Source: Candidatus Falkowbacteria bacterium
GTDB lineage: Bacteria; Patescibacteriota; Patescibacteriia; Patescibacteriales; UBA12465
Reading direction: 5' to 3'
Length of the DNA: 54,670 nt
Assembly: GCA_009995495.1 (NCBI GenBank)
Contig: JAACPL010000008.1
Coordinates: forward strand, 1-54,670
Of this stretch, positions 1 through 54,670 are shown in pieces. Position 1 is the stretch's first letter; each line of letters begins with the position of its first letter. A program made the translations under genes and the position numbers. The notes under the pieces were generated by a model. It was not told where the DNA came from, ran no database searches, and worked only from the letters and a program-made list of their open reading frames with translations.

Positions 1-24
1 GTTATTAGTTATTAGTTATTAGTT
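1..24. repeat. Heptamer tandem repeat (GTTATTA)3+, with an inverted copy at 96-112
   Basis: GTTATTAGTTATTAGTTATTAGTT at the window start; TAATAACTAATAACTAA at 96-112 is its reverse complement. Confidence 0.7.
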
Positions 25-91
25 TCAACTGTCCCCAAATTGGCGACTCTTGAAAACTATTAAATTTACTAGTCTTAAATTTTATTCTAAT

Positions 92-238
92 TTAATAATA
101 ACTAATAACTAAGCCCATGAATCTAACCTCAGGACTGGTTAATAAAATAATTTTAATAATTAAGAAGAAAAAGCCGACTGAGATCAAAGAATAAACAAAA
201 ATTGCTAAACCAAAGAAAAATTTAAATAGAGCCTCCAT
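92..238 (-). CDS. Small membrane protein, 48 aa (not in ORF track)
   Basis: Hand translation MEALFKFFFGLAIFVYSLISVGFFFLIIKIILLTSPEVRFMGLVISYY*; ATG 28 nt after the ftsQ-like stop, same strand; one long hydrophobic helix. Confidence 0.6.
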   Translation of the reverse strand: MEALFKFFFGLAIFVYSLISVGFFFLIIKIILLTSPEVRFMGLVISYY

Positions 239-266
239 ACGTTTTTAATTAAAAAATTTAATAATT

Positions 267-1361
267 TTATTGACTTAATGGTTCTGTTATATTTTCTGGA
301 TAAAAATAGATTTTATCACCATAACGCAAATCAATATACTCTAGTCTATTGAAATTATCCTTTATTTTGTTATTTTTGACAAGCATTAAGTTGTCTAATT
401 GACCTTTTATTTCATTATTGACATTAAAGTATATTTGTGGTCCATCAAGAATCTTAGCAAAAACGGAGTTATAATACTGATCGGCAATAATAAATCTATC
501 AAGTTGAAAATTATAAAGCTTTAGTTCCCCGTTTAAATTAAAAATAAAAGCTAAATATTTTTCACTTAACTTAATTTTTCCATCACTCCTAATTAAGCTA
601 TCATTATTTTTATTTTCAATAATAAAATATTTTTCTTTTTCACTTGGGCTAATACTTGTAAGACCAAGACCATTATTTAAGTTTCCCCCTTCTAATAACT
701 GGACACTAGCATCTGGAGCGATAATATTAGCCTTTAGGGAGCTCGTAGAGAGCTCTTCCCTTTCAGTTTCACTAATATCAATGAGCTCACCATTTTCAAC
801 GCCAAGAGCACTAGCATCCCTAGTTTTAGTGATTAAACTAATTTCTTCCGGCTCATTTTCTTGAAAAGTAATTTCTGTCATTAAATAGTTATCAGCCGAT
901 GAAAAATAATATTTCCCTTCTTCATAATAAATAAAGGCGTAAGGTCTTTCATTAATTTCAACAATTAATTTTCGTGGCCAACGTTTCTTTATTTTAATGT
1001 CGGCTAAATTAAATTTACTTTTAAGTCTTTCGGCGGACGCATCCTTATTAAAAAGAAAAATATTTTGTTGCTTAAAAATAAGAATACTTTTAGATTCAAA
1101 TGATGAAGCTAATTCCGTCTTAATTAAGTTGGTATTTAATCTCTCAAGGCCCCTTACTTCAACTTCAGTAATTTTCCACCAACTAGAACAAGTAAAAAAC
1201 CAAAATAAGAAAGCGGTTAAAAGTAATAGACTTACTAATTTAAATCTTCTTAAAAAAAGCCTTTCTGGTTTTTTTTCTTTTTTTCTGAAAAAAGGATTAG
1301 CAAGTTTTTTTGCTTGATAATCTTGTTTTATTTTTTTAATGCTAGTTCTTTGTCTGTTCAT
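267..1361 (-). CDS. ftsQ: Cell division protein FtsQ/DivIB-like (POTRA domain)
   Basis: Basic N-terminus, single TM, POTRA-like ITEVEVRG...IKKRWPRKLIVEINER, C-terminal YIDLRYGDKIY motif. Confidence 0.8.
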   Translation of the reverse strand: MNRQRTSIKKIKQDYQAKKLANPFFRKKEKKPERLFLRRFKLVSLLLLTAFLFWFFTCSSWWKITEVEVRGLERLNTNLIKTELASSFESKSILIFKQQNIFLFNKDASAERLKSKFNLADIKIKKRWPRKLIVEINERPYAFIYYEEGKYYFSSADNYLMTEITFQENEPEEISLITKTRDASALGVENGELIDISETEREELSTSSLKANIIAPDASVQLLEGGNLNNGLGLTSISPSEKEKYFIIENKNNDSLIRSDGKIKLSEKYLAFIFNLNGELKLYNFQLDRFIIADQYYNSVFAKILDGPQIYFNVNNEIKGQLDNLMLVKNNKIKDNFNRLEYIDLRYGDKIYFYPENITEPLSQ

Positions 1362-2488
1362 AGGATCTTTCTTCTTATATTTGCCTGGATTCTTATTAAA
1401 GTTTCATAAATTCCTCCACCAAGATGACTAATATTTTCTAATGAATTTAATTCATTCTGATTTGAGGAAATAATTTTTACGCTTGCTCCTACCTGAACAT
1501 CATTATTTTCTAAATCAAGACAACTTAAGTTCATGCAAACATTTCCGGCGAGCTTAACAAAAGTCTTTTTTTCATTATTAATTATTTCAAAATAAGCCTG
1601 TTTAGACAATCTTCTATCTAAACCCTCAAAATAGCCAAAAGGTATTAGAGCGATTTTTGTTTTTTTTGTGGCAACATAACTTTCATTGTAAGACACACTT
1701 TGGCCTGCTTCTAAATTAGTTATTTTTAAAATTGTGCTTTTTATTTCTAAGGCTGGTTTAAGCCTCGGTATTTTTTTTTCAGTAAAAGGATTATAACCGT
1801 AAAAAGCTAAACCAGACCTAAAGGCGGTGTAAACTGAGTTGTTAAGTGAGAAAATGCCAGCTGAATTACCAAGGTGAATATATTTAGGATTAAAACCTTT
1901 TGTTTTTAAAAGCTCTAGAGCTTTAAGAAAAGAGTCTTCCTGTTGTTTAAGTAATGTGGAATCTAATTCATCGGCTGAAGCTAAATGAGAGCAAAATCCA
2001 ACTAAATCAACTTTATTTAAATCTTCAAAATTATTATCAATAAATTCAGCCAAATCATCAACCCCTTCCCGGTTCATCCCAGAATTAAAAAATAAATGAA
2101 TTTTAGCTTTCTTGCCGTAATGGGATAATTCTTTTAAGGTCTCTTGTCTGTAAACAACGAACTCAGTGCGTTTTAATTTACAATAAGAATAAACATCTAG
2201 TGGCATCTCACCTAAGATTAGAACTTTGCCCTTAAAATAATTATAAGCGATTTGAGCTTCGGGATAAGAATCAACCGCAATAATTTTTGCCTGAGAACGA
2301 TTTAAAATTTGGCAAACTTCTTTCAGACCGTGACCATAAGCATTTGATTTCAACACGGGAATTATTTCGGCCTCCGGCTTCAGATTTTTTAAATAAGAAA
2401 AATTGGCTAAAATATTATCAGCTTTAATTTCAACGATATTCATCGCTTCATATTTTGGCTTTATTAATTTTCTTAAAAAATTTAACAT
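1358..2488 (-). CDS. alr: Alanine racemase
   Basis: PLP-lysine motif VLKSNAYGHG, SGMNREG, SHLA, GNSAG, GNVCMN. Confidence 0.95.
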   Translation of the reverse strand: MLNFLRKLIKPKYEAMNIVEIKADNILANFSYLKNLKPEAEIIPVLKSNAYGHGLKEVCQILNRSQAKIIAVDSYPEAQIAYNYFKGKVLILGEMPLDVYSYCKLKRTEFVVYRQETLKELSHYGKKAKIHLFFNSGMNREGVDDLAEFIDNNFEDLNKVDLVGFCSHLASADELDSTLLKQQEDSFLKALELLKTKGFNPKYIHLGNSAGIFSLNNSVYTAFRSGLAFYGYNPFTEKKIPRLKPALEIKSTILKITNLEAGQSVSYNESYVATKKTKIALIPFGYFEGLDRRLSKQAYFEIINNEKKTFVKLAGNVCMNLSCLDLENNDVQVGASVKIISSNQNELNSLENISHLGGGIYETLIRIQANIRRKIL

Positions 2489-2496
2489 AACAATTC

Positions 2497-3591
2497 TTAA
2501 TATTCCTCAGAAGCCTTAATCTCTCCTAAATTTTTATTAAACCTATCGTCGGGCAAGTTTGTGTTAATTGAACCAATTGTTCCTGATAAAGTCCTGCCGC
2601 TATATGGGTCTTTAGCAAAATATTCAATATTTTCAATTAAGTTTGGGCTTGAGTTAATTTGACTTTCTTCGGGGATAAATTGCAATTCAACCCCAAGACG
2701 CAAACCATCTTCCCCGTCTTTAATTTCATCAAGCCTCCAAATAATCAATCTGTTATCACTATCATAACTGAAACCACCATCTAAAAGAGAGTGTCTATCG
2801 GTAAAATTAACACCAAGCGGTAAATGGCCTGTCATAATAACATTTTTAACATCACCAAAATTATTGACTTCAAAAAATAACCAATAATTAGTTGGTAGGC
2901 CGACGATTGGCGGTATTGGCCCGAGTCCAAGTTTATCACCATTATTACCAGTATAAAGCATAATTGCCCTAGCTTCAAGTTGACTTTCAATTATTGGGCT
3001 CTCAATAATAGTAAATTTTTTAATAAGCTGATCCTTAATAATATATTCAGTTTCAATTTTTAAATTAGCTTTTTTGCCACCAAAATCAGACCAAAAAAAT
3101 TGTAAATTTAATAGTATTTTTTTTTGTTCTTCGGTATTCAGAGAATTAATTATTAATTCATTATTATTAATAAACTTTACGCCCTCAATCTCATCTAGTT
3201 CTGGATAAATATCTCTAAGAGAAAGATTATTATTAACTGAAGTAATTCTTATTTTTAAATCTTTTATTTCAAGTGGTGAATTATTATTTAATTCTACTTC
3301 TAGTTGGGCCACTCGATTTGATTCGTTTAAGCTTAAATTTTTAAAAACCATTTTAGTTTCAAGCGGTGGATTGTCTAAATCTATAACATAAGAATCATCA
3401 GGCTTAATTGGTTTATCTTTTTGATAATTAGGACCAATTAATATTTGCGGATTATAGAAATAAAGACTTAAAAATAAAACTAAAAGACCAAAAACAGTAA
3501 AAACAGAAGCAATGTCAACGATAATTGGCCAACGACTTTTGCTATAATATTTTAACCAACGGTTTTTAGCTCTGCGTCTAAAATTAAACAT
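2497..3591 (-). CDS. Membrane-anchored hypothetical protein with beta-sandwich (DUF11-like) ectodomain
   Basis: N-terminal TM, GPIPPIVGLPTNYW segment, LPLGVNF and IWRL beta motifs; start placed at MFNFRRR (3591) because the track start overlaps the upstream gene. Confidence 0.6.
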   Translation of the reverse strand: MFNFRRRAKNRWLKYYSKSRWPIIVDIASVFTVFGLLVLFLSLYFYNPQILIGPNYQKDKPIKPDDSYVIDLDNPPLETKMVFKNLSLNESNRVAQLEVELNNNSPLEIKDLKIRITSVNNNLSLRDIYPELDEIEGVKFINNNELIINSLNTEEQKKILLNLQFFWSDFGGKKANLKIETEYIIKDQLIKKFTIIESPIIESQLEARAIMLYTGNNGDKLGLGPIPPIVGLPTNYWLFFEVNNFGDVKNVIMTGHLPLGVNFTDRHSLLDGGFSYDSDNRLIIWRLDEIKDGEDGLRLGVELQFIPEESQINSSPNLIENIEYFAKDPYSGRTLSGTIGSINTNLPDDRFNKNLGEIKASEEY

Positions 3592-3607
3592 ATATTTACT
3601 TTTAATT

Positions 3608-5632
3608 TTAATAAGGATTTTGTCGACCGACAAGAATTTCAAGATTTCCATCATCATTAATATCGCTTAAAGATATTTCAAATTTATCTCTTTGGTCTTG
3701 ACTATAAGCAAAGAAACCGCCAACAACCTTGCCTTGATGATTAAAAACTCTAACATGAGGGCCGCCGCCAGAACTAGGAATAGTAACTATTTCCACTTTA
3801 CCGTCAAGATTCATATCACCAGCGGCTAAACTAACTCCGCCTCTAAAATTTTTATCATAGGCTAAAAAACTAAATTTTAGCTCACCACCTAAAGAAAAAA
3901 TCTTAACTAATGGTTCAGTTCCCCGTCCAGGAGTAGTGATTATTTCTACTTTACCATCACCATCTAAATCAACAGCTGCAACATTAACTCCGGTTCTTAA
4001 ATTTTTATCATAGGCAAAAAAGTTTCCTTCTAATTTCCCTTTAGCACTAAAAACTAAAACTTGAGGCCCACCGCCCTGCCCCGGCCCAACCACAATTTTA
4101 TCAAGAAAACCGTTTTTATGACTAACCGCTAAACTTAGACCATTTTTAAATAAAGGAAAAGGTCTAAAAGAATGATTATGACCATTACCATTAACTTTTA
4201 TTAATCCAGCACTAGCACTAATAATTGTGTCTTCGAAATTATTATTAGTTAAAGCTATTATTTCCGCTGAACCAGGATAGGCGCTTAAAAAAGAAAAAGT
4301 GGCTGGCTTTATTTGTGTTCCCTTGCCATCAAGAAAACGATAAAAATAACCATTAGTAAAAGTTGAATTCTTGATTGCTTTATCATTTTTTATTAAAATT
4401 GCCCCAGTATTTGGTTGTAACTCTAGAAAATTAATTCTTTCTCCATTATTAAAGTCTGAATCCTGGTTTCCTTTTGGTTTAGAAAAACTCTCTTGAGAAA
4501 AAATCTTAATTTCTCTTTTTGAACTAGCATTAACAAAAACACTAGCATCCTCAAAATCGCGACGGAATACGGAATTATTAATTATCTTAGAATTATTTAA
4601 AAGATTATAAGCTTGAGAATTAGCCCGACCTAAATTAATATCATATTCATCATACCACCAAAGCTGGGCATGGTTCGTTGTGTCGTAGTCATAACTAAAA
4701 AAACCATCACCTAAAAGGGTACTACTTAAACCAAAACGCATCAATTCAAAATTGTTTTGATCTTTATTATAAGTGTTAATAATTGATAGCGACGGGCTAG
4801 TATTAAGACTTGGTAGTTTTAAATAATTATTCATCGAGCTCGCCCAAATCCCATCACCTTCCCAAAAAGCCGGAAAATTTTCGAACATCATTCCATTTAA
4901 TGTTGATTGATATGGTTCATAAATTTTACCATTACCAATAATTAAAAAATCAGGACCAACCAAAGTTCTTGTTTTATCTAACATTTTTTTAAATCCCTCG
5001 GCCCAAAGACTATTCATCTCAGTTGTAGTTTCTCGGCACCCATCATTATCTAAATCAATGTCAGTTTTATTTACCCAGGCTAAGTCGCCCCAAGTATTAT
5101 CATAGAAAACACCGTCCCAAAGACCAGCGGCTTTGATATTATTAGCAACGAACTCTGGTAAATAATCATTAAACCTTTGCCCTCTTTGATTGGTTTGTGA
5201 CTTATTACTTAAATTAAGCATATAAGTTCCGGGCCAATTACTAATTTTATTACCACCCTCATCCTTTAAGTACCAAGAATCATTAATTCCCTCTTTTAAT
5301 TTTGGTCGTAAATGAGCGAGATGATAATATTTAAAATCATCCATTATTTCTTGAGCGGTAATATAGGCTAAAATAATAACATCAGGATTAAGTCTTCTAA
5401 TTTTTTTTAAAGCTTCGGGGCTATTTTCCTGAACTTCCATATCAAGAATTAAAAGATCCCACTTAGCTAAACTTTCCGCCTCATAGTCGCTTATTTCCCA
5501 TTTCAAAAAATAATTAGCTAAGCGTGGAAAAGTATTTTTTACTTCTATACTGGCTTGGGCTTGATTTGTAAAATTAAAAATAATTAATAATAAAAAAGCA
5601 GTATATAATATTTTTTGAAAAAAATTTATCAT
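3608..5632 (-). CDS. Secreted putative glycoside hydrolase (GHL15-like TIM barrel) with C-terminal FG-GAP-like repeats
   Basis: Signal peptide ending AQA; LAKWDLLIL, WDGVFYDN and GMMFENF motifs; repeats VAAVDLDGDGKVEIIT, AAGDMNLDGKVEIVT, GGGPHVRVF. Confidence 0.7.
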   Translation of the reverse strand: MINFFQKILYTAFLLLIIFNFTNQAQASIEVKNTFPRLANYFLKWEISDYEAESLAKWDLLILDMEVQENSPEALKKIRRLNPDVIILAYITAQEIMDDFKYYHLAHLRPKLKEGINDSWYLKDEGGNKISNWPGTYMLNLSNKSQTNQRGQRFNDYLPEFVANNIKAAGLWDGVFYDNTWGDLAWVNKTDIDLDNDGCRETTTEMNSLWAEGFKKMLDKTRTLVGPDFLIIGNGKIYEPYQSTLNGMMFENFPAFWEGDGIWASSMNNYLKLPSLNTSPSLSIINTYNKDQNNFELMRFGLSSTLLGDGFFSYDYDTTNHAQLWWYDEYDINLGRANSQAYNLLNNSKIINNSVFRRDFEDASVFVNASSKREIKIFSQESFSKPKGNQDSDFNNGERINFLELQPNTGAILIKNDKAIKNSTFTNGYFYRFLDGKGTQIKPATFSFLSAYPGSAEIIALTNNNFEDTIISASAGLIKVNGNGHNHSFRPFPLFKNGLSLAVSHKNGFLDKIVVGPGQGGGPQVLVFSAKGKLEGNFFAYDKNLRTGVNVAAVDLDGDGKVEIITTPGRGTEPLVKIFSLGGELKFSFLAYDKNFRGGVSLAAGDMNLDGKVEIVTIPSSGGGPHVRVFNHQGKVVGGFFAYSQDQRDKFEISLSDINDDGNLEILVGRQNPY

Positions 5633-5634
5633 TT

Positions 5635-6909
5635 TTATTTTTTTACTATTCTTTCTTTAGAATCAGAAAAATATTTTCTTAACACTTCTGGAATAAAAAT
5701 TGAGCCATCTTTTTCTTGATAATTTTCTAAGATTGCAATTAAACAACGCGTAATAGCGATAGCCGTTCCGTTTAGAGTATAAACAAATTCTTTATCTCCG
5801 TTTTCGCGTTTAAATTTAATATTGAGGCCACGTGCCTGATAATCACCACAATTTGAAGCAGAAGTTACTTCAGCCCAATCGCCGTCAGTACCGTCATTAT
5901 TTGGCTTACCCGGCATCCAGGCTTCAAGATCAAAAGTTCTCATTGAAGGCGCCCCTAAATCAGCCGTACAATGATCAACGATCCTGAAAGTTAAACCAAG
6001 TCCAGAAAATATTTCTTTTTCAATTTCTAATAATTCTTCGTGAGCCTTTTCTGAATCTTCTGGTTTTACAAATTGGAACATTTCTATTTTTGTGAATTGA
6101 TGGACACGAAAAATTCCTTTAGAAAATTTTGAATAAGAACCAGCCTCAGTTCTAAAACAGTGGGAAACGGCGGCATATTTTTTTGGTAAATCTTGTTCTT
6201 CTAAAATTTCGTCTTTATGTAAACCGCCTAAAGTAATTTCAGCCGTACCAATTAAACAAAGATCAGAATTTTCAATACTATAGACTTGAGTTGAATCGCC
6301 TCGCGGATTAAAGCCTAGCCCTTCAAGTACTTCTTTTTTAGCTAAATCTGGACTAGTAAAAATACCAAACCCCTTTTTAACTAAAATCTCTAAAGCGTAT
6401 TGGATTAAAGCAAATTCAAGTAAAGCTAAATCATTTTTTAAATAATAAAATTTTGCCCCGCTAACTTTCGTTGCTCTTTCAAACTCAATTAAATCTAGCT
6501 GGTTTGCTAATTCAACATGGTCAAGGGCTTTAAAATCAAATTTTTTAACTTCGCCAAATTGACCAATAATCGGATTATCATTTTCATCATCACTAACTTT
6601 AACATCTCTATGACTTAAGTTCGGAATACTCGCGTGAATTTTTTTGAATTCGTCCTCCTTCAAAGCCAAATTTTCTTCATCAGCTTTTAAATCTTCGCCC
6701 AACTTTTTCATCTTAGCAATTATTTCTTGGTCGGGTTTTGTTTTTGAATAACGATTTCTCTCCGCTCTTAATTCTTCAGCCTTAACTTTAAGGGTTCTAA
6801 TTTCCTCATCTAATTTTAAAAAATCAGAAATATTTACCGGCGCTAAACGATTGCGAGAATTATCTTCAACTAATTTCGGGTTTTCTCTGATAATTTTTAA
6901 ATCCAACAT
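5635..6909 (-). CDS. serS: Serine--tRNA ligase
   Basis: MLDLKIIRENP start, GTAE, FRTEAG, FRVHQFTKIEMF, TLNGTAIA class II motifs. Confidence 0.98.
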   Translation of the reverse strand: MLDLKIIRENPKLVEDNSRNRLAPVNISDFLKLDEEIRTLKVKAEELRAERNRYSKTKPDQEIIAKMKKLGEDLKADEENLALKEDEFKKIHASIPNLSHRDVKVSDDENDNPIIGQFGEVKKFDFKALDHVELANQLDLIEFERATKVSGAKFYYLKNDLALLEFALIQYALEILVKKGFGIFTSPDLAKKEVLEGLGFNPRGDSTQVYSIENSDLCLIGTAEITLGGLHKDEILEEQDLPKKYAAVSHCFRTEAGSYSKFSKGIFRVHQFTKIEMFQFVKPEDSEKAHEELLEIEKEIFSGLGLTFRIVDHCTADLGAPSMRTFDLEAWMPGKPNNDGTDGDWAEVTSASNCGDYQARGLNIKFKRENGDKEFVYTLNGTAIAITRCLIAILENYQEKDGSIFIPEVLRKYFSDSKERIVKK

Positions 6910-6938
6910 ATAATTTTATTATAAAATTCTTTTAAATT

Positions 6939-8612
6939 CTAATTGATTACTTCCCCACCGAAAGCATTTAATAAATTTCCCAGGGCATCTTCTGGTTGTT
7001 TTTTTTCTTCTGTTTTTTCTGTTTGAGGGATGATTGGGGTTTCGGAGCTATCAATTTCTGCTCCAATTTCTGAGCCAGAGCCAATCTTTAAATTTTCGTC
7101 AATTTCCGTCTTAAAGTCAAGTCCGGTACCATAAACTTCAGCCAAAACATTTTTAACAATTGTTCTAATATCATTTTCATTAACTCGGTTTTGGTGAAAC
7201 TTATATTTAAAGGCTAAGGAAAGGCAGGAATCTATAATTGCTTGAGGGTGACAACTTTGCATCACAAATGATAAAGAATGGTTGTGATTTTTAATTTTAA
7301 CTAAAAATTCTGGCCACTTGGCATAAACTTCTGCTTGCGATAAATTTTCTAAAACAATGTTTAAAGCTTTAGTTTCTGGTTTTTGCTCTTGAACTAAGTC
7401 TTTCTTTAAAACATTACTTTGACTAAAATTATCACTTTTTAAATTAGTCGTGATTAGCTTATTCACAACTTGCTTAGGCTTATTATCTCCAGCCCCATCT
7501 GAATCAACCCCATCTTTTAAACCAAGACAAATTTCGGCAATAGCAATTTCTAATGGTAATTGTGGAATGTTTTGACTTCTGTTATCGGAGCTGGCTATCA
7601 TAAACTTTTTAATGAGAAAAATTATTTCTTCTTCATTTAAAAGAGCTGATACTTGTAATAAATCTTTTTCTATTGTTTCTCCTAAATCAAGACCAAGACT
7701 ATCACTTAAGCCCGGACTAATTTTATCAAGCAATAAACGACGAGAAATCGCGATTAATTCGGCATTAAAATTTTTCATATTAATACCGCTATCACTTAAA
7801 CTATTTAATAAAATAAAAGCTTTAGCCGTATCTTTTTTGCTTAAATTTTTAATTAAACTAAGTGCTTCTCTATCACTAGCTGGCGGTAAAATTAAATCAG
7901 CTTGTTCTTTTTTAATTACCTTCCCGCCAATAGAAAGAATCTGCCCCAATAAACTTTCAGCGTCGCGCATATAACCACCACTTTTCTTTGCAATTGCTTC
8001 TAAGACTTCACGATCAATTTTAACTCCTTCCGTTTGTGTTATTTGGCTTAACTTTGTTAAAGTTTCAACTAAACTTATTTTTTTAAAATCAAAACGCTCA
8101 CAACGAGAAATTATAGTGCCGGGCACTTTTTGAATTTCTGTGGTGCACAAGATAAAAACAACATAAGTAGGAGGCTCTTCCATTATTTTAAGTAGGGCGT
8201 TAAAAGCTTGGAGCGATAACATGTGAACCTCGTCAATAATAAAAACTTTATACCTGCCATTGCTCGGGGCAATTCTAGAAAAAGAAATTATATTTTCTCT
8301 AACATTATCAACCCCGGTATTAGAAGCAGCGTCAATTTCTAAAACATCAAGATTATTTCCTTTTTTAATTGATAAACAATTATCACATTCATTACAAGGC
8401 TCAAAACTATCATCTTTGCGATTCAAACAATTTATCGCTTTAGCTAAAATTCTCGCTGTTGTTGTTTTACCAACTGCGCGTGGTCCACAAAATAAATAAG
8501 CATGGCCAAGATGCTTGGCTAAAATTTCATTTTGCAAAGTTAATTTAATATGATTCTGTCCTAAAACCTCGAAAAAATTATTAGGACGATAATCACGATA
8601 TAGAGTTGACAT
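6939..8612 (-). CDS. dnaX: DNA polymerase III subunit gamma/tau
   Basis: LYRDYRP, GPRAVGKTT, PCNECDNC zinc site, EIDAASNTGV, IIDEVHMLS, TIISRC. Confidence 0.97.
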   Translation of the reverse strand: MSTLYRDYRPNNFFEVLGQNHIKLTLQNEILAKHLGHAYLFCGPRAVGKTTTARILAKAINCLNRKDDSFEPCNECDNCLSIKKGNNLDVLEIDAASNTGVDNVRENIISFSRIAPSNGRYKVFIIDEVHMLSLQAFNALLKIMEEPPTYVVFILCTTEIQKVPGTIISRCERFDFKKISLVETLTKLSQITQTEGVKIDREVLEAIAKKSGGYMRDAESLLGQILSIGGKVIKKEQADLILPPASDREALSLIKNLSKKDTAKAFILLNSLSDSGINMKNFNAELIAISRRLLLDKISPGLSDSLGLDLGETIEKDLLQVSALLNEEEIIFLIKKFMIASSDNRSQNIPQLPLEIAIAEICLGLKDGVDSDGAGDNKPKQVVNKLITTNLKSDNFSQSNVLKKDLVQEQKPETKALNIVLENLSQAEVYAKWPEFLVKIKNHNHSLSFVMQSCHPQAIIDSCLSLAFKYKFHQNRVNENDIRTIVKNVLAEVYGTGLDFKTEIDENLKIGSGSEIGAEIDSSETPIIPQTEKTEEKKQPEDALGNLLNAFGGEVIN

Positions 8613-8638
8613 AGTTTTCTTTAATTTCTTTAATATTT

Positions 8639-11149
8639 TTAAACTGCTCGGCGCTTAATTTCTGCTTCAACTAATTTTGAATTTTGACCATATTTTAAAC
8701 GACTAAGAGCCTTAATTCTTTCAGCCATCTGGGGATGTTTAGTTCCTAAAAGAGGCCAAATTCCTTTAAGCGTAAAGGGTCGAGTTGAACTATTGTCGAC
8801 CAATAACTTAATACAGGACATCCCCTTTTCAATATTAACTAAATCATATTCATTGAAAGTCGGAGCAAAATCTTTAATTAAAAAAGCAGCGTCATCAGAG
8901 CCAACTTTAAAACTAATCATGGTGCCAACGTTACCAAAAATTGCGTCTTTAATTTCAGTGTTATTATTTTTTGTTAGCTGACCGATGTACTGATGAGCAA
9001 TAATTAAATTAAGAGCATATTTTCTTGCCTCTGATAAAATCTGGCAAATTGAATTGGTTGTAAAATTTTGAAACTCATCGATATAAAGATAAAAATCTTT
9101 TCTATCTTCTGGCTTTATATCAGTTCTTGATAAAGAGGCCATTAAAATTTTACCAACCAAAATCATACCAAGTAAATAAGCATTCATCTCGCCAATTAAA
9201 CCTTTAGGTAAATCAATTAACAATATTTTTTGCTTGTCCATCACATCACGCATATTAAAAGAACTTTTTTGCTGGCCAATAATCGGACGCATCATGTCAT
9301 TAGAGATAAAAGCTGTTAGCTTAGAGGTGATATAAGGCACCATATTAGCTAAGGCCGCCTCACCGCCAGCCTTTTCCGCTTCTTTAGTCCAAAAATCAAC
9401 CACGGTCTGATTTTTACATTTACTAATTTTTAATCTTCTAAAATTTTCATCAGCTAAAACTTTTGAAATTTCCATTAAAGTTGAACCGCTTTCAATATCA
9501 TCCATTACCAACATCATCGCATTACGCATATATTGCTCAAACATCGGGCCTCCAGTTGCTTTTAAGTCATATAATTTATCAAAAATTCCAATCATTTCAT
9601 TGATAACAAAACCTTTTTGTTCTGGATAAGCGGGATCATAGTCAAGTAAATTAAGTCCCAGTGGTCTTTCTGTATCAGCTGGAGAAAAAATAATAACATC
9701 TTCAGCTCGTTCTGGCGGAATTCTATCTAAAATATCTTGAATTAAATCACCATTAGGATCAATAACACAAACTCCTTCCCCGTTTTGAATATCTTGAATT
9801 GCCATGTTATTTAAGGTGACAGACTTACCGGTTCCAGATTTACCAACTAAATAAGTATGACGACGTCTATCCTGTCTCTTAATCCTTATTTCTTTTTTAA
9901 CTCCACGATAAACGTTAGTGCCGAGCATAATACCTTCAGTTGGAACATCGGCTGGAGCTGGAGCAATCTTTGAAGTAAGCCATAAAATATTTGGTGTTTC
10001 TGTTGATTTTAGAGGAAAATGAAAAAGACTAGTTAACTCTTCAGTGTTTAAAAGAAAACTATGACTTTCGTTAAAACGACGATAAATAAAATCCGATATT
10101 TGTTTATCTAACGCTTGTTTTTTAGTATTTAAGCGAACCAAAACATTACCATAGCTAAAGTTACTGTATTCTGAAAAAGAATTACTTAAATTATCAAGAT
10201 AAATAGAAGCCTTTTCCTTGCTTTTAGTGCAACTAATAATTCTGATATTAACGTTAAGGCCGGCTTTAGCATTTTTTTCTTCAATATGTTTAACCATCTC
10301 CTCTTCAACTACGGTTAGTTTTTTTATTTCCTTCGGACTAGCATCAGGTTTTTTTGATGGAGCAAAGTAATCAAAAACTAACCCTAAAGATTTTAAAAAT
10401 TGAGCGCCTGGATTTGTCATCTTTATTCCTATAGAAATTGAGCCACTTTTATTAATATTTTCTACAACTTTTCTAATTCGTTTATGCCAAGAACCAAAAG
10501 CGCTTCTGACAACATATTGAATTACTAAGCTTTCATCCTTATCAAGTTTAGATAAAACATTAATCAAAGAATTCATCGGATCAGTCCCCATCTCCTTATA
10601 AGTTTTAATCGGAAAAATAAAGTCTCTTTTAGTTTTTAAATAAGCTGCCATTACTTGGCTATCTGGTTTAAAAATATTGTAATCTTCAACTTCATCAATG
10701 ACCGCTTCAGGATAGTTAGCATGAATTTGTTGCTCAATATAACGAGCATCTTTTTCTGGGGTAATAACATAAAAAGCAATTTTATTGGAGAGGGCGACAA
10801 TTTCAAAAGAAAAATGATCATCTCGACCAAAAAGCCAATGATTAAAACCTCTTTGTGCCTTAAGTCCACCGATTGAGGCAAAAATAGTTTCACCCTTAGC
10901 AATCTCTTCGATTAACTGTTGAACAGAAAAATCTTTTTTATCATCTTCTGGCTTTTCTTTTGGTAATTTAACTAAAAAAACCTTATGTTTAAAATAACGA
11001 GTTCCAGTCAAATATTTTCTCATTATTCGCAAGATTAAAAAAACTAAAAAGATAAAAGCTAGAAAAAAAATCAGCATCACCAAAATAGGCTCAAAATTAA
11101 AATTACTTTGATTTATTAAATTTAAATCCGCTGTACTTAAGTCTTGCAT
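8639..11149 (-). CDS. TraD/TrwB/VirD4-like (HerA-FtsK superfamily) ATPase with N-terminal TM, CPR type
   Basis: RRRHTYLVGKSGTGKS Walker A, VIDPNGDL, LYIDEFQNF Walker B, LSEARKY, AHQYIGQL. Confidence 0.85.
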   Translation of the reverse strand: MQDLSTADLNLINQSNFNFEPILVMLIFFLAFIFLVFLILRIMRKYLTGTRYFKHKVFLVKLPKEKPEDDKKDFSVQQLIEEIAKGETIFASIGGLKAQRGFNHWLFGRDDHFSFEIVALSNKIAFYVITPEKDARYIEQQIHANYPEAVIDEVEDYNIFKPDSQVMAAYLKTKRDFIFPIKTYKEMGTDPMNSLINVLSKLDKDESLVIQYVVRSAFGSWHKRIRKVVENINKSGSISIGIKMTNPGAQFLKSLGLVFDYFAPSKKPDASPKEIKKLTVVEEEMVKHIEEKNAKAGLNVNIRIISCTKSKEKASIYLDNLSNSFSEYSNFSYGNVLVRLNTKKQALDKQISDFIYRRFNESHSFLLNTEELTSLFHFPLKSTETPNILWLTSKIAPAPADVPTEGIMLGTNVYRGVKKEIRIKRQDRRRHTYLVGKSGTGKSVTLNNMAIQDIQNGEGVCVIDPNGDLIQDILDRIPPERAEDVIIFSPADTERPLGLNLLDYDPAYPEQKGFVINEMIGIFDKLYDLKATGGPMFEQYMRNAMMLVMDDIESGSTLMEISKVLADENFRRLKISKCKNQTVVDFWTKEAEKAGGEAALANMVPYITSKLTAFISNDMMRPIIGQQKSSFNMRDVMDKQKILLIDLPKGLIGEMNAYLLGMILVGKILMASLSRTDIKPEDRKDFYLYIDEFQNFTTNSICQILSEARKYALNLIIAHQYIGQLTKNNNTEIKDAIFGNVGTMISFKVGSDDAAFLIKDFAPTFNEYDLVNIEKGMSCIKLLVDNSSTRPFTLKGIWPLLGTKHPQMAERIKALSRLKYGQNSKLVEAEIKRRAV

Positions 11150-11155
11150 AAAGCC

Positions 11156-11719
11156 TTAAAAATTATTTTTCATTTTTATTATCTTATCAACTTTTAATTT
11201 TGTTTCTTGCTCTAAAAAGAATTTATTAACTCCGGGAATAAGTTTAAGCCATTTTTTAATTAACTCAACTATTTTATTAACACTAACCAGCGTTTCATTT
11301 AGAAGTAGGCTAATTTTTTTTACCGTTTCTTCGCCCTTAATTTTAAATTCTTTTTGTTTAACAGGGGTCATTTTCAAAAAAATATCACCGAGACCATCAG
11401 CTAAAATTTTATCAATTTCTTCTTCCCTTCTTTTTTGTATTGCTGTAGTTGAACTTTGAGCTGATAAGCCAGATAATTCAATCACTTTTTTTTCCGGAAC
11501 TATAACTTTAGCGTTTTCTTCTTTTTCTACTTTATTTAAGTCTATCGCTTTTTCAGATTCAGAACTTAGATTAACTGTATCTTTTTCAAGCTCAAGGCCT
11601 TTAGTTTTTAATTCGACTACAATCTCATTCTTATTCTTAGAAATAACAGATTTCGTTGCTTCAGCTGTTAGTAACTGAATATCATCTAAATCAATTTTCT
11701 CTAATTTTTCATCTTTCAT
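11156..11719 (-). CDS. Hypothetical protein, co-oriented with the coupling-protein-like ATPase
   Basis: 187-aa ORF; charged N-terminus and helical C-terminal WLKLIPGVNKFFLEQE..K.D block; 6 nt from the next gene. Confidence 0.7.
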   Translation of the reverse strand: MKDEKLEKIDLDDIQLLTAEATKSVISKNKNEIVVELKTKGLELEKDTVNLSSESEKAIDLNKVEKEENAKVIVPEKKVIELSGLSAQSSTTAIQKRREEEIDKILADGLGDIFLKMTPVKQKEFKIKGEETVKKISLLLNETLVSVNKIVELIKKWLKLIPGVNKFFLEQETKLKVDKIIKMKNNF

Positions 11720-11760
11720 ATTGTTTTGTTCAACTATCTATCTATAAATTAAATAATAAT

Positions 11761-11934
11761 TTATTTAACCGAGATTGCTCCGACCGGACAATCTTTAGCC
11801 GCTTCTTTAGCTAGGGCGTTTACTGTCTGAGAAATAGCTTCTGCCTTACCATTAGAGTTTATAACAAAATTTTCTGGCGAATTACCAGCACAAAGACCGC
11901 AGCCAATGCATTTTTCCTGATCTACTTTAATCAT
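11761..11934 (-). CDS. Ferredoxin, single [4Fe-4S]/[3Fe-4S] cluster type, 57 aa (not in ORF track)
   Basis: Hand translation MIKVDQEKCIGCGLCAGNSPENFVINSNGKAEAISQTVNALAKEAAKDCPVGAISVK*: CxxCxxC plus distal CP. Confidence 0.92.
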   Translation of the reverse strand: MIKVDQEKCIGCGLCAGNSPENFVINSNGKAEAISQTVNALAKEAAKDCPVGAISVK

Positions 11935-12087
11935 AAAATTTAAAAAGAAACTTAAAACTGAGTGTTTTTTTAAGTTCTGTATAATAAATATAAATTAATA
12001 TTTTACATATTTATTATAACACATTTGAAAAAAAATAAAACCATTTTAGCTTTAAAAATAAGCTAAATTTAGGCTTTTTACAAACAG

Positions 12088-12116
12088 TTGACAATTATTT
12101 AAGCTTTTGTTATATT
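12088..12116 (+). promoter_or_regulatory. Sigma70-type promoter of rpmA
   Basis: TTGACA-17 nt-TATATT with TG extension. Confidence 0.7.
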
Positions 12117-12185
12117 TAATCAGTAAGAACTAAAATCTAATTCAAAATATTAGCCTTTTTGGCTTTATTTTGTTAATGAAAACAT

Positions 12186-12629
12186 ATGGCACATAAGAAA
12201 GCCGCCGGTTCTACCTCCCTCGGACGAGATTCAGCGGGTAAAAGATTAGGCGTTAAACTCGGTGAAGGCTCTTGGGCTAAAACCGGAATGATTATTATCA
12301 GACAAAGAGGAACTAAGTATCACCCTGGCTTAAATGTTAAAAAGGGCAAAGATGATACACTTTTTTCAATGGCAAACGGTTTTGTTAAATTTTCTAATAA
12401 GAAAATGAGAAAGTTCAATAATACTTTAAAAGATTGCGCAATTGTTAATGTTTTGCCTGAATTTAAAGGAAGGGTTAAGCCAGTAACAGCGGTTTTGAAA
12501 AAGAAAACCCCAATGAAAAAACCAGGTAAAACTGTTAGAGTTTCTGTTAAGAAGAGTAAAATTAAAATTAGAGCCGCTAAAAGAATTGCTACTAGAGCTG
12601 AGAAAAAAATTAAACCAGTTTCTAAGTAA
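12186..12629 (+). CDS. rpmA: 50S ribosomal protein L27 with Lys-rich C-terminal extension
   Basis: [43 protein letters not shown]. Confidence 0.97.
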
Positions 12630-12650
12630 TTTTTAAATACAAAAAAGAAT

Positions 12651-12689
12651 TACAAAAAAACCTTCATTTTCTTGAAGGTTTTTTTTGTA
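12651..12689. terminator. Bidirectional intrinsic terminator between rpmA and pyrG
   Basis: TACAAAAAAACCTTCA-TTTTCT-TGAAGGTTTTTTTTGTA between convergent genes. Confidence 0.85.
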
Positions 12690-12705
12690 GTTGATATAAG
12701 AGTTT

Positions 12706-14370
12706 CTATTTTTTCTTACAACTCTTAATAAACTCTAAAAATAAAGGGTGCGGAACTAAAGGCCGTGAAATATATTCTGGGTGAAATTGAACGCCAACAA
12801 AAAATGGATGATCTTTTATTTCAACCGCCTCAACAATTTTATTATCAGGCGAGGTTCCAGAAATTACTAAACCTAGATCTTCAAACATCTTTCGATATTC
12901 ATTATTAAACTCATAACGATGACGGTGACGTTCGCTAACAGTTTTCTTCGCCCCCATTTTTTTATAAGCTTCTTCTAGACGAGTTCCAGATTTTAAAGCA
13001 CAAGGCCAGCCGCCAAGACGAATTGTGCCGCCATAACCTTTTTTCTTAATCAATTCAACTTGTTCCGGCATAATATGAATTACTGGATTTTTCGTCTTAT
13101 TATCAACTTCAGCGGAATTAGCATCCTTTAAACCAGCGACATTTCTCGCAAATTCAATCACAGCCATTTGCATTCCGTAGCAAAGACCAAAATAAGGAAC
13201 TTTATTTTCACGACAATATTTTATTGCTTTTATTTTACCCTCTGAGCCACGACTACCCCAACCCTGAGGAATAATGATTCCATCATAAGGTTTTAGGTAA
13301 TTTACACCTTTTATTTCAACTTCTTCAGCTGAAAGCCAGGTTATCTCAACTTTAACCTTATTAGCTGCGGCTGAATGTTTTATTGCCTCTAAGACAGAGA
13401 TATAGGAATCACCAAGTGAAAAATCACCGCTAGCAAAATATTTACCAACAATCCCAATTTTAACAACTGGATCTTTAATTTTTGAATTCTTAACCATTTG
13501 CTTCCAGTCATCGTTAGCTAAAACTTTTTTTCTGACAGGTAAATTTAATTTTTCTAAAATTCTTAAACTTAAATTATCTTTTTCAAAATTTAAAGGAATA
13601 TCATAGATAGAATCAATATCAGGAGCGGAAATAACGGCTTCTGATGAAACATTACAATTAATAGATAGTTTTTCTTTACGGGCCAAATCAAGCGGTCTCT
13701 CACTTCTAGCAACTAAAAAGTCTGGTTGAATACCGGCGGCTTGCAAATTTCTAACCGCATGTTGAGTTGGTTTTGTTTTCATCTCCCCTAATTTACTAGG
13801 AATTGGTAAAAAAGAAACCATCACGAATAAAACATCTTTTGGACTATAAAGTTTCATGACTCTAGCAGCCTCTAAAAATAAAAGATTTTCGTATTCACCA
13901 ACAGTACCACCGATTTCAATTATCATTATTTCGGCGCTAGTTTTTTCTACAGCCACATCAATTCTTCTTCTTATTTCTTGGGGAATATGAGGAACAACCT
14001 GAACACATTTACCTTTATATTCTAAATTTCTTTCTTTTTCAATCACCGTTCGGTAAATTCGACCGGTCGTCATGTAATTTTCCCGATAAATATTTTTATT
14101 TAAAAATCTCTCATAATTACCAATGTCTTGATCAGTTTCATCGCCATCTTCAGTTACAAAAACTTCACCGTGTTCAATTGGATTCATTGTTCCAGCATCT
14201 ACATTAATATAAGGATCCATTTTTATTGCACTAACATTATATCCGCGAGCTTGTAAAATATTTCCGATTGAGGCGGTCGTTACTCCCTTACCAACCCCCG
14301 ACATCACTCCGCCAACGACAAAGATATATTTAGGGTTATTGGCCTTAATTGAAATTATTTTTTTAGGCAT
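12706..14370 (-). CDS. pyrG: CTP synthase
   Basis: GGVMSGVGKG, KMDPYINVDAGTMNP, KTKPTQH, GLCYGMQ, HRHRYE, QFHPE; likely start MPKK at 14370. Confidence 0.98.
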   Translation of the reverse strand: MPKKIISIKANNPKYIFVVGGVMSGVGKGVTTASIGNILQARGYNVSAIKMDPYINVDAGTMNPIEHGEVFVTEDGDETDQDIGNYERFLNKNIYRENYMTTGRIYRTVIEKERNLEYKGKCVQVVPHIPQEIRRRIDVAVEKTSAEIMIIEIGGTVGEYENLLFLEAARVMKLYSPKDVLFVMVSFLPIPSKLGEMKTKPTQHAVRNLQAAGIQPDFLVARSERPLDLARKEKLSINCNVSSEAVISAPDIDSIYDIPLNFEKDNLSLRILEKLNLPVRKKVLANDDWKQMVKNSKIKDPVVKIGIVGKYFASGDFSLGDSYISVLEAIKHSAAANKVKVEITWLSAEEVEIKGVNYLKPYDGIIIPQGWGSRGSEGKIKAIKYCRENKVPYFGLCYGMQMAVIEFARNVAGLKDANSAEVDNKTKNPVIHIMPEQVELIKKKGYGGTIRLGGWPCALKSGTRLEEAYKKMGAKKTVSERHRHRYEFNNEYRKMFEDLGLVISGTSPDNKIVEAVEIKDHPFFVGVQFHPEYISRPLVPHPLFLEFIKSCKKK

Positions 14371-14392
14371 AGAATTTTTTCTTATATTTAAA

Positions 14393-15661
14393 TTATTTTT
14401 TAATAATTTCCAAGGCTTTATCCATTTGTGGATCAAGATCATTATTTACATCTTCAACACTTAACTCAACCTCAATATTTGGATCAATTCCCTTTTCATC
14501 AATAGAATCGCCAGCCGGGGTTAACCATTTAGAGATAGTAACCTTTAAAATAGAGCCGTCACTTAATGGTTTTAAAGCCTGGACCGAACCTTTACCAAAA
14601 GTTGTTTCACCAACTAAAGTTGCTTTTCTATAATCTCTTAAAGCTCCAGCTAAAATTTCTGAGGCTGAAGCGCTACCACCATTAACTAAAATCACAGTTT
14701 TAAAGTCTTTTAATCGAGCTAGACCACGAGCAGGATATTCATTACGACGATTGTTATTTAATTGTTCAGCCACAATTACCCCATCCTCTATCCATTCACT
14801 TGCAATATTAATCGCTGTATCTAAATAGCCGCCTGGATTATTTCTTAAGTCTAAAATTATACCCCTTGGTTGTTTTACTAAAATATCATCAACCGCCTGC
14901 TTAAATAGAAGCTCGGTATCATCATTAAAATTACTAAGACGCAAAACATAAACACCATCCGCTCGCATCTCTGTTTTTACACTTTTAACAACAATTACTC
15001 CCCGGATAATCTCCACATCAAAAGGCTTCTCATCGCCTCTAATAATTGTTAATTTTACCTTTGTGTCCTTCTCTCCTCTAATTTTTCTAACGACCTCAGT
15101 AATTGTTAAACCAATTGTTGGGGCATCATCAACGGCGTAAATTTTGTCGCCAGATCTTAACCCAGCTTTTTGAGCTGGAGTATCATCAAGCGGAGCAATA
15201 ACAGTGGTAATATCATTTCTCAAACCAATCTCAGCACCAATTCCTTCAAAAGTTCCGGCTAAATCATCACTAAATTCTTTGGTCTCAACCGGATCCATGA
15301 AAATCGTATAAGGATCCCCAGTTGACTCAGCTATACCTCTTAAAGAGCCATAAAATAAATCCTTATCTTCAATTTTATTTTTATCAACATAGTTTGTTTT
15401 AACATTATCCCAAACTTCCCAATACAAATTAAAATCAAGTTTTTCCTCTTCCACCACTTCGTCTTCCCCATAATAAGCAACTGAGCGAAAAGGATCAGCT
15501 TGATTGTTTAAACCAAAATAAAAACCGCCAGCAAAAATTAAAACAGCTAAAACTAAGGTTGGAACTATTTTTTTTGAATAATTAGAATTGCAGCTAGATT
15601 TTTCCTCGAGATTCTTGGCATCTTCGTAGCCCTGATCAAAATCATTATTTAAAGTATTCAT
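14393..15661 (-). CDS. ctpA: Carboxy-terminal processing protease, S41A family
   Basis: TM anchor, PDZ (GIGAEI, TPAQKAGLRSGD), DLRNNPGG, SASASE, TFGKGSVQ. Confidence 0.93.
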   Translation of the reverse strand: MNTLNNDFDQGYEDAKNLEEKSSCNSNYSKKIVPTLVLAVLIFAGGFYFGLNNQADPFRSVAYYGEDEVVEEEKLDFNLYWEVWDNVKTNYVDKNKIEDKDLFYGSLRGIAESTGDPYTIFMDPVETKEFSDDLAGTFEGIGAEIGLRNDITTVIAPLDDTPAQKAGLRSGDKIYAVDDAPTIGLTITEVVRKIRGEKDTKVKLTIIRGDEKPFDVEIIRGVIVVKSVKTEMRADGVYVLRLSNFNDDTELLFKQAVDDILVKQPRGIILDLRNNPGGYLDTAINIASEWIEDGVIVAEQLNNNRRNEYPARGLARLKDFKTVILVNGGSASASEILAGALRDYRKATLVGETTFGKGSVQALKPLSDGSILKVTISKWLTPAGDSIDEKGIDPNIEVELSVEDVNNDLDPQMDKALEIIKK

Positions 15662-15779
15662 AGATTTATATTTATTAATTTAATAACAGGCTCTTAAGCC
15701 TCACCTAAACCTTTAATCATTTTAATCAAAAAATGACTTTTAAGCAAATCGCAAGACAATTCTAGCACTTTTATTGTCT

Positions 15780-16298
15780 TTAATAAATAAAAGGGATAAT
15801 TGTTTTAAATGCTTTTGGAAGTAATGGCAAAATAATATTATTTACACCGAGTAAAAACTTAGCAATGCTTGAGACTTCAATTAAGTTGGTTATTGATCCG
15901 CCAAAGTTTAAATACCGAGAAAGAATATAAATAATTGCCCCTAAAAATAAAGAGCCTAAAATAAAACCAAAAACAGCCCCCAATAGATTATTAATTAATT
16001 TTGTTCCAGGAATAAAGGCAGCGAGCTTGAAAACTTTTTCCAAAAAAACAAAAAGTAATTCAACTAGTTTAGAGATTAATAAAAGCAGAATAATAAAAGA
16101 AATTATTTTTAAAATATTTTCTTGCCCAGAAACATAATTAGAACCCCATTCATAAAATGGTAAATAAAGACGACTAGCAAAGAAAATTCCTAAAATAAAG
16201 GCTAAAATTGCTCCAATCATTTTTATCAAACCTCTGAAAAGGCCATTGATGGCAAAACCTAGTAAAACTAAGATTAAACTTAAATCAAAAATGCTCAT
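15780..16298 (-). CDS. CvpA-family membrane protein
   Basis: IFDLSLILVLLGFAINGLFRGLI start, NNLLGAVFG motif, four TM segments. Confidence 0.8.
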   Translation of the reverse strand: MSIFDLSLILVLLGFAINGLFRGLIKMIGAILAFILGIFFASRLYLPFYEWGSNYVSGQENILKIISFIILLLLISKLVELLFVFLEKVFKLAAFIPGTKLINNLLGAVFGFILGSLFLGAIIYILSRYLNFGGSITNLIEVSSIAKFLLGVNNIILPLLPKAFKTIIPFIY

Positions 16299-16309
16299 AT
16301 ATTTTAATT

Positions 16310-17773
16310 TTATTTATCATCATTTTTCAGCTTTTGCAGGCGAGGAAAAAGTGGGGGTAATTTTTTAATCTTATTTTCTAAAAAAGCTTCTTTAATTTTT
16401 CCAGCACTTTCTGGAATAAAAGGTTCTAATAAATAAGCTAGGTTTAAAATTGTTTGGGCAATTGGTTTAAGACTTTTAACCACATCATCCTTATTTTCCA
16501 TCTTCCAAGGAGTTTCTTTACTTAAAATCTCATCACAAGCTTTAATTTTTGCCCAAATAAGTTGCAAACATTCATTAAACTTATAAACAGAAAATAGATT
16601 TTCAAAATCAATGACTAAGTTTTTTACTGAATCATCTTCTAAATCAACTTTTAAGCCAGTGATAATTTCATTTTTTTCTAATAAATTAGAAACCCGAGCG
16701 CTTAAATTACCAATCCCATTAGCCAAATCAGCGTTGTAACGATCAAAAAATTTTTCTAAAGAATAATCTCCATCCTCAAAGGGCGGAATTTCCGCTAATA
16801 AATAATAACGAAGAGCATCAGCTCCAAATTTATCAACCAGCTCGTAAGGGCTAACCCCATTACCAGCACTTTTACTTATTTTTTTTCCATTAACAGTTAA
16901 AAAACCAAAAACTAAAATCTGTTTTGAATTACTAATATCAGCTGACATTAACATCGCCTGCCACATCGCTGCTTGTGGTCTTAAATTATCTTTACCACAA
17001 ACCTGAATTCCTGGCCAAAAATTTTTAAAATCATCAGAATTTTCAGGCCAACCTAGAGTCGAAATGTAATTTACTAAAGCATCAAACCAAACATACATTA
17101 CCTGAGTATCATCTTGAGGAACAGGAACGCCGTTTGGCATTTTCTCTTTAAGACGAGAAATACTGAAATCTTGTAGACCTCTTTTGACAAAAGACTTTAT
17201 CTCTTTTAAACGACTTTCTGGTTTAACAAAATTAGGATTAGATTCGTAAAGTGCTAATAATTTTTCACCATAATTAGAAAAACGAAAAAAATAATTTTCT
17301 TCATTGATAATTTCTAGTTCTTTACTGGGGTGAAGTGGGCAAAAACCATTTTCAAGCTCGGAGTCAGTTTTTTCCATTTCACAACCAATGCAATATTTTA
17401 TTTGATAAGCTTTTTTATAAATATCTCCCTTAGCTTCACAGCGTCGCCAAAATTCCTGAGCGGCTTTTTGGTGATTTTTATCAGTTGTTCTAATAAAATT
17501 AGTATAGCTTAAATTTAATTTTTCTTTTAAAGGTAAAAATAAGCCTGAATTTTTATCACAAAATTCTTGAACCGATAAACCTGATTCTTGAGCTTTTTGA
17601 AAAATCTTTAAACCATGTTCATCGGTACCAGTATTAAAAAAGACTTTAGAACCTCTTTGCGTCATATATCTAGCCACAACATCAGCTTTAATTATTTCTG
17701 CCGCAAAACCAATATGAGGGTCGGAATTAATATAAGGTAAGGTGGTGGTAATGTAAAAATTTTTATTTGACAT
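16310..17773 (-). CDS. metG: Methionine--tRNA ligase (short form)
   Basis: YITTTLPYIN..PHIG, TGTDEHGLK, YVWFDAL, KISKS. Confidence 0.97.
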   Translation of the reverse strand: MSNKNFYITTTLPYINSDPHIGFAAEIIKADVVARYMTQRGSKVFFNTGTDEHGLKIFQKAQESGLSVQEFCDKNSGLFLPLKEKLNLSYTNFIRTTDKNHQKAAQEFWRRCEAKGDIYKKAYQIKYCIGCEMEKTDSELENGFCPLHPSKELEIINEENYFFRFSNYGEKLLALYESNPNFVKPESRLKEIKSFVKRGLQDFSISRLKEKMPNGVPVPQDDTQVMYVWFDALVNYISTLGWPENSDDFKNFWPGIQVCGKDNLRPQAAMWQAMLMSADISNSKQILVFGFLTVNGKKISKSAGNGVSPYELVDKFGADALRYYLLAEIPPFEDGDYSLEKFFDRYNADLANGIGNLSARVSNLLEKNEIITGLKVDLEDDSVKNLVIDFENLFSVYKFNECLQLIWAKIKACDEILSKETPWKMENKDDVVKSLKPIAQTILNLAYLLEPFIPESAGKIKEAFLENKIKKLPPLFPRLQKLKNDDK

Positions 17774-17786
17774 TTTTTTTATAGCT

Positions 17787-17803
17787 AGAGGACTTAGTCC
17801 TCT
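17787..17803. repeat. Short perfect inverted repeat in the rsmI-metG spacer
   Basis: AGAGGACT-T-AGTCCTCT fills most of a 32-nt AT-rich spacer. Confidence 0.6.
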
Positions 17804-17805
17804 TT

Positions 17806-18510
17806 TTACTTTTTTAAATTTATTTTTTTAATCAGAACAACGAACTCTCCTTTTTGATTATTAGGGTGACTTAATAAAATTTCTTTAATCTTTTCTGGCG
17901 AGCCCTCATAAAAACTTTCATGCATCTTAGTTAATTCTCTTGCCAAAGAAATTTTTAATTCAATTTTAAACTCCAGGCTCATTATAGCAAGTTCCTCCAT
18001 CAATTTTAAGACTCGATGTTTTGATTCATAAAGAACGCTAGGATATTCAGATTTAAAAACTTCTTTTAACATTGTTTGTCTTCCCTTTTTATGAGGTAAA
18101 AAGCCTAAAAATAAAAAACGATCAAAGCCAGCCCCAGCAATAGAAATAGAGGCTGTTAAGGCCGAAACCCCAGGAACGCTCTCAATTAAAACTTGTTCAC
18201 CAATTTTCTCTCTAACTAAAGTAATTAATTTACTACCTGGATCAGAAACGCCAGGAGTGCCAGCATCAGTAATTAAAGCTAAATTTTTATTATCTTTTAA
18301 GAGATTAACTATTTTCTCAATTTTAATTTCGCCAGAATGTTGATGAAAAGAAATTGTTGGAGTTTTAATCTGATAATGATTTAAAAGCACGCCACTAGTC
18401 CTAGTGTCCTCACATAAAATATAATCAGCCTCCTTAAGAACTCTTAAAGCTCTTAAAGTTATATCTTCTAAATTACCAATTGGAGTCGCCACTATTCTTA
18501 AAACACTCAT
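17806..18510 (-). CDS. rsmI: 16S rRNA C1402 2'-O-methyltransferase
   Basis: VATPIGNLEDITLRA, CEDTR, DAGTPGVSDPG, RELTKMHE; likely start MSVL at 18510. Confidence 0.95.
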   Translation of the reverse strand: MSVLRIVATPIGNLEDITLRALRVLKEADYILCEDTRTSGVLLNHYQIKTPTISFHQHSGEIKIEKIVNLLKDNKNLALITDAGTPGVSDPGSKLITLVREKIGEQVLIESVPGVSALTASISIAGAGFDRFLFLGFLPHKKGRQTMLKEVFKSEYPSVLYESKHRVLKLMEELAIMSLEFKIELKISLARELTKMHESFYEGSPEKIKEILLSHPNNQKGEFVVLIKKINLKK

Positions 18511-18514
18511 ATAA

Positions 18515-20251
18515 TTATTCCATATTATCTCGTTTTTCCCTAACATACTTAGTCCAGTCATCAGCAATATCAACTAAGATTTTAAATGGCGCCTCAATCA
18601 CGAAGTCGAAAATAAAGACGAAGATATTAACTTTAGACATATTATTTGATAACCAACGACCAACCATAATTATTGGTAAATAAAACAAGTCAACTAAAAA
18701 TGCGAGCAAGCTTTCTCGGCGCTCAATAACTAATAATTCTTTGATTCCCTTAGTTGTTAAAATACTAAAAAAGCTAACAAAGGCCAAGAAGAAAAGGAAA
18801 ATAACAACGCTAACCCAAGTAAAGCCAATTAAAGGAAGGGTTAAAAGTTTAATAATTAAATAAATTGAAAAACAAAAAGAAGCGGCATAAATTAAATTGA
18901 AAATTGCTGCTGCTATAAAGTTTCTTTTTCTTGGCTTCCTTAAAGTTAAAGCACTTTTTTTATCTTGAGTTATAAAAGAAATTTCTTTAATACCACTAAC
19001 AATTTTTTCGGTATTGTCCTCAGCTGGTTTTCTTGTAGTTAAGACGATAAAAAATAAAAGAACGGCCGGAAAAACAATATTAATTACTAAGGATAAATAA
19101 TTCAACTCTTCATTAAACCAACGAATAGCAGGAATTTCAATTACTAAAACAAAAATTGATTTTGTTAAAAAAATATAAATTATACTTCGTAGTGCTGCTC
19201 GCCAAAGTTTGGTTTTGGCCTTAGAATATTTTTGATTACAAGCTTTTTTAATACTAGCAACAAAACTTTTTTCGGCTTTTTGAATCTCCCCATAAAGCGC
19301 CAAGGGATCTTTTTCAATAGTTTCAGCTAAAACATTAAAGTAGAGAGAATAAGTTCGACTAATTTTATCTAATTGTTTTTTTAAAGGGTGGTTAAGATTT
19401 TTATTAATTTCTCTTCTTAAAGCCGCAAAACTGGCTGCGACTTTTTTTATATTTTCATTATCACTTTCTTCTAAAACTCCTTTTTTATTAAGCTCAAGCC
19501 AGAAACCATTATAATATTTAAATAAAACAAAACTTAAAATATCCTCATCAAATTTTAAATAACTTCTAGCAATACTTAAATAAATTTGGATTTCTTTTTC
19601 CTTTTCAAATTCAAGTAAATCATCTGGTAGTTGGATTTTTTTTTCTAAAAAATCAAACATGTTACTAACAATAACTTTTTTTACTTTATTAGGCGATAAA
19701 TTATCTTCAATTTCACAGGCAGCTAAAGTAAGAAGCCATGATGTTAAATTATTTTTTTTTTGAATTGTGTCCTTAGTTTTATTAATGTCGGTTCTTAAAC
19801 TAAAAGAAGTGCTCATTTCAGCACTTAAAAAGTTTTTCAAAATAATGTATTTCTCTAAAATAAAAGCAATATCATCTATTTTAGTTTCAGGGATACTATT
19901 ATTAGCTAAATAACCACCACGAATGAGCTCAATTAATAAATGTTTAGAGATATCTAGACTCTCAGCCTGACGCAAAACACCCTCAATAAGAATCTGGCGC
20001 TTTAAAATTCTAGCGATTGCTGTTTTTCTTAAGAGATGTTCTTCTTCGTAATCAACTGCATTTCTCGCTTTTTCGTAGAAAAAAGCCAAACGAGAAACTA
20101 AAGAAGATACTTTTATCATGGCTAAATCCCCATCTTCACTAACTTTCTTCGTTTTTTCACTATAAATTACTTGAAAAAGCTTTTTAGTATTTTCATTCAT
20201 TTCTAATTTCTCTGATTTTTGGGTATTTTTGACTAAATTTGGACTAACCAT
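18515..20251 (-). CDS. Conserved-looking hypothetical membrane protein
   Basis: 578-aa ORF; N-terminal AFFYEKARNAVDYEEEHLLRKTAIARIL block and several C-terminal TM helices. Confidence 0.75.
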   Translation of the reverse strand: MVSPNLVKNTQKSEKLEMNENTKKLFQVIYSEKTKKVSEDGDLAMIKVSSLVSRLAFFYEKARNAVDYEEEHLLRKTAIARILKRQILIEGVLRQAESLDISKHLLIELIRGGYLANNSIPETKIDDIAFILEKYIILKNFLSAEMSTSFSLRTDINKTKDTIQKKNNLTSWLLTLAACEIEDNLSPNKVKKVIVSNMFDFLEKKIQLPDDLLEFEKEKEIQIYLSIARSYLKFDEDILSFVLFKYYNGFWLELNKKGVLEESDNENIKKVAASFAALRREINKNLNHPLKKQLDKISRTYSLYFNVLAETIEKDPLALYGEIQKAEKSFVASIKKACNQKYSKAKTKLWRAALRSIIYIFLTKSIFVLVIEIPAIRWFNEELNYLSLVINIVFPAVLLFFIVLTTRKPAEDNTEKIVSGIKEISFITQDKKSALTLRKPRKRNFIAAAIFNLIYAASFCFSIYLIIKLLTLPLIGFTWVSVVIFLFFLAFVSFFSILTTKGIKELLVIERRESLLAFLVDLFYLPIIMVGRWLSNNMSKVNIFVFIFDFVIEAPFKILVDIADDWTKYVREKRDNME

Positions 20252-20396
20252 AAATAATTTTCCCTTATTTTAAGGGTTTTTATAAGCAAAACCTTAAAAA
20301 TGAAGCTTTATTTTTATATAAATAAATTGTAACTTATTTAAAGCTAAAACGCAACTTTAATTTTAGGGACATTTGCCTAATAGCGATTTCTAGCTC

Positions 20397-20425
20397 TTGA
20401 CATAGTTCTAAGTATTTTGTATTAT
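20397..20425 (+). promoter_or_regulatory. Sigma70-type promoter of secE-nusG-rplK-rplA
   Basis: TTGACA-17 nt-TATTAT. Confidence 0.7.
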
Positions 20426-20525
20426 TTAAGGGTCAAACAAATAAATAAGCCCTGGGAGGCTTTTTTTAAAAAGCAGATTTTTTTCTGTGTTTTATGTTTG
20501 TCAGCAATATAATTTTTAATTCTAT

Positions 20526-20708
20526 ATGAACAAATTAATTAGCTACATCAAGGAGTCCTACGCTGAGATGAAAAAAGTGACTTGGCCGACTAAAAAAGAA
20601 ACCTATAGCTATACTTTAATGGTTATTGGTGTGAGTTTAGCGACTGCTGCTTTCCTGGGTTTACTTGATGCAATTTTCAATTTTGGATTTAAATTTATTA
20701 TCGTTTAA
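20526..20708 (+). CDS. secE: Preprotein translocase subunit SecE
   Basis: EMKKVTWPTKKE motif plus one TM; upstream of nusG. Confidence 0.95.
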   Translation: MNKLISYIKESYAEMKKVTWPTKKETYSYTLMVIGVSLATAAFLGLLDAIFNFGFKFIIV

Positions 20709-20735
20709 ATCATTTAAAAATTTCTTTTTAAATTT

Positions 20736-21281
20736 ATGGCTAAACAAATTTTAAATCAAGGGCGCCGGTGGTATGTTATTCATACTTATTCCGGCTACGA
20801 AGAAAATGTTGCCGAAAACCTGAAACAAAGAGTTGAGTCTCTTGATATGGAAGATAAGATTTTCAATGTCTTAATCCCAACTGAGAAAAAAATTAAAATT
20901 AAAAATGGTAAAAGAAAGGTTAGCGAAGAAAAAATCTTTCCTGGCTATATTTTAGTAGAAATGGAAGTAACTGATGAGTCTTGGTATATTGTTAGAAACA
21001 CCCCAAACGTTACTGGCTTTATCGGAACCGGAACTATCCCAACACCGATTGGCGAAGAAGAGGTTAAATCTTTACAAAAAAGAATGGGAGTTGAAGATCC
21101 TAAATTTCAAATTGATGTTAGCGAGGGTACTCCGGTTATAATTAATGAAGGACCATTTAAAAATATGGAAGGAAAGGTTACTTCCGTTGATGAAGCTAAG
21201 GGTAAAGTTAAAGTCTCAGTTTCAATGTTTGGTCGAGAAACTCCAGTTGAATTAGATTTTTTACAAATTAGAAAAGTATAA
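20736..21281 (+). CDS. nusG: Transcription factor NusG
   Basis: WYVIHTYSGYE, FPGYILVEM, KOW GPF, MFGRETPVELDF. Confidence 0.98.
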   Translation: MAKQILNQGRRWYVIHTYSGYEENVAENLKQRVESLDMEDKIFNVLIPTEKKIKIKNGKRKVSEEKIFPGYILVEMEVTDESWYIVRNTPNVTGFIGTGTIPTPIGEEEVKSLQKRMGVEDPKFQIDVSEGTPVIINEGPFKNMEGKVTSVDEAKGKVKVSVSMFGRETPVELDFLQIRKV

Positions 21282-21327
21282 TATTAAGATACGAAAATAG
21301 CGCTTCTCTGTTTTCAATAATAAATTT

Positions 21328-21750
21328 ATGGCAAAAAAAATAAAAACAAAAATTAAATTACAAATTTCTGGTGGCCAAGCTAATCCAGCCCCTCCAGTCG
21401 GTCCAGCCTTAGGCCAACACGGCTTAAATATCGCAGCTTTTTGTAAAGAATTTAATGATAGAACTAAGGATCAGATGGGAGATGTTATTCCGGTTGAAAT
21501 TACTGTTTACGAGGATAGAAGTTATGACTTCGTTCTTAAAACCTCCCCAGCTTCTGAATTAATTAAAAAAGCTGCTGGAATTAAAAAGGGATCTGGCAAA
21601 CCTTTAACTGAAAAAATTGGCTCTATTACTGACGCTCAATTAACTGAAATTGCCGAAAAAAAGATGAGTGACTTAAGTGCTCACAATATTGAAGCAGCTA
21701 AAAAAATTATTGCTGGTACCGCTAGACAAATGGGTGTAGAAATTAAATAA
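21328..21750 (+). CDS. rplK: 50S ribosomal protein L11
   Basis: [24 protein letters not shown]. Confidence 0.98.
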
Positions 21751-21766
21751 TTAATTAACAATAATT

Positions 21767-21812
21767 GTGGGAGCTTGGATTAATTAATAAATTAAAGCTA
21801 AGCGATAACCAC
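21767..21812 (+). promoter_or_regulatory. Putative L1-binding autoregulatory RNA between rplK and rplA
   Basis: GTGG-GAG...AA-CCAC helix closing an AGCTT/AAGCT inner stem just before the rplA start; typical form and position of L1 target sites. Confidence 0.7.
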
Positions 21813-21823
21813 GACCAAAATCT

Positions 21824-22528
21824 ATGGAAAAGAAAATTAAGTCTCCGAAAGTAATCAAGGCCAAAAAAATTGATAACAGCAGTATTTATGATAAGAATAA
21901 AAGCTATTCTTTAAACGAAGCGATTAAAATTGTTAAAAGTATTACCAAAACTAAATTTGACGCTTCAGTTGAAGTTCACTTTCGTCTAGGAATTAATACT
22001 AAGAAAAGTGATCAACAAATCAGAGGAGCAGTTTCTCTACCACACGGAACTGGAAAAACTATTAAGATTGCCGCTTTTGTCAGTCCAGAAAATGAAGCTG
22101 CTGTGAAAGCCGCTGGAGCTGACTTTGTTGGTGGTGAAGATTTAGTAGCAGAAATCAAAAAGACTGAAAAAACTGATTTTCAAGTGGCGATTGCCGAAGT
22201 TTCAATGATGAGAACTTTAGCTCAAATTGCTAAAATATTAGGAACCAGAGGTTTAATGCCTTCCCCTAAAAATGATACTGTTACTCAAAATCCAGTTAAA
22301 GCAGTTGAAGAATTAAAGAAAGGGAAAATTAGTTTTAAAAATGATGATACGGGAAACCTACACGCTATTATTGGTAAAGTAAGTTTTAGTGATGATAAAT
22401 TAGCTGAAAATTTTAATAGCCTCCTTGAGACTATCAGAAAAGCTAAACCATCCGCCTCTAAAGGAACTTTTATCAAGAATACTAGCCTCTCCTCTTCAAT
22501 GAGCACTGGTGTTAAAGTTAGCTTATAA
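21824..22528 (+). CDS. rplA: 50S ribosomal protein L1
   Basis: KFDASVEVHFRLG, DQQIRGAVSLPHGTGK, LGTRGLMPSPK. Confidence 0.98.
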   Translation: MEKKIKSPKVIKAKKIDNSSIYDKNKSYSLNEAIKIVKSITKTKFDASVEVHFRLGINTKKSDQQIRGAVSLPHGTGKTIKIAAFVSPENEAAVKAAGADFVGGEDLVAEIKKTEKTDFQVAIAEVSMMRTLAQIAKILGTRGLMPSPKNDTVTQNPVKAVEELKKGKISFKNDDTGNLHAIIGKVSFSDDKLAENFNSLLETIRKAKPSASKGTFIKNTSLSSSMSTGVKVSL

Positions 22529-22554
22529 AAAGGAGTCAATATTTTCCTATAATT

Positions 22555-22590
22555 AGAAGGGGGCTAAATTAGCCCCCTTCTTTTTGTTTT
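22555..22590 (+). terminator. Intrinsic terminator after rplA
   Basis: AGAAGGGGGCTAA-A-TTAGCCCCCTTCT followed by a T-rich tract. Confidence 0.9.
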
Positions 22591-22621
22591 ATTCAAGGTT
22601 TTGATCATGAAACAATAGCCC

Positions 22622-22650
22622 TTGACATTTTAAAACCTTTCCTGTATAAT
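22622..22650 (+). promoter_or_regulatory. Consensus sigma70 promoter of the RRM gene
   Basis: TTGACA-17 nt-TATAAT. Confidence 0.85.
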
Positions 22651-22744
22651 GTATCCAGGTAAGCAGTCTTAAGAATTAGCGGCCAAAACCGCCTTTTTTT
22701 AAGAAAAGGTCGGCTTACATTTAAAAATTTTAGGAAATAAGAAA

Positions 22745-23002
22745 ATGAAAAAGTTATTTGTAGGTGGTTTAAATTACAAAACTACCGATTCTGATTTAGC
22801 CGCAGCTTTTGCTAAGGCTGGAACAGTTATTTCTGCTGTTGTTATCATGGACAGAATGACAAACCGATCAAAAGGTTTTGGATTCGTAGAAATGGAAAAT
22901 GATGACGAAGCTGAAAAGGCTATCGCTATGTACAATGATCAAGAATTAGATGGAAGAAAAATCATTGTTAACGAAGCTCGTCCGCTTGAAAAGAGATTCT
23001 AA
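22745..23002 (+). CDS. RRM-domain RNA-binding protein
   Basis: RNP2 KLFVGGL, RNP1 KGFGFVEM, VNEARP. Confidence 0.95.
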   Translation: MKKLFVGGLNYKTTDSDLAAAFAKAGTVISAVVIMDRMTNRSKGFGFVEMENDDEAEKAIAMYNDQELDGRKIIVNEARPLEKRF

Positions 23003-23025
23003 TAGATTTCACAATATAAGCAAAT

Positions 23026-23058
23026 AAAAATCATCCGCCTTAGGGCGGATGATTTTTT
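23026..23058. terminator. Bidirectional intrinsic terminator (RRM gene / tspO)
   Basis: AAAAATCATCCGCC-TTAG-GGCGGATGATTTTT. Confidence 0.9.
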
Positions 23059-23083
23059 GTTAAACGAAATTAAAAAAGTATAA

Positions 23084-23716
23084 TTAATCTTCAAGATCTA
23101 TTTCAACGACAGTTTCATTATTAATTACTTGATCCTCTAAGGCTCCGGGATTTTCATTTTCTAATAAAACAGGAGAATCAGAACTAGTTCGAGTTTCTAA
23201 ATCAATTTCTAGACCAGTAATTGGCGCCATATTAATGTCTTTATTTAAATCCCAAATACTATAATTTAAGAAAGCAGCGAAGGTGACCCAAAGAATATAA
23301 GGAATAAGTAAATAGGCGGCAACTTTATTGATTTGATAAAAAGCTAAAATAGTTGCTAAAATTGCAAACCAAAGAGAAATAATTTCAGTTAAGGCAATTC
23401 CTGGATTTTGTAAACCAAAGAAAATAAAAGACCAAAAAAGATTAAGCGCTAATTGAAAAATAAATATTAATAAAGCAAAACGAATTTCTTTTTTATTTAG
23501 CCCCAGACGCCAAATTAAAAAGGCAGAAACACCCATTAAAACATAAAGAAGAGTCCAGACTGGCCCAAAAAGCCAATTAGGCGGGTTAAAGGCGGGCTTC
23601 TCAATTAAATTATACCAACTATTAACGCCCGTATCAGTAAATAAAGCCCCAATAATTGCAAATAATTGTGGAATAATTAAAGCAATAATAAGTTTAATAA
23701 AATTTTTATTTTTCAT
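23084..23716 (-). CDS. tspO: TspO/MBR tryptophan-rich sensory protein with acidic C-terminal tail
   Basis: WYNLIEKPAFNPPNWLFGPVWT, QLALNLFWSFIFF, LIPYILWVTFA. Confidence 0.93.
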   Translation of the reverse strand: MKNKNFIKLIIALIIPQLFAIIGALFTDTGVNSWYNLIEKPAFNPPNWLFGPVWTLLYVLMGVSAFLIWRLGLNKKEIRFALLIFIFQLALNLFWSFIFFGLQNPGIALTEIISLWFAILATILAFYQINKVAAYLLIPYILWVTFAAFLNYSIWDLNKDINMAPITGLEIDLETRTSSDSPVLLENENPGALEDQVINNETVVEIDLED

Positions 23717-23840
23717 ATTTTTTATTTATTTTTATTATAGCAAAAAAAAGTTTCTTGGGCAATTAAAAAAGAAAAGTCTAAGGTCTTCCAATTTTTTAAC
23801 TTTTAAAGTAATGTTATAGTATAAATACCCTTATTTCTCT

Positions 23841-24938
23841 ATGGAGTTAATAAAATACAATAAAAATAATTCAAAAATTATTATCAAGAAAGCTTTAGCT
23901 GTTTTAAAAAATGGTGGCATTTTTGTATTCCCTACTGAAACTTGCTATGGAATTGGCACTGATGCTACAAAAAAAAGTGCTATTAATAAGCTATATTCAT
24001 ATAAAACTAGACGTGAGGGCAAACCTTTGTCGGTTGTTGTGGCTGACATAAAAATGGCTCAAAAATATGTAGAAATCAATGAAATGGCAGAAAATCTATA
24101 CAAAAGCTATCTACCTGGACCGATAACAGTAGTTTCTAAAGGAAAAGGCAAGGTTGCTAAAGGAGTTGAGTCAGAATATGGTACTTTAGGAATACGTATT
24201 CCTGAACATGAGCTTATTTTAGATATCGTCAAAAATTTTGGAAAACCTTTTACAGCAACATCAGCTAATATGTCCTATCTTCCAAAACCATACAGCATAA
24301 AAGCTTTGCTGAAAAATATGCCAGCAAAAAATCTAGAATTAATAGATTTAATAATTGATGCCGGCAAATTACCCCATCGCGAGACATCAACAGTAGTAGA
24401 CACAACCATGAATAGTTTAAATATTGTACGAGAGGGGCAACTTAATATTTACAAAAAATCAGATAAAAAATCAATCTTGTCAGCCCAAACAGAAAGCGCT
24501 GAAGAAACGATTAATTTTGGTAGCATGAATATGCTGAAATATATTGATGAGCCTTTAAGCAAGCCCTTGGTGTTTTTTCTTGTCGGAGAATTGGGTGGTG
24601 GCAAAACACAGTTTGCAAAAGGTATCGCCCGGTGTCTTAATATTAAAGACTTGGTAAAATCACCAACCTTCACTATTCTAAATGAATATAACTACAAATT
24701 CGGAGAAAGACGGGGAAAATTTATTCACGTCGATACTTGGAGAATTGAAGATATAAATGATTTAGAAACTATCGGACTTGATAATTATTTCTCTGTTAAT
24801 AATATTATTGCCATTGAATGGGCCAATAAATTTTCTAATGACTTGAAGAAGAAAATAAAAAAAACTGGAGGAAAAATTATCAATGTTATCTTCAATTATC
24901 TTGACGATGATAGACGAGCGATTGAAACTTATGAATAA
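23841..24938 (+). CDS. Fusion: threonylcarbamoyl-AMP synthase TsaC/YrdC plus t6A ATPase TsaE
   Basis: N-half VFPTETCYG, KTRREGKP, PGPIT, TATSANMS, STVVD; C-half GELGGGKT, KSPTFTILNEY, HVDTWRI, IEWA, all in one frame. Confidence 0.9.
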   Translation: MELIKYNKNNSKIIIKKALAVLKNGGIFVFPTETCYGIGTDATKKSAINKLYSYKTRREGKPLSVVVADIKMAQKYVEINEMAENLYKSYLPGPITVVSKGKGKVAKGVESEYGTLGIRIPEHELILDIVKNFGKPFTATSANMSYLPKPYSIKALLKNMPAKNLELIDLIIDAGKLPHRETSTVVDTTMNSLNIVREGQLNIYKKSDKKSILSAQTESAEETINFGSMNMLKYIDEPLSKPLVFFLVGELGGGKTQFAKGIARCLNIKDLVKSPTFTILNEYNYKFGERRGKFIHVDTWRIEDINDLETIGLDNYFSVNNIIAIEWANKFSNDLKKKIKKTGGKIINVIFNYLDDDRRAIETYE

Positions 24939-26094
24939 AATTAAAATTACTTCTAAAAATAAATACAAAGAAGCTATTATTTTAGCAATTGACACTAGCT
25001 GTGACGACACTTCTGTCGCCGTACTTAAGGGCAGGCGCGTCTTATCTAGTGTCATATCTTCCCAAGTAGAACTTCATAAAAAATGGGGCGGAGTTGTTCC
25101 TACTATCGCTAAACGTGCACATCAAGATAATATTGAAAAAGTATATCAAGAAGCTTTAAAAAGAGCGCGAATTAAAGAGGAGGAAATTGAGTTTGTCGCC
25201 GTTACTCATGGGCCAGGACTTGCTATCGCTCTTGAAGTTGGAATTGAATTTGCCAAAAATTTAGCTTATACAAAAAAGAAAAAACTTGTGCCTATTAATC
25301 ATATGGAGGGACATATGTTAGCCTCTTTTATTTTGAATTCTAAGGGTAATGGCGCAATTGCTTTGAATAAAGAAGGGACCGTCTTCCCTGCTCTCGCTCT
25401 TTTAATATCAGGAAATCATTCCGAAATTGTTTATGCTGAAGATATTAATAAATATAAAATTTTAGGCGAAACTTTAGACGACGCGGCCGGCGAAGCTTTT
25501 GATAAAGTCGCCCGGATGATGAACCTTGGTTATCCCGGGGGGGAAATTATAACCTTATTAGCCGGACGTGCTAGCAGTACATGGTCTAACGTTGCTTCCG
25601 GACTTGAAGAAAGAAACGAAAGAAAGCCCTTAGCTGAGGTCGCTGGCAGACTTGGCTTACCGGTACCGATGATGCGCTCAAAAGATTTGAACTTTAGTTT
25701 TTCTGGATTAAAAACAGCTTGTCTTTATAAAATAAAAAACCTTCGAGAAAAATATTCCGAAGATACAAAATGGTCTTATGATTTTTCGCGTGAATTCATT
25801 AACGCTGTTTCTCGGTCATTATTAACTAAATTATCAAAAGCAATTAAACTTCATCCGGAAATTAAATCTATTATTATTGGCGGTGGAGTAAGTAATAACA
25901 AATATATTATTAGAGAAGTTGGAGCTTTAACAAGGAAGACGCAAAAAAACTATCTTATCCCAGAATCTAAATTCCGTAGTGATAATGCCGGTATGATCGG
26001 TATTGCCGCTTATTATAATATTAATAATTTAGAAAATTGGCTTGAAGGTAAAAAAATATTAGAACTTGATAGAAAACCAATGCTTAGATTATAA
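24931..26094 (+). CDS. tsaD: tRNA N6-threonylcarbamoyltransferase TsaD
   Basis: ILAIDTSCDDT, GPGL, NHMEGH, TLDDAAGEAFDKVAR, FSFSGLKT, DNAGMI; start at ATG 24931 overlapping the upstream stop. Confidence 0.95.
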   Translation: MNKIKITSKNKYKEAIILAIDTSCDDTSVAVLKGRRVLSSVISSQVELHKKWGGVVPTIAKRAHQDNIEKVYQEALKRARIKEEEIEFVAVTHGPGLAIALEVGIEFAKNLAYTKKKKLVPINHMEGHMLASFILNSKGNGAIALNKEGTVFPALALLISGNHSEIVYAEDINKYKILGETLDDAAGEAFDKVARMMNLGYPGGEIITLLAGRASSTWSNVASGLEERNERKPLAEVAGRLGLPVPMMRSKDLNFSFSGLKTACLYKIKNLREKYSEDTKWSYDFSREFINAVSRSLLTKLSKAIKLHPEIKSIIIGGGVSNNKYIIREVGALTRKTQKNYLIPESKFRSDNAGMIGIAAYYNINNLENWLEGKKILELDRKPMLRL

Positions 26095-26511
26095 ATTTTT
26101 TGGTAAAGCAAACTTAGCTAATACTTTAGTCGCTTCTTCTTTAGTAATTCTTCTATCTATATCCTGCTGTAACTTCCCTACACTCTCTAAAGCTTTATCC
26201 CAATCATTGCCATTTTTTTTATTAGGTACTAAATGATAGTGAGCATGAGGAACTAATCTACCAAACGAGGCTGAATCAATAAATTCATAACCTAAACTTC
26301 GATAATGATTTGCAACTTTAACAGCAAATTCATAAAATTCGCCGACGTTTTCAATATCCCAGATAAAACGAAAATGTTTTTTAGGAATAATAATTGTATG
26401 CCCTTCAGTAAATCTAGCAATATCCAAAAAGGCTAAATATTTTTCATCTTCGTAAATTTTATAAGCTGGTATTTCTCCATTTACAATTTTACAAAATAAA
26501 CAGTTTTCCAT
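26089..26511 (-). CDS. HIT-family nucleotide hydrolase
   Basis: CLFCKIVNGEIP, GHTIIIPKKH, VPHAHYHLVP histidine triad. Confidence 0.93.
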   Translation of the reverse strand: MENCLFCKIVNGEIPAYKIYEDEKYLAFLDIARFTEGHTIIIPKKHFRFIWDIENVGEFYEFAVKVANHYRSLGYEFIDSASFGRLVPHAHYHLVPNKKNGNDWDKALESVGKLQQDIDRRITKEEATKVLAKFALPKNL

Positions 26512-26527
26512 ATTATTTTTGTTAATT

Positions 26528-27664
26528 TTAATTTAGACTTTCATCAAAAAGCTCCATTATTTCTAAATATCTGCCCTCTCGCTCACATTTCTTTTTTAAT
26601 ATGCCTGGCGGCAGAAAAGGATTAACTGCCATCTTTAAATATGAATTGTCTTGTAAAAAAATAGCAACAAAATTATCTGGGTAAAAGATGAAATTTAAAG
26701 AGTCGTAATTATTAAGCTCACAAGGATTTGAAGAATAATCTATTACTAAAGAATATCTCTCATTTAACTCCTTGATAAGTTTATTTGGCTTGAAATAATA
26801 ATTAGTCTTAAACGGTGGTTTGTTTAAATATCTAAAACCCCTAAAAAATGAATCATTATTAAAAGCCTCATCATACTTTCCTTCTAAGATATCAACTATT
26901 TTCATTTTATCCCACACATACGCAAGCCTCCAAATCGTATCATTATCACTATAATTATATTCTAAAAATTCATTTTTATATTTATCTAATACTTCGGAGT
27001 CAATTTCATATTCAAGTATTAACTTTTCTAAAACATTAAAACCTATTTCCTTAACGTAAACTCCAACTAAATAAACGAATAAATGGGATTGTGATCTTTC
27101 AATTAAATCACCGACTTTTATAATTTTTTTAGCCTCAAGAATTGCCTCCTCTTTATCCCCTTTTTTAGCAAATTCTATAGACCTTAGAGCACTAAGTCTA
27201 GTAACTTCTCTGAAAGTATTAAGAGCAATCATGCTATCATCATCTATTTCTGAAGGATTAGCATATCTCGGATCCTGAAAGCTATTTTTGAAACTTGCGT
27301 CATTAAAATATTCTAAGGCTAACTCATTTTCAGCTAGTATTTTCTCTATATCAAAATCATCGTATTCAGATAAATTTAAATAATTATTTATAAAAATACC
27401 CTTATCAGGAATTGACTCTAAATTAATTACATCCTTAATTTTTATTAAATCAAAATAGGCGTTATCTTCTTCGAGAAGATTTATCTCTGAAAGTCCGGAT
27501 AAAATATTAGAATCATCTATCGGCTCAATGTCTTTAGAAAAAAATAAATTCAAAAAAACCGGGGTTAAAATTGCTAATAAAAAGATCCCAAAAATAAACC
27601 AAAAAAAATAAAGGATAATTTTTTTTAATTTTTTCTTTTTTGGTATCTCGTTTTTGTTTTCCAT
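26528..27664 (-). CDS. Hypothetical membrane-anchored alpha-helical protein
   Basis: Basic N-terminus, one TM, helical ectodomain with DNAYFDL motif. Confidence 0.7.
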   Translation of the reverse strand: MENKNEIPKKKKLKKIILYFFWFIFGIFLLAILTPVFLNLFFSKDIEPIDDSNILSGLSEINLLEEDNAYFDLIKIKDVINLESIPDKGIFINNYLNLSEYDDFDIEKILAENELALEYFNDASFKNSFQDPRYANPSEIDDDSMIALNTFREVTRLSALRSIEFAKKGDKEEAILEAKKIIKVGDLIERSQSHLFVYLVGVYVKEIGFNVLEKLILEYEIDSEVLDKYKNEFLEYNYSDNDTIWRLAYVWDKMKIVDILEGKYDEAFNNDSFFRGFRYLNKPPFKTNYYFKPNKLIKELNERYSLVIDYSSNPCELNNYDSLNFIFYPDNFVAIFLQDNSYLKMAVNPFLPPGILKKKCEREGRYLEIMELFDESLN

Positions 27665-27671
27665 AAATTTA

Positions 27672-28316
27672 TTATTTAAAAATATCTATAAAAGTTTGGT
27701 AAGTGATAATAGCCCCAAACAAACCAACAATTATCATTACAAGAATAAATGTAATTTTTAAAAGCTTGGGCTAATTTTTTTTCTCAGCATCGTTTCCTGT
27801 TAAAAATTTATTACGGTCTAATAATTTTTCTTTTATACTGCTAAATTCGTTTTCTGGTATAAAGATTGCCATGATTTTTTTAAACCAGCCCTTTTTATAA
27901 GATAAATACATTAAAGAAAAATCGAAAGAACTGTATAACTTATGCATTTCAGCGACTTTATCAAAAGAATAATTATTATCATTAAAAAGAAAATCTATAT
28001 TTTGAGCTTCTCCATTATTTTCTTTTAAAATGATTTGGAGCCTATCTCCAAATAAAATATATTCAGCCTCTCTTTTTTTAAAAAAAAGGAGTAGTATGTA
28101 TTTGGCGTTTTTGTCTATCTTTTGTGAAATAGGAGGATAAATTGAAAATAAAAATAAAAATAAAAATATAAAAGGGATATATATAAGAAAGAGATTCTCA
28201 GAATACATTGATTCTATTCTATCTCCAAAATATATCCATAAAAAAACAAGCAGAAAATAAATTATTATCTTTTGTATTGATATAATATAAACAGGAGCTG
28301 TCCATTTTTTAATCAT
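27672..28316 (-). pseudogene. Hypothetical membrane protein with an internal in-frame amber codon at 27771-27773
   Basis: The 181-aa ORF stops at TAG, but the same frame continues PKLLKITFILVMIIVGLFGAIITYQTFIDIFK* to 27672, 7 nt before the next start. Confidence 0.5.
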
Positions 28317-28325
28317 ATAGTTTTA

Positions 28326-28703
28326 TTATTTTACTAAACCGATACCAACTAAAAAGGGGAAAATTTTATTATCCCAAAAATTAATTAAGGAATTATTTAT
28401 AGAAGCTGACTGATATTTACTCAAACTATCGTTGTTAGGCATAATAACGTTTAAAGAAAAATAAAAAAGAATGTAGCTAATAAATATACCACCTAATAAA
28501 AAAATAATTAACTCTATTCTTTTTCTTTTTGTTAAGCCTTTAAAATCTTTTTGTAATTTTTTAAAATTAAGCCTATAAAAAATTAAAAAATAAAATAAAA
28601 AAATTAATAGCAATAAAGCCGAAAAAACAATGTAAGGGTTTATTCCGATTTTTATAAAATACAAGAAACTTTCTCCAATGTATTTTTCTTTTATATCCTG
28701 CAT
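28326..28703 (-). CDS. Hypothetical membrane protein
   Basis: 125-aa ORF with two TM helices, first of a co-oriented cluster. Confidence 0.6.
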   Translation of the reverse strand: MQDIKEKYIGESFLYFIKIGINPYIVFSALLLLIFLFYFLIFYRLNFKKLQKDFKGLTKRKRIELIIFLLGGIFISYILFYFSLNVIMPNNDSLSKYQSASINNSLINFWDNKIFPFLVGIGLVK

Positions 28704-28746
28704 AAATTATAACTTAATTCCTTCTCCATAATTATACTATAATTAC

Positions 28747-28778
28747 AAAAAGAGCTCCAATTTTCTTGGGGCTCTTTT
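28747..28778 (-). terminator. Intrinsic terminator downstream of the DEAD-box helicase
   Basis: AAAAGAGCTCCAA-TTTTC-TTGGGGCTCTTTT hairpin with A/T tracts. Confidence 0.7.
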
Positions 28779-28976
28779 ATGTTAAGTAAATATTAATAGA
28801 AATTACAACTTTATGTGCTAAGAAAAGGTATATTTGAAAATTTATTGTGTCACTGGAGGTAAAGATGTTGGTGGCTGAACTGATGTTGAAGAAGGTAATG
28901 TAGGCTGTTTATTAATTTCTTATATAAATTATCCACAATTTATAATATATCATTTTAGCTATAATATGTAAATGAT

Positions 28977-30332
28977 TTATCTATTTCTAGAACGAGCCCC
29001 ACCTCTTCCGCCTTGAGCGCCACCTCTAGAGCTTGTTCTTGAAGAACCAAATCTTCTCTTAGAAGAGAAAACTTTATGAGTTCTATATTCAACTTTTCTA
29101 ACCTCTTCGCCTTGGGCGCTTTTAGAAAAGTCGGTTTTTTTAATTTCTTGATTGATTAAGCGTTCAATATTAGCAATCTCACGACCCTGATTAGGAGCGG
29201 CAAAAGTTATAGCTTTACCGAACAAATCGGCTCTACCAGTTCTACCAATACGGTGGACATAATCTTCGCGATTCTCAGGTAAATGATAGTTAACAACTAA
29301 TTCAATTCCCTTAATATCAAGTCCACGAGCGGCAACGTCAGTCGCAACTAAAATTCTGGCCCGACCACTTTTAAAATCAAGTAAGGCATTTTTTCTTCTT
29401 GATAAAGATAAGTTTGAGTGAATTTCAACGGCTTTATATTTTAATGATTGTAATTTTTCAGTTAAACCCATAACGCCGTAACGAGTCCGAACAAAGACTA
29501 AAACCGAGCCTTTATACTCTGCTAAAGCTTTAAGTAAATAATCAAGTCTATCCTCATTTTTTATGATAAAGATTTCTTGGTCAACCTGAGAGGCTGCTGT
29601 GCCCTGAGGCGCAACTTCAATGCTAATTGGTATTTTCATAAATTCCTGAGCCAAACTAACGATGGCGGGCGGCATGGTAGCTGAGAAAAGCATTGTCTGT
29701 CTATCTTTAGGAACCTGCTTAATAATTTCTTTAATTTGAGGCATAAAACCCATATCAAGCATCATATCAGCTTCATCTAAAATCAAAGTATTAAATTCAT
29801 TTAATTTTAGGGTTCGACGGCGTAAATGGTCTAAAAGTCTGCCTGGAGTACCAATAATAATATGTGGTTTACGGCGCAGAGAAAAAAGTTGGCGATCAAA
29901 ATTATCACCACCAATAATTAATGTCGTTTTTAGGCCGATTTGAGAGCCAATTTCCTTTAAGCTTTCCTCAACTTGGGCTGCTAGTTCACGAGTCGGAGCA
30001 ATTACTAAGGCCTGTTTTTTCGTTTTTCCAATTCTATTAATAGCCGGGATACCAAAAGCAAAGGTCTTACCGGTTCCAGTTTGAGCCACACCAATTAAAT
30101 CCTCACCATTTAAAGCGGGTGGAATTGCTTTAACCTGAATTGGTGTTGGTGTTTCTAAACCAAGTTTAGCCAAAACATTAAGAATTGACTCAGGAATACC
30201 TAAATCAGCAAAAGTTGGATTTTCGCTATTTTTAGCCTTAGGCTCTTTAATTGAGGTTTTAACTTCCCTCTTTTTAAGTGTTTTTTTAGCTTCAGGCGCA
30301 GCCTTAAAGTCGATGTTTTTGTTGTTTTTCAT
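28977..30332 (-). CDS. DEAD-box RNA helicase (RhlE/CshA-like)
   Basis: Q motif PTPIQ, AQTGTGKT, PTRELA, TPGRL, DEAD, SAT, ARGLD, HRIGRTGR, RG-rich tail; likely start MKNN at 30332. Confidence 0.95.
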   Translation of the reverse strand: MKNNKNIDFKAAPEAKKTLKKREVKTSIKEPKAKNSENPTFADLGIPESILNVLAKLGLETPTPIQVKAIPPALNGEDLIGVAQTGTGKTFAFGIPAINRIGKTKKQALVIAPTRELAAQVEESLKEIGSQIGLKTTLIIGGDNFDRQLFSLRRKPHIIIGTPGRLLDHLRRRTLKLNEFNTLILDEADMMLDMGFMPQIKEIIKQVPKDRQTMLFSATMPPAIVSLAQEFMKIPISIEVAPQGTAASQVDQEIFIIKNEDRLDYLLKALAEYKGSVLVFVRTRYGVMGLTEKLQSLKYKAVEIHSNLSLSRRKNALLDFKSGRARILVATDVAARGLDIKGIELVVNYHLPENREDYVHRIGRTGRADLFGKAITFAAPNQGREIANIERLINQEIKKTDFSKSAQGEEVRKVEYRTHKVFSSKRRFGSSRTSSRGGAQGGRGGARSRNR

Positions 30333-30412
30333 AAATAAAAAATAAGTGACCCGATATCTTCTGGTCACCTAATTTTTATGACGAAGTTTGAGTCTGTTTG
30401 TATTATCTGAGG

Positions 30413-30441
30413 ATAATATCACAGTTTTTTTGAAAAGTCAA
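30413..30441 (-). promoter_or_regulatory. Sigma70-type promoter of the DEAD helicase
   Basis: Minus strand TTGACT-17 nt-TATTAT with TG extension. Confidence 0.7.
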
Positions 30442-30456
30442 GCAAGGGAAAATCCT

Positions 30457-30486
30457 CCTGTTACCTATTCCCTTTATTTTCGTTTA
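30457..30486 (+). promoter_or_regulatory. Putative ECF-sigma promoter (autoregulatory)
   Basis: CC-TGTTAC-N16-CGTTTA, 52 nt upstream of the ECF sigma start; same motif and spacing at 47148-47177. Confidence 0.7.
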
Positions 30487-30538
30487 GTCTTATAGGTGCT
30501 ATAATATTACAACCATTAAAATTCTTAAGAAATTTCTT

Positions 30539-31108
30539 ATGCGCGACGAGGACTTAGAAATCGTTAAGGCTTTCCAAGCTGGAGCCAAGGATGATTTTAT
30601 TAAGCTTTATGATAAATATCTAAAGCAAATTTATAATTTCATTTACTACAAAACTTCGCACAGAGAGACGGCTGAAGACTTAACGAGCCAAACCTTTCTC
30701 AAGGCTTTAAATAACTTAGAAACTTTCCGCTTCCAAGACGACGCCTCTTTCTCGGCTTGGTTATTCACAATCGCCCGCAATAATGTTAGCGACTATTACC
30801 GCTCTTATAAAAATATAAAGGATATAGATGATGTTTGGGATTTGGCTGGTGATGAAGATATTAGTCTTGATTATGAATTTAAAGAACGATCGGCTTGGCT
30901 AAGAAAATATTTAAAAGAACTAAGTAGCGCTCAAAGAGAAATTATAATCTTAAGAGTTTTCCAGGATTTAAGCTATAAAGAAATTTCCAAAATTAATGGT
31001 AAGAATGAGAATGCTTCTAAGATGGAGTTTTCAAGAGCTTTAAAAACCTTAAAAGAGAAAATGCCTTTAGAGGCTTTGGTGATGTTGTTATTTTTGCTTC
31101 GAGGCTAG
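30539..31108 (+). CDS. ECF-family RNA polymerase sigma factor
   Basis: Region 2 AEDLTSQTFLKA, FSAWLFTIARN; region 4 LSSAQREIIILRVFQDLSYKEIS. Confidence 0.92.
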   Translation: MRDEDLEIVKAFQAGAKDDFIKLYDKYLKQIYNFIYYKTSHRETAEDLTSQTFLKALNNLETFRFQDDASFSAWLFTIARNNVSDYYRSYKNIKDIDDVWDLAGDEDISLDYEFKERSAWLRKYLKELSSAQREIIILRVFQDLSYKEISKINGKNENASKMEFSRALKTLKEKMPLEALVMLLFLLRG

Positions 31109-31192
31109 AGTAAGGCTAGGGTTCGGAATTTAAAGCTTTAGCTTAGCTCTGAAAGCTGAAAAAGCTAAATTTAAAAAATAATTATTAAAAAT

Positions 31193-32869
31193 ATGAATAA
31201 CATAAACGAGCTTGAATTAAAAGCAGAAAAAATAATCACTGATTTATTAGAGCTTGATAATAGTTTAAAGCCGCTGGAGTCGGAATTAAGAAAGTTAGTG
31301 GCCGAATTTATTAAAAATAAACCCGAGCCCCTACTTAGTCAAAGATTTGAGACCGAACTTAAATCGGTTTTAGTAGAAAAAATTAAAGAATTAAAAAATG
31401 AAAATATGCAAGAAAAAAATATTTTTAGTCAAGGAGTTTTATTTAAAAAATTAGCCTTCTCTTTTGGCTCTATTATTTTAGCGCTAATTATTATCCTGCC
31501 AACTGTTAATTTTCTAAAAAATAAAAATCTTAATAATGAACCAGGCCTTACTCAATCTGAAGACGGGATAAAAATTACTCGTCTTGATGATAAAGCTTTC
31601 GGAGAAATAAATTTTCAAAATAATGTTGATGGGGCTCAAGAAAATTTTGTTAAACCAATGATGGCGACTGGCTTTGGGTCAGGATCTGAAATTACTACTA
31701 GAGAATCTTATGAGGGAGAAACTTATTTAATTGATGCTTCTACAACTGTTAGTAATGATCAAGCGGTATCAGTTAGTCCGGTAGCAACTAAAGTAGTTTC
31801 CGGCATGGGCTCAGCTAGTCCAGCGGGAATGGGAGGTTTTGATGGCAATATAGGAATTATGCCTGATTTTGAATATCCAAATTTTTCCTATGTTTATGAG
31901 GGCGATGATTTAACTGAGTTTGTAGTCGGACTTGATAAGGTTGATGTTTATAAAAGAGCTAAGAGTGAATATAGCAATCCCAGTTTTTTAAATTTCATTA
32001 CTAATTTAGGTAGTGATTTAATTGATTTAAAAAAGTTTAACAATAGCAATACTAAAGTTTCTTATTTTAGCATCAACGAGGAAAAAGAATTTGGTTATGT
32101 TCTAAGTTTCGACTCTAATAGTGGCGGAGTTTCTATATACCAAAATTGGCAATACTGGCCACAGCCGGCTAATGACTGTCGTGATGAAGCTTGTTTTGCT
32201 AGATATCGTTTTAACTACAGTGATTTAATTAGTAATGAAGAGGCAATTTTAATCGCCGAAAATTTCTTGAATGATTTTGGTATCGACCAAAGTGCTTATG
32301 GCAAAGCGGTGGTTAATTATAATTTCCACGAAATTTATCAGGCTAGCGCCGATAAAACTTCATTATATGTACCAGAGGAAACCACGATAATCTTCCCTAT
32401 TTTAATTGAGGGAAAAGAAGTAAAGGATCAGGGTGGTCAAGCATACGGTCTTTATGTAAATATTAATTCCAGACATAAAAAGGTTAGTGGTTTAAATAAC
32501 CTTTTACCAAATCGTTATGAAGTTTCGGCTTACGAGGCTTTTAATGACGCGGAAGAAATAAAAAAAATAGCCGAACAGGGCGGTTTAAATTTCTATAAAG
32601 ATCCCTACGCCACTAAAGAAATTCAAGTTTATTTAGGAACTCCGAGCTTAATTTTATCACAACAATTTCAATATGGAGAAAATTATGAATATAATAGAGA
32701 GTTGTTTGTTCCGGCTCTGTCCTTCCCAGTTCTAAGACTATCTGAGGAAACTCAATTTTTCTATAAAAAAAATGTTGTTATTCCTTTGATTAAAGATTTA
32801 ATTAATCAAAATAACCGGGGTGGCGGAATTGAGATTATGCCTTATCCGGTGGTAGATATGGCGAGGTAA
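31193..32869 (+). CDS. Single-pass membrane protein, putative anti-sigma factor with large ectodomain
   Basis: Directly downstream of the ECF sigma; about 85-aa cytoplasmic helical N-terminus (PEPLLSQRFETELKS), one TM, large C-terminal domain. Confidence 0.65.
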   Translation: MNNINELELKAEKIITDLLELDNSLKPLESELRKLVAEFIKNKPEPLLSQRFETELKSVLVEKIKELKNENMQEKNIFSQGVLFKKLAFSFGSIILALIIILPTVNFLKNKNLNNEPGLTQSEDGIKITRLDDKAFGEINFQNNVDGAQENFVKPMMATGFGSGSEITTRESYEGETYLIDASTTVSNDQAVSVSPVATKVVSGMGSASPAGMGGFDGNIGIMPDFEYPNFSYVYEGDDLTEFVVGLDKVDVYKRAKSEYSNPSFLNFITNLGSDLIDLKKFNNSNTKVSYFSINEEKEFGYVLSFDSNSGGVSIYQNWQYWPQPANDCRDEACFARYRFNYSDLISNEEAILIAENFLNDFGIDQSAYGKAVVNYNFHEIYQASADKTSLYVPEETTIIFPILIEGKEVKDQGGQAYGLYVNINSRHKKVSGLNNLLPNRYEVSAYEAFNDAEEIKKIAEQGGLNFYKDPYATKEIQVYLGTPSLILSQQFQYGENYEYNRELFVPALSFPVLRLSEETQFFYKKNVVIPLIKDLINQNNRGGGIEIMPYPVVDMAR

Positions 32870-32891
32870 AAACTTATTCGCCGGCAAAAAC

Positions 32892-32920
32892 TTGACTTTT
32901 TTTTGAAAGTGTGATATAAT
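32892..32920 (+). promoter_or_regulatory. Near-consensus sigma70 promoter
   Basis: TTGACT-17 nt-TATAAT with TG extension. Confidence 0.75.
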
Positions 32921-32960
32921 ATATCTATTCTGTCTCTCTCGTTCTGACTCAAATGACTAT

Positions 32961-33161
32961 ATGTTCTTTGAGTCTTTTTTGTTGTATTTTTCATGGCTTT
33001 ATTATACGGCCATAGTGCTGCACTTCAAAACGGAATTTTCCTCGGGTTTCCCTTGGACGAGCAAAAAAGAGCAGGCTGATACCTTGGAACAAGTTTGGGA
33101 AAAGGTAGACTTTGAAGATTTAAAATGCTACATCCCCTTAAAGGAGTACTTCGAGGTGTAA
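32961..33161 (+). CDS. Small hypothetical ORF, 66 aa (uncertain)
   Basis: Lies between a strong promoter and a terminator, but its ATG is inside a hairpin and I recognise no homology. Confidence 0.35.
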   Translation: MFFESFLLYFSWLYYTAIVLHFKTEFSSGFPWTSKKEQADTLEQVWEKVDFEDLKCYIPLKEYFEV

Positions 33162-33175
33162 AAACTAACCACAAA

Positions 33176-33215
33176 AAAAATAAGCTTCTAATAAAATAGA
33201 AGCTTTTTTATTTTT
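33176..33215 (+). terminator. Intrinsic terminator
   Basis: AAGCTTCTA-ATAAAA-TAGAAGCTT flanked by A and T tracts. Confidence 0.75.
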
Positions 33216-33266
33216 AACTAGTTTAATAATTAAATATATAGACTTTAAATTTATAAGCCATTATTC

Positions 33267-33585
33267 CTCTTATCCTGATTCGGATGAGAGCTTTATTTTT
33301 TCGCTAGGGATTTTTTATAAAAAAAATCCCATTCGCTCAAAAACAAACTCTCGCTCCTCATCAACTAAGTAATTTATCCGCCTTCGCTAAAGCTACGGCG
33401 GACAAGTTGGCTGGCGACTAAAAGCTTATTTAATAAGATGTTTGACGCCAGGAACTTCTTTTAATCTCAGTTCAAATACGAAAGTGATTTAGGAGCGCCT
33501 GTAATTTTGTGGATTGGAGTTTAAGCCTTGCTCAAGCTCCATATTCAAAAATTACCGGAGCGGAGAAATTACTTTCGTATTTGAA
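33267..33585. repeat. Cluster of inverted repeats / long hairpins (structured non-coding element)
   Basis: Hairpins at 33267-33290, 33286-33352, 33377-33402, 33411-33451 and 33471-33585 (20-bp arms, 19/20 complementary). Confidence 0.75.
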
Positions 33586-33655
33586 GCGTTGCTAGCAAAA
33601 TAAAATTATCTTAAAATAATAAATTATAAAAGCTATAATTTATTACTTTCAATTT

Positions 33656-34126
33656 CTATTTGACCTTAGTTTTGGTTTTGGTTTTTTTAACTTTAACTTT
33701 AGCCTTAACTTTTTTAAGAACAGGCTTTTTCTTCCCCTTCTTCCCCTTCTTCTCCTCCTCCATCTCATAATTCTCAATCGCTTTTTTAAGGCCCTGAACT
33801 GCCATCACTGAGCAATGAACTTTTTGAGTTGGTAAACCGCCAAGCTCGCTCACAATTTTTTGCCAAGGATATTTTTTCGCCGCTATAACCGTCATGCCTT
33901 TAACCTTCTCCGTTAAAATTGAGGCAGTCGCAATATTAGAAGCGCAACCAAAAGACAAAAACTTAACATCCTTAATCTTCCCTTTCTCAACTTTAAGAAA
34001 AAAATCAAGCTGATCACCGCAAGTCATATTTCCGACTTGAGCATAACCGTCAGGATTAGAAATTTTACCAATATTTTTTGGTTTTAAAAAGTTGTCTAGA
34101 GTTTTTTTAGTATAATTTAGAGCCAT
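33656..34126 (-). CDS. iscU: Fe-S cluster scaffold IscU/NifU-N with Lys-rich tail
   Basis: GNMTCGD, FGCASNIA, KVHCS three-Cys pattern; downstream of the cysteine desulfurase. Confidence 0.9.
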   Translation of the reverse strand: MALNYTKKTLDNFLKPKNIGKISNPDGYAQVGNMTCGDQLDFFLKVEKGKIKDVKFLSFGCASNIATASILTEKVKGMTVIAAKKYPWQKIVSELGGLPTQKVHCSVMAVQGLKKAIENYEMEEEKKGKKGKKKPVLKKVKAKVKVKKTKTKTKVK

Positions 34127-34137
34127 ATATAAATATT

Positions 34138-35325
34138 TTATTTTTTAGTTTTTGATTTAGACTTAGCAGGAGTTTTAACCGGAGAAAAACTTCTTAAACG
34201 CGCGACCGTTTCTTTAAGGGCTTTAATCGTATAGTCAATTTCTTTTTTAGTATTATATTTTCCTAGGGAAAAACGGATATTGCTATTTAAATTATAAGCT
34301 TCAAGACCAATCGCTCGAAGAACATAGGAGCTTTTTAAATTTGAAGCCGAGCAAGCCGATCCGGTAGAAACAGAAATTCCTTTATAGGCTAAGTCCATTA
34401 AAATTGCCTCGCCCTCAATTGAGCCAAACATAATATTTAAGTTGGCGGGCACTCTTGATTTTAAACAACCATTAACTTTTAGGCCTTTAATTTCTTTATT
34501 TAAAGAACGCCAAAGATAATCTCTTAGAGTTCTAACATTTTTTAAATAACTTGATCGTTCTTTATAAGCAATTTTTAAAGCTTCGGCTAAACCAATTATA
34601 CCCGGAAGATTATGCGTTCCCGCTCTATGATTTTCTTCCTGTCCGCCGCCAACTATTTGCGCTTTAATCTTAAGTCCCGGTTTAATATAGGCTAAGCCAA
34701 CTCCTTTCGGTCCATTAAATTTATGAGCCGATAAACTAAAAAAATCTAAGCCCATTTTTTCCGCTTCTATTTTTAAGTATGGAATTGCTTGAACTATATC
34801 GCTATGAAAATAAGCGCCGAACTTATGGGTAATTTTAGCTAGAGTCGTAATGTCATTTATCGTGCCAATTTCATTATTAACCGCCATAACGGAGACGAGC
34901 AAAACCTTATCATCAATTTTTTTCTCAAGTTCAGAACTTTCAATAATTCCTCTTTTATTCGCTTTTAAATAATCTAATTCAAAACCTTCGTCCGCTAATT
35001 CGCGCGCCGCTTCTAAAACAGCCGGATGTTCAAGTTCAGAAACTAAAATTTTATTTTTTTGACTTGTTCTATTAGCCCGCGCAAAACCTTTGATTATTAA
35101 ATTATTGGCCTCAGTCGCGCTCGCAGTAAAAATAATTCCTCTCGTTTGGGCGCCTAAAATTTCTGCAACTTCGTTTCTCGCCTTTTCTAAAGCAAGATAA
35201 AGGGCTTGACCTTCTAAATGGATTGAGGAAGGATTAGCGTATTTATCAAGCAAATAAGGCTTCATCGCCGCAAAAACGCGCGAGTCAAGTTTGGTTGTGG
35301 CTGAATTATCAAGATAAACTTTCAT
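34138..35325 (-). CDS. iscS: Cysteine desulfurase IscS/NifS
   Basis: YLDNSATT, ANPSSIH, SAHKFNGPKG (PLP Lys), STGSACS (catalytic Cys). Confidence 0.95.
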   Translation of the reverse strand: MKVYLDNSATTKLDSRVFAAMKPYLLDKYANPSSIHLEGQALYLALEKARNEVAEILGAQTRGIIFTASATEANNLIIKGFARANRTSQKNKILVSELEHPAVLEAARELADEGFELDYLKANKRGIIESSELEKKIDDKVLLVSVMAVNNEIGTINDITTLAKITHKFGAYFHSDIVQAIPYLKIEAEKMGLDFFSLSAHKFNGPKGVGLAYIKPGLKIKAQIVGGGQEENHRAGTHNLPGIIGLAEALKIAYKERSSYLKNVRTLRDYLWRSLNKEIKGLKVNGCLKSRVPANLNIMFGSIEGEAILMDLAYKGISVSTGSACSASNLKSSYVLRAIGLEAYNLNSNIRFSLGKYNTKKEIDYTIKALKETVARLRSFSPVKTPAKSKSKTKK

Positions 35326-35328
35326 AAC

Positions 35329-36144
35329 TTATTTCAATAATTCAATCTCTAAAATAACGATGTCGCTTAATGGTAAGTCACGCGCATTAGTATCAGCCGC
35401 TTCCATTTTTTTAACCACATCCATCCCAGAAACAACTTGACCAAAATTTGTATGATTTCCATCTAACCAAGGAGTTGCCTCAGCAGTAACAATAAAAAAT
35501 TGTGAACCATTAGTATTTTTTCCGGCATTAGCCATCGCCAAAGAACCGGCAACTAATTTATGATTATTGATTTCATCGGCAAAAGTATAGCCTGGTCCGC
35601 CAGTTCCATAAAGCATGGTATTATCTTCTTTAGTTAAAGGATCGCCAGCTTGAATCATAAAATCTTTAATAATGCGGTGGAACTTAACGCCATTATAAAA
35701 TCCAGCTTGAGCTAAATTCATAAAGTTATTAACTGTCTTTGGCGAATCGCTATTATAAAACTTAACTTCAATCGTGCCTAAATTAGTTTTAATTTTCGCT
35801 TTACTATAAATACTAACTAAATCGCTAAAATTTTCTGGTTTGGTCATATCTTTTTTTTGAGAAACTTCAACTTTAGAAGTTTCTTCTTTTAAATTAATTA
35901 AATTAGCTTCTTCTAACTCTAAATTATTATTTTTTTCTAATTCTTCTAACATGGTATTAAAATCTTCTTCGGAAATTTCTAATACTTCTTCCTGACTTAA
36001 ACTTGTTTCACTTAAATTATCGTTTCCAGTTTCTAACTCTTGATTAAGTGTTTTTTTCTCACCCCCAGAACAACCCGATAGAACAAGAGCAATAATAAAA
36101 ACTAAAACTGGCAATAGAAATTTTTTATTTTTTAAATTCATCAT
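35329..36144 (-). CDS. Cyclophilin-type peptidyl-prolyl isomerase, lipoprotein
   Basis: Lipobox LSGC; FHRIIKDFMIQAGDP, AMANAG, GSQFFI, WLDGNHTNFG. Confidence 0.93.
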   Translation of the reverse strand: MMNLKNKKFLLPVLVFIIALVLSGCSGGEKKTLNQELETGNDNLSETSLSQEEVLEISEEDFNTMLEELEKNNNLELEEANLINLKEETSKVEVSQKKDMTKPENFSDLVSIYSKAKIKTNLGTIEVKFYNSDSPKTVNNFMNLAQAGFYNGVKFHRIIKDFMIQAGDPLTKEDNTMLYGTGGPGYTFADEINNHKLVAGSLAMANAGKNTNGSQFFIVTAEATPWLDGNHTNFGQVVSGMDVVKKMEAADTNARDLPLSDIVILEIELLK

Positions 36145-36155
36145 ATATTTATAAT

Positions 36156-37598
36156 TTAAACTTTAAATTGTTTTTTAATATTTTTATCTTCTTCAACTTG
36201 TTTTTCTTCAATTAATTCTTTAGCTTTTGCCCTAAGCTCTTCTAAGTTAAGCTTGTCTAACTCTAAAGCGCGTTTTAATAAAAACCCTTTTTCATTTTTT
36301 TCCGGCTCTTCAATTACCTCGCTCAGTAAAACATCAAGTAGCGCTCCAATTTTTGGACTTGGCTTAATATCTAACGAAGTCATCAAATCCTCGCCATTAA
36401 CTTTCAACATTTTAACCGAAACCGGATCGTTTTGGACTTTTTCTAACATATACTGCAAATGGCGCAATTTATAAGGCATTGCCTTCGGCGTTCCTGAGCC
36501 AAGCCGATCGGCAACTCTTAAATCAATTAAATCTTTAAGATTTTCCTTACCAACTTTAACTATTAAACGGCGAACGGAAGCAGCGCTGACCTCTCCGACA
36601 TTATAATAAAACATATGGTTTTTGACAAGATTGACAATTCTTTGACTATCATCACTTGAAAACCGCAATCTTTTCATTATTTTTTCGGTGAGCCGTGCCG
36701 AAACATATTCATGATTATAGAAAGTTGCAATGCCACCAATAATTTTTCTAGTTTTAGGTTTGCCAATGTCGTGGAGCAAGGCGGCCAAACGAACCTGCCA
36801 AGCGGGATTAGGACAATGTTTCAAAGACAACATGTTATGGTTGAAAACCGGATAAATATGATGCCTATCTTGTTTAACGCCAACTCCCTGCTCAAGTTCT
36901 GGCAAAATATATTGAAGTAGTTTAGTATCGTGGAGTAGCATTAAGCCTTCATAAGCTTTATTGGAAGCTAAAATTTTAATGAGTTCGTCTCTAATTCTTT
37001 CTCCCGAAATAAATTTTAAACTACCGGCTAATTTTGTAATTCCTCTTTGAGTTTTTGGCTCAAGACTAAAACCAAGTTGTGAGCTAAAACGAATTGCTCG
37101 CATCATTCTTAAAGCATCCTCTTTAAATCTATCACTGGGCTCGCCAACGGCTCTAATTATTTTAGCTTTTATATCTTTTAAACCGCCAAATAAATCTTTA
37201 ATTTCCCCGTTTTCAATATTATAAGCCAAGGCATTAACGGTAAAATCACGCCTTTCTAAATCCTTATCAATCTCAGTTTCAAAAGTTACTTCGTCGGGAT
37301 GGCGACGATTTGAATAACCTTGTTCGCTTCTATAAGTCGTAATTTCAACCACATCCTCAAGTTCGCCATTCTTTTTTCTTAAAGGTAAAATAACTGTGCC
37401 AAAATCGTTCTCGTATTTTCCGCTCGGAAAAACTTTAAGAATTTCTTCCGGTCTAGCATTAGTCGTTATATCATAATCTTTCGGCTCCTTATTCATTAGC
37501 AAATCACGAACGCAACCACCAACAAGATAAGCCTCGTATCCAGAAGCTTTTAAATCTTGAGAAACTTTTTTTATATGTTTGGGAATTCTATCGGTCAT
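36156..37598 (-). CDS. cca: CCA tRNA nucleotidyltransferase with HD domain
   Basis: VGGCVRD, KDYDITT, DLERRDFTVNA, EDALRMMRAIRF, LLHDIGKP. Confidence 0.9.
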   Translation of the reverse strand: MTDRIPKHIKKVSQDLKASGYEAYLVGGCVRDLLMNKEPKDYDITTNARPEEILKVFPSGKYENDFGTVILPLRKKNGELEDVVEITTYRSEQGYSNRRHPDEVTFETEIDKDLERRDFTVNALAYNIENGEIKDLFGGLKDIKAKIIRAVGEPSDRFKEDALRMMRAIRFSSQLGFSLEPKTQRGITKLAGSLKFISGERIRDELIKILASNKAYEGLMLLHDTKLLQYILPELEQGVGVKQDRHHIYPVFNHNMLSLKHCPNPAWQVRLAALLHDIGKPKTRKIIGGIATFYNHEYVSARLTEKIMKRLRFSSDDSQRIVNLVKNHMFYYNVGEVSAASVRRLIVKVGKENLKDLIDLRVADRLGSGTPKAMPYKLRHLQYMLEKVQNDPVSVKMLKVNGEDLMTSLDIKPSPKIGALLDVLLSEVIEEPEKNEKGFLLKRALELDKLNLEELRAKAKELIEEKQVEEDKNIKKQFKV

Positions 37599-37621
37599 AA
37601 GTATTTATGAGTTTGCTTAAA

Positions 37622-38800
37622 CTATTTATTAAATTTTAGTTTACTATTTTTAAGTTTACTTAACACTGTTGTGGAAAAACTAAAAACTGTTTTATTTTTT
37701 TCTTCTTGCTTTTCTAGGGCAGAACTAATTAACAAATTAATTAAATCAGAAATTTCTATACCACTTTTTTGCCATAAGTGATGATAAAGCGTTCCTGGCA
37801 TAGGATTAATTTCATTAGCAAAAAATTCTTTAGTTTCCTTATTATATAAAAAATCAAAACGAGAAATACCAGAGCAACCTAAGGCAGTAAATATTTTTTT
37901 AGAAGTTGCTCTAATTTCTTCTGATATTTCTTCATCTAATCGCGCTGGAATAAATATCTTACTATCCGCTCGCCCTAATTGAGCGCCACCTTCATCAAGA
38001 TATTTATCATCATAACTAAACATCTCCTCACAGCTTGATTCTTGAATCAACGAAGCAATTGGTTCTTTATGTCCAATAACTGCACAAGTAATATCCATTA
38101 AATTTTCTACTGATTCTTCAACAATAACTTTAGTATCGTAGTGTAAGGCGACTTCAATAGCATTACTTAAATCCTCAATCTTTTTCACTTTAGTAATACC
38201 AATAGATGAGCCTAGGTGTGGTGGCTTGACAAAAACTGGCCATCGCAAATTAGTTTCAACTTCTTTTAAAATTATTTCTGAATTTTTATTCCAATCAACT
38301 AAACTATAACTTAAAAATTTGGTAGTTTTAATTCCAAGTCCTTGATAAAAAATCTTAGTTAATATTTTATCCATAGCAATGGCTGAAGCGGGGGCATCGC
38401 AACCAACATAAGGAATATTAAAAATATTAAACAGTCCTTGCATTGAACCATCCTCACCTAAATTACCGTGGAAAGCGGGAAAGGCTAAATCTATGACAAT
38501 CTTTTTAGGAAATATTGAAGTGCTTTTAAAAACTAATTTATTAACTGACTCTTTTAAGGACAGATCATAGTTCATCAAGCTATTAAGTTTTTTCTCATAA
38601 CCATCTTGACTAAAAAAAGCTAAGCTTCCTAAAGAATCATCACTAAAAAACCGCTCCTGTTTATCAAGATAAATAGGAATAATCCGATACGACTCATACT
38701 TCTTTAATTCAGAAATAATAAGTTGCCCGGTAATAATAGAGATTTCGTGCTCAGGACTTTTGCCGCCAAAGAAAACTCCAATGTTTTTTATCTTAGACAT
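37622..38800 (-). CDS. ddl: D-alanine--D-alanine ligase
   Basis: FFGGKSPEHEISI, HGNLGEDG, MDK, GSSIGI, YDDKY, NEINPMPG. Confidence 0.9.
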   Translation of the reverse strand: MSKIKNIGVFFGGKSPEHEISIITGQLIISELKKYESYRIIPIYLDKQERFFSDDSLGSLAFFSQDGYEKKLNSLMNYDLSLKESVNKLVFKSTSIFPKKIVIDLAFPAFHGNLGEDGSMQGLFNIFNIPYVGCDAPASAIAMDKILTKIFYQGLGIKTTKFLSYSLVDWNKNSEIILKEVETNLRWPVFVKPPHLGSSIGITKVKKIEDLSNAIEVALHYDTKVIVEESVENLMDITCAVIGHKEPIASLIQESSCEEMFSYDDKYLDEGGAQLGRADSKIFIPARLDEEISEEIRATSKKIFTALGCSGISRFDFLYNKETKEFFANEINPMPGTLYHHLWQKSGIEISDLINLLISSALEKQEEKNKTVFSFSTTVLSKLKNSKLKFNK

Positions 38801-38801
38801 A

Positions 38802-40172
38802 TTATTTATAATTATCTGGCCAATCGTTTTGAAAAATTATTGTATCACCCGCTTTCAGAATATCCTTTAGATTATTGTGTGCTTCTTGAGAGTTTATGTA
38901 AACTCTATAATTATTAAAAGCTTTTTTCTGAAATTCATCGATAATAAATTTAGTAGAGCTATTTTTAATTAGCAGTACTAAATCTATTTTATACTTAATG
39001 TATAAATTAGCAATCTCTCTGTGACGAATTTCAGTCTTATTAGCTAGCTCAACTAATCCTGGAGTAATGATTAATTTACGACCATTAGCTCGACTTAAAA
39101 CCTCTAAACCGCTAATAAAGCCTTGGAAATTACCATTATAACTATCATCAATAACCAAAACTTGGCTAAAATTATTAAAAATTGGCTGTAAACGATGTTT
39201 GACATAATCTAATTCAGATACTGCCCTAACAGCCTCATCATTATCAACACCTAACCTCTGAGCTAAAGTTAGTGCTAAAATTATTAAATCAATGTTATGT
39301 TTAGCTAATAACTTAGTAGTAAAATTTTGACCATTAAATACAAAGGATAGACCGGAAAAATTTGGCAACAACTCAATATTTGAAGCGACTGTATTATTCA
39401 GACCAATAACTTCATTAATTTTAAAACGATGATAGTTATTTCTAATATTTTCATCATTAAAATTAAGGACTGATAATTTATTAGTGTGCTCCGCTAATTC
39501 AAACTTAGCGAAAATGGTATTTTCCAAATTGCCAAATCTTTCTAAATGCGATTCGTTGATACCAGTTAAAATTGAATAATCAGGTATTACCAAATCACAA
39601 ATTTTAGCAATATCGTCCCTTTGATAAGCGCCCATCTCTACAATAAAAAAATCAGCCTGAGCTAAGCCAACTTCATTATCTATTATAAATTTAGCAATTC
39701 CTAGGTCAGTATTAATGTTGTCTGGAGTCTCAATTGCCTTAAATTTAGAAGATAAAATAGTGAAAAGAATTTCTTTAACACTGGTTTTGCCATAACTACC
39801 AGTAATGCCAATAACTCGTAGCTTTGAGTGTCTTTTAAGAGCTTTACGCGCCTTGCTAATTAATAAGCTCTTAAGTAAATAATCAAGCGGAGAAATAATT
39901 AAATATAATATAGAAATTATAATTGGCAAGAAAACATAAATTATTGGCCATAATATCAATGACCAAAAACTTAATGTTGAAAATAAAAAAATAATCAACA
40001 AACACAAAAAAACTAAGTTACTAACATAAATAAGCTTAACTTTTATAGTCCAATCTATTTTTTGTCTTTGCTCTAATTTCCACCAATAATAATTATTATA
40101 AACAAAAAATAAAAATCGTCTTAAATTATAAGACTCCCCCTGTAAAATATAGATTAAATTTCTAATAATCAT
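38802..40172 (-). CDS. murF: MurF-like Mur ligase with N-terminal TM helices
   Basis: IGITGSYGKTSVKE, NTDLG, VEMGA, HLERFG, IDDSYNGN, TPGLVEL. Confidence 0.8.
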   Translation of the reverse strand: MIIRNLIYILQGESYNLRRFLFFVYNNYYWWKLEQRQKIDWTIKVKLIYVSNLVFLCLLIIFLFSTLSFWSLILWPIIYVFLPIIISILYLIISPLDYLLKSLLISKARKALKRHSKLRVIGITGSYGKTSVKEILFTILSSKFKAIETPDNINTDLGIAKFIIDNEVGLAQADFFIVEMGAYQRDDIAKICDLVIPDYSILTGINESHLERFGNLENTIFAKFELAEHTNKLSVLNFNDENIRNNYHRFKINEVIGLNNTVASNIELLPNFSGLSFVFNGQNFTTKLLAKHNIDLIILALTLAQRLGVDNDEAVRAVSELDYVKHRLQPIFNNFSQVLVIDDSYNGNFQGFISGLEVLSRANGRKLIITPGLVELANKTEIRHREIANLYIKYKIDLVLLIKNSSTKFIIDEFQKKAFNNYRVYINSQEAHNNLKDILKAGDTIIFQNDWPDNYK

Positions 40173-40909
40173 AAAGTTTCTTTCAAGAATATTTTAACAA
40201 ATTCCTCTTTATTATCTAAAAAACAATAATGCCCAGCATCAACCAAAATATAAAGTTGCCCTTTGTGTAACCGTTCTTTAATTAAGTAAGCTTGAGTAAG
40301 TGGTGTATCCAGATCTTTCTCGCCCCAAATTAAAGTGACTGGGGTGTTTCCAATTTCTTTTAAGTAGCTTTGAGAGTCTTCTCTAATAACTTTTTGATAA
40401 ATACCAGCCATTTCTCCACTTTCTAAATAATCCCGAGATCCAATTTTATTATAAAAAGCCTGTCTCATTTTTTTAGCCAACCAAGGTGCTAGTATTTTTA
40501 ATATCTTAGCCCCTAAATAATAAATTCTTGTCTTAGAGGTTTTTGTGCGGACAATTGCTGCTCCAATCAAAATAAGTTTCTTAACAGAATTTTTACTAGC
40601 ATAACGCAGAGCTACTGCCCCACCAAAACTATGTCCGACTAATATCGGATTTGCGATGTTAAGTTTATTTAAAAACTCTGACAAAAAATCAGCATAATTA
40701 GATGTTCCCCAGACTTCTTTTGGTTTTTCACTACCAAAAAAACCTGGTAAATTAATCGCTAATAAATTATCAACCTTAACTTGATTACTAAAAATTTCCG
40801 CTGGCGAATTCCAGCCTGGTAAAAATATAATTGCCTCATCAGCCTGAAAATTATCACTTATTAAGTAATTAACTTTTATGTCATTTATAATTATTTCTTT
40901 ACTGCTCAT
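40169..40909 (-). CDS. Alpha/beta hydrolase
   Basis: LPGW, NLPGF, nucleophile GHSFGG, IWGEKD, AGH. Confidence 0.9.
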   Translation of the reverse strand: MSSKEIIINDIKVNYLISDNFQADEAIIFLPGWNSPAEIFSNQVKVDNLLAINLPGFFGSEKPKEVWGTSNYADFLSEFLNKLNIANPILVGHSFGGAVALRYASKNSVKKLILIGAAIVRTKTSKTRIYYLGAKILKILAPWLAKKMRQAFYNKIGSRDYLESGEMAGIYQKVIREDSQSYLKEIGNTPVTLIWGEKDLDTPLTQAYLIKERLHKGQLYILVDAGHYCFLDNKEEFVKIFLKETL

Positions 40910-40921
40910 TCTGATCTTAAT

Positions 40922-42682
40922 TTAATTATTATCCTTAGTTGAGGTTAAAATTGAACCCTTGCTTTTTTTAAAACCGGTATGAAGCAATTGTTTCGCTAAA
41001 CCATTTTCTTTAGCAAAATTATAAAAAGCTAACATCTCTTTATTTTCATGAGCGCGTCTAATCGTTCTCTTTTTATCTAAATTATATAAGCCAGCCATTC
41101 TTTTTTCTTTAATTGCTTTGGTTGTTGGAATTGGTTGGCCACCGCCGCCCAAACAACCACCGGGACAGGCCATCACTTCAATATAATGGTATTTACTAAA
41201 GTTTGGTAAGAGTTTAGAAAAATTACCCAAGCCATTAACAACCGCAAGTTTATACTTTTTCCCGCCGAGCTTAACTTCCGCCTCTTTAATTCCTTCTAAA
41301 CCGCGGACCTCTTTAAACTCTAAGCGAGCATCACAAAGCGGGTCTTTTCCTTTTTCGCAAACAAAAGAAGCAACCGAGCGCAAAGCCGACTCCATTACTC
41401 CACCGCTAGCACCATAAATTGCCGCTGCCCCTGAGCCAGCATTAAACATCGGCTCTAATTTACCGTCAGGCAAATTAACAAAGTCTATCCGATTTTTTTT
41501 AATTAAAAAAGCTAGCTCTCTGGTCGTTAAAACGAAATCAACTAAAGGCTTACCTTTATATTTTAATTCCGGTCTAATCGCTTCATATTTTTTCGCCGTA
41601 CAAGGAACAACCGAAACAACAATAATATCTTCCGCTTTTAAGTTTTTCTTTTTTGCCCAATAAGCTTTAATCGCACCCCCGCCGTGGATATGGGGTGAGC
41701 GAGCGGTTGTTAGGTGGGGCAATAATTCGGGATGATAAAATTCGGCATAAGCCACCCAAGCTGGACAGCAAGAAGTTGTCATCGGCCAAATCGCTTTTTT
41801 ATCAGCTAATCGTTCCATAAACTCTTCTGCCTCCGTCATCGTTGTAATATCGGCCGCAAAATTAATGTCAAAAATATAATTAAAACCGAGTTTCTTTAAG
41901 GCGCTAACAATTTTACCCTCACAATTAGTTCCATAAGGCAAACCAAAAGATTCACCAAGCGAAACGCGAACCGCTGGAGCAAACTGAACAACGACCGTCT
42001 TCCCTTTTAATTTTAATAATTTTTCCAGTTCTAAACTTTGATCTTGTTCCTGGGCGGAAGCAACCGGACAATGCAAGGCGCATTGACCACAATAAACACA
42101 GGCAAATTTTTTATCTTTTTTCGGCACTATTTCCTGGTCAATTCCCTTACCGCTTAATTCTAAATAGGAAATTCCCTGATTAACACAGGCTTCAAGACAA
42201 TTACGACAATCAATACATTGAGTTCCGTCAATTTCAACCGCATTAGCGAATTTATAAGTTTTACGAGTTTTTTTTCTGTCTTTAAACCGACTAACTTCTA
42301 AATCATATTCCTTAGCCGTGCTTAAAAGATTACAATCAAAACGATAAGAACAACCGCCGCACCTTTCAACATGAGAAGCGTAAATTAATTCTAAATTAGT
42401 TTCTCTCGCTTTTTTAACGCGCTCGTTATCAGTAATAATCTCCATCCCCTCCTCAACTAAAGTTGAACAAGATGTTTTTAATTTAACTGATCCTTTTATC
42501 TCAACCACGCAAACACGACAATTGGCTTTCACGCTTAAATCGGGATGATAACAAAAAGAAGGAATATTTATTTTATTCCGCCTCGCTAAAGTTAAAACTG
42601 TTTCACCTTCATAGGCTAAAACTAATTTGCCGTTTAACTTAATTTTAAAAGTTTTCGGCTCTTTTTTAATTATTTTTTTCAT
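40922..42682 (-). CDS. hydA: [FeFe]-hydrogenase catalytic subunit, group A, with 2Fe-2S, His-ligated 4Fe-4S and two 4Fe-4S clusters
   Basis: H-cluster motifs TSCCPAW, VPCTAKKYE, EVMACPGGCLGGGGQP; F-domain C..CRVC..C, HVERCGGC..DC, CIDCRNCLEAC, CVYCGQCALHCP; likely start MKKII at 42682. Confidence 0.95.
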   Translation of the reverse strand: MKKIIKKEPKTFKIKLNGKLVLAYEGETVLTLARRNKINIPSFCYHPDLSVKANCRVCVVEIKGSVKLKTSCSTLVEEGMEIITDNERVKKARETNLELIYASHVERCGGCSYRFDCNLLSTAKEYDLEVSRFKDRKKTRKTYKFANAVEIDGTQCIDCRNCLEACVNQGISYLELSGKGIDQEIVPKKDKKFACVYCGQCALHCPVASAQEQDQSLELEKLLKLKGKTVVVQFAPAVRVSLGESFGLPYGTNCEGKIVSALKKLGFNYIFDINFAADITTMTEAEEFMERLADKKAIWPMTTSCCPAWVAYAEFYHPELLPHLTTARSPHIHGGGAIKAYWAKKKNLKAEDIIVVSVVPCTAKKYEAIRPELKYKGKPLVDFVLTTRELAFLIKKNRIDFVNLPDGKLEPMFNAGSGAAAIYGASGGVMESALRSVASFVCEKGKDPLCDARLEFKEVRGLEGIKEAEVKLGGKKYKLAVVNGLGNFSKLLPNFSKYHYIEVMACPGGCLGGGGQPIPTTKAIKEKRMAGLYNLDKKRTIRRAHENKEMLAFYNFAKENGLAKQLLHTGFKKSKGSILTSTKDNN

Positions 42683-42745
42683 TAGGATTAACAAAATTTG
42701 AGTTAATATGATGCTAACTCTTAATTCTCTTTAAATCTTTATAAA

Positions 42746-43822
42746 TTAAACTTTCTCAACTCCTTTTATATTCCGATAATAACTTAAAAGCGGGATTGGT
42801 AAAGATGAGCCAAGGGCGCAAAAACTACTATCATCAAGAGCAGAAACTATGTCCCAAAAAATTTTCTGGTCATAAGTCTTGGCTTTTATCATTTCATATA
42901 AACGATAAGTTCCTTCACGACAAGTAAGGCATTGTCCGCAACTATTATTAAAATAAAACTTCAACCAATACTCAATTAATTTTTTCTCATCCGTTTTATT
43001 CTTATCATAAACCATAATTGAAGCGGCGCTATCAGCTGGAACATTAATTTGTTCTTTATTTAATATTTCACCACTAGCATTCCCGCCAATTTGAACAAAA
43101 AAATCAAAATTAGGATAATTAGCACTTTGCTTTAAAACATTTTCAATCGGCATTAAAGCAGGAAAACGATAAACCCCTGGCTTTTTAATAGCCCCGGAAA
43201 TAGTATAAAATCTATCACCGCGATATTCATCCTTAGCAACTAATGCAACATCAAAAAAAGTTTCAACATTATTAATTAAAGTTGGTTTAGAAAATAAGCC
43301 GGAAGTGGTCGGAAAGGGTGGACGAATTCTTGGTTCCCCCTTCTTACCTTCAATAATATTTAACATTGAGCTTTCTTCCCCGCCAATATAACCAGCATCT
43401 AATGGTTTAGAAAAAAACTCAACTTTTTTTTCTAAATCACTATATTTTTTATCAGCTAAAATTTTTCTTATTTTATTCGCCGAACTCTTGATATAAGTTT
43501 TATTAAGAAAAAGATAAATTTTTTTAACTTTATTCTTACCTAAAAATTCAAAAGCTAAATTTAAACCAAAAATAAAATCTTCTGGATGTTTTTCTAAAAT
43601 AAAAGCATCTTTTTTTACTCCGGGTTCGCCCTCGGCGCCATTAACAACAATATAAGCCTCTTTTTCAGATTTAAGCGCTTCTTCAACCGCCTTCCATTTC
43701 CAAGCAACAGGATAACCAGCTCCCCCTCGACCAACTAAAGCCGCTGATTCAATTTTATTAATCAAATCAACATGAGTGGCGCCGTTTTTCTTTAAAGAAG
43801 TCTTCTTTGTTTTGGCTTTCAT
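42746..43822 (-). CDS. Short NuoF/HydB-like FMN/NADH-binding diaphorase subunit
   Basis: GRGGAGYP..WKW, NGAEGEPG, YIGGEESS, PRIRPPFP, INNVET, CGQCLTCREG...FCALG; only 358 aa. Confidence 0.9.
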   Translation of the reverse strand: MKAKTKKTSLKKNGATHVDLINKIESAALVGRGGAGYPVAWKWKAVEEALKSEKEAYIVVNGAEGEPGVKKDAFILEKHPEDFIFGLNLAFEFLGKNKVKKIYLFLNKTYIKSSANKIRKILADKKYSDLEKKVEFFSKPLDAGYIGGEESSMLNIIEGKKGEPRIRPPFPTTSGLFSKPTLINNVETFFDVALVAKDEYRGDRFYTISGAIKKPGVYRFPALMPIENVLKQSANYPNFDFFVQIGGNASGEILNKEQINVPADSAASIMVYDKNKTDEKKLIEYWLKFYFNNSCGQCLTCREGTYRLYEMIKAKTYDQKIFWDIVSALDDSSFCALGSSLPIPLLSYYRNIKGVEKV

Positions 43823-43835
43823 CTTTTTAATTTCT

Positions 43836-44846
43836 TTAATTAATTTTTCGTAAATACTCAGTCAAACCAACTAATCTCTCCGAATAAGCCCATTCATTAT
43901 CATACCAAGCAACAACTTTTAATAAATCTCCACCAACCAATTTCATCATCCCTAAATCAACCACGGCACTATGAGGATTACCAACAATATCACTAGAAAC
44001 TAATTCCGCTTCCGAAGCTTCAATTATCCCTTTTAATTTTCCTTTAGCAGCCTTCTTAAAAACATCTTTAACCGCTTCAATCGTCGTTTTTTTATTTAAA
44101 AGATAAACCGTATCACATAAAGAACCGACTGGAACGGGAACACGAACCGCTAAACCGTCAAAAGAGCCTTTAAGATTTGAAAAAATTTCAGTAGTAGAAA
44201 TTGCGGCGCCAGTAGTTGTTGGAACTATATTAATTGCGGCCGCTCTAGCTCGACGCAAATCACGGTGCGGACCGTCAACTAAATTTTGGTCAGCCGTATA
44301 AGCATGGATAGTAGTCATTAAAGCCTTTCTAATACCAAAAGAATCTTTAATAACCTTGGTTGTTGGTGCTAAACAATTTGTTGTACAAGAGGCACAAGAT
44401 AAAAGATCATCAGATTTTTTAAGACTTTCCATATTAACTCCCGGAACAATAGTCTTAACGCCACCGCCTTTAGCCGGAGCTGATAAAATAACTTTCTTAG
44501 CGCCGGCCTTAAGATGGAGCTCTAAAGCTTCTTTATTAGTAAAACGACCAGTACATTCTAAAACGATATCTACTTTTAATTTTTTCCAAGGGAGCTCTAA
44601 TGGATCTTTAATTGCTAAAACAGGAATTTTATCATCATTAATTGTAATAAAATCAGAGCCAGCCTTAATTTTATCAGTTAAAACACCGTAGCAGGAATCA
44701 TGTCCATAAAGATGGGCTAAAGTTTTTGGATCAGTTAAGTCATTAATAGCCACAACTTTTAAGCTTGGATATTTAGTTTTAATAATTTTCAAAGTGGCTC
44801 GACCAATACGGCCAAAACCATTAATGGCAACATTTGCTTTTTTCAT
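43836..44846 (-). CDS. gap: Glyceraldehyde-3-phosphate dehydrogenase, type I
   Basis: INGFGRIGR, ASCTTNCLAP, WYDNEW. Confidence 0.98.
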   Translation of the reverse strand: MKKANVAINGFGRIGRATLKIIKTKYPSLKVVAINDLTDPKTLAHLYGHDSCYGVLTDKIKAGSDFITINDDKIPVLAIKDPLELPWKKLKVDIVLECTGRFTNKEALELHLKAGAKKVILSAPAKGGGVKTIVPGVNMESLKKSDDLLSCASCTTNCLAPTTKVIKDSFGIRKALMTTIHAYTADQNLVDGPHRDLRRARAAAINIVPTTTGAAISTTEIFSNLKGSFDGLAVRVPVPVGSLCDTVYLLNKKTTIEAVKDVFKKAAKGKLKGIIEASEAELVSSDIVGNPHSAVVDLGMMKLVGGDLLKVVAWYDNEWAYSERLVGLTEYLRKIN

Positions 44847-44921
44847 ATTTTCTTATTAAATTTAAATTAGTTTTTTTAAAAAACAAGATAATTATAACAT
44901 AAAATATAAAATCAGCCAAAC

Positions 44922-44948
44922 AAAAAATCCGCTAAAAAGCGGACTTTT
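44922..44948 (-). terminator. Intrinsic terminator after rplL
   Basis: Minus strand GTCCGCT-TTTT-AGCGGAT followed by a T run. Confidence 0.8.
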
Positions 44949-44991
44949 GCACAATATAATTGTTTGAAGACTATCTTAAAATTTCTTTAAA

Positions 44992-45387
44992 TTATTTTAA
45001 AGTTACTTTAGCTCCAGCTTCTTCTAATTTCTTCTTTAAAGCTTCAGCATCTTCTTTCTTAACGCCTTCTCTTAAAACTTTTGGTGCAGCATCAACTAAG
45101 TCTTTAGCTTCTTTCAAGCCCATCTCAGTGATTTCACGAACAGCTTTAATAACAGCAATCTTATTAGCTCCAACTTCAGTGATTTCAACATCAAAAGCAT
45201 CTTTTTCTTCAACTGCTTCAGCGCCTACTGCTGGTCCAGCCATCATCATTGCTGGCGCAGAAGCGCTAACACCAAACTTTTCTTCTAGAATCTTAACTAA
45301 TTCAGCTAAGTCTAAAACACTCATTTTTTCAATTTCGCCGACTAATTTTTCAAATTTTGCCGGTACTTCTACATTTTTTTCTTCCAT
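44992..45387 (-). CDS. rplL: 50S ribosomal protein L7/L12
   Basis: [37 protein letters not shown]. Confidence 0.98.
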
Positions 45388-45478
45388 ACTTTTATGTGAC
45401 CCTTAATTTGAGATAAAGCACAAATCAGGAATCTTATTTTAATTTTTATAATTAATTAAATGAAATTTATTATTTTAT

Positions 45479-46006
45479 TTATTTTTTCTCAGCTACCGAC
45501 TTTAATACAGTCACCAAGCCTCTTAAATTACCAGCCATAACATTGACGAAACCAGAAATTGGCGCATTCAATGAACCAACCAATTTAGCATAAAGCTCTT
45601 GCTTGCTTGGTAATTTAGCTAAAGCTTCAACCTGAGATTGGCTTAGAAACTTACCATCCAAAATTCCACCAAGAAAAACAATCTTACCCGCCTTTTCCTT
45701 ATCCTTTAAGAAATTGCCTAAAATTTTAGCAGAAGCAACCTCATCCTCATAAGAAAAAACAGCAGCAACTTTTCCGTCTAAAGCTTTAACATCAACCTCA
45801 ATCTTATTTTCTTTAAGAGCTAAATCAAGTAAAGTTTTTTTAGCAACATAATATTCGCTATTTTCTGCTCTTAATTTAGATCTTAAAACTTCGTTGTCCT
45901 TAACTCCTAAAGCATTAAAGCCGGCGAAAACGACGGATTTTGACTTTTTGATTCTTTCATTAAGGTCGCGGAAGATTTCTTGTTTTTGAATTTTATTCTT
46001 CGGCAT
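45479..46006 (-). CDS. rplJ: 50S ribosomal protein L10
   Basis: LRSKLR, VAKKTL, LAKLPSKQEL; upstream of rplL. Confidence 0.95.
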   Translation of the reverse strand: MPKNKIQKQEIFRDLNERIKKSKSVVFAGFNALGVKDNEVLRSKLRAENSEYYVAKKTLLDLALKENKIEVDVKALDGKVAAVFSYEDEVASAKILGNFLKDKEKAGKIVFLGGILDGKFLSQSQVEALAKLPSKQELYAKLVGSLNAPISGFVNVMAGNLRGLVTVLKSVAEKK

Positions 46007-46029
46007 ATTGTTAATTTATTATTAAATTT

Positions 46030-46130
46030 AAAAAATCTGCTTTCGGCAGACAGTAAAATAGCTAATATTAGCTTAATTACCTCGGCAAGATTTATTCACT
46101 CAAGAAGAGCTAACTTGCTGTCTGTGGTTT
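46030..46130 (-). ncRNA. L10 leader (rplJ autoregulatory attenuator)
   Basis: Minus strand ACCACAGACAGCAAG...GAATAAATCTTGCCGAGG matches the L10-leader pattern. It is followed by terminator TCTGC-CGAAA-GCAGA-TTTTTT, whose 5' flank CTGTCTG can pair with CAGACAG. Confidence 0.8.
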
Positions 46131-46149
46131 ATATTTTATTTATATAACT

Positions 46150-46178
46150 ATAATAGCGAATTTGAAAAGGAAAGTCAA
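46150..46178 (-). promoter_or_regulatory. Sigma70-type promoter of rplJ-rplL
   Basis: Minus strand TTGACT-17 nt-TATTAT just upstream of the leader. Confidence 0.7.
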
Positions 46179-46193
46179 GGGATTGTTTTTAGA

Positions 46194-46265
46194 GCTGAGA
46201 TGTAAAACAAGTTTTTTTGCTCCCGGACAAGCCAATGTCGCTTAAAAACTGTTTTACATCTCAGC
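46194..46265. repeat. 72-nt hairpin with perfect 16-bp arms
   Basis: GCTGAGATGTAAAACA (46194-46209) / TGTTTTACATCTCAGC (46250-46265), with inner GTTTTT/AAAAAC and GACA/TGTC stems. Confidence 0.85.
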
Positions 46266-46348
46266 CTAGCAGTCATTCTAAATCCTAAAAATCAGCACTA
46301 AATTTGGATGTTTATCACCAGAGACTATTTGTTTTCTTATGTCTCTTC

Positions 46349-47092
46349 CTACTTAATCTCATACATTAATGTAACCTCAACTTTAACTTCGTTTTGACCA
46401 GCTTCTATTCCTGGAGCCTCAATTCCAGCCCCTAAAACTTCATCCGTAACCATTTCTTTTCGAGCATTACTATAGTCATAAGCCATTACCGGCGAATAGG
46501 AATTTTCATAAACACTAACAATTTTTCCTAACTTCATTCCTGTTTGAGCGGCAATTAATTCTGCTTTTTCCTTAGCTTTTTCAATCGCTAACTCTCTAGC
46601 TTCATTTTTTAATTCATATTCATCATCTATTGTAAAACTAATACCACCAACTTGATTAGCTCCCTTTTCAGTTGTTTTGGCGATAATGTCACCAATTTTT
46701 TCTAAATCACGAATTTTTAAAGTAACACTTTGGTAAACTTCATAACCGCTTAATTTCTGACCGTCTTTTTCCGTCCAGTTATAAACTGGATTTAAGCTAT
46801 AAGAACCAGTTTTAATATCCTTAGCTTCAATTCCTAAATCTTTCAAAACAACTAAAATCTCATTCATTTGATCAGAATTTTCTTTAGTCGCTTCAGCCGC
46901 GGTTTTTTTAACTTCAGTTTTTAAACCAACATTCATATTAGCAATATCGGCCTTAGCATAAACTGTGCCCGAGCCATTAACGGAAAAACGATCCTCATTA
47001 CTACTCTTATTAGTCATCACGACCGCGACGATGGCAACGGCAGCTAAAACTAAAACGCCGAGTGTAATTAAGAAAACATGCGCTTTTTTCAT
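46349..47092 (-). CDS. SIMPL/DUF541 (BP26-like) membrane-anchored protein
   Basis: N-terminal TM, VNGSGTVYAKADIA, KDIKTGSYSLNPVY, GANQVGGISF, AREL..KAKEKAE. Confidence 0.88.
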   Translation of the reverse strand: MKKAHVFLITLGVLVLAAVAIVAVVMTNKSSNEDRFSVNGSGTVYAKADIANMNVGLKTEVKKTAAEATKENSDQMNEILVVLKDLGIEAKDIKTGSYSLNPVYNWTEKDGQKLSGYEVYQSVTLKIRDLEKIGDIIAKTTEKGANQVGGISFTIDDEYELKNEARELAIEKAKEKAELIAAQTGMKLGKIVSVYENSYSPVMAYDYSNARKEMVTDEVLGAGIEAPGIEAGQNEVKVEVTLMYEIK

Positions 47093-47147
47093 AGATTTAG
47101 ATTTATTTTTTATTTTATATAAATATATTTACATTATAACATATATT

Positions 47148-47177
47148 TAAACGCTTGGGGATTAAAAAGGTAACAGG
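47148..47177 (-). promoter_or_regulatory. Putative ECF-sigma promoter of the SIMPL gene
   Basis: Minus strand CC-TGTTAC-N16-CGTTTA, 55 nt upstream of the ATG; identical boxes and spacing to 30457-30486. Confidence 0.7.
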
Positions 47178-47202
47178 AAAAAGATAAGAACTATTAAAAA
47201 TT

Positions 47203-48432
47203 TTATTTAAAATCCTTGCCCTTAAAAGCCCTTTTCCTCCCAAAATTAGCAAATCGATGAGCCTCTTCCCTGGCTTTTAATAAAATTGGCTTTAAATTTT
47301 CTATTAATAATCGTTTCTCTTTTTTAGTGTCTTGAGAAAAAACAATTTTATCACCACCATATTTTGAGATACCAACGAAAGTTAAATTTATATTTTTTTG
47401 CTTCAAAGATCGAGTCAAAAACCCAATTTGCGGACTCCCGCCGTCAATTAAAATTAAACCCGGTCTAGCCCACTCCTTATGCTTTAAGCGCCGACTTAAA
47501 ACTTCTAATAAAGCTCTTTCATCATCCGCTTCTGGCGCTTCCTTAATTTTAAACAAACGATATTCGTTTTTATTTATCTCTCCATTTTCAAAAACAACCA
47601 TCGAGCCATAACTTTCTTTACCACTATGATGAGAAATATCGTAAGCCTCAAGACGAAAAGCCTGAGCTTCCTTTAAATCACTTTCTTTCCCCAACAGAGA
47701 CACATCTTGTAGATGTTTAAAAGCCTTTAATTGGTCGGGATTATCTTTAATTAATTTTCTAATTAAGATTTTTTTATTTCCGCTTAATAATAATCTGATA
47801 CTCTCAATATTTTTCCGATAATCTTTAGCTGATATTTTATTAACACAAGCTCCAGGACAAAGTCCAATTTGATAATCAAAACAAGCTTTACCCGAATTAA
47901 TCTGACAAAGACTATAAGGAAAAATGCGACGAATTAAACGAAGAGCACTTTGCAGTAAATAAAAAGATTGATATGGACCAAAAATATCGACCTTCTTACT
48001 CTTAAACTTACCTAAATCTCTACCTCTGATAATTAAAGGCTTAGCAAAATCTGTTTTTGCTAAAACTAAATAAATAAAAGAACGATCATCACGATCGCGC
48101 ACATTATATTTAGGCCAATATTTTTTAATATATTTAGACTCTAAAATTATTGCCTCTAAAAGATTATCACTTTCTTCAAATCTTAAATTAACTGAATTTT
48201 CTACCATCTCTGCGATTCTCGGCTCAATATTTTTTTGAAAATATTGTTTAAGACGGCTATTTAAACTCGTTGCCCGGCCAATATAGAGGATTTCCTGATT
48301 TTTTCCTAACCAAAAATAAACTCCAGGTTTTTTTGGTGCTAAATTAGCTTTTTCTTTCAATTGCTTTAATGAATTATAGCTTTTAATATTTTCTTTCCTC
48401 TTTTTTACCCTGATCTTTTTAATTATTGACAT
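47203..48432 (-). CDS. uvrC: UvrC excinuclease, shortened (GIY-YIG, Cys-rich and RNase H-like domains; no HhH)
   Basis: PGVYFW..LYIGRA, FGPY, C..C..CPGAC, RLEAYDISH, LILIDGG, EAHRFA then ends. Confidence 0.85.
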   Translation of the reverse strand: MSIIKKIRVKKRKENIKSYNSLKQLKEKANLAPKKPGVYFWLGKNQEILYIGRATSLNSRLKQYFQKNIEPRIAEMVENSVNLRFEESDNLLEAIILESKYIKKYWPKYNVRDRDDRSFIYLVLAKTDFAKPLIIRGRDLGKFKSKKVDIFGPYQSFYLLQSALRLIRRIFPYSLCQINSGKACFDYQIGLCPGACVNKISAKDYRKNIESIRLLLSGNKKILIRKLIKDNPDQLKAFKHLQDVSLLGKESDLKEAQAFRLEAYDISHHSGKESYGSMVVFENGEINKNEYRLFKIKEAPEADDERALLEVLSRRLKHKEWARPGLILIDGGSPQIGFLTRSLKQKNINLTFVGISKYGGDKIVFSQDTKKEKRLLIENLKPILLKAREEAHRFANFGRKRAFKGKDFK

Positions 48433-48531
48433 ATTTTAAAAAATACTATATAATTTTCTTGATTTGGTTTAGTTAGGATAGTTCTTTCAAGTGATAATTT
48501 TTTCATTTTCCTCCCACCTTTGAAGGAGCTA

Positions 48532-51084
48532 TTATGTATGCCGGGGCCGTTTAAACGCCCCGGTTTTTTCTTTTTTGAGATAACTTTTCAAATAAGTGCC
48601 AGTTAGACTTTCCTCATTTTTCGCCACTTCTTCCGGGGTTCCACTAGCAACGAGTCTTCCCCCTTTTTCTCCACCGCCCGGACCAAGATCAATTAAATAA
48701 TCCATTGACTTAAGCATATGCATATTATGCTCAATAACTAAAACTGAATTTCCTTTTTCTACTAATTTATTCAAAACTCCTAAGAGCATATCAATATCAT
48801 GATAGTGTAATCCTGTCGTTGGCTCATCTAAAAGATACAAGGTTCTCTTTCCTAAAGTATGAGTTAACTCTTTAGCAATTTTTATTCTCTGGGCTTCACC
48901 GCCGGATAAAGTCGTCGCGCTCTGGCCAATTTTAATATAGCCAAGACCGACTGATTGCAAAACTTTAAGCTTATCGGTAATAAAATAATTATCACCAAAA
49001 TAAATAATTGCTTCATCAATTGTCATATCTAAAACATCGGCAATGTTTTTTCCTTTATATTTAACTTGTAAAGTTTCTCGATTAAAACGCCGACCACGAC
49101 AAACTTCACATTCAACTAAAACCGCTGGTAAGAAATGCATCTCAATTAGGTTTGCTCCCGCCCCCTGACAAGCCTCACAACGTCCACCCGCTCGATTAAA
49201 GGAGAAGCGACCAATATTATAGCCTCGCTCCCGAGCTTCAGGTAAATTAGCAAAAAAATCACGAATTGGCGTAAAAATTCCGGTATAAGTTGCTGGGTTT
49301 GAACGCGGCGTTCTACCAATTGGCGATTGATTAATAACAATAATTTTATTAATGTATTCAGTTCCTTTAATTTCTTTAACATCTTCTAATTTTGCTCGAC
49401 CGCCGGGACGACTTTTTATATGTTGAATATTTTTATAAAGCACGTCATATAAAAAAGATGATTTTCCGCTTCCCGAAACCCCACTAACTCCAACTAAACG
49501 ACCGAGAGGAATTTCAACTCTAATATTTTTCAAATTATTTGCCTTAGCGCCAATGATTTTTAACTGACCATGACTTTGAGAACGACGTTTAAATGGTAAA
49601 GAAATATTTCTCTCGCCCTTTAAATATTGTAGCGTTAAAGATTTTGGAAATTTATCAGCCAAGGTACTATTTTTATTTAATAAAGTTTTTAAATCACCTT
49701 CGGCTACAACCTCGCCCCCATGAACTCCGGCTAAAGGACCAAGATCGACTAAATAGTCAGACGATTCAATTGTCCTTTCATCATGCTCAACAATAATAAC
49801 GGTATTATTTTTATCTCGCAGTTTTTTCAAGGTTTCAATTAATTTTTCCGTATCCCTCTCATGTAGACCAATAGTCGGCTCATCTAAAACATAAAGCGTC
49901 CTTGATAATTGAGAGCCGATTTGCGAAGAAAGACGAATTCTTTGCGCTTCACCGCCAGATAAACTATGAGACTCTCGATTAAGAGATAAATAATCAAGTC
50001 CAACTTTAAGTAAAAATTCTAAACGACTAACAATTTGTAAAACAACATTTTCGGCAATCGCCCGCTCTCTTTTTGTCATCTTTTCAAAATAATCATTGAA
50101 AAATTGGTAAGCCTTTTCAATCGGCAGGGCGGAGACCTCGGCAATATTTTTTTTCTGAATTTTGATAGACAACGCTTCTGGCTTTAATCTCGCCCCAGAA
50201 CAACTAAGACAAACATCGTCTTTAAAAAAACTAGCCTTACCTAAACCAGAACATTCCGGACAAGCGCCGTGAGGCGAATTAAAAGAAAAAAGTCGCGGTT
50301 CAATTTCTGGAAAAGAAAAATTATCATAAGGACAAGTCCAATTAGCTGAGAGTAAAAATTCTTGTTTAGAAAAAACTGCACTTAAAAGACCATTGCTATA
50401 TTCTAAAGAATTTTCAATCGCTTCAGCTAGACGCGTTTCGTCGCTTAATAAAACTTTATCAATTATAATTTCAATTTGATGTTTTTTCTTTGGCGCTAAA
50501 TTAATTTTATTTCTTAAACTCATTATCTCGCCATCAACTCTAGCCTCAGAATAACCAAGATTAAAATAATTATAAAGCAGTTGATAATATTCACCTTTAT
50601 GATCACGAACAACTGGACTTAAAATTTGCACATATTCTTCCCCCAGTTCTTCTCCTCTTGTTTTAATAATATCAAGCATCTCTTGTGAGCTTAACTTTTC
50701 AATCTTAGTGTTACAAAGCGGACAAAAAACCTCAGCAACTCTGGCATATAAGACGCGAAGATAATCATAAATATCAGTTAAGGTGCCGACAGTAGAGCGA
50801 GGGTTGTGGGATAAGGCTTTTTGGTCAATTGAAATTGAAGGCGCCAGGCCAATTATTTCTTCAACATCAGCCGGCTTTTTTTGACCTAAAAATTGGCGCA
50901 TATAAGGAGACAAAGATTCAACATATTGCCTTTGCCCCTCAGCAAAAATTGTATCAAAAGCCAAAGATGATTTACCGCTACCAGAAACACCCGTAATAAC
51001 AGTTAATTTATTATGGGGTATTTCTAGACTTATATCTTTTAAGTTGTGCATCCGTGCGTGGCGGATAATGAGTTTTTCGGACAT
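48532..51084 (-). CDS. uvrA: Excinuclease ABC subunit A
   Basis: Two ABC modules (GVSGSGKSS x2, LSGGEAQRI x2, LDEPT x2) and zinc fingers. Confidence 0.97.
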   Translation of the reverse strand: MSEKLIIRHARMHNLKDISLEIPHNKLTVITGVSGSGKSSLAFDTIFAEGQRQYVESLSPYMRQFLGQKKPADVEEIIGLAPSISIDQKALSHNPRSTVGTLTDIYDYLRVLYARVAEVFCPLCNTKIEKLSSQEMLDIIKTRGEELGEEYVQILSPVVRDHKGEYYQLLYNYFNLGYSEARVDGEIMSLRNKINLAPKKKHQIEIIIDKVLLSDETRLAEAIENSLEYSNGLLSAVFSKQEFLLSANWTCPYDNFSFPEIEPRLFSFNSPHGACPECSGLGKASFFKDDVCLSCSGARLKPEALSIKIQKKNIAEVSALPIEKAYQFFNDYFEKMTKRERAIAENVVLQIVSRLEFLLKVGLDYLSLNRESHSLSGGEAQRIRLSSQIGSQLSRTLYVLDEPTIGLHERDTEKLIETLKKLRDKNNTVIIVEHDERTIESSDYLVDLGPLAGVHGGEVVAEGDLKTLLNKNSTLADKFPKSLTLQYLKGERNISLPFKRRSQSHGQLKIIGAKANNLKNIRVEIPLGRLVGVSGVSGSGKSSFLYDVLYKNIQHIKSRPGGRAKLEDVKEIKGTEYINKIIVINQSPIGRTPRSNPATYTGIFTPIRDFFANLPEARERGYNIGRFSFNRAGGRCEACQGAGANLIEMHFLPAVLVECEVCRGRRFNRETLQVKYKGKNIADVLDMTIDEAIIYFGDNYFITDKLKVLQSVGLGYIKIGQSATTLSGGEAQRIKIAKELTHTLGKRTLYLLDEPTTGLHYHDIDMLLGVLNKLVEKGNSVLVIEHNMHMLKSMDYLIDLGPGGGEKGGRLVASGTPEEVAKNEESLTGTYLKSYLKKEKTGAFKRPRHT

Positions 51085-51149
51085 TTTTTTAAAATTTCTT
51101 AAATTTTTCTTTAGTTTTTAATTATATTATCTTTAGCAAAAAATAACAA

Positions 51150-51178
51150 TTGACAATAATTTATATATATGATATAAT
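51150..51178 (+). promoter_or_regulatory. Perfect consensus sigma70 promoter
   Basis: TTGACA-17 nt-TATAAT with TG extension. Confidence 0.85.
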
Positions 51179-51258
51179 ATACAGTTACGTAATACAATGT
51201 AACTAGAACAATTAGAACATTAATAAATAAAAAAGGAGGGCCGAAAGGCAGATAAATC

Positions 51259-52020
51259 ATGAAAAAAATAAAATTTATGTTTTTAACCTTGAGCTTTTTA
51301 ATAATTAGTTCGGTAGTAATAGGACAGGATAATCTCGCATTTTATAACGAGCAAGGCAAAAGCGGCCCGTTAAGCAAAATAGACGATACTCGACAAGAGT
51401 ATCATGAGGCTGAGTTTGCTTTTATTGTAATCGGTGAGGGAGTTTATCCTAGGATGTTATTTAATGGTTATTCCCTGTATAAATCAGGGTTTGGGGTTGT
51501 TGGCTTTAGCCATGTCGACAGGATCAGAATAAATGGATTCGCCGAGAAGGGTTACCCGCCAATTCAATCAGAATTAGCCATTTTTGTTTCTGCCGCTCTT
51601 ATGTATAATATTAGCTCATATAATAACAGCTATGTTTTCGGCGGATTAGGAAATTATTATGGAAAAAACTTTTGGGGGCCAATTGCTGGGATAAAAGTAG
51701 AAAATGAAAATTGGGATTTATTATTTATGGGTCAGCTTTGCTTAAAAAGTGATATGGATCAAATGCCAGAAGTAGATATTTCTTTTGATCCAAATAGTTG
51801 GTATAGAATAAAACTAATGAGGAGGTTTAACGAGAAACTATCATTTGGGCTTTACTCGGAAAGATTTTATTTAAGCGGCTGTATGATTGAATATGATGTT
51901 AACCCAAATACTGCCACTGAAATAAAGTTGATTGGTTATCTTGGCAGGGAGTTAGAATTCGGAGGCAACAGTAACAGTATCGGGCTATCATTGAAAATTT
52001 CTAACCTTAATAAAAAATAG
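51259..52020 (+). CDS. Secreted beta-strand-rich hypothetical protein
   Basis: Signal peptide MKKIKFMFLTLSFLIISSVVIGQ; own promoter, AAGGAGG site and terminator. Confidence 0.75.
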   Translation: MKKIKFMFLTLSFLIISSVVIGQDNLAFYNEQGKSGPLSKIDDTRQEYHEAEFAFIVIGEGVYPRMLFNGYSLYKSGFGVVGFSHVDRIRINGFAEKGYPPIQSELAIFVSAALMYNISSYNNSYVFGGLGNYYGKNFWGPIAGIKVENENWDLLFMGQLCLKSDMDQMPEVDISFDPNSWYRIKLMRRFNEKLSFGLYSERFYLSGCMIEYDVNPNTATEIKLIGYLGRELEFGGNSNSIGLSLKISNLNKK

Positions 52021-52034
52021 AAAGGTTAGAGCTT

Positions 52035-52066
52035 AAAAGGTCTTCAGTAAAATGAAGGCCTTTTTT
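52035..52066. terminator. Intrinsic terminator, probably bidirectional
   Basis: AAAAGGTCTTCA-GTAAAA-TGAAGGCCTTTTTT. Confidence 0.8.
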
Positions 52067-52070
52067 ATCA

Positions 52071-52160
52071 CCTAGAAACATCCAACATATCTTCAATTTT
52101 TTTATAAGTAGTTGTTGGGCTAATATTATATTTTTTATTATAAGCTAATTGTTTTTTTCT
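52071..52160. repeat. 90-bp perfect direct repeat, copy 1 (orphan uvrB 3' end)
   Basis: Identical base by base to 53816-53905; followed on the minus strand by TGA TAA. Confidence 0.97.
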
Positions 52161-52560
52161 TTAACCTCAACATATGGCTCGAGATATAGCCATTATCAAT
52201 AGTAATTTCTACATCATATAAGAGCCATAGCTCTCGACGACTTTCTTGAAAAGCTTTTCTTTTAGCTCCTAAATTTTCTAACAAAGAAACACCCTCAGAA
52301 AAATTATCTATTACAATTTGAATCTCTTTTTGATTTTCTATTTTATTTCCATCAACAACTTTTAGACTCATTGTAATTTTATCACCTTCGTCACGCACTC
52401 TTAACCAACCACCAGGAATATCGTGTCCGGTCGGTAATTCAAAAACAATACGCTTCATTAAAAATTCCGACTTAATCAAAAGAGCTCCGGCGTCTCTTAA
52501 ACGAGCCCTAATTTCTTCCTTATTAATATTAGCAAATGTTGCTTCGTATTATATTTTCAT
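52161..52560 (-). pseudogene. CYTH-domain (class IV adenylate cyclase-like) pseudogene
   Basis: MKI*YEATF with TAA at codon 4 in the ExE motif; WLRVRDEG..TMSLK; QESRRELW; -1 frameshift after ITID, where the other frame reads WLYLEPYVEV; cut off at the repeat. Confidence 0.85.
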
Positions 52561-52563
52561 ATA

Positions 52564-53805
52564 CTAAGCTTTATAGTCTTGATTATCATCTTCTTGATAA
52601 TGCCATTCGGGGTGATAGTAATTTTCATTATTATTTTCAGCAATTTCATTAAAAATAGCTTCAAAATATTCTGAATTAGTAGTACTAATGAATTGTCGTG
52701 ATCCAAATGAAAGTTTCCCCTGTTGATACAAATCCATTAATTTTAAATAATGTTCATTTGTAAATTTATCGCCATATTTTTTAATTCCTAAAATCTCCAT
52801 TTCCATTTCTAACTCTTGTTTACGGGCATAGCGCTCAGCAGCATCTCTAAAATAATTACCAAGATGCAACTTCATTGCTTCCCTCTCATCAGTATTTTCA
52901 ATATTCTTTAACAGCTGACTAAATTCTTCGTTTTCCCAATTTATAGGCAGGGATGACTGACTCATTAATCTTCCTGCTTTAGGAGAAATCTCTAGTCTAC
53001 CTCCTCCTCCGACCACTTTATGTCCCAATATTTCGTGCTCAGTTGAAAATTCTGCTTCAGTATAATTTTTATACAATTCGGTAGAAAAATTTTTTCCTAA
53101 AGATGAAAAATTAGGAGTCATTGATAAACTATAGGTTCCGTTCCTTAAATTTTTCAGACGAACACGCTGATGTTCCAATGCTTGTGTTTCATCAATATCA
53201 TATTCGACCATAAGTTTTTTCAAATAATCTTCACTGGCAATATGTTTGGCTATATCTTCAATTTTACTATCATAATAACGGTAAGCATCTTTATTTCTTT
53301 CAAAATTTTCCTCAGAAAACTCTAGTTCTCCAACTTTTTTTACATCTAAGCTAGGACTAATTAAATATTCTTCATACTCTTTTATCAGTTCTTCCTCCTC
53401 TTTTAATTCATCTTCGCTCGGTTCTCTAAAATCAGTTTTAGGGCCATCAAAATTTAAATAAATTCGATTCTTAACCGTATACAACATATTTTTAACTTCC
53501 TTAATATTTGCCTGAAGCTTTTTCTCTGGAGAAATTTGTTCCGCTCTTTTTATTTCACTAATATCTTGCTTGTCTGATAAATCATATAAATCAGGAGAAA
53601 GACGCTCCTCTTTAAATTTCTGAGTCAGCCTGTCATATTCATTCTTACGCGTATCTACTTCTACAGTATCTTTAACATTTTGCGCGCCAGCTTCTTGGTG
53701 CCCAGATATAACCCCGGCACCAATACCAATAGCCAACGTGCCAATTTTAGCCATCTTTTTAGCTTTCTCTTTACCTTTTTTTACAAACGATTCAAATTTA
53801 AACAT
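52564..53805 (-). CDS. Hypothetical exported protein with HExxGH zincin-like motif
   Basis: Signal-like IGTLAIGIGAGVISGHQEAGAQ, HEILGH, downstream ERYAR; likely start MFKF at 53805, just after the uvrB stop. Confidence 0.65.
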   Translation of the reverse strand: MFKFESFVKKGKEKAKKMAKIGTLAIGIGAGVISGHQEAGAQNVKDTVEVDTRKNEYDRLTQKFKEERLSPDLYDLSDKQDISEIKRAEQISPEKKLQANIKEVKNMLYTVKNRIYLNFDGPKTDFREPSEDELKEEEELIKEYEEYLISPSLDVKKVGELEFSEENFERNKDAYRYYDSKIEDIAKHIASEDYLKKLMVEYDIDETQALEHQRVRLKNLRNGTYSLSMTPNFSSLGKNFSTELYKNYTEAEFSTEHEILGHKVVGGGGRLEISPKAGRLMSQSSLPINWENEEFSQLLKNIENTDEREAMKLHLGNYFRDAAERYARKQELEMEMEILGIKKYGDKFTNEHYLKLMDLYQQGKLSFGSRQFISTTNSEYFEAIFNEIAENNNENYYHPEWHYQEDDNQDYKA

Positions 53806-53809
53806 ATTT

Positions 53810-54670
53810 TTATTTCCTAGAAACATCCAACATATCTTCAATTTTTTTATAAGTAGTTGTTGGGCTAATATTATATTTTTTATTATAAGCTAATTGTTTT
53901 TTTCTCCTTCTTTCAACTTCTTTCATCGCCCGACTCATAGAGCCAGTAATTTTATCGGCGTATAAAATAATTTTTCCTTTAACATTTCTCGCCGCTCGAC
54001 CCATTGTTTGCATCAATGATGTTTCGCTTCTTAAAAAACCCTCCCGATCTGCATCTAAAATTGCGACTAAAGTAACCTCAGGCAAATCAAGACCTTCGCG
54101 TAAAAGATTAACTCCGATTAAAACATCAAACTTCCCCTCACGAAAACTTTTTAAAATTTCTGTTCTTGCCAAAGTTTTAATATCACTATGTAAATAATTA
54201 GAACGGAAGCCTTGAGTATTTAAATAAGCATTTAAATCTTCTGCTTGCTTTTTCGTTAGAGTATTAATAATTGCCCGTTCACCAAGCTTAGCAATTTCTC
54301 TAATCTCTTCCATTACATCATTTATTTGGCTTCTGTTTTTTTCTCTTTCAAAAACCGGACGAATTTCAATTTCTGGATCGATTAAGCCGGTCGGACGAAT
54401 TACTTGTTCGGCTATTTTTTTAGAATTTTTTAATTCAAATTCACCGGGAGTAGCAGTAGTAAAAATAACTTGGGCAATTCTCTTTTCAAACTCAGAAAAT
54501 TTCAAGGGGCGATTGTCTAAAGCTGAGGGCAAGCGCCAACCATATTGAATCAAAGTTTTTTTTCTCGCCTGATCACCATTATACATTCCCCTAACCTGAG
54601 GCACGGCAATATGAGATTCATCAATAATAGTTAAAAAATCGGGCTCACCATTTTCTTTTTTTGGAAAATA
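53810..54670 (-). CDS. uvrB: Excinuclease ABC subunit B (5' part outside window)
   Basis: Frame open to the window edge: [47 protein letters not shown]. Confidence 0.97.
53816..53905. repeat. 90-bp perfect direct repeat, copy 2 (within uvrB 3' end)
   Basis: Identical to 52071-52160. Confidence 0.97.

Follow-up and report, generated by a model that had tools for sequence, protein, structure and literature searches.

A GAPDH-linked, NuoE-less gene pair predicted to encode a non-bifurcating [FeFe]-hydrogenase in Patescibacteria-like bacteria

When a gene for glyceraldehyde-3-phosphate dehydrogenase (GAPDH) stands beside genes for an NADH dehydrogenase-like flavoprotein and an [FeFe]-hydrogenase, do the three provide a way to turn glycolytic NADH into H2? 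This question is raised by a locus of a Candidatus Falkowbacteria bacterium (contig JAACPL010000008.1) within a window of 54,670 nucleotides, by which we mean the whole stretch of DNA analysed here. A sequence-only reading had described the locus as a minimal NADH-dependent hydrogenase operon that would make its host reliant on an H2-consuming partner. Our best explanation, which we hold to be probable by a modest measure, is that the locus encodes a two-subunit, NADH-linked [FeFe]-hydrogenase without NuoE, which does not bifurcate and serves to re-oxidise NADH from glycolysis.

The gap, hydB-like and hydA genes form a recurrent cluster

ORF coordinates place gap, a NuoF-like (hydB-like) gene and hydA in the same orientation (Table 1). 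The first two genes are separated by 13 nt. The second spacer is 51 nt with the TTG start of hydA, or 63 nt if the alternative ATG at 42682 is used, which yields a protein of 586 aa. The hairpin behind rplL folds with a dG of -14.4 kcal/mol (z -3.77), and 0 of 200 shuffles fold equally well. Coordinates and hairpin thus confirm the layout first described, in which gap, the closely spaced NuoF-like gene and a complete group A hydA follow an rplL terminator. The same hairpin is absent from the list of a simple terminator scanner. A promoter candidate ~45 nt upstream of the gap ATG was picked out purely by its match to the consensus, in a scan that showed no overall excess (20 sites versus a shuffled mean of 20.9). 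The gene array runs on beyond hydA with no terminator there.

Table 1 Features of the gap/hydB-like/hydA locus in window coordinates
Feature	Position	Strand	Description
gap	44846-43836	minus	336 aa, type I glyceraldehyde-3-phosphate dehydrogenase
hydB-like (NuoF-like flavoprotein)	43822-42746	minus	358 aa
hydA (M3-type group A [FeFe]-hydrogenase catalytic subunit)	42694-40922	minus	590 aa, TTG start
Hairpin and U-run, intrinsic-terminator-like, directly 3' of rplL stop codon	~44945-44921	minus	From sequence and RNA fold
Sigma-70-like promoter candidate	44919-44891	minus	TTGGCT-17-TATAAT with upstream TG; 10/12 consensus matches

The gap product is a type I GAPDH with Gp_dh_N and Gp_dh_C domains (Pfam) and a score of 392.2 bits against TIGR01534 (cut-off 367.2). 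Its gene is single-copy in the host genome, with one tblastn match, and has a dN/dS of 0.071 versus L007.

Relatives share this arrangement. Among 45 with a full-length hydB, gap lies on the same strand within 5 kb upstream in 42, comprising 27/27 in the genus and 15/18 in other families of the order, and hydA lies downstream in 44. Recurrence in 42 of 45 relatives argues against chance juxtaposition, and the proposed gap linkage held in this synteny check, with loss of linkage not seen. Further afield, among 14 holders that belong to other classes of the phylum, 4 have gap immediately upstream. Judged by these comparisons, gap, the hydB-like gene and hydA form a cluster that is conserved in one order of Patescibacteria-like (CPR) bacteria.

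Two natural fusions carry a short NuoF-like module followed by an M3 HydA: P0134 (918 aa), which reads as one ORF with table 11 on a contig of 101 kb, and P0136 (885 aa). Neither contains a NuoE part, and the two fall on separate sub-branches inside a clade of short NuoF-like proteins. An AF2 model of a natural fusion reaches a pLDDT of 88.1 for its modules and a pTM of only 0.67, with a disordered linker. Glycolytic genes adjoin at other loci as well: the pyruvate kinase gene of L043 stops one base ahead of the fusion gene, and the NuoF-like gene of L059 sits inside a gap...pgk-tpi-fba array.

The NuoF-like subunit is minimal and has no NuoE partner

Pfam identifies Complex1_51K, NADH_4Fe-4S and a weak SLBB match (20.1 bits, under the cut-off of 27) in the hydB-like protein, corresponding to an FMN/NADH site, an SLBB-like fold and one N3-type [4Fe-4S] cluster. 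No NuoE-like, N-terminal [2Fe-2S] or C-terminal 2x[4Fe-4S] domain was found by Pfam in its 358 aa, and alignments to PDB chains span residues 14-353, so that further domains would not fit. Both results agree with the earlier description of a beta subunit stripped of the additional iron-sulfur domains of bifurcating HydB. The AF2 model (pLDDT 91.6) matches HydB, FdhB, NuoF and HoxF chains at a TMq of 0.81-0.84, so the protein shares the fold of the bifurcating HydB core. Across a 40-sequence family alignment, N61, E64, Y145, G148, E149, E187, C295, C298 and C335 are invariant and C301 is conserved in at least 90%; the ligands of FMN, NADH and N3 are kept throughout, and dN/dS is 0.20.

We rejected the identification of this protein as respiratory NuoF (complex I subunit F). 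It scores 184.8 bits against TIGR01959, far under the cut-off of 558.65, NuoE is absent, and trees place it apart from respiratory NuoF (FastTree local support 99; SH-aLRT 94 on a 67-row subset) in a distinct clade of short proteins of about 320-365 aa.

Diagnostic residues point the same way as domain content. The EGEPGVKKD and GGNASG motifs reported in the first description are both present. Aligned to Acetobacterium woodii HydB, EGEPGVKKD has Lys where the bifurcating protein has Met, GYIGGEES has Tyr where it has Phe, and GGNASG replaces GGPSG. Throughout the family, Gly, Ser or Ala stands in place of the Cys of YxCGEE. Excerpts of Losey 2020 (PMC7311640) assign Ala/Glu232, Met234, Phe367 and GGPSG to bifurcating beta subunits, and Thr/Ser232, Lys/Ser/Ala234, Tyr367 and no GGPSG to non-bifurcating ones. 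The hydB-like protein matches the latter set at Lys234, Tyr367 and the missing GGPSG, whereas its Val at the position of Thermotoga maritima HydB 232 fits neither published class. At the three sites with Tyr, Lys and no GGPSG, the protein thus resembles the non-bifurcating type.

The separate NuoE/HydC subunit is missing too. PF01257 had no match in the host genome, nor in any of 60 relatives (0 of 61 genomes in all), using a model that detected its target in 8 of 14 known genomes as a positive control. Looking for a nuoE elsewhere thus yielded none, and the proposed absence of a NuoE/HydC gene stands. An ordinary bifurcating HydABC, with HydC and the extra domains encoded elsewhere or missed by assembly, might hide in a draft of 48 contigs that is 94.9% complete, and a classifier based only on the neighbouring NuoF-like gene would, we presume from HydDB subgroup rules, probably label the pair group A3. 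Excerpts of PMC10867827 describe how HydDB assigns group A subgroups. Yet G005 and G007, relatives with hydB whose genomes are single contigs, also lack PF01257, the fusions have no NuoE part, and the beta subunit combines Tyr and Lys with the loss of GGPSG and of the iron-sulfur domains. We therefore consider a concealed HydABC highly improbable. The HydABC enzymes of T. maritima, A. woodii and Thermoanaerobacter kivui (PDB 7p5h, 7q4w/8a5e, 8a6t) share the HydA architecture but own HydC as well as an N-terminal [2Fe-2S] and C-terminal 2x[4Fe-4S] in HydB; they also have the motifs EGDPGAFMD, FVCGEE and GGPSG. All of these features are absent here. With NuoE subunit, HydB iron-sulfur domains and diagnostic residues all wanting, electron-bifurcating HydABC (group A3) is largely refuted.

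HydA is a complete group A catalytic subunit

HydA contains Fer2_4, a NuoG-type His-ligated 4Fe-4S site, 2x[4Fe-4S], Fe_hyd_lg_C and Fe_hyd_SSU, and passes the group A model TIGR02512 (437.9 bits versus a cut-off of 405.95). It aligns end to end with 8a6t_A (424.6 bits) and with Clostridium pasteurianum CpI (4xdc_A, 416.6 bits). The H-cluster motifs TSCCPAW, VPCTAKKYE and MACPGGCLGGGGQP are present, and the group A motif test found TSCCPAW and VPCTAKKYE together with EVMACPGGCLGGGGQP; we take these motifs to be those named L1 (TSCCPxW), L2 (PCxxKxxE) and L3 (ExMxCxxGCxxGGGQP). All five cluster sites, cysteines included, are invariant among 23 sequences of relatives. Every one of the 29 full-length HydA ORFs found (28 distinct) has the H-cluster motifs, with the ligands (CC pair, PCxxKKxE, GCxxGGGxP) kept across lineages that share only 40-60% identity, and hydA has a dN/dS of 0.070. 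Taken with the values for the hydB-like gene and gap, this indicates purifying selection on all three genes. The model match and the full set of iron-sulfur ligands and H-cluster motifs substantiate the claim of a complete group A hydA.

Which electrons reach this subunit is less straightforward. HydA could mainly be an H2 valve driven by ferredoxin or pyruvate:ferredoxin oxidoreductase (POR), like CpI, a monomeric ferredoxin-dependent M3 enzyme (PDB 4xdc) with the same five iron-sulfur and H-cluster sites. The NuoF-like subunit would then be a side entry or exit, and NADH and low-potential electrons would share one iron-sulfur chain, giving mixed-input H2 or NADH:ferredoxin exchange. The host genome does encode a four-subunit PorCDAB-type POR. 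Searches of that genome found no flavodoxin, Rnf or other hydrogenase, and PorD was the one free 2x[4Fe-4S] ferredoxin ORF that a motif scan turned up. This leaves HydA as the sole visible outlet for electrons from POR, and it may chiefly serve low-potential electrons. We nevertheless judge a CpI-like valve unlikely, if the most serious competitor to an NADH-linked enzyme. CpI works without a flavoprotein partner, whereas hydA here almost always has a NuoF-like gene as its neighbour or, in some cases, as its fusion partner. That NADH is the designed input is indicated by the gap linkage, by these fusions and by a strict pairing with hydB, kept in 44 of 45 relatives. HydA also scores lower against the clostridial ferredoxin-type model (NF040762, 498.1 bits, cut-off 900) than against the NADH-dependent A6 model (NF040763, 618.8 bits, cut-off 765), both scores being under their cut-offs, and no ferredoxin gene was identified.

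Maturation genes are missing

HydG and HydE have no match in the host genome (94.9% complete), where the best HydF match is a generic GTPase (77.9 bits; cut-off 325.55). HydG and HydE each occur in only 1 of 61 genomes, the relative G055; of 14 phylum-level holders, just one has HydG. We know of no route to the [2Fe] subcluster without HydE, HydF and HydG, so hydrogenase activity would need another maturation route. This absence, overlooked in the first reading, leaves hydrogenase activity a prediction.

HydA might accordingly stay in its apo form ([4Fe-4S]H only) and show no hydrogenase activity in vivo, with the pair passing electrons from NADH to some other acceptor, as a diaphorase or a wire. 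Besides the lack of maturases in nearly all holders, loci L059 and L060 lend this some weight: their gap-linked NuoF-like genes are paired with a 213-214-aa protein resembling the iron-sulfur N-terminus of HydA alone, with no H domain, which suggests that an NADH/iron-sulfur module can serve without a hydrogenase site. The NuoF-like proteins of L059-L061 are, however, nearest to P0151, itself outside the short clade. The retention of H-cluster ligands in all 29 full-length ORFs across divergent lineages and the dN/dS of hydA also speak against an apo enzyme, as do archaea and protists that lack maturases and still make active enzyme, according to excerpts of PMC11216029. On this evidence, an inactive HydA is improbable.

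The archaeal case is close in other respects. In the excerpted text of Greening et al. 2024 (PMC11216029), [FeFe]-hydrogenases without HydEFG occur in DPANN and other archaea, in small-genome, probably symbiotic hosts and with conserved H-cluster sites, as here, and 5 of 130 archaeal genomes hold the full maturase set. A 4-6-helix membrane protein stands beside the archaeal group A enzymes; in relatives of the present host, a polytopic membrane gene lies between hydB and hydA. Archaeal group A3 clusters include HydC, unlike the NuoE-less bacterial cluster, and those excerpts do not mention the gap linkage seen here.

Direction of the reaction and dependence on partners

Under standard conditions, thermodynamics favours the reduction of NAD+ by H2. 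The pair could thus work as an H2:NAD+ oxidoreductase that makes NADH from groundwater H2, and the stretch does occur in metagenome runs from aquifers, groundwater and cold springs, though in no RNA run. Excerpts of PMC7311640 report that a characterised HydAB works in both directions. Linkage to gap, pyk and other glycolytic genes, whose products make NADH, argues for the opposite direction; our searches for NuoE, Rnf and NiFe hydrogenase revealed no respiratory chain module, and no obvious large NADH-consuming pathway was identified. We regard uptake as a rather remote prospect.

The host genome lacks matches to L-LDH/MDH, NiFe hydrogenase, aldehyde dehydrogenase and Rnf. Other NADH sinks may be a 2-hydroxyacid dehydrogenase and an SDR homologue. 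Because the former and POR are present, and POR possibly feeds the same HydA, the dependence on an H2-consuming partner that had been inferred may not be obligate.

Relation to known NADH-dependent hydrogenases

A close counterpart of an NADH-linked pair is HydAB of Syntrophus aciditrophicus, likewise of two polypeptides, with a NuoF-like beta subunit that lacks bifurcation-type iron-sulfur domains and has residues of the Tyr/Lys type. This enzyme needs no ferredoxin to form H2 from NADH and does so when H2 pressure is low (2.2-40.2 Pa; excerpts of PMC7311640). Its 66-kDa HydB is, however, a fusion of NuoE-like (HydC) and NuoF-like parts, in contrast to the shorter protein here, and its type has Thr/Ser rather than Val at position 232 (PMC7311640, in excerpt). 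Syntrophomonas wolfei Hyd1ABC and Caecomyces churrovis Hyd-NuoE-NuoF also join an M3-like HydA to a NuoF-type flavoprotein and are non-bifurcating, NADH-dependent and ferredoxin-independent. Unlike the present pair, they are three-component enzymes with a separate NuoE/HydC (S. wolfei has Hyd1C; the C. churrovis enzyme needs NuoE), and their maturases are present or were supplied experimentally (excerpts of PMC7311640 and PMC13556243). Our fusions P0134 and P0136 parallel a known natural fusion of HydA with an NADH dehydrogenase, taken as evidence for NADH-dependent H2 formation, but that fusion includes a NuoE-like part. [quoted passage not shown] A NuoE partner or domain accompanies each NuoF-type hydrogenase module that has been characterised biochemically (PMC7311640, PMC13556243).

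For the NADH-linked pair, we infer that the two subunits bind each other and that the flavoprotein is specific for NADH. NADH made by GAPDH would bind the NuoF-like subunit and pass its hydride to FMN, from which electrons would leave singly to the N3-type [4Fe-4S]. They would then enter the NuoG-like N-terminal [2Fe-2S] and His-ligated [4Fe-4S] of HydA and move through its two [4Fe-4S] to the H-cluster, where protons would be reduced to H2. Lacking NuoE/HydC, the N-terminal [2Fe-2S] and the C-terminal 2x[4Fe-4S], the pair should be incapable of HydABC-style bifurcation or confurcation, and the H2-forming direction is consequently expected at low H2 pressure only. Since every characterised non-bifurcating enzyme has a NuoE module, the GAPDH-linked pair falls outside the known group and would be a new variant, through which these bacteria would shed surplus electrons as H2.

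Results

A compact cluster couples genes for GAPDH, a NuoF-like protein and an [FeFe] hydrogenase

The window carries a cluster in which a NuoF-like gene, hydB-like, lies between gap and hydA. The arrangement, coordinates and motifs (EGEPGVKKD and GGNASG) described in the sequence-only reading proved correct in each detail we checked. The hydB-like protein contains a NuoF FMN/NADH domain, a weak SLBB match and a NuoF [4Fe-4S] region, with no other domains found. HydA displays the full M3 architecture: [2Fe-2S], His-ligated [4Fe-4S] and 2x[4Fe-4S] domains are combined with the H domain, which has a small-subunit tail fused to it. It scores above the cut-off of the group A model and can be aligned over its whole length with CpI and with HydA1 of a bifurcating HydABC. 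Upstream of gap lie rplJ and rplL. The cluster had been proposed to start past an rplL terminator, and RNA folding bore this out, placing a hairpin and U-run immediately 3' of the rplL stop codon (-14.4 kcal/mol, z -3.77). A candidate promoter identified by consensus match, TTGGCT-17-TATAAT, follows the hairpin ~45 nt 5' of the gap start. Past hydA, an alpha/beta hydrolase gene begins after 12 nt and is followed by Mur-ligase and Ddl genes; no obvious terminator separates hydA from this array in the window, so the transcription unit may extend beyond hydA.

Other features of the window surround this cluster. The common gene order nusG-rplK-rplA-rplJ-rplL-rpoB is not kept: its first three genes lie 23 kb from rplJ-rplL, and gap-hydB-hydA, not rpoB, comes after rplL. 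An FeS assembly gene pair sits ~5.6 kb 3' of hydA on the same strand. The window also encodes a TspO/MBR family protein, unexpected in so small a genome, and a large protein with weak matches to T4SS coupling proteins.

Coordinates of the gene cluster, its surroundings and related loci in other genomes
Feature	Location	Strand	Remarks
gap	window 44846-43836	-	336 aa; passes type I GAPDH equivalog model
hydB-like (NuoF-like)	window 43822-42746	-	358 aa; begins 13 nt past gap
hydA	window 42694-40922	-	590 aa from TTG; 586 aa from ATG at 42682
rplJ-rplL	window 44992-46006	-	
nusG-rplK-rplA	window 20736-22528	+	
NifU/IscU-like gene and cysteine desulfurase	window 33656-35325	-	desulfurase is a class V aminotransferase
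TspO/MBR family membrane protein	window 23084-23716	-	170 bits
TrwB/TraG/T4SS coupling-protein-like	window 8639-11149	-	836 aa; no stretch passes alone
PorC-PorD-PorA	G000:C40:66-3064 (L081)		window's genome
Extra cluster gene of a congener, example	L017:2615-3343	-	
Extra cluster gene of a congener, example	L014:2536-3297	+	
hydB-hydA with NiFe-like genes	L063:4356-6472 (G049)		
Glycolytic operon with NuoF-like gene	L059:1303-8214 (G171)		
NuoF-like/HydA fusion locus	L043:2612-6757		
hydG-hydE-hydF operon	L079 = G055:C52:2080-5918		

Linkage to gap is kept across the order

We surveyed 60 related genomes, 36 of the genus and 24 from other families of the order. A hydB-like gene was present in 47 (29/36 of the genus and 18/24 of the other families), two of them as contig-end fragments. 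All 45 full-length loci were inspected, 29 with 1.5-kb flanks and 16 with 5-kb flanks, and genome G055 was re-fetched with wider flanks. The gap linkage is kept among these relatives: gap lies upstream of hydB on the same strand, at most 5 kb away, in 42/45 loci. Of the remaining three, the contig of G037 stops ~100 bp upstream, only 1 kb of flank is available for G048, and G047 lacks gap within 5 kb. On the other side of hydB, hydA is found downstream in 44/45, the exception being locus L015, with nothing within its 1.5-kb flank.

Gene content between these anchors varies. The first set, of 29 loci with 1.5-kb flanks, comprises gap-SDR-hydB-membrane-hydA (11), gap-hydB-membrane-hydA (10), gap-SDR-hydB-hydA (4), gap-hydB-hydA (2), gap-SDR-hydB (1) and hydB-hydA (1); the compact form of the window is thus a minority. 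In most congeners (L014-L039), a short-chain dehydrogenase gene (adh_short_C2) separates gap from hydB, and a gene for a ~250-aa polytopic membrane protein separates hydB from hydA. A crude hydropathy scan gives the membrane protein 5-6 hydrophobic segments, and it matches UPF0259 weakly; we found no homologue of it in the window's genome. The window's cluster has lost both genes. As a lead only, drawn from excerpts of Greening et al. 2024 (PMC11216029), the congeners' membrane protein may be the 'hyd6TM' of that study. The closest relative locus, L007, reads rplJ-rplL-gap-hydB-hydA with 80-96% protein identity to the window. The title of its record, 'uncultured Gammaproteobacteria bacterium', is at odds with the locus's Patescibacteria-like gene content and is probably a mislabelling. 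Elsewhere in the order, one family has NiFe small-subunit-like (159 aa) and large-subunit-like (486 aa) genes after hydB-hydA (L063).

Placement of the hydB-like protein

Compared with solved structures, the hydB-like protein scored 146.6 bits against HoxF, 144.9 against tungsten FDH beta, 134.7-140.7 against bifurcating HydB and ~134 against NuoF, and it is about equally far from all of them. Its AF2 model (pLDDT 91.6) gave TMq values of 0.81-0.84 at 24-28% identity to all those chains. We searched 1.84 billion representatives exhaustively with HMMER and obtained 262 matches at E 1e-30. The top matches were 320-365-aa proteins scoring above ~180 bits; longer NuoF, HoxF, FdhB and HydB proteins followed without a break at ~135-170 bits. 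FastTree, with 138 rows, recovered a 26-row clade (local support 99) of 21 short proteins, the homologues P0121 and P0135, and three fusion proteins. A quick IQ-TREE of 67 rows gave an SH-aLRT of 94 for the same split; its subset and groups were picked from the FastTree result, making it a check of consistency rather than an independent test. The beta subunit represents a separate lineage of NuoF-like proteins.

Members of this family share the signature E[GS]EPG-V-x-K-D and Y-[IVL]-[GSA]-GEE. The nearest sequences outside the clade read EGEPGTFKD and YICGEET, and the few bifurcating-type sequences sampled have EGDPGAFMD, FVCGEET and GGPSG, together with a ferredoxin-type motif. Across 40 family members, the FMN/NADH residues and four N3 cysteines were invariant or nearly so. 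The sequence-only reading had assigned the beta subunit to the non-bifurcating type. By the residue criteria for bifurcating and non-bifurcating beta subunits, as excerpted from Losey et al. 2020 (PMC7311640), this assignment stood at three of four positions (Lys234, Tyr367 and no GGPSG), while the fourth, Val232, fits neither class. In other families of the order, HydB-like proteins (L062, L064, L078 and P0122) bear a ~25-residue C-terminal tail closing with a conserved, KxICECFK-like motif that has two cysteines; the window's protein does not have this tail.

Pairing without NuoE and natural fusions

The lack of a NuoE/HydC gene, noted from the window, extends to its genome and beyond: PF01257 matched in 0/61 genomes, counting the window's genome and two single-contig, hydB-bearing relatives (G005 and G007). 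To gauge occurrence more widely, we drew an even sample of 300 genomes from the phylum. At E 1e-20, 17/300 matched hydB-like, 14 in 333-395-aa frames and three as long canonical forms. A full hydA adjoins 11 of the 14 short hits and a HydA-like protein limited to the FeS N-terminus adjoins two; one lies on a contig too short to judge its neighbour. Hydrogenase pairing is also seen in Peribacteria and Gracilibacteria loci, where hydB and hydA overlap by ATGA. In the Peribacteria locus L008, hydA is immediately preceded by the overlapping NuoF-like gene, and excerpts of a Peribacteria genome paper (PMC4736985) record hydA as a lone subunit, 'other subunits not identified'. Pairing of hydB with hydA therefore seems under-recognised. 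hydB-like itself is common, with 7,159 of 8,000 candidates scored from a 90%-clustered collection matching at E 1e-10. Usual database names are 'NADH:ubiquinone oxidoreductase subunit F' and 'NADH-ubiquinone oxidoreductase-F iron-sulfur binding region domain-containing protein'.

gap lies directly upstream in 4/14 of the short phylum hits. Three of these gap-linked genes (L059-L061) are nearest P0151, a homologue outside the short clade, and the GAPDH/NuoF-like linkage has therefore probably arisen, or been retained, in at least two lineages of NuoF-like proteins. In L059 and L060 (G072), from another class, an operon begins with gap, a NuoF-like gene (384-395 aa) and a HAD hydrolase gene, and continues with a 213-214-aa FeS protein, a 120-aa ORF, pgk, tpi and class II fba. 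The FeS protein resembles the HydA N-terminus without its H domain. Judged by gene content, this is an NADH/FeS module in a glycolytic operon without a hydrogenase site.

Two homologues, P0134 (918 aa) and P0136 (885 aa), are fusions in which a short NuoF-like module is followed by an M3 HydA within ~10 residues. In both trees they fall on separate sub-branches within the clade and each has an unfused protein as its sister, suggesting that fusion happened twice independently. P0134 is a single uninterrupted ORF (table 11) on a 101-kb metagenome contig, and its sequence is identical in three sources. P0136 reads 'G M' at its junction and may be a TGA read-through artefact under code 25, so the fusion argument rests mainly on P0134. 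The AF2 fold of P0134 has confident modules joined by a disordered linker, with the orientation of the modules uncertain (pTM 0.67). At locus L043, a 918-aa fusion gene begins one base past a pyruvate kinase stop and is followed 3' by an unrelated 240-aa polytopic membrane ORF. In a third fusion, P0144 (702 aa, metagenome), the partner of the short NuoF-like module is a domain resembling the NiFe-hydrogenase small subunit; P0144 and L063 hint that the same flavoprotein type may also serve NiFe enzymes. We rejected a 900-aa frame at L052 as a fusion: the contig is GC-rich, the stop-free frame is spurious, and hydB has its own 338-aa ORF there.

Conserved H-cluster motifs with few maturases

Searches for the H-cluster maturases in the window's genome gave no match for HydG or HydE and only generic GTPases for HydF. 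Among the relatives, HydG and HydE each occurred in 1/61 genomes, in both cases G055, which holds a hydG-hydE-hydF operon. Its maturase contig is similar in GC content (0.361) to its hydBA contig (0.388); gap lies 1.8 kb from hydB in this genome, with a methyltransferase-like ORF in between. In the phylum draw, HydG was found in 6/301 genomes and in only 1/14 holders of a short hydB. It was absent from two single-contig genomes, G259 and G274, both with a hydB/hydA pair.

We found H-cluster motifs in 29/29 full-length HydA ORFs, which represent 28 distinct sequences (L010 and L056 are the same chromosome). These were recovered by filter from 36 loci; the HydA ORFs of the other seven were truncated, divergent or missed by the filter. 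Cluster cysteines were invariant in a 23-sequence alignment. With a dN/dS of 0.070 against L007, hydA is under strong purifying selection.

Redox partners and a possible electron path

The window corresponds to contig 23 in a genome of 939,803 bp and 48 contigs (94.9% complete, 0.37% contaminated). Its sequence is contained in 24 runs, from aquifer, groundwater and cold-spring metagenomes, with no RNA run listed among them. Where homologues of the hydB-like protein carry a name, it is 'Patescibacteria group bacterium'. gap, hydB-like and hydA are each present once. Our searches of this genome found no NiFe hydrogenase, L-LDH/MDH domain, aldehyde dehydrogenase, flavodoxin or Rnf, and Fe-ADH matched only below threshold. 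A generic D-2-hydroxyacid dehydrogenase, an SDR homologue and pyruvate kinase are encoded. An NCBIfam scan matched all three genes of a PorC-PorD-PorA cluster; the next ORF (324 aa), with no NCBIfam match at E 1e-10, is assumed to be PorB. A motif scan, crude and blind to other ferredoxin types, found no free 2x[4Fe-4S] ferredoxin besides PorD in the window's genome.

We lean slightly towards reading gap, hydB-like and hydA as an NADH-linked, two-subunit route that would form H2 from the NADH of GAPDH. In this scheme, GAPDH would reduce NAD+, and the resulting NADH would dock on the hydB-like flavoprotein, whose FMN would hand electrons to its N3-type cluster. HydA would then take up the electrons at its NuoG-like N-terminus and pass them along its FeS chain to the H-cluster. 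The predicted FMN-N3-[2Fe-2S]-[4Fe-4S] order is as in complex I, in which the NuoE cluster sits off the main electron path. Because NuoE/HydC and the extra HydB clusters are missing, there would be no second branch for ferredoxin, and the canonical bifurcating mechanism is therefore excluded. Given no bifurcation, NADH-driven H2 formation would be feasible only at low H2. Excerpts of PMC7311640 give 2.2-40.2 Pa H2 as the range reached by purified S. aciditrophicus HydAB.

The POR genes bring in a second electron source. It is quite plausible that the same HydA receives mixed input, from NADH and from low-potential electrons of POR, since POR is encoded in the window's genome and no other outlet for its electrons is visible. 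A POR without another visible outlet, the missing maturases and the predicted interface are the weakest points of the NADH-linked reading. The sequence-only reading went further and made the organism dependent on an H2-consuming partner. This exceeds the evidence, because the 2-hydroxyacid dehydrogenase and SDR could also accept NADH.

Discussion

The window's pair lacks the defining features of bifurcating HydABC, and its hydB-like protein lacks those of respiratory NuoF. By these comparisons, the system appears to be a variant outside every characterised group. Within the full-text literature, excluding subscription journals and supplementary tables, we found no paper describing the NuoE-less short HydB/HydA pair or its gap linkage, and none reporting a lack of maturases in CPR bacteria. 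Supplementary tables of hydrogenase surveys may already list these genes. For archaea, excerpts of PMC11216029 report the same mismatch between H-cluster sites and maturases, with a full maturase set in 5/130 genomes, and propose an alternative pathway. A bolder and rather doubtful possibility is that many Patescibacteria run an active [FeFe] hydrogenase without HydE, HydF and HydG, relying on an unknown biosynthetic route or on a [2Fe] cofactor or precursor from a host or neighbour. That hydrogenase would be fed by the smallest natural NADH input module known, one NuoE-free ~340-aa flavoprotein hard-wired to GAPDH. If true, this would constitute a minimal sugar-to-H2 redox valve specific to the Patescibacteria radiation.

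Were the enzyme active, no simpler NADH-to-H2 enzyme would be known: it would consist of two subunits, or one polypeptide in the fusions, with no NuoE. Activity would bear on the need for the NuoE [2Fe-2S] cluster in this enzyme superfamily and would make the pair appealing as a minimal module for engineering H2 production. It would also extend to bacteria the puzzle, recently posed by DPANN archaea and by some protists, of a strongly conserved H-cluster site with almost no maturases. The missing maturation route could be sought by phylogenetic profiling in dozens of genomes that are small and nearly complete. For a large group of uncultured groundwater bacteria, an active enzyme would provide a concrete mechanism of redox balance and a testable link to H2-consuming neighbours.
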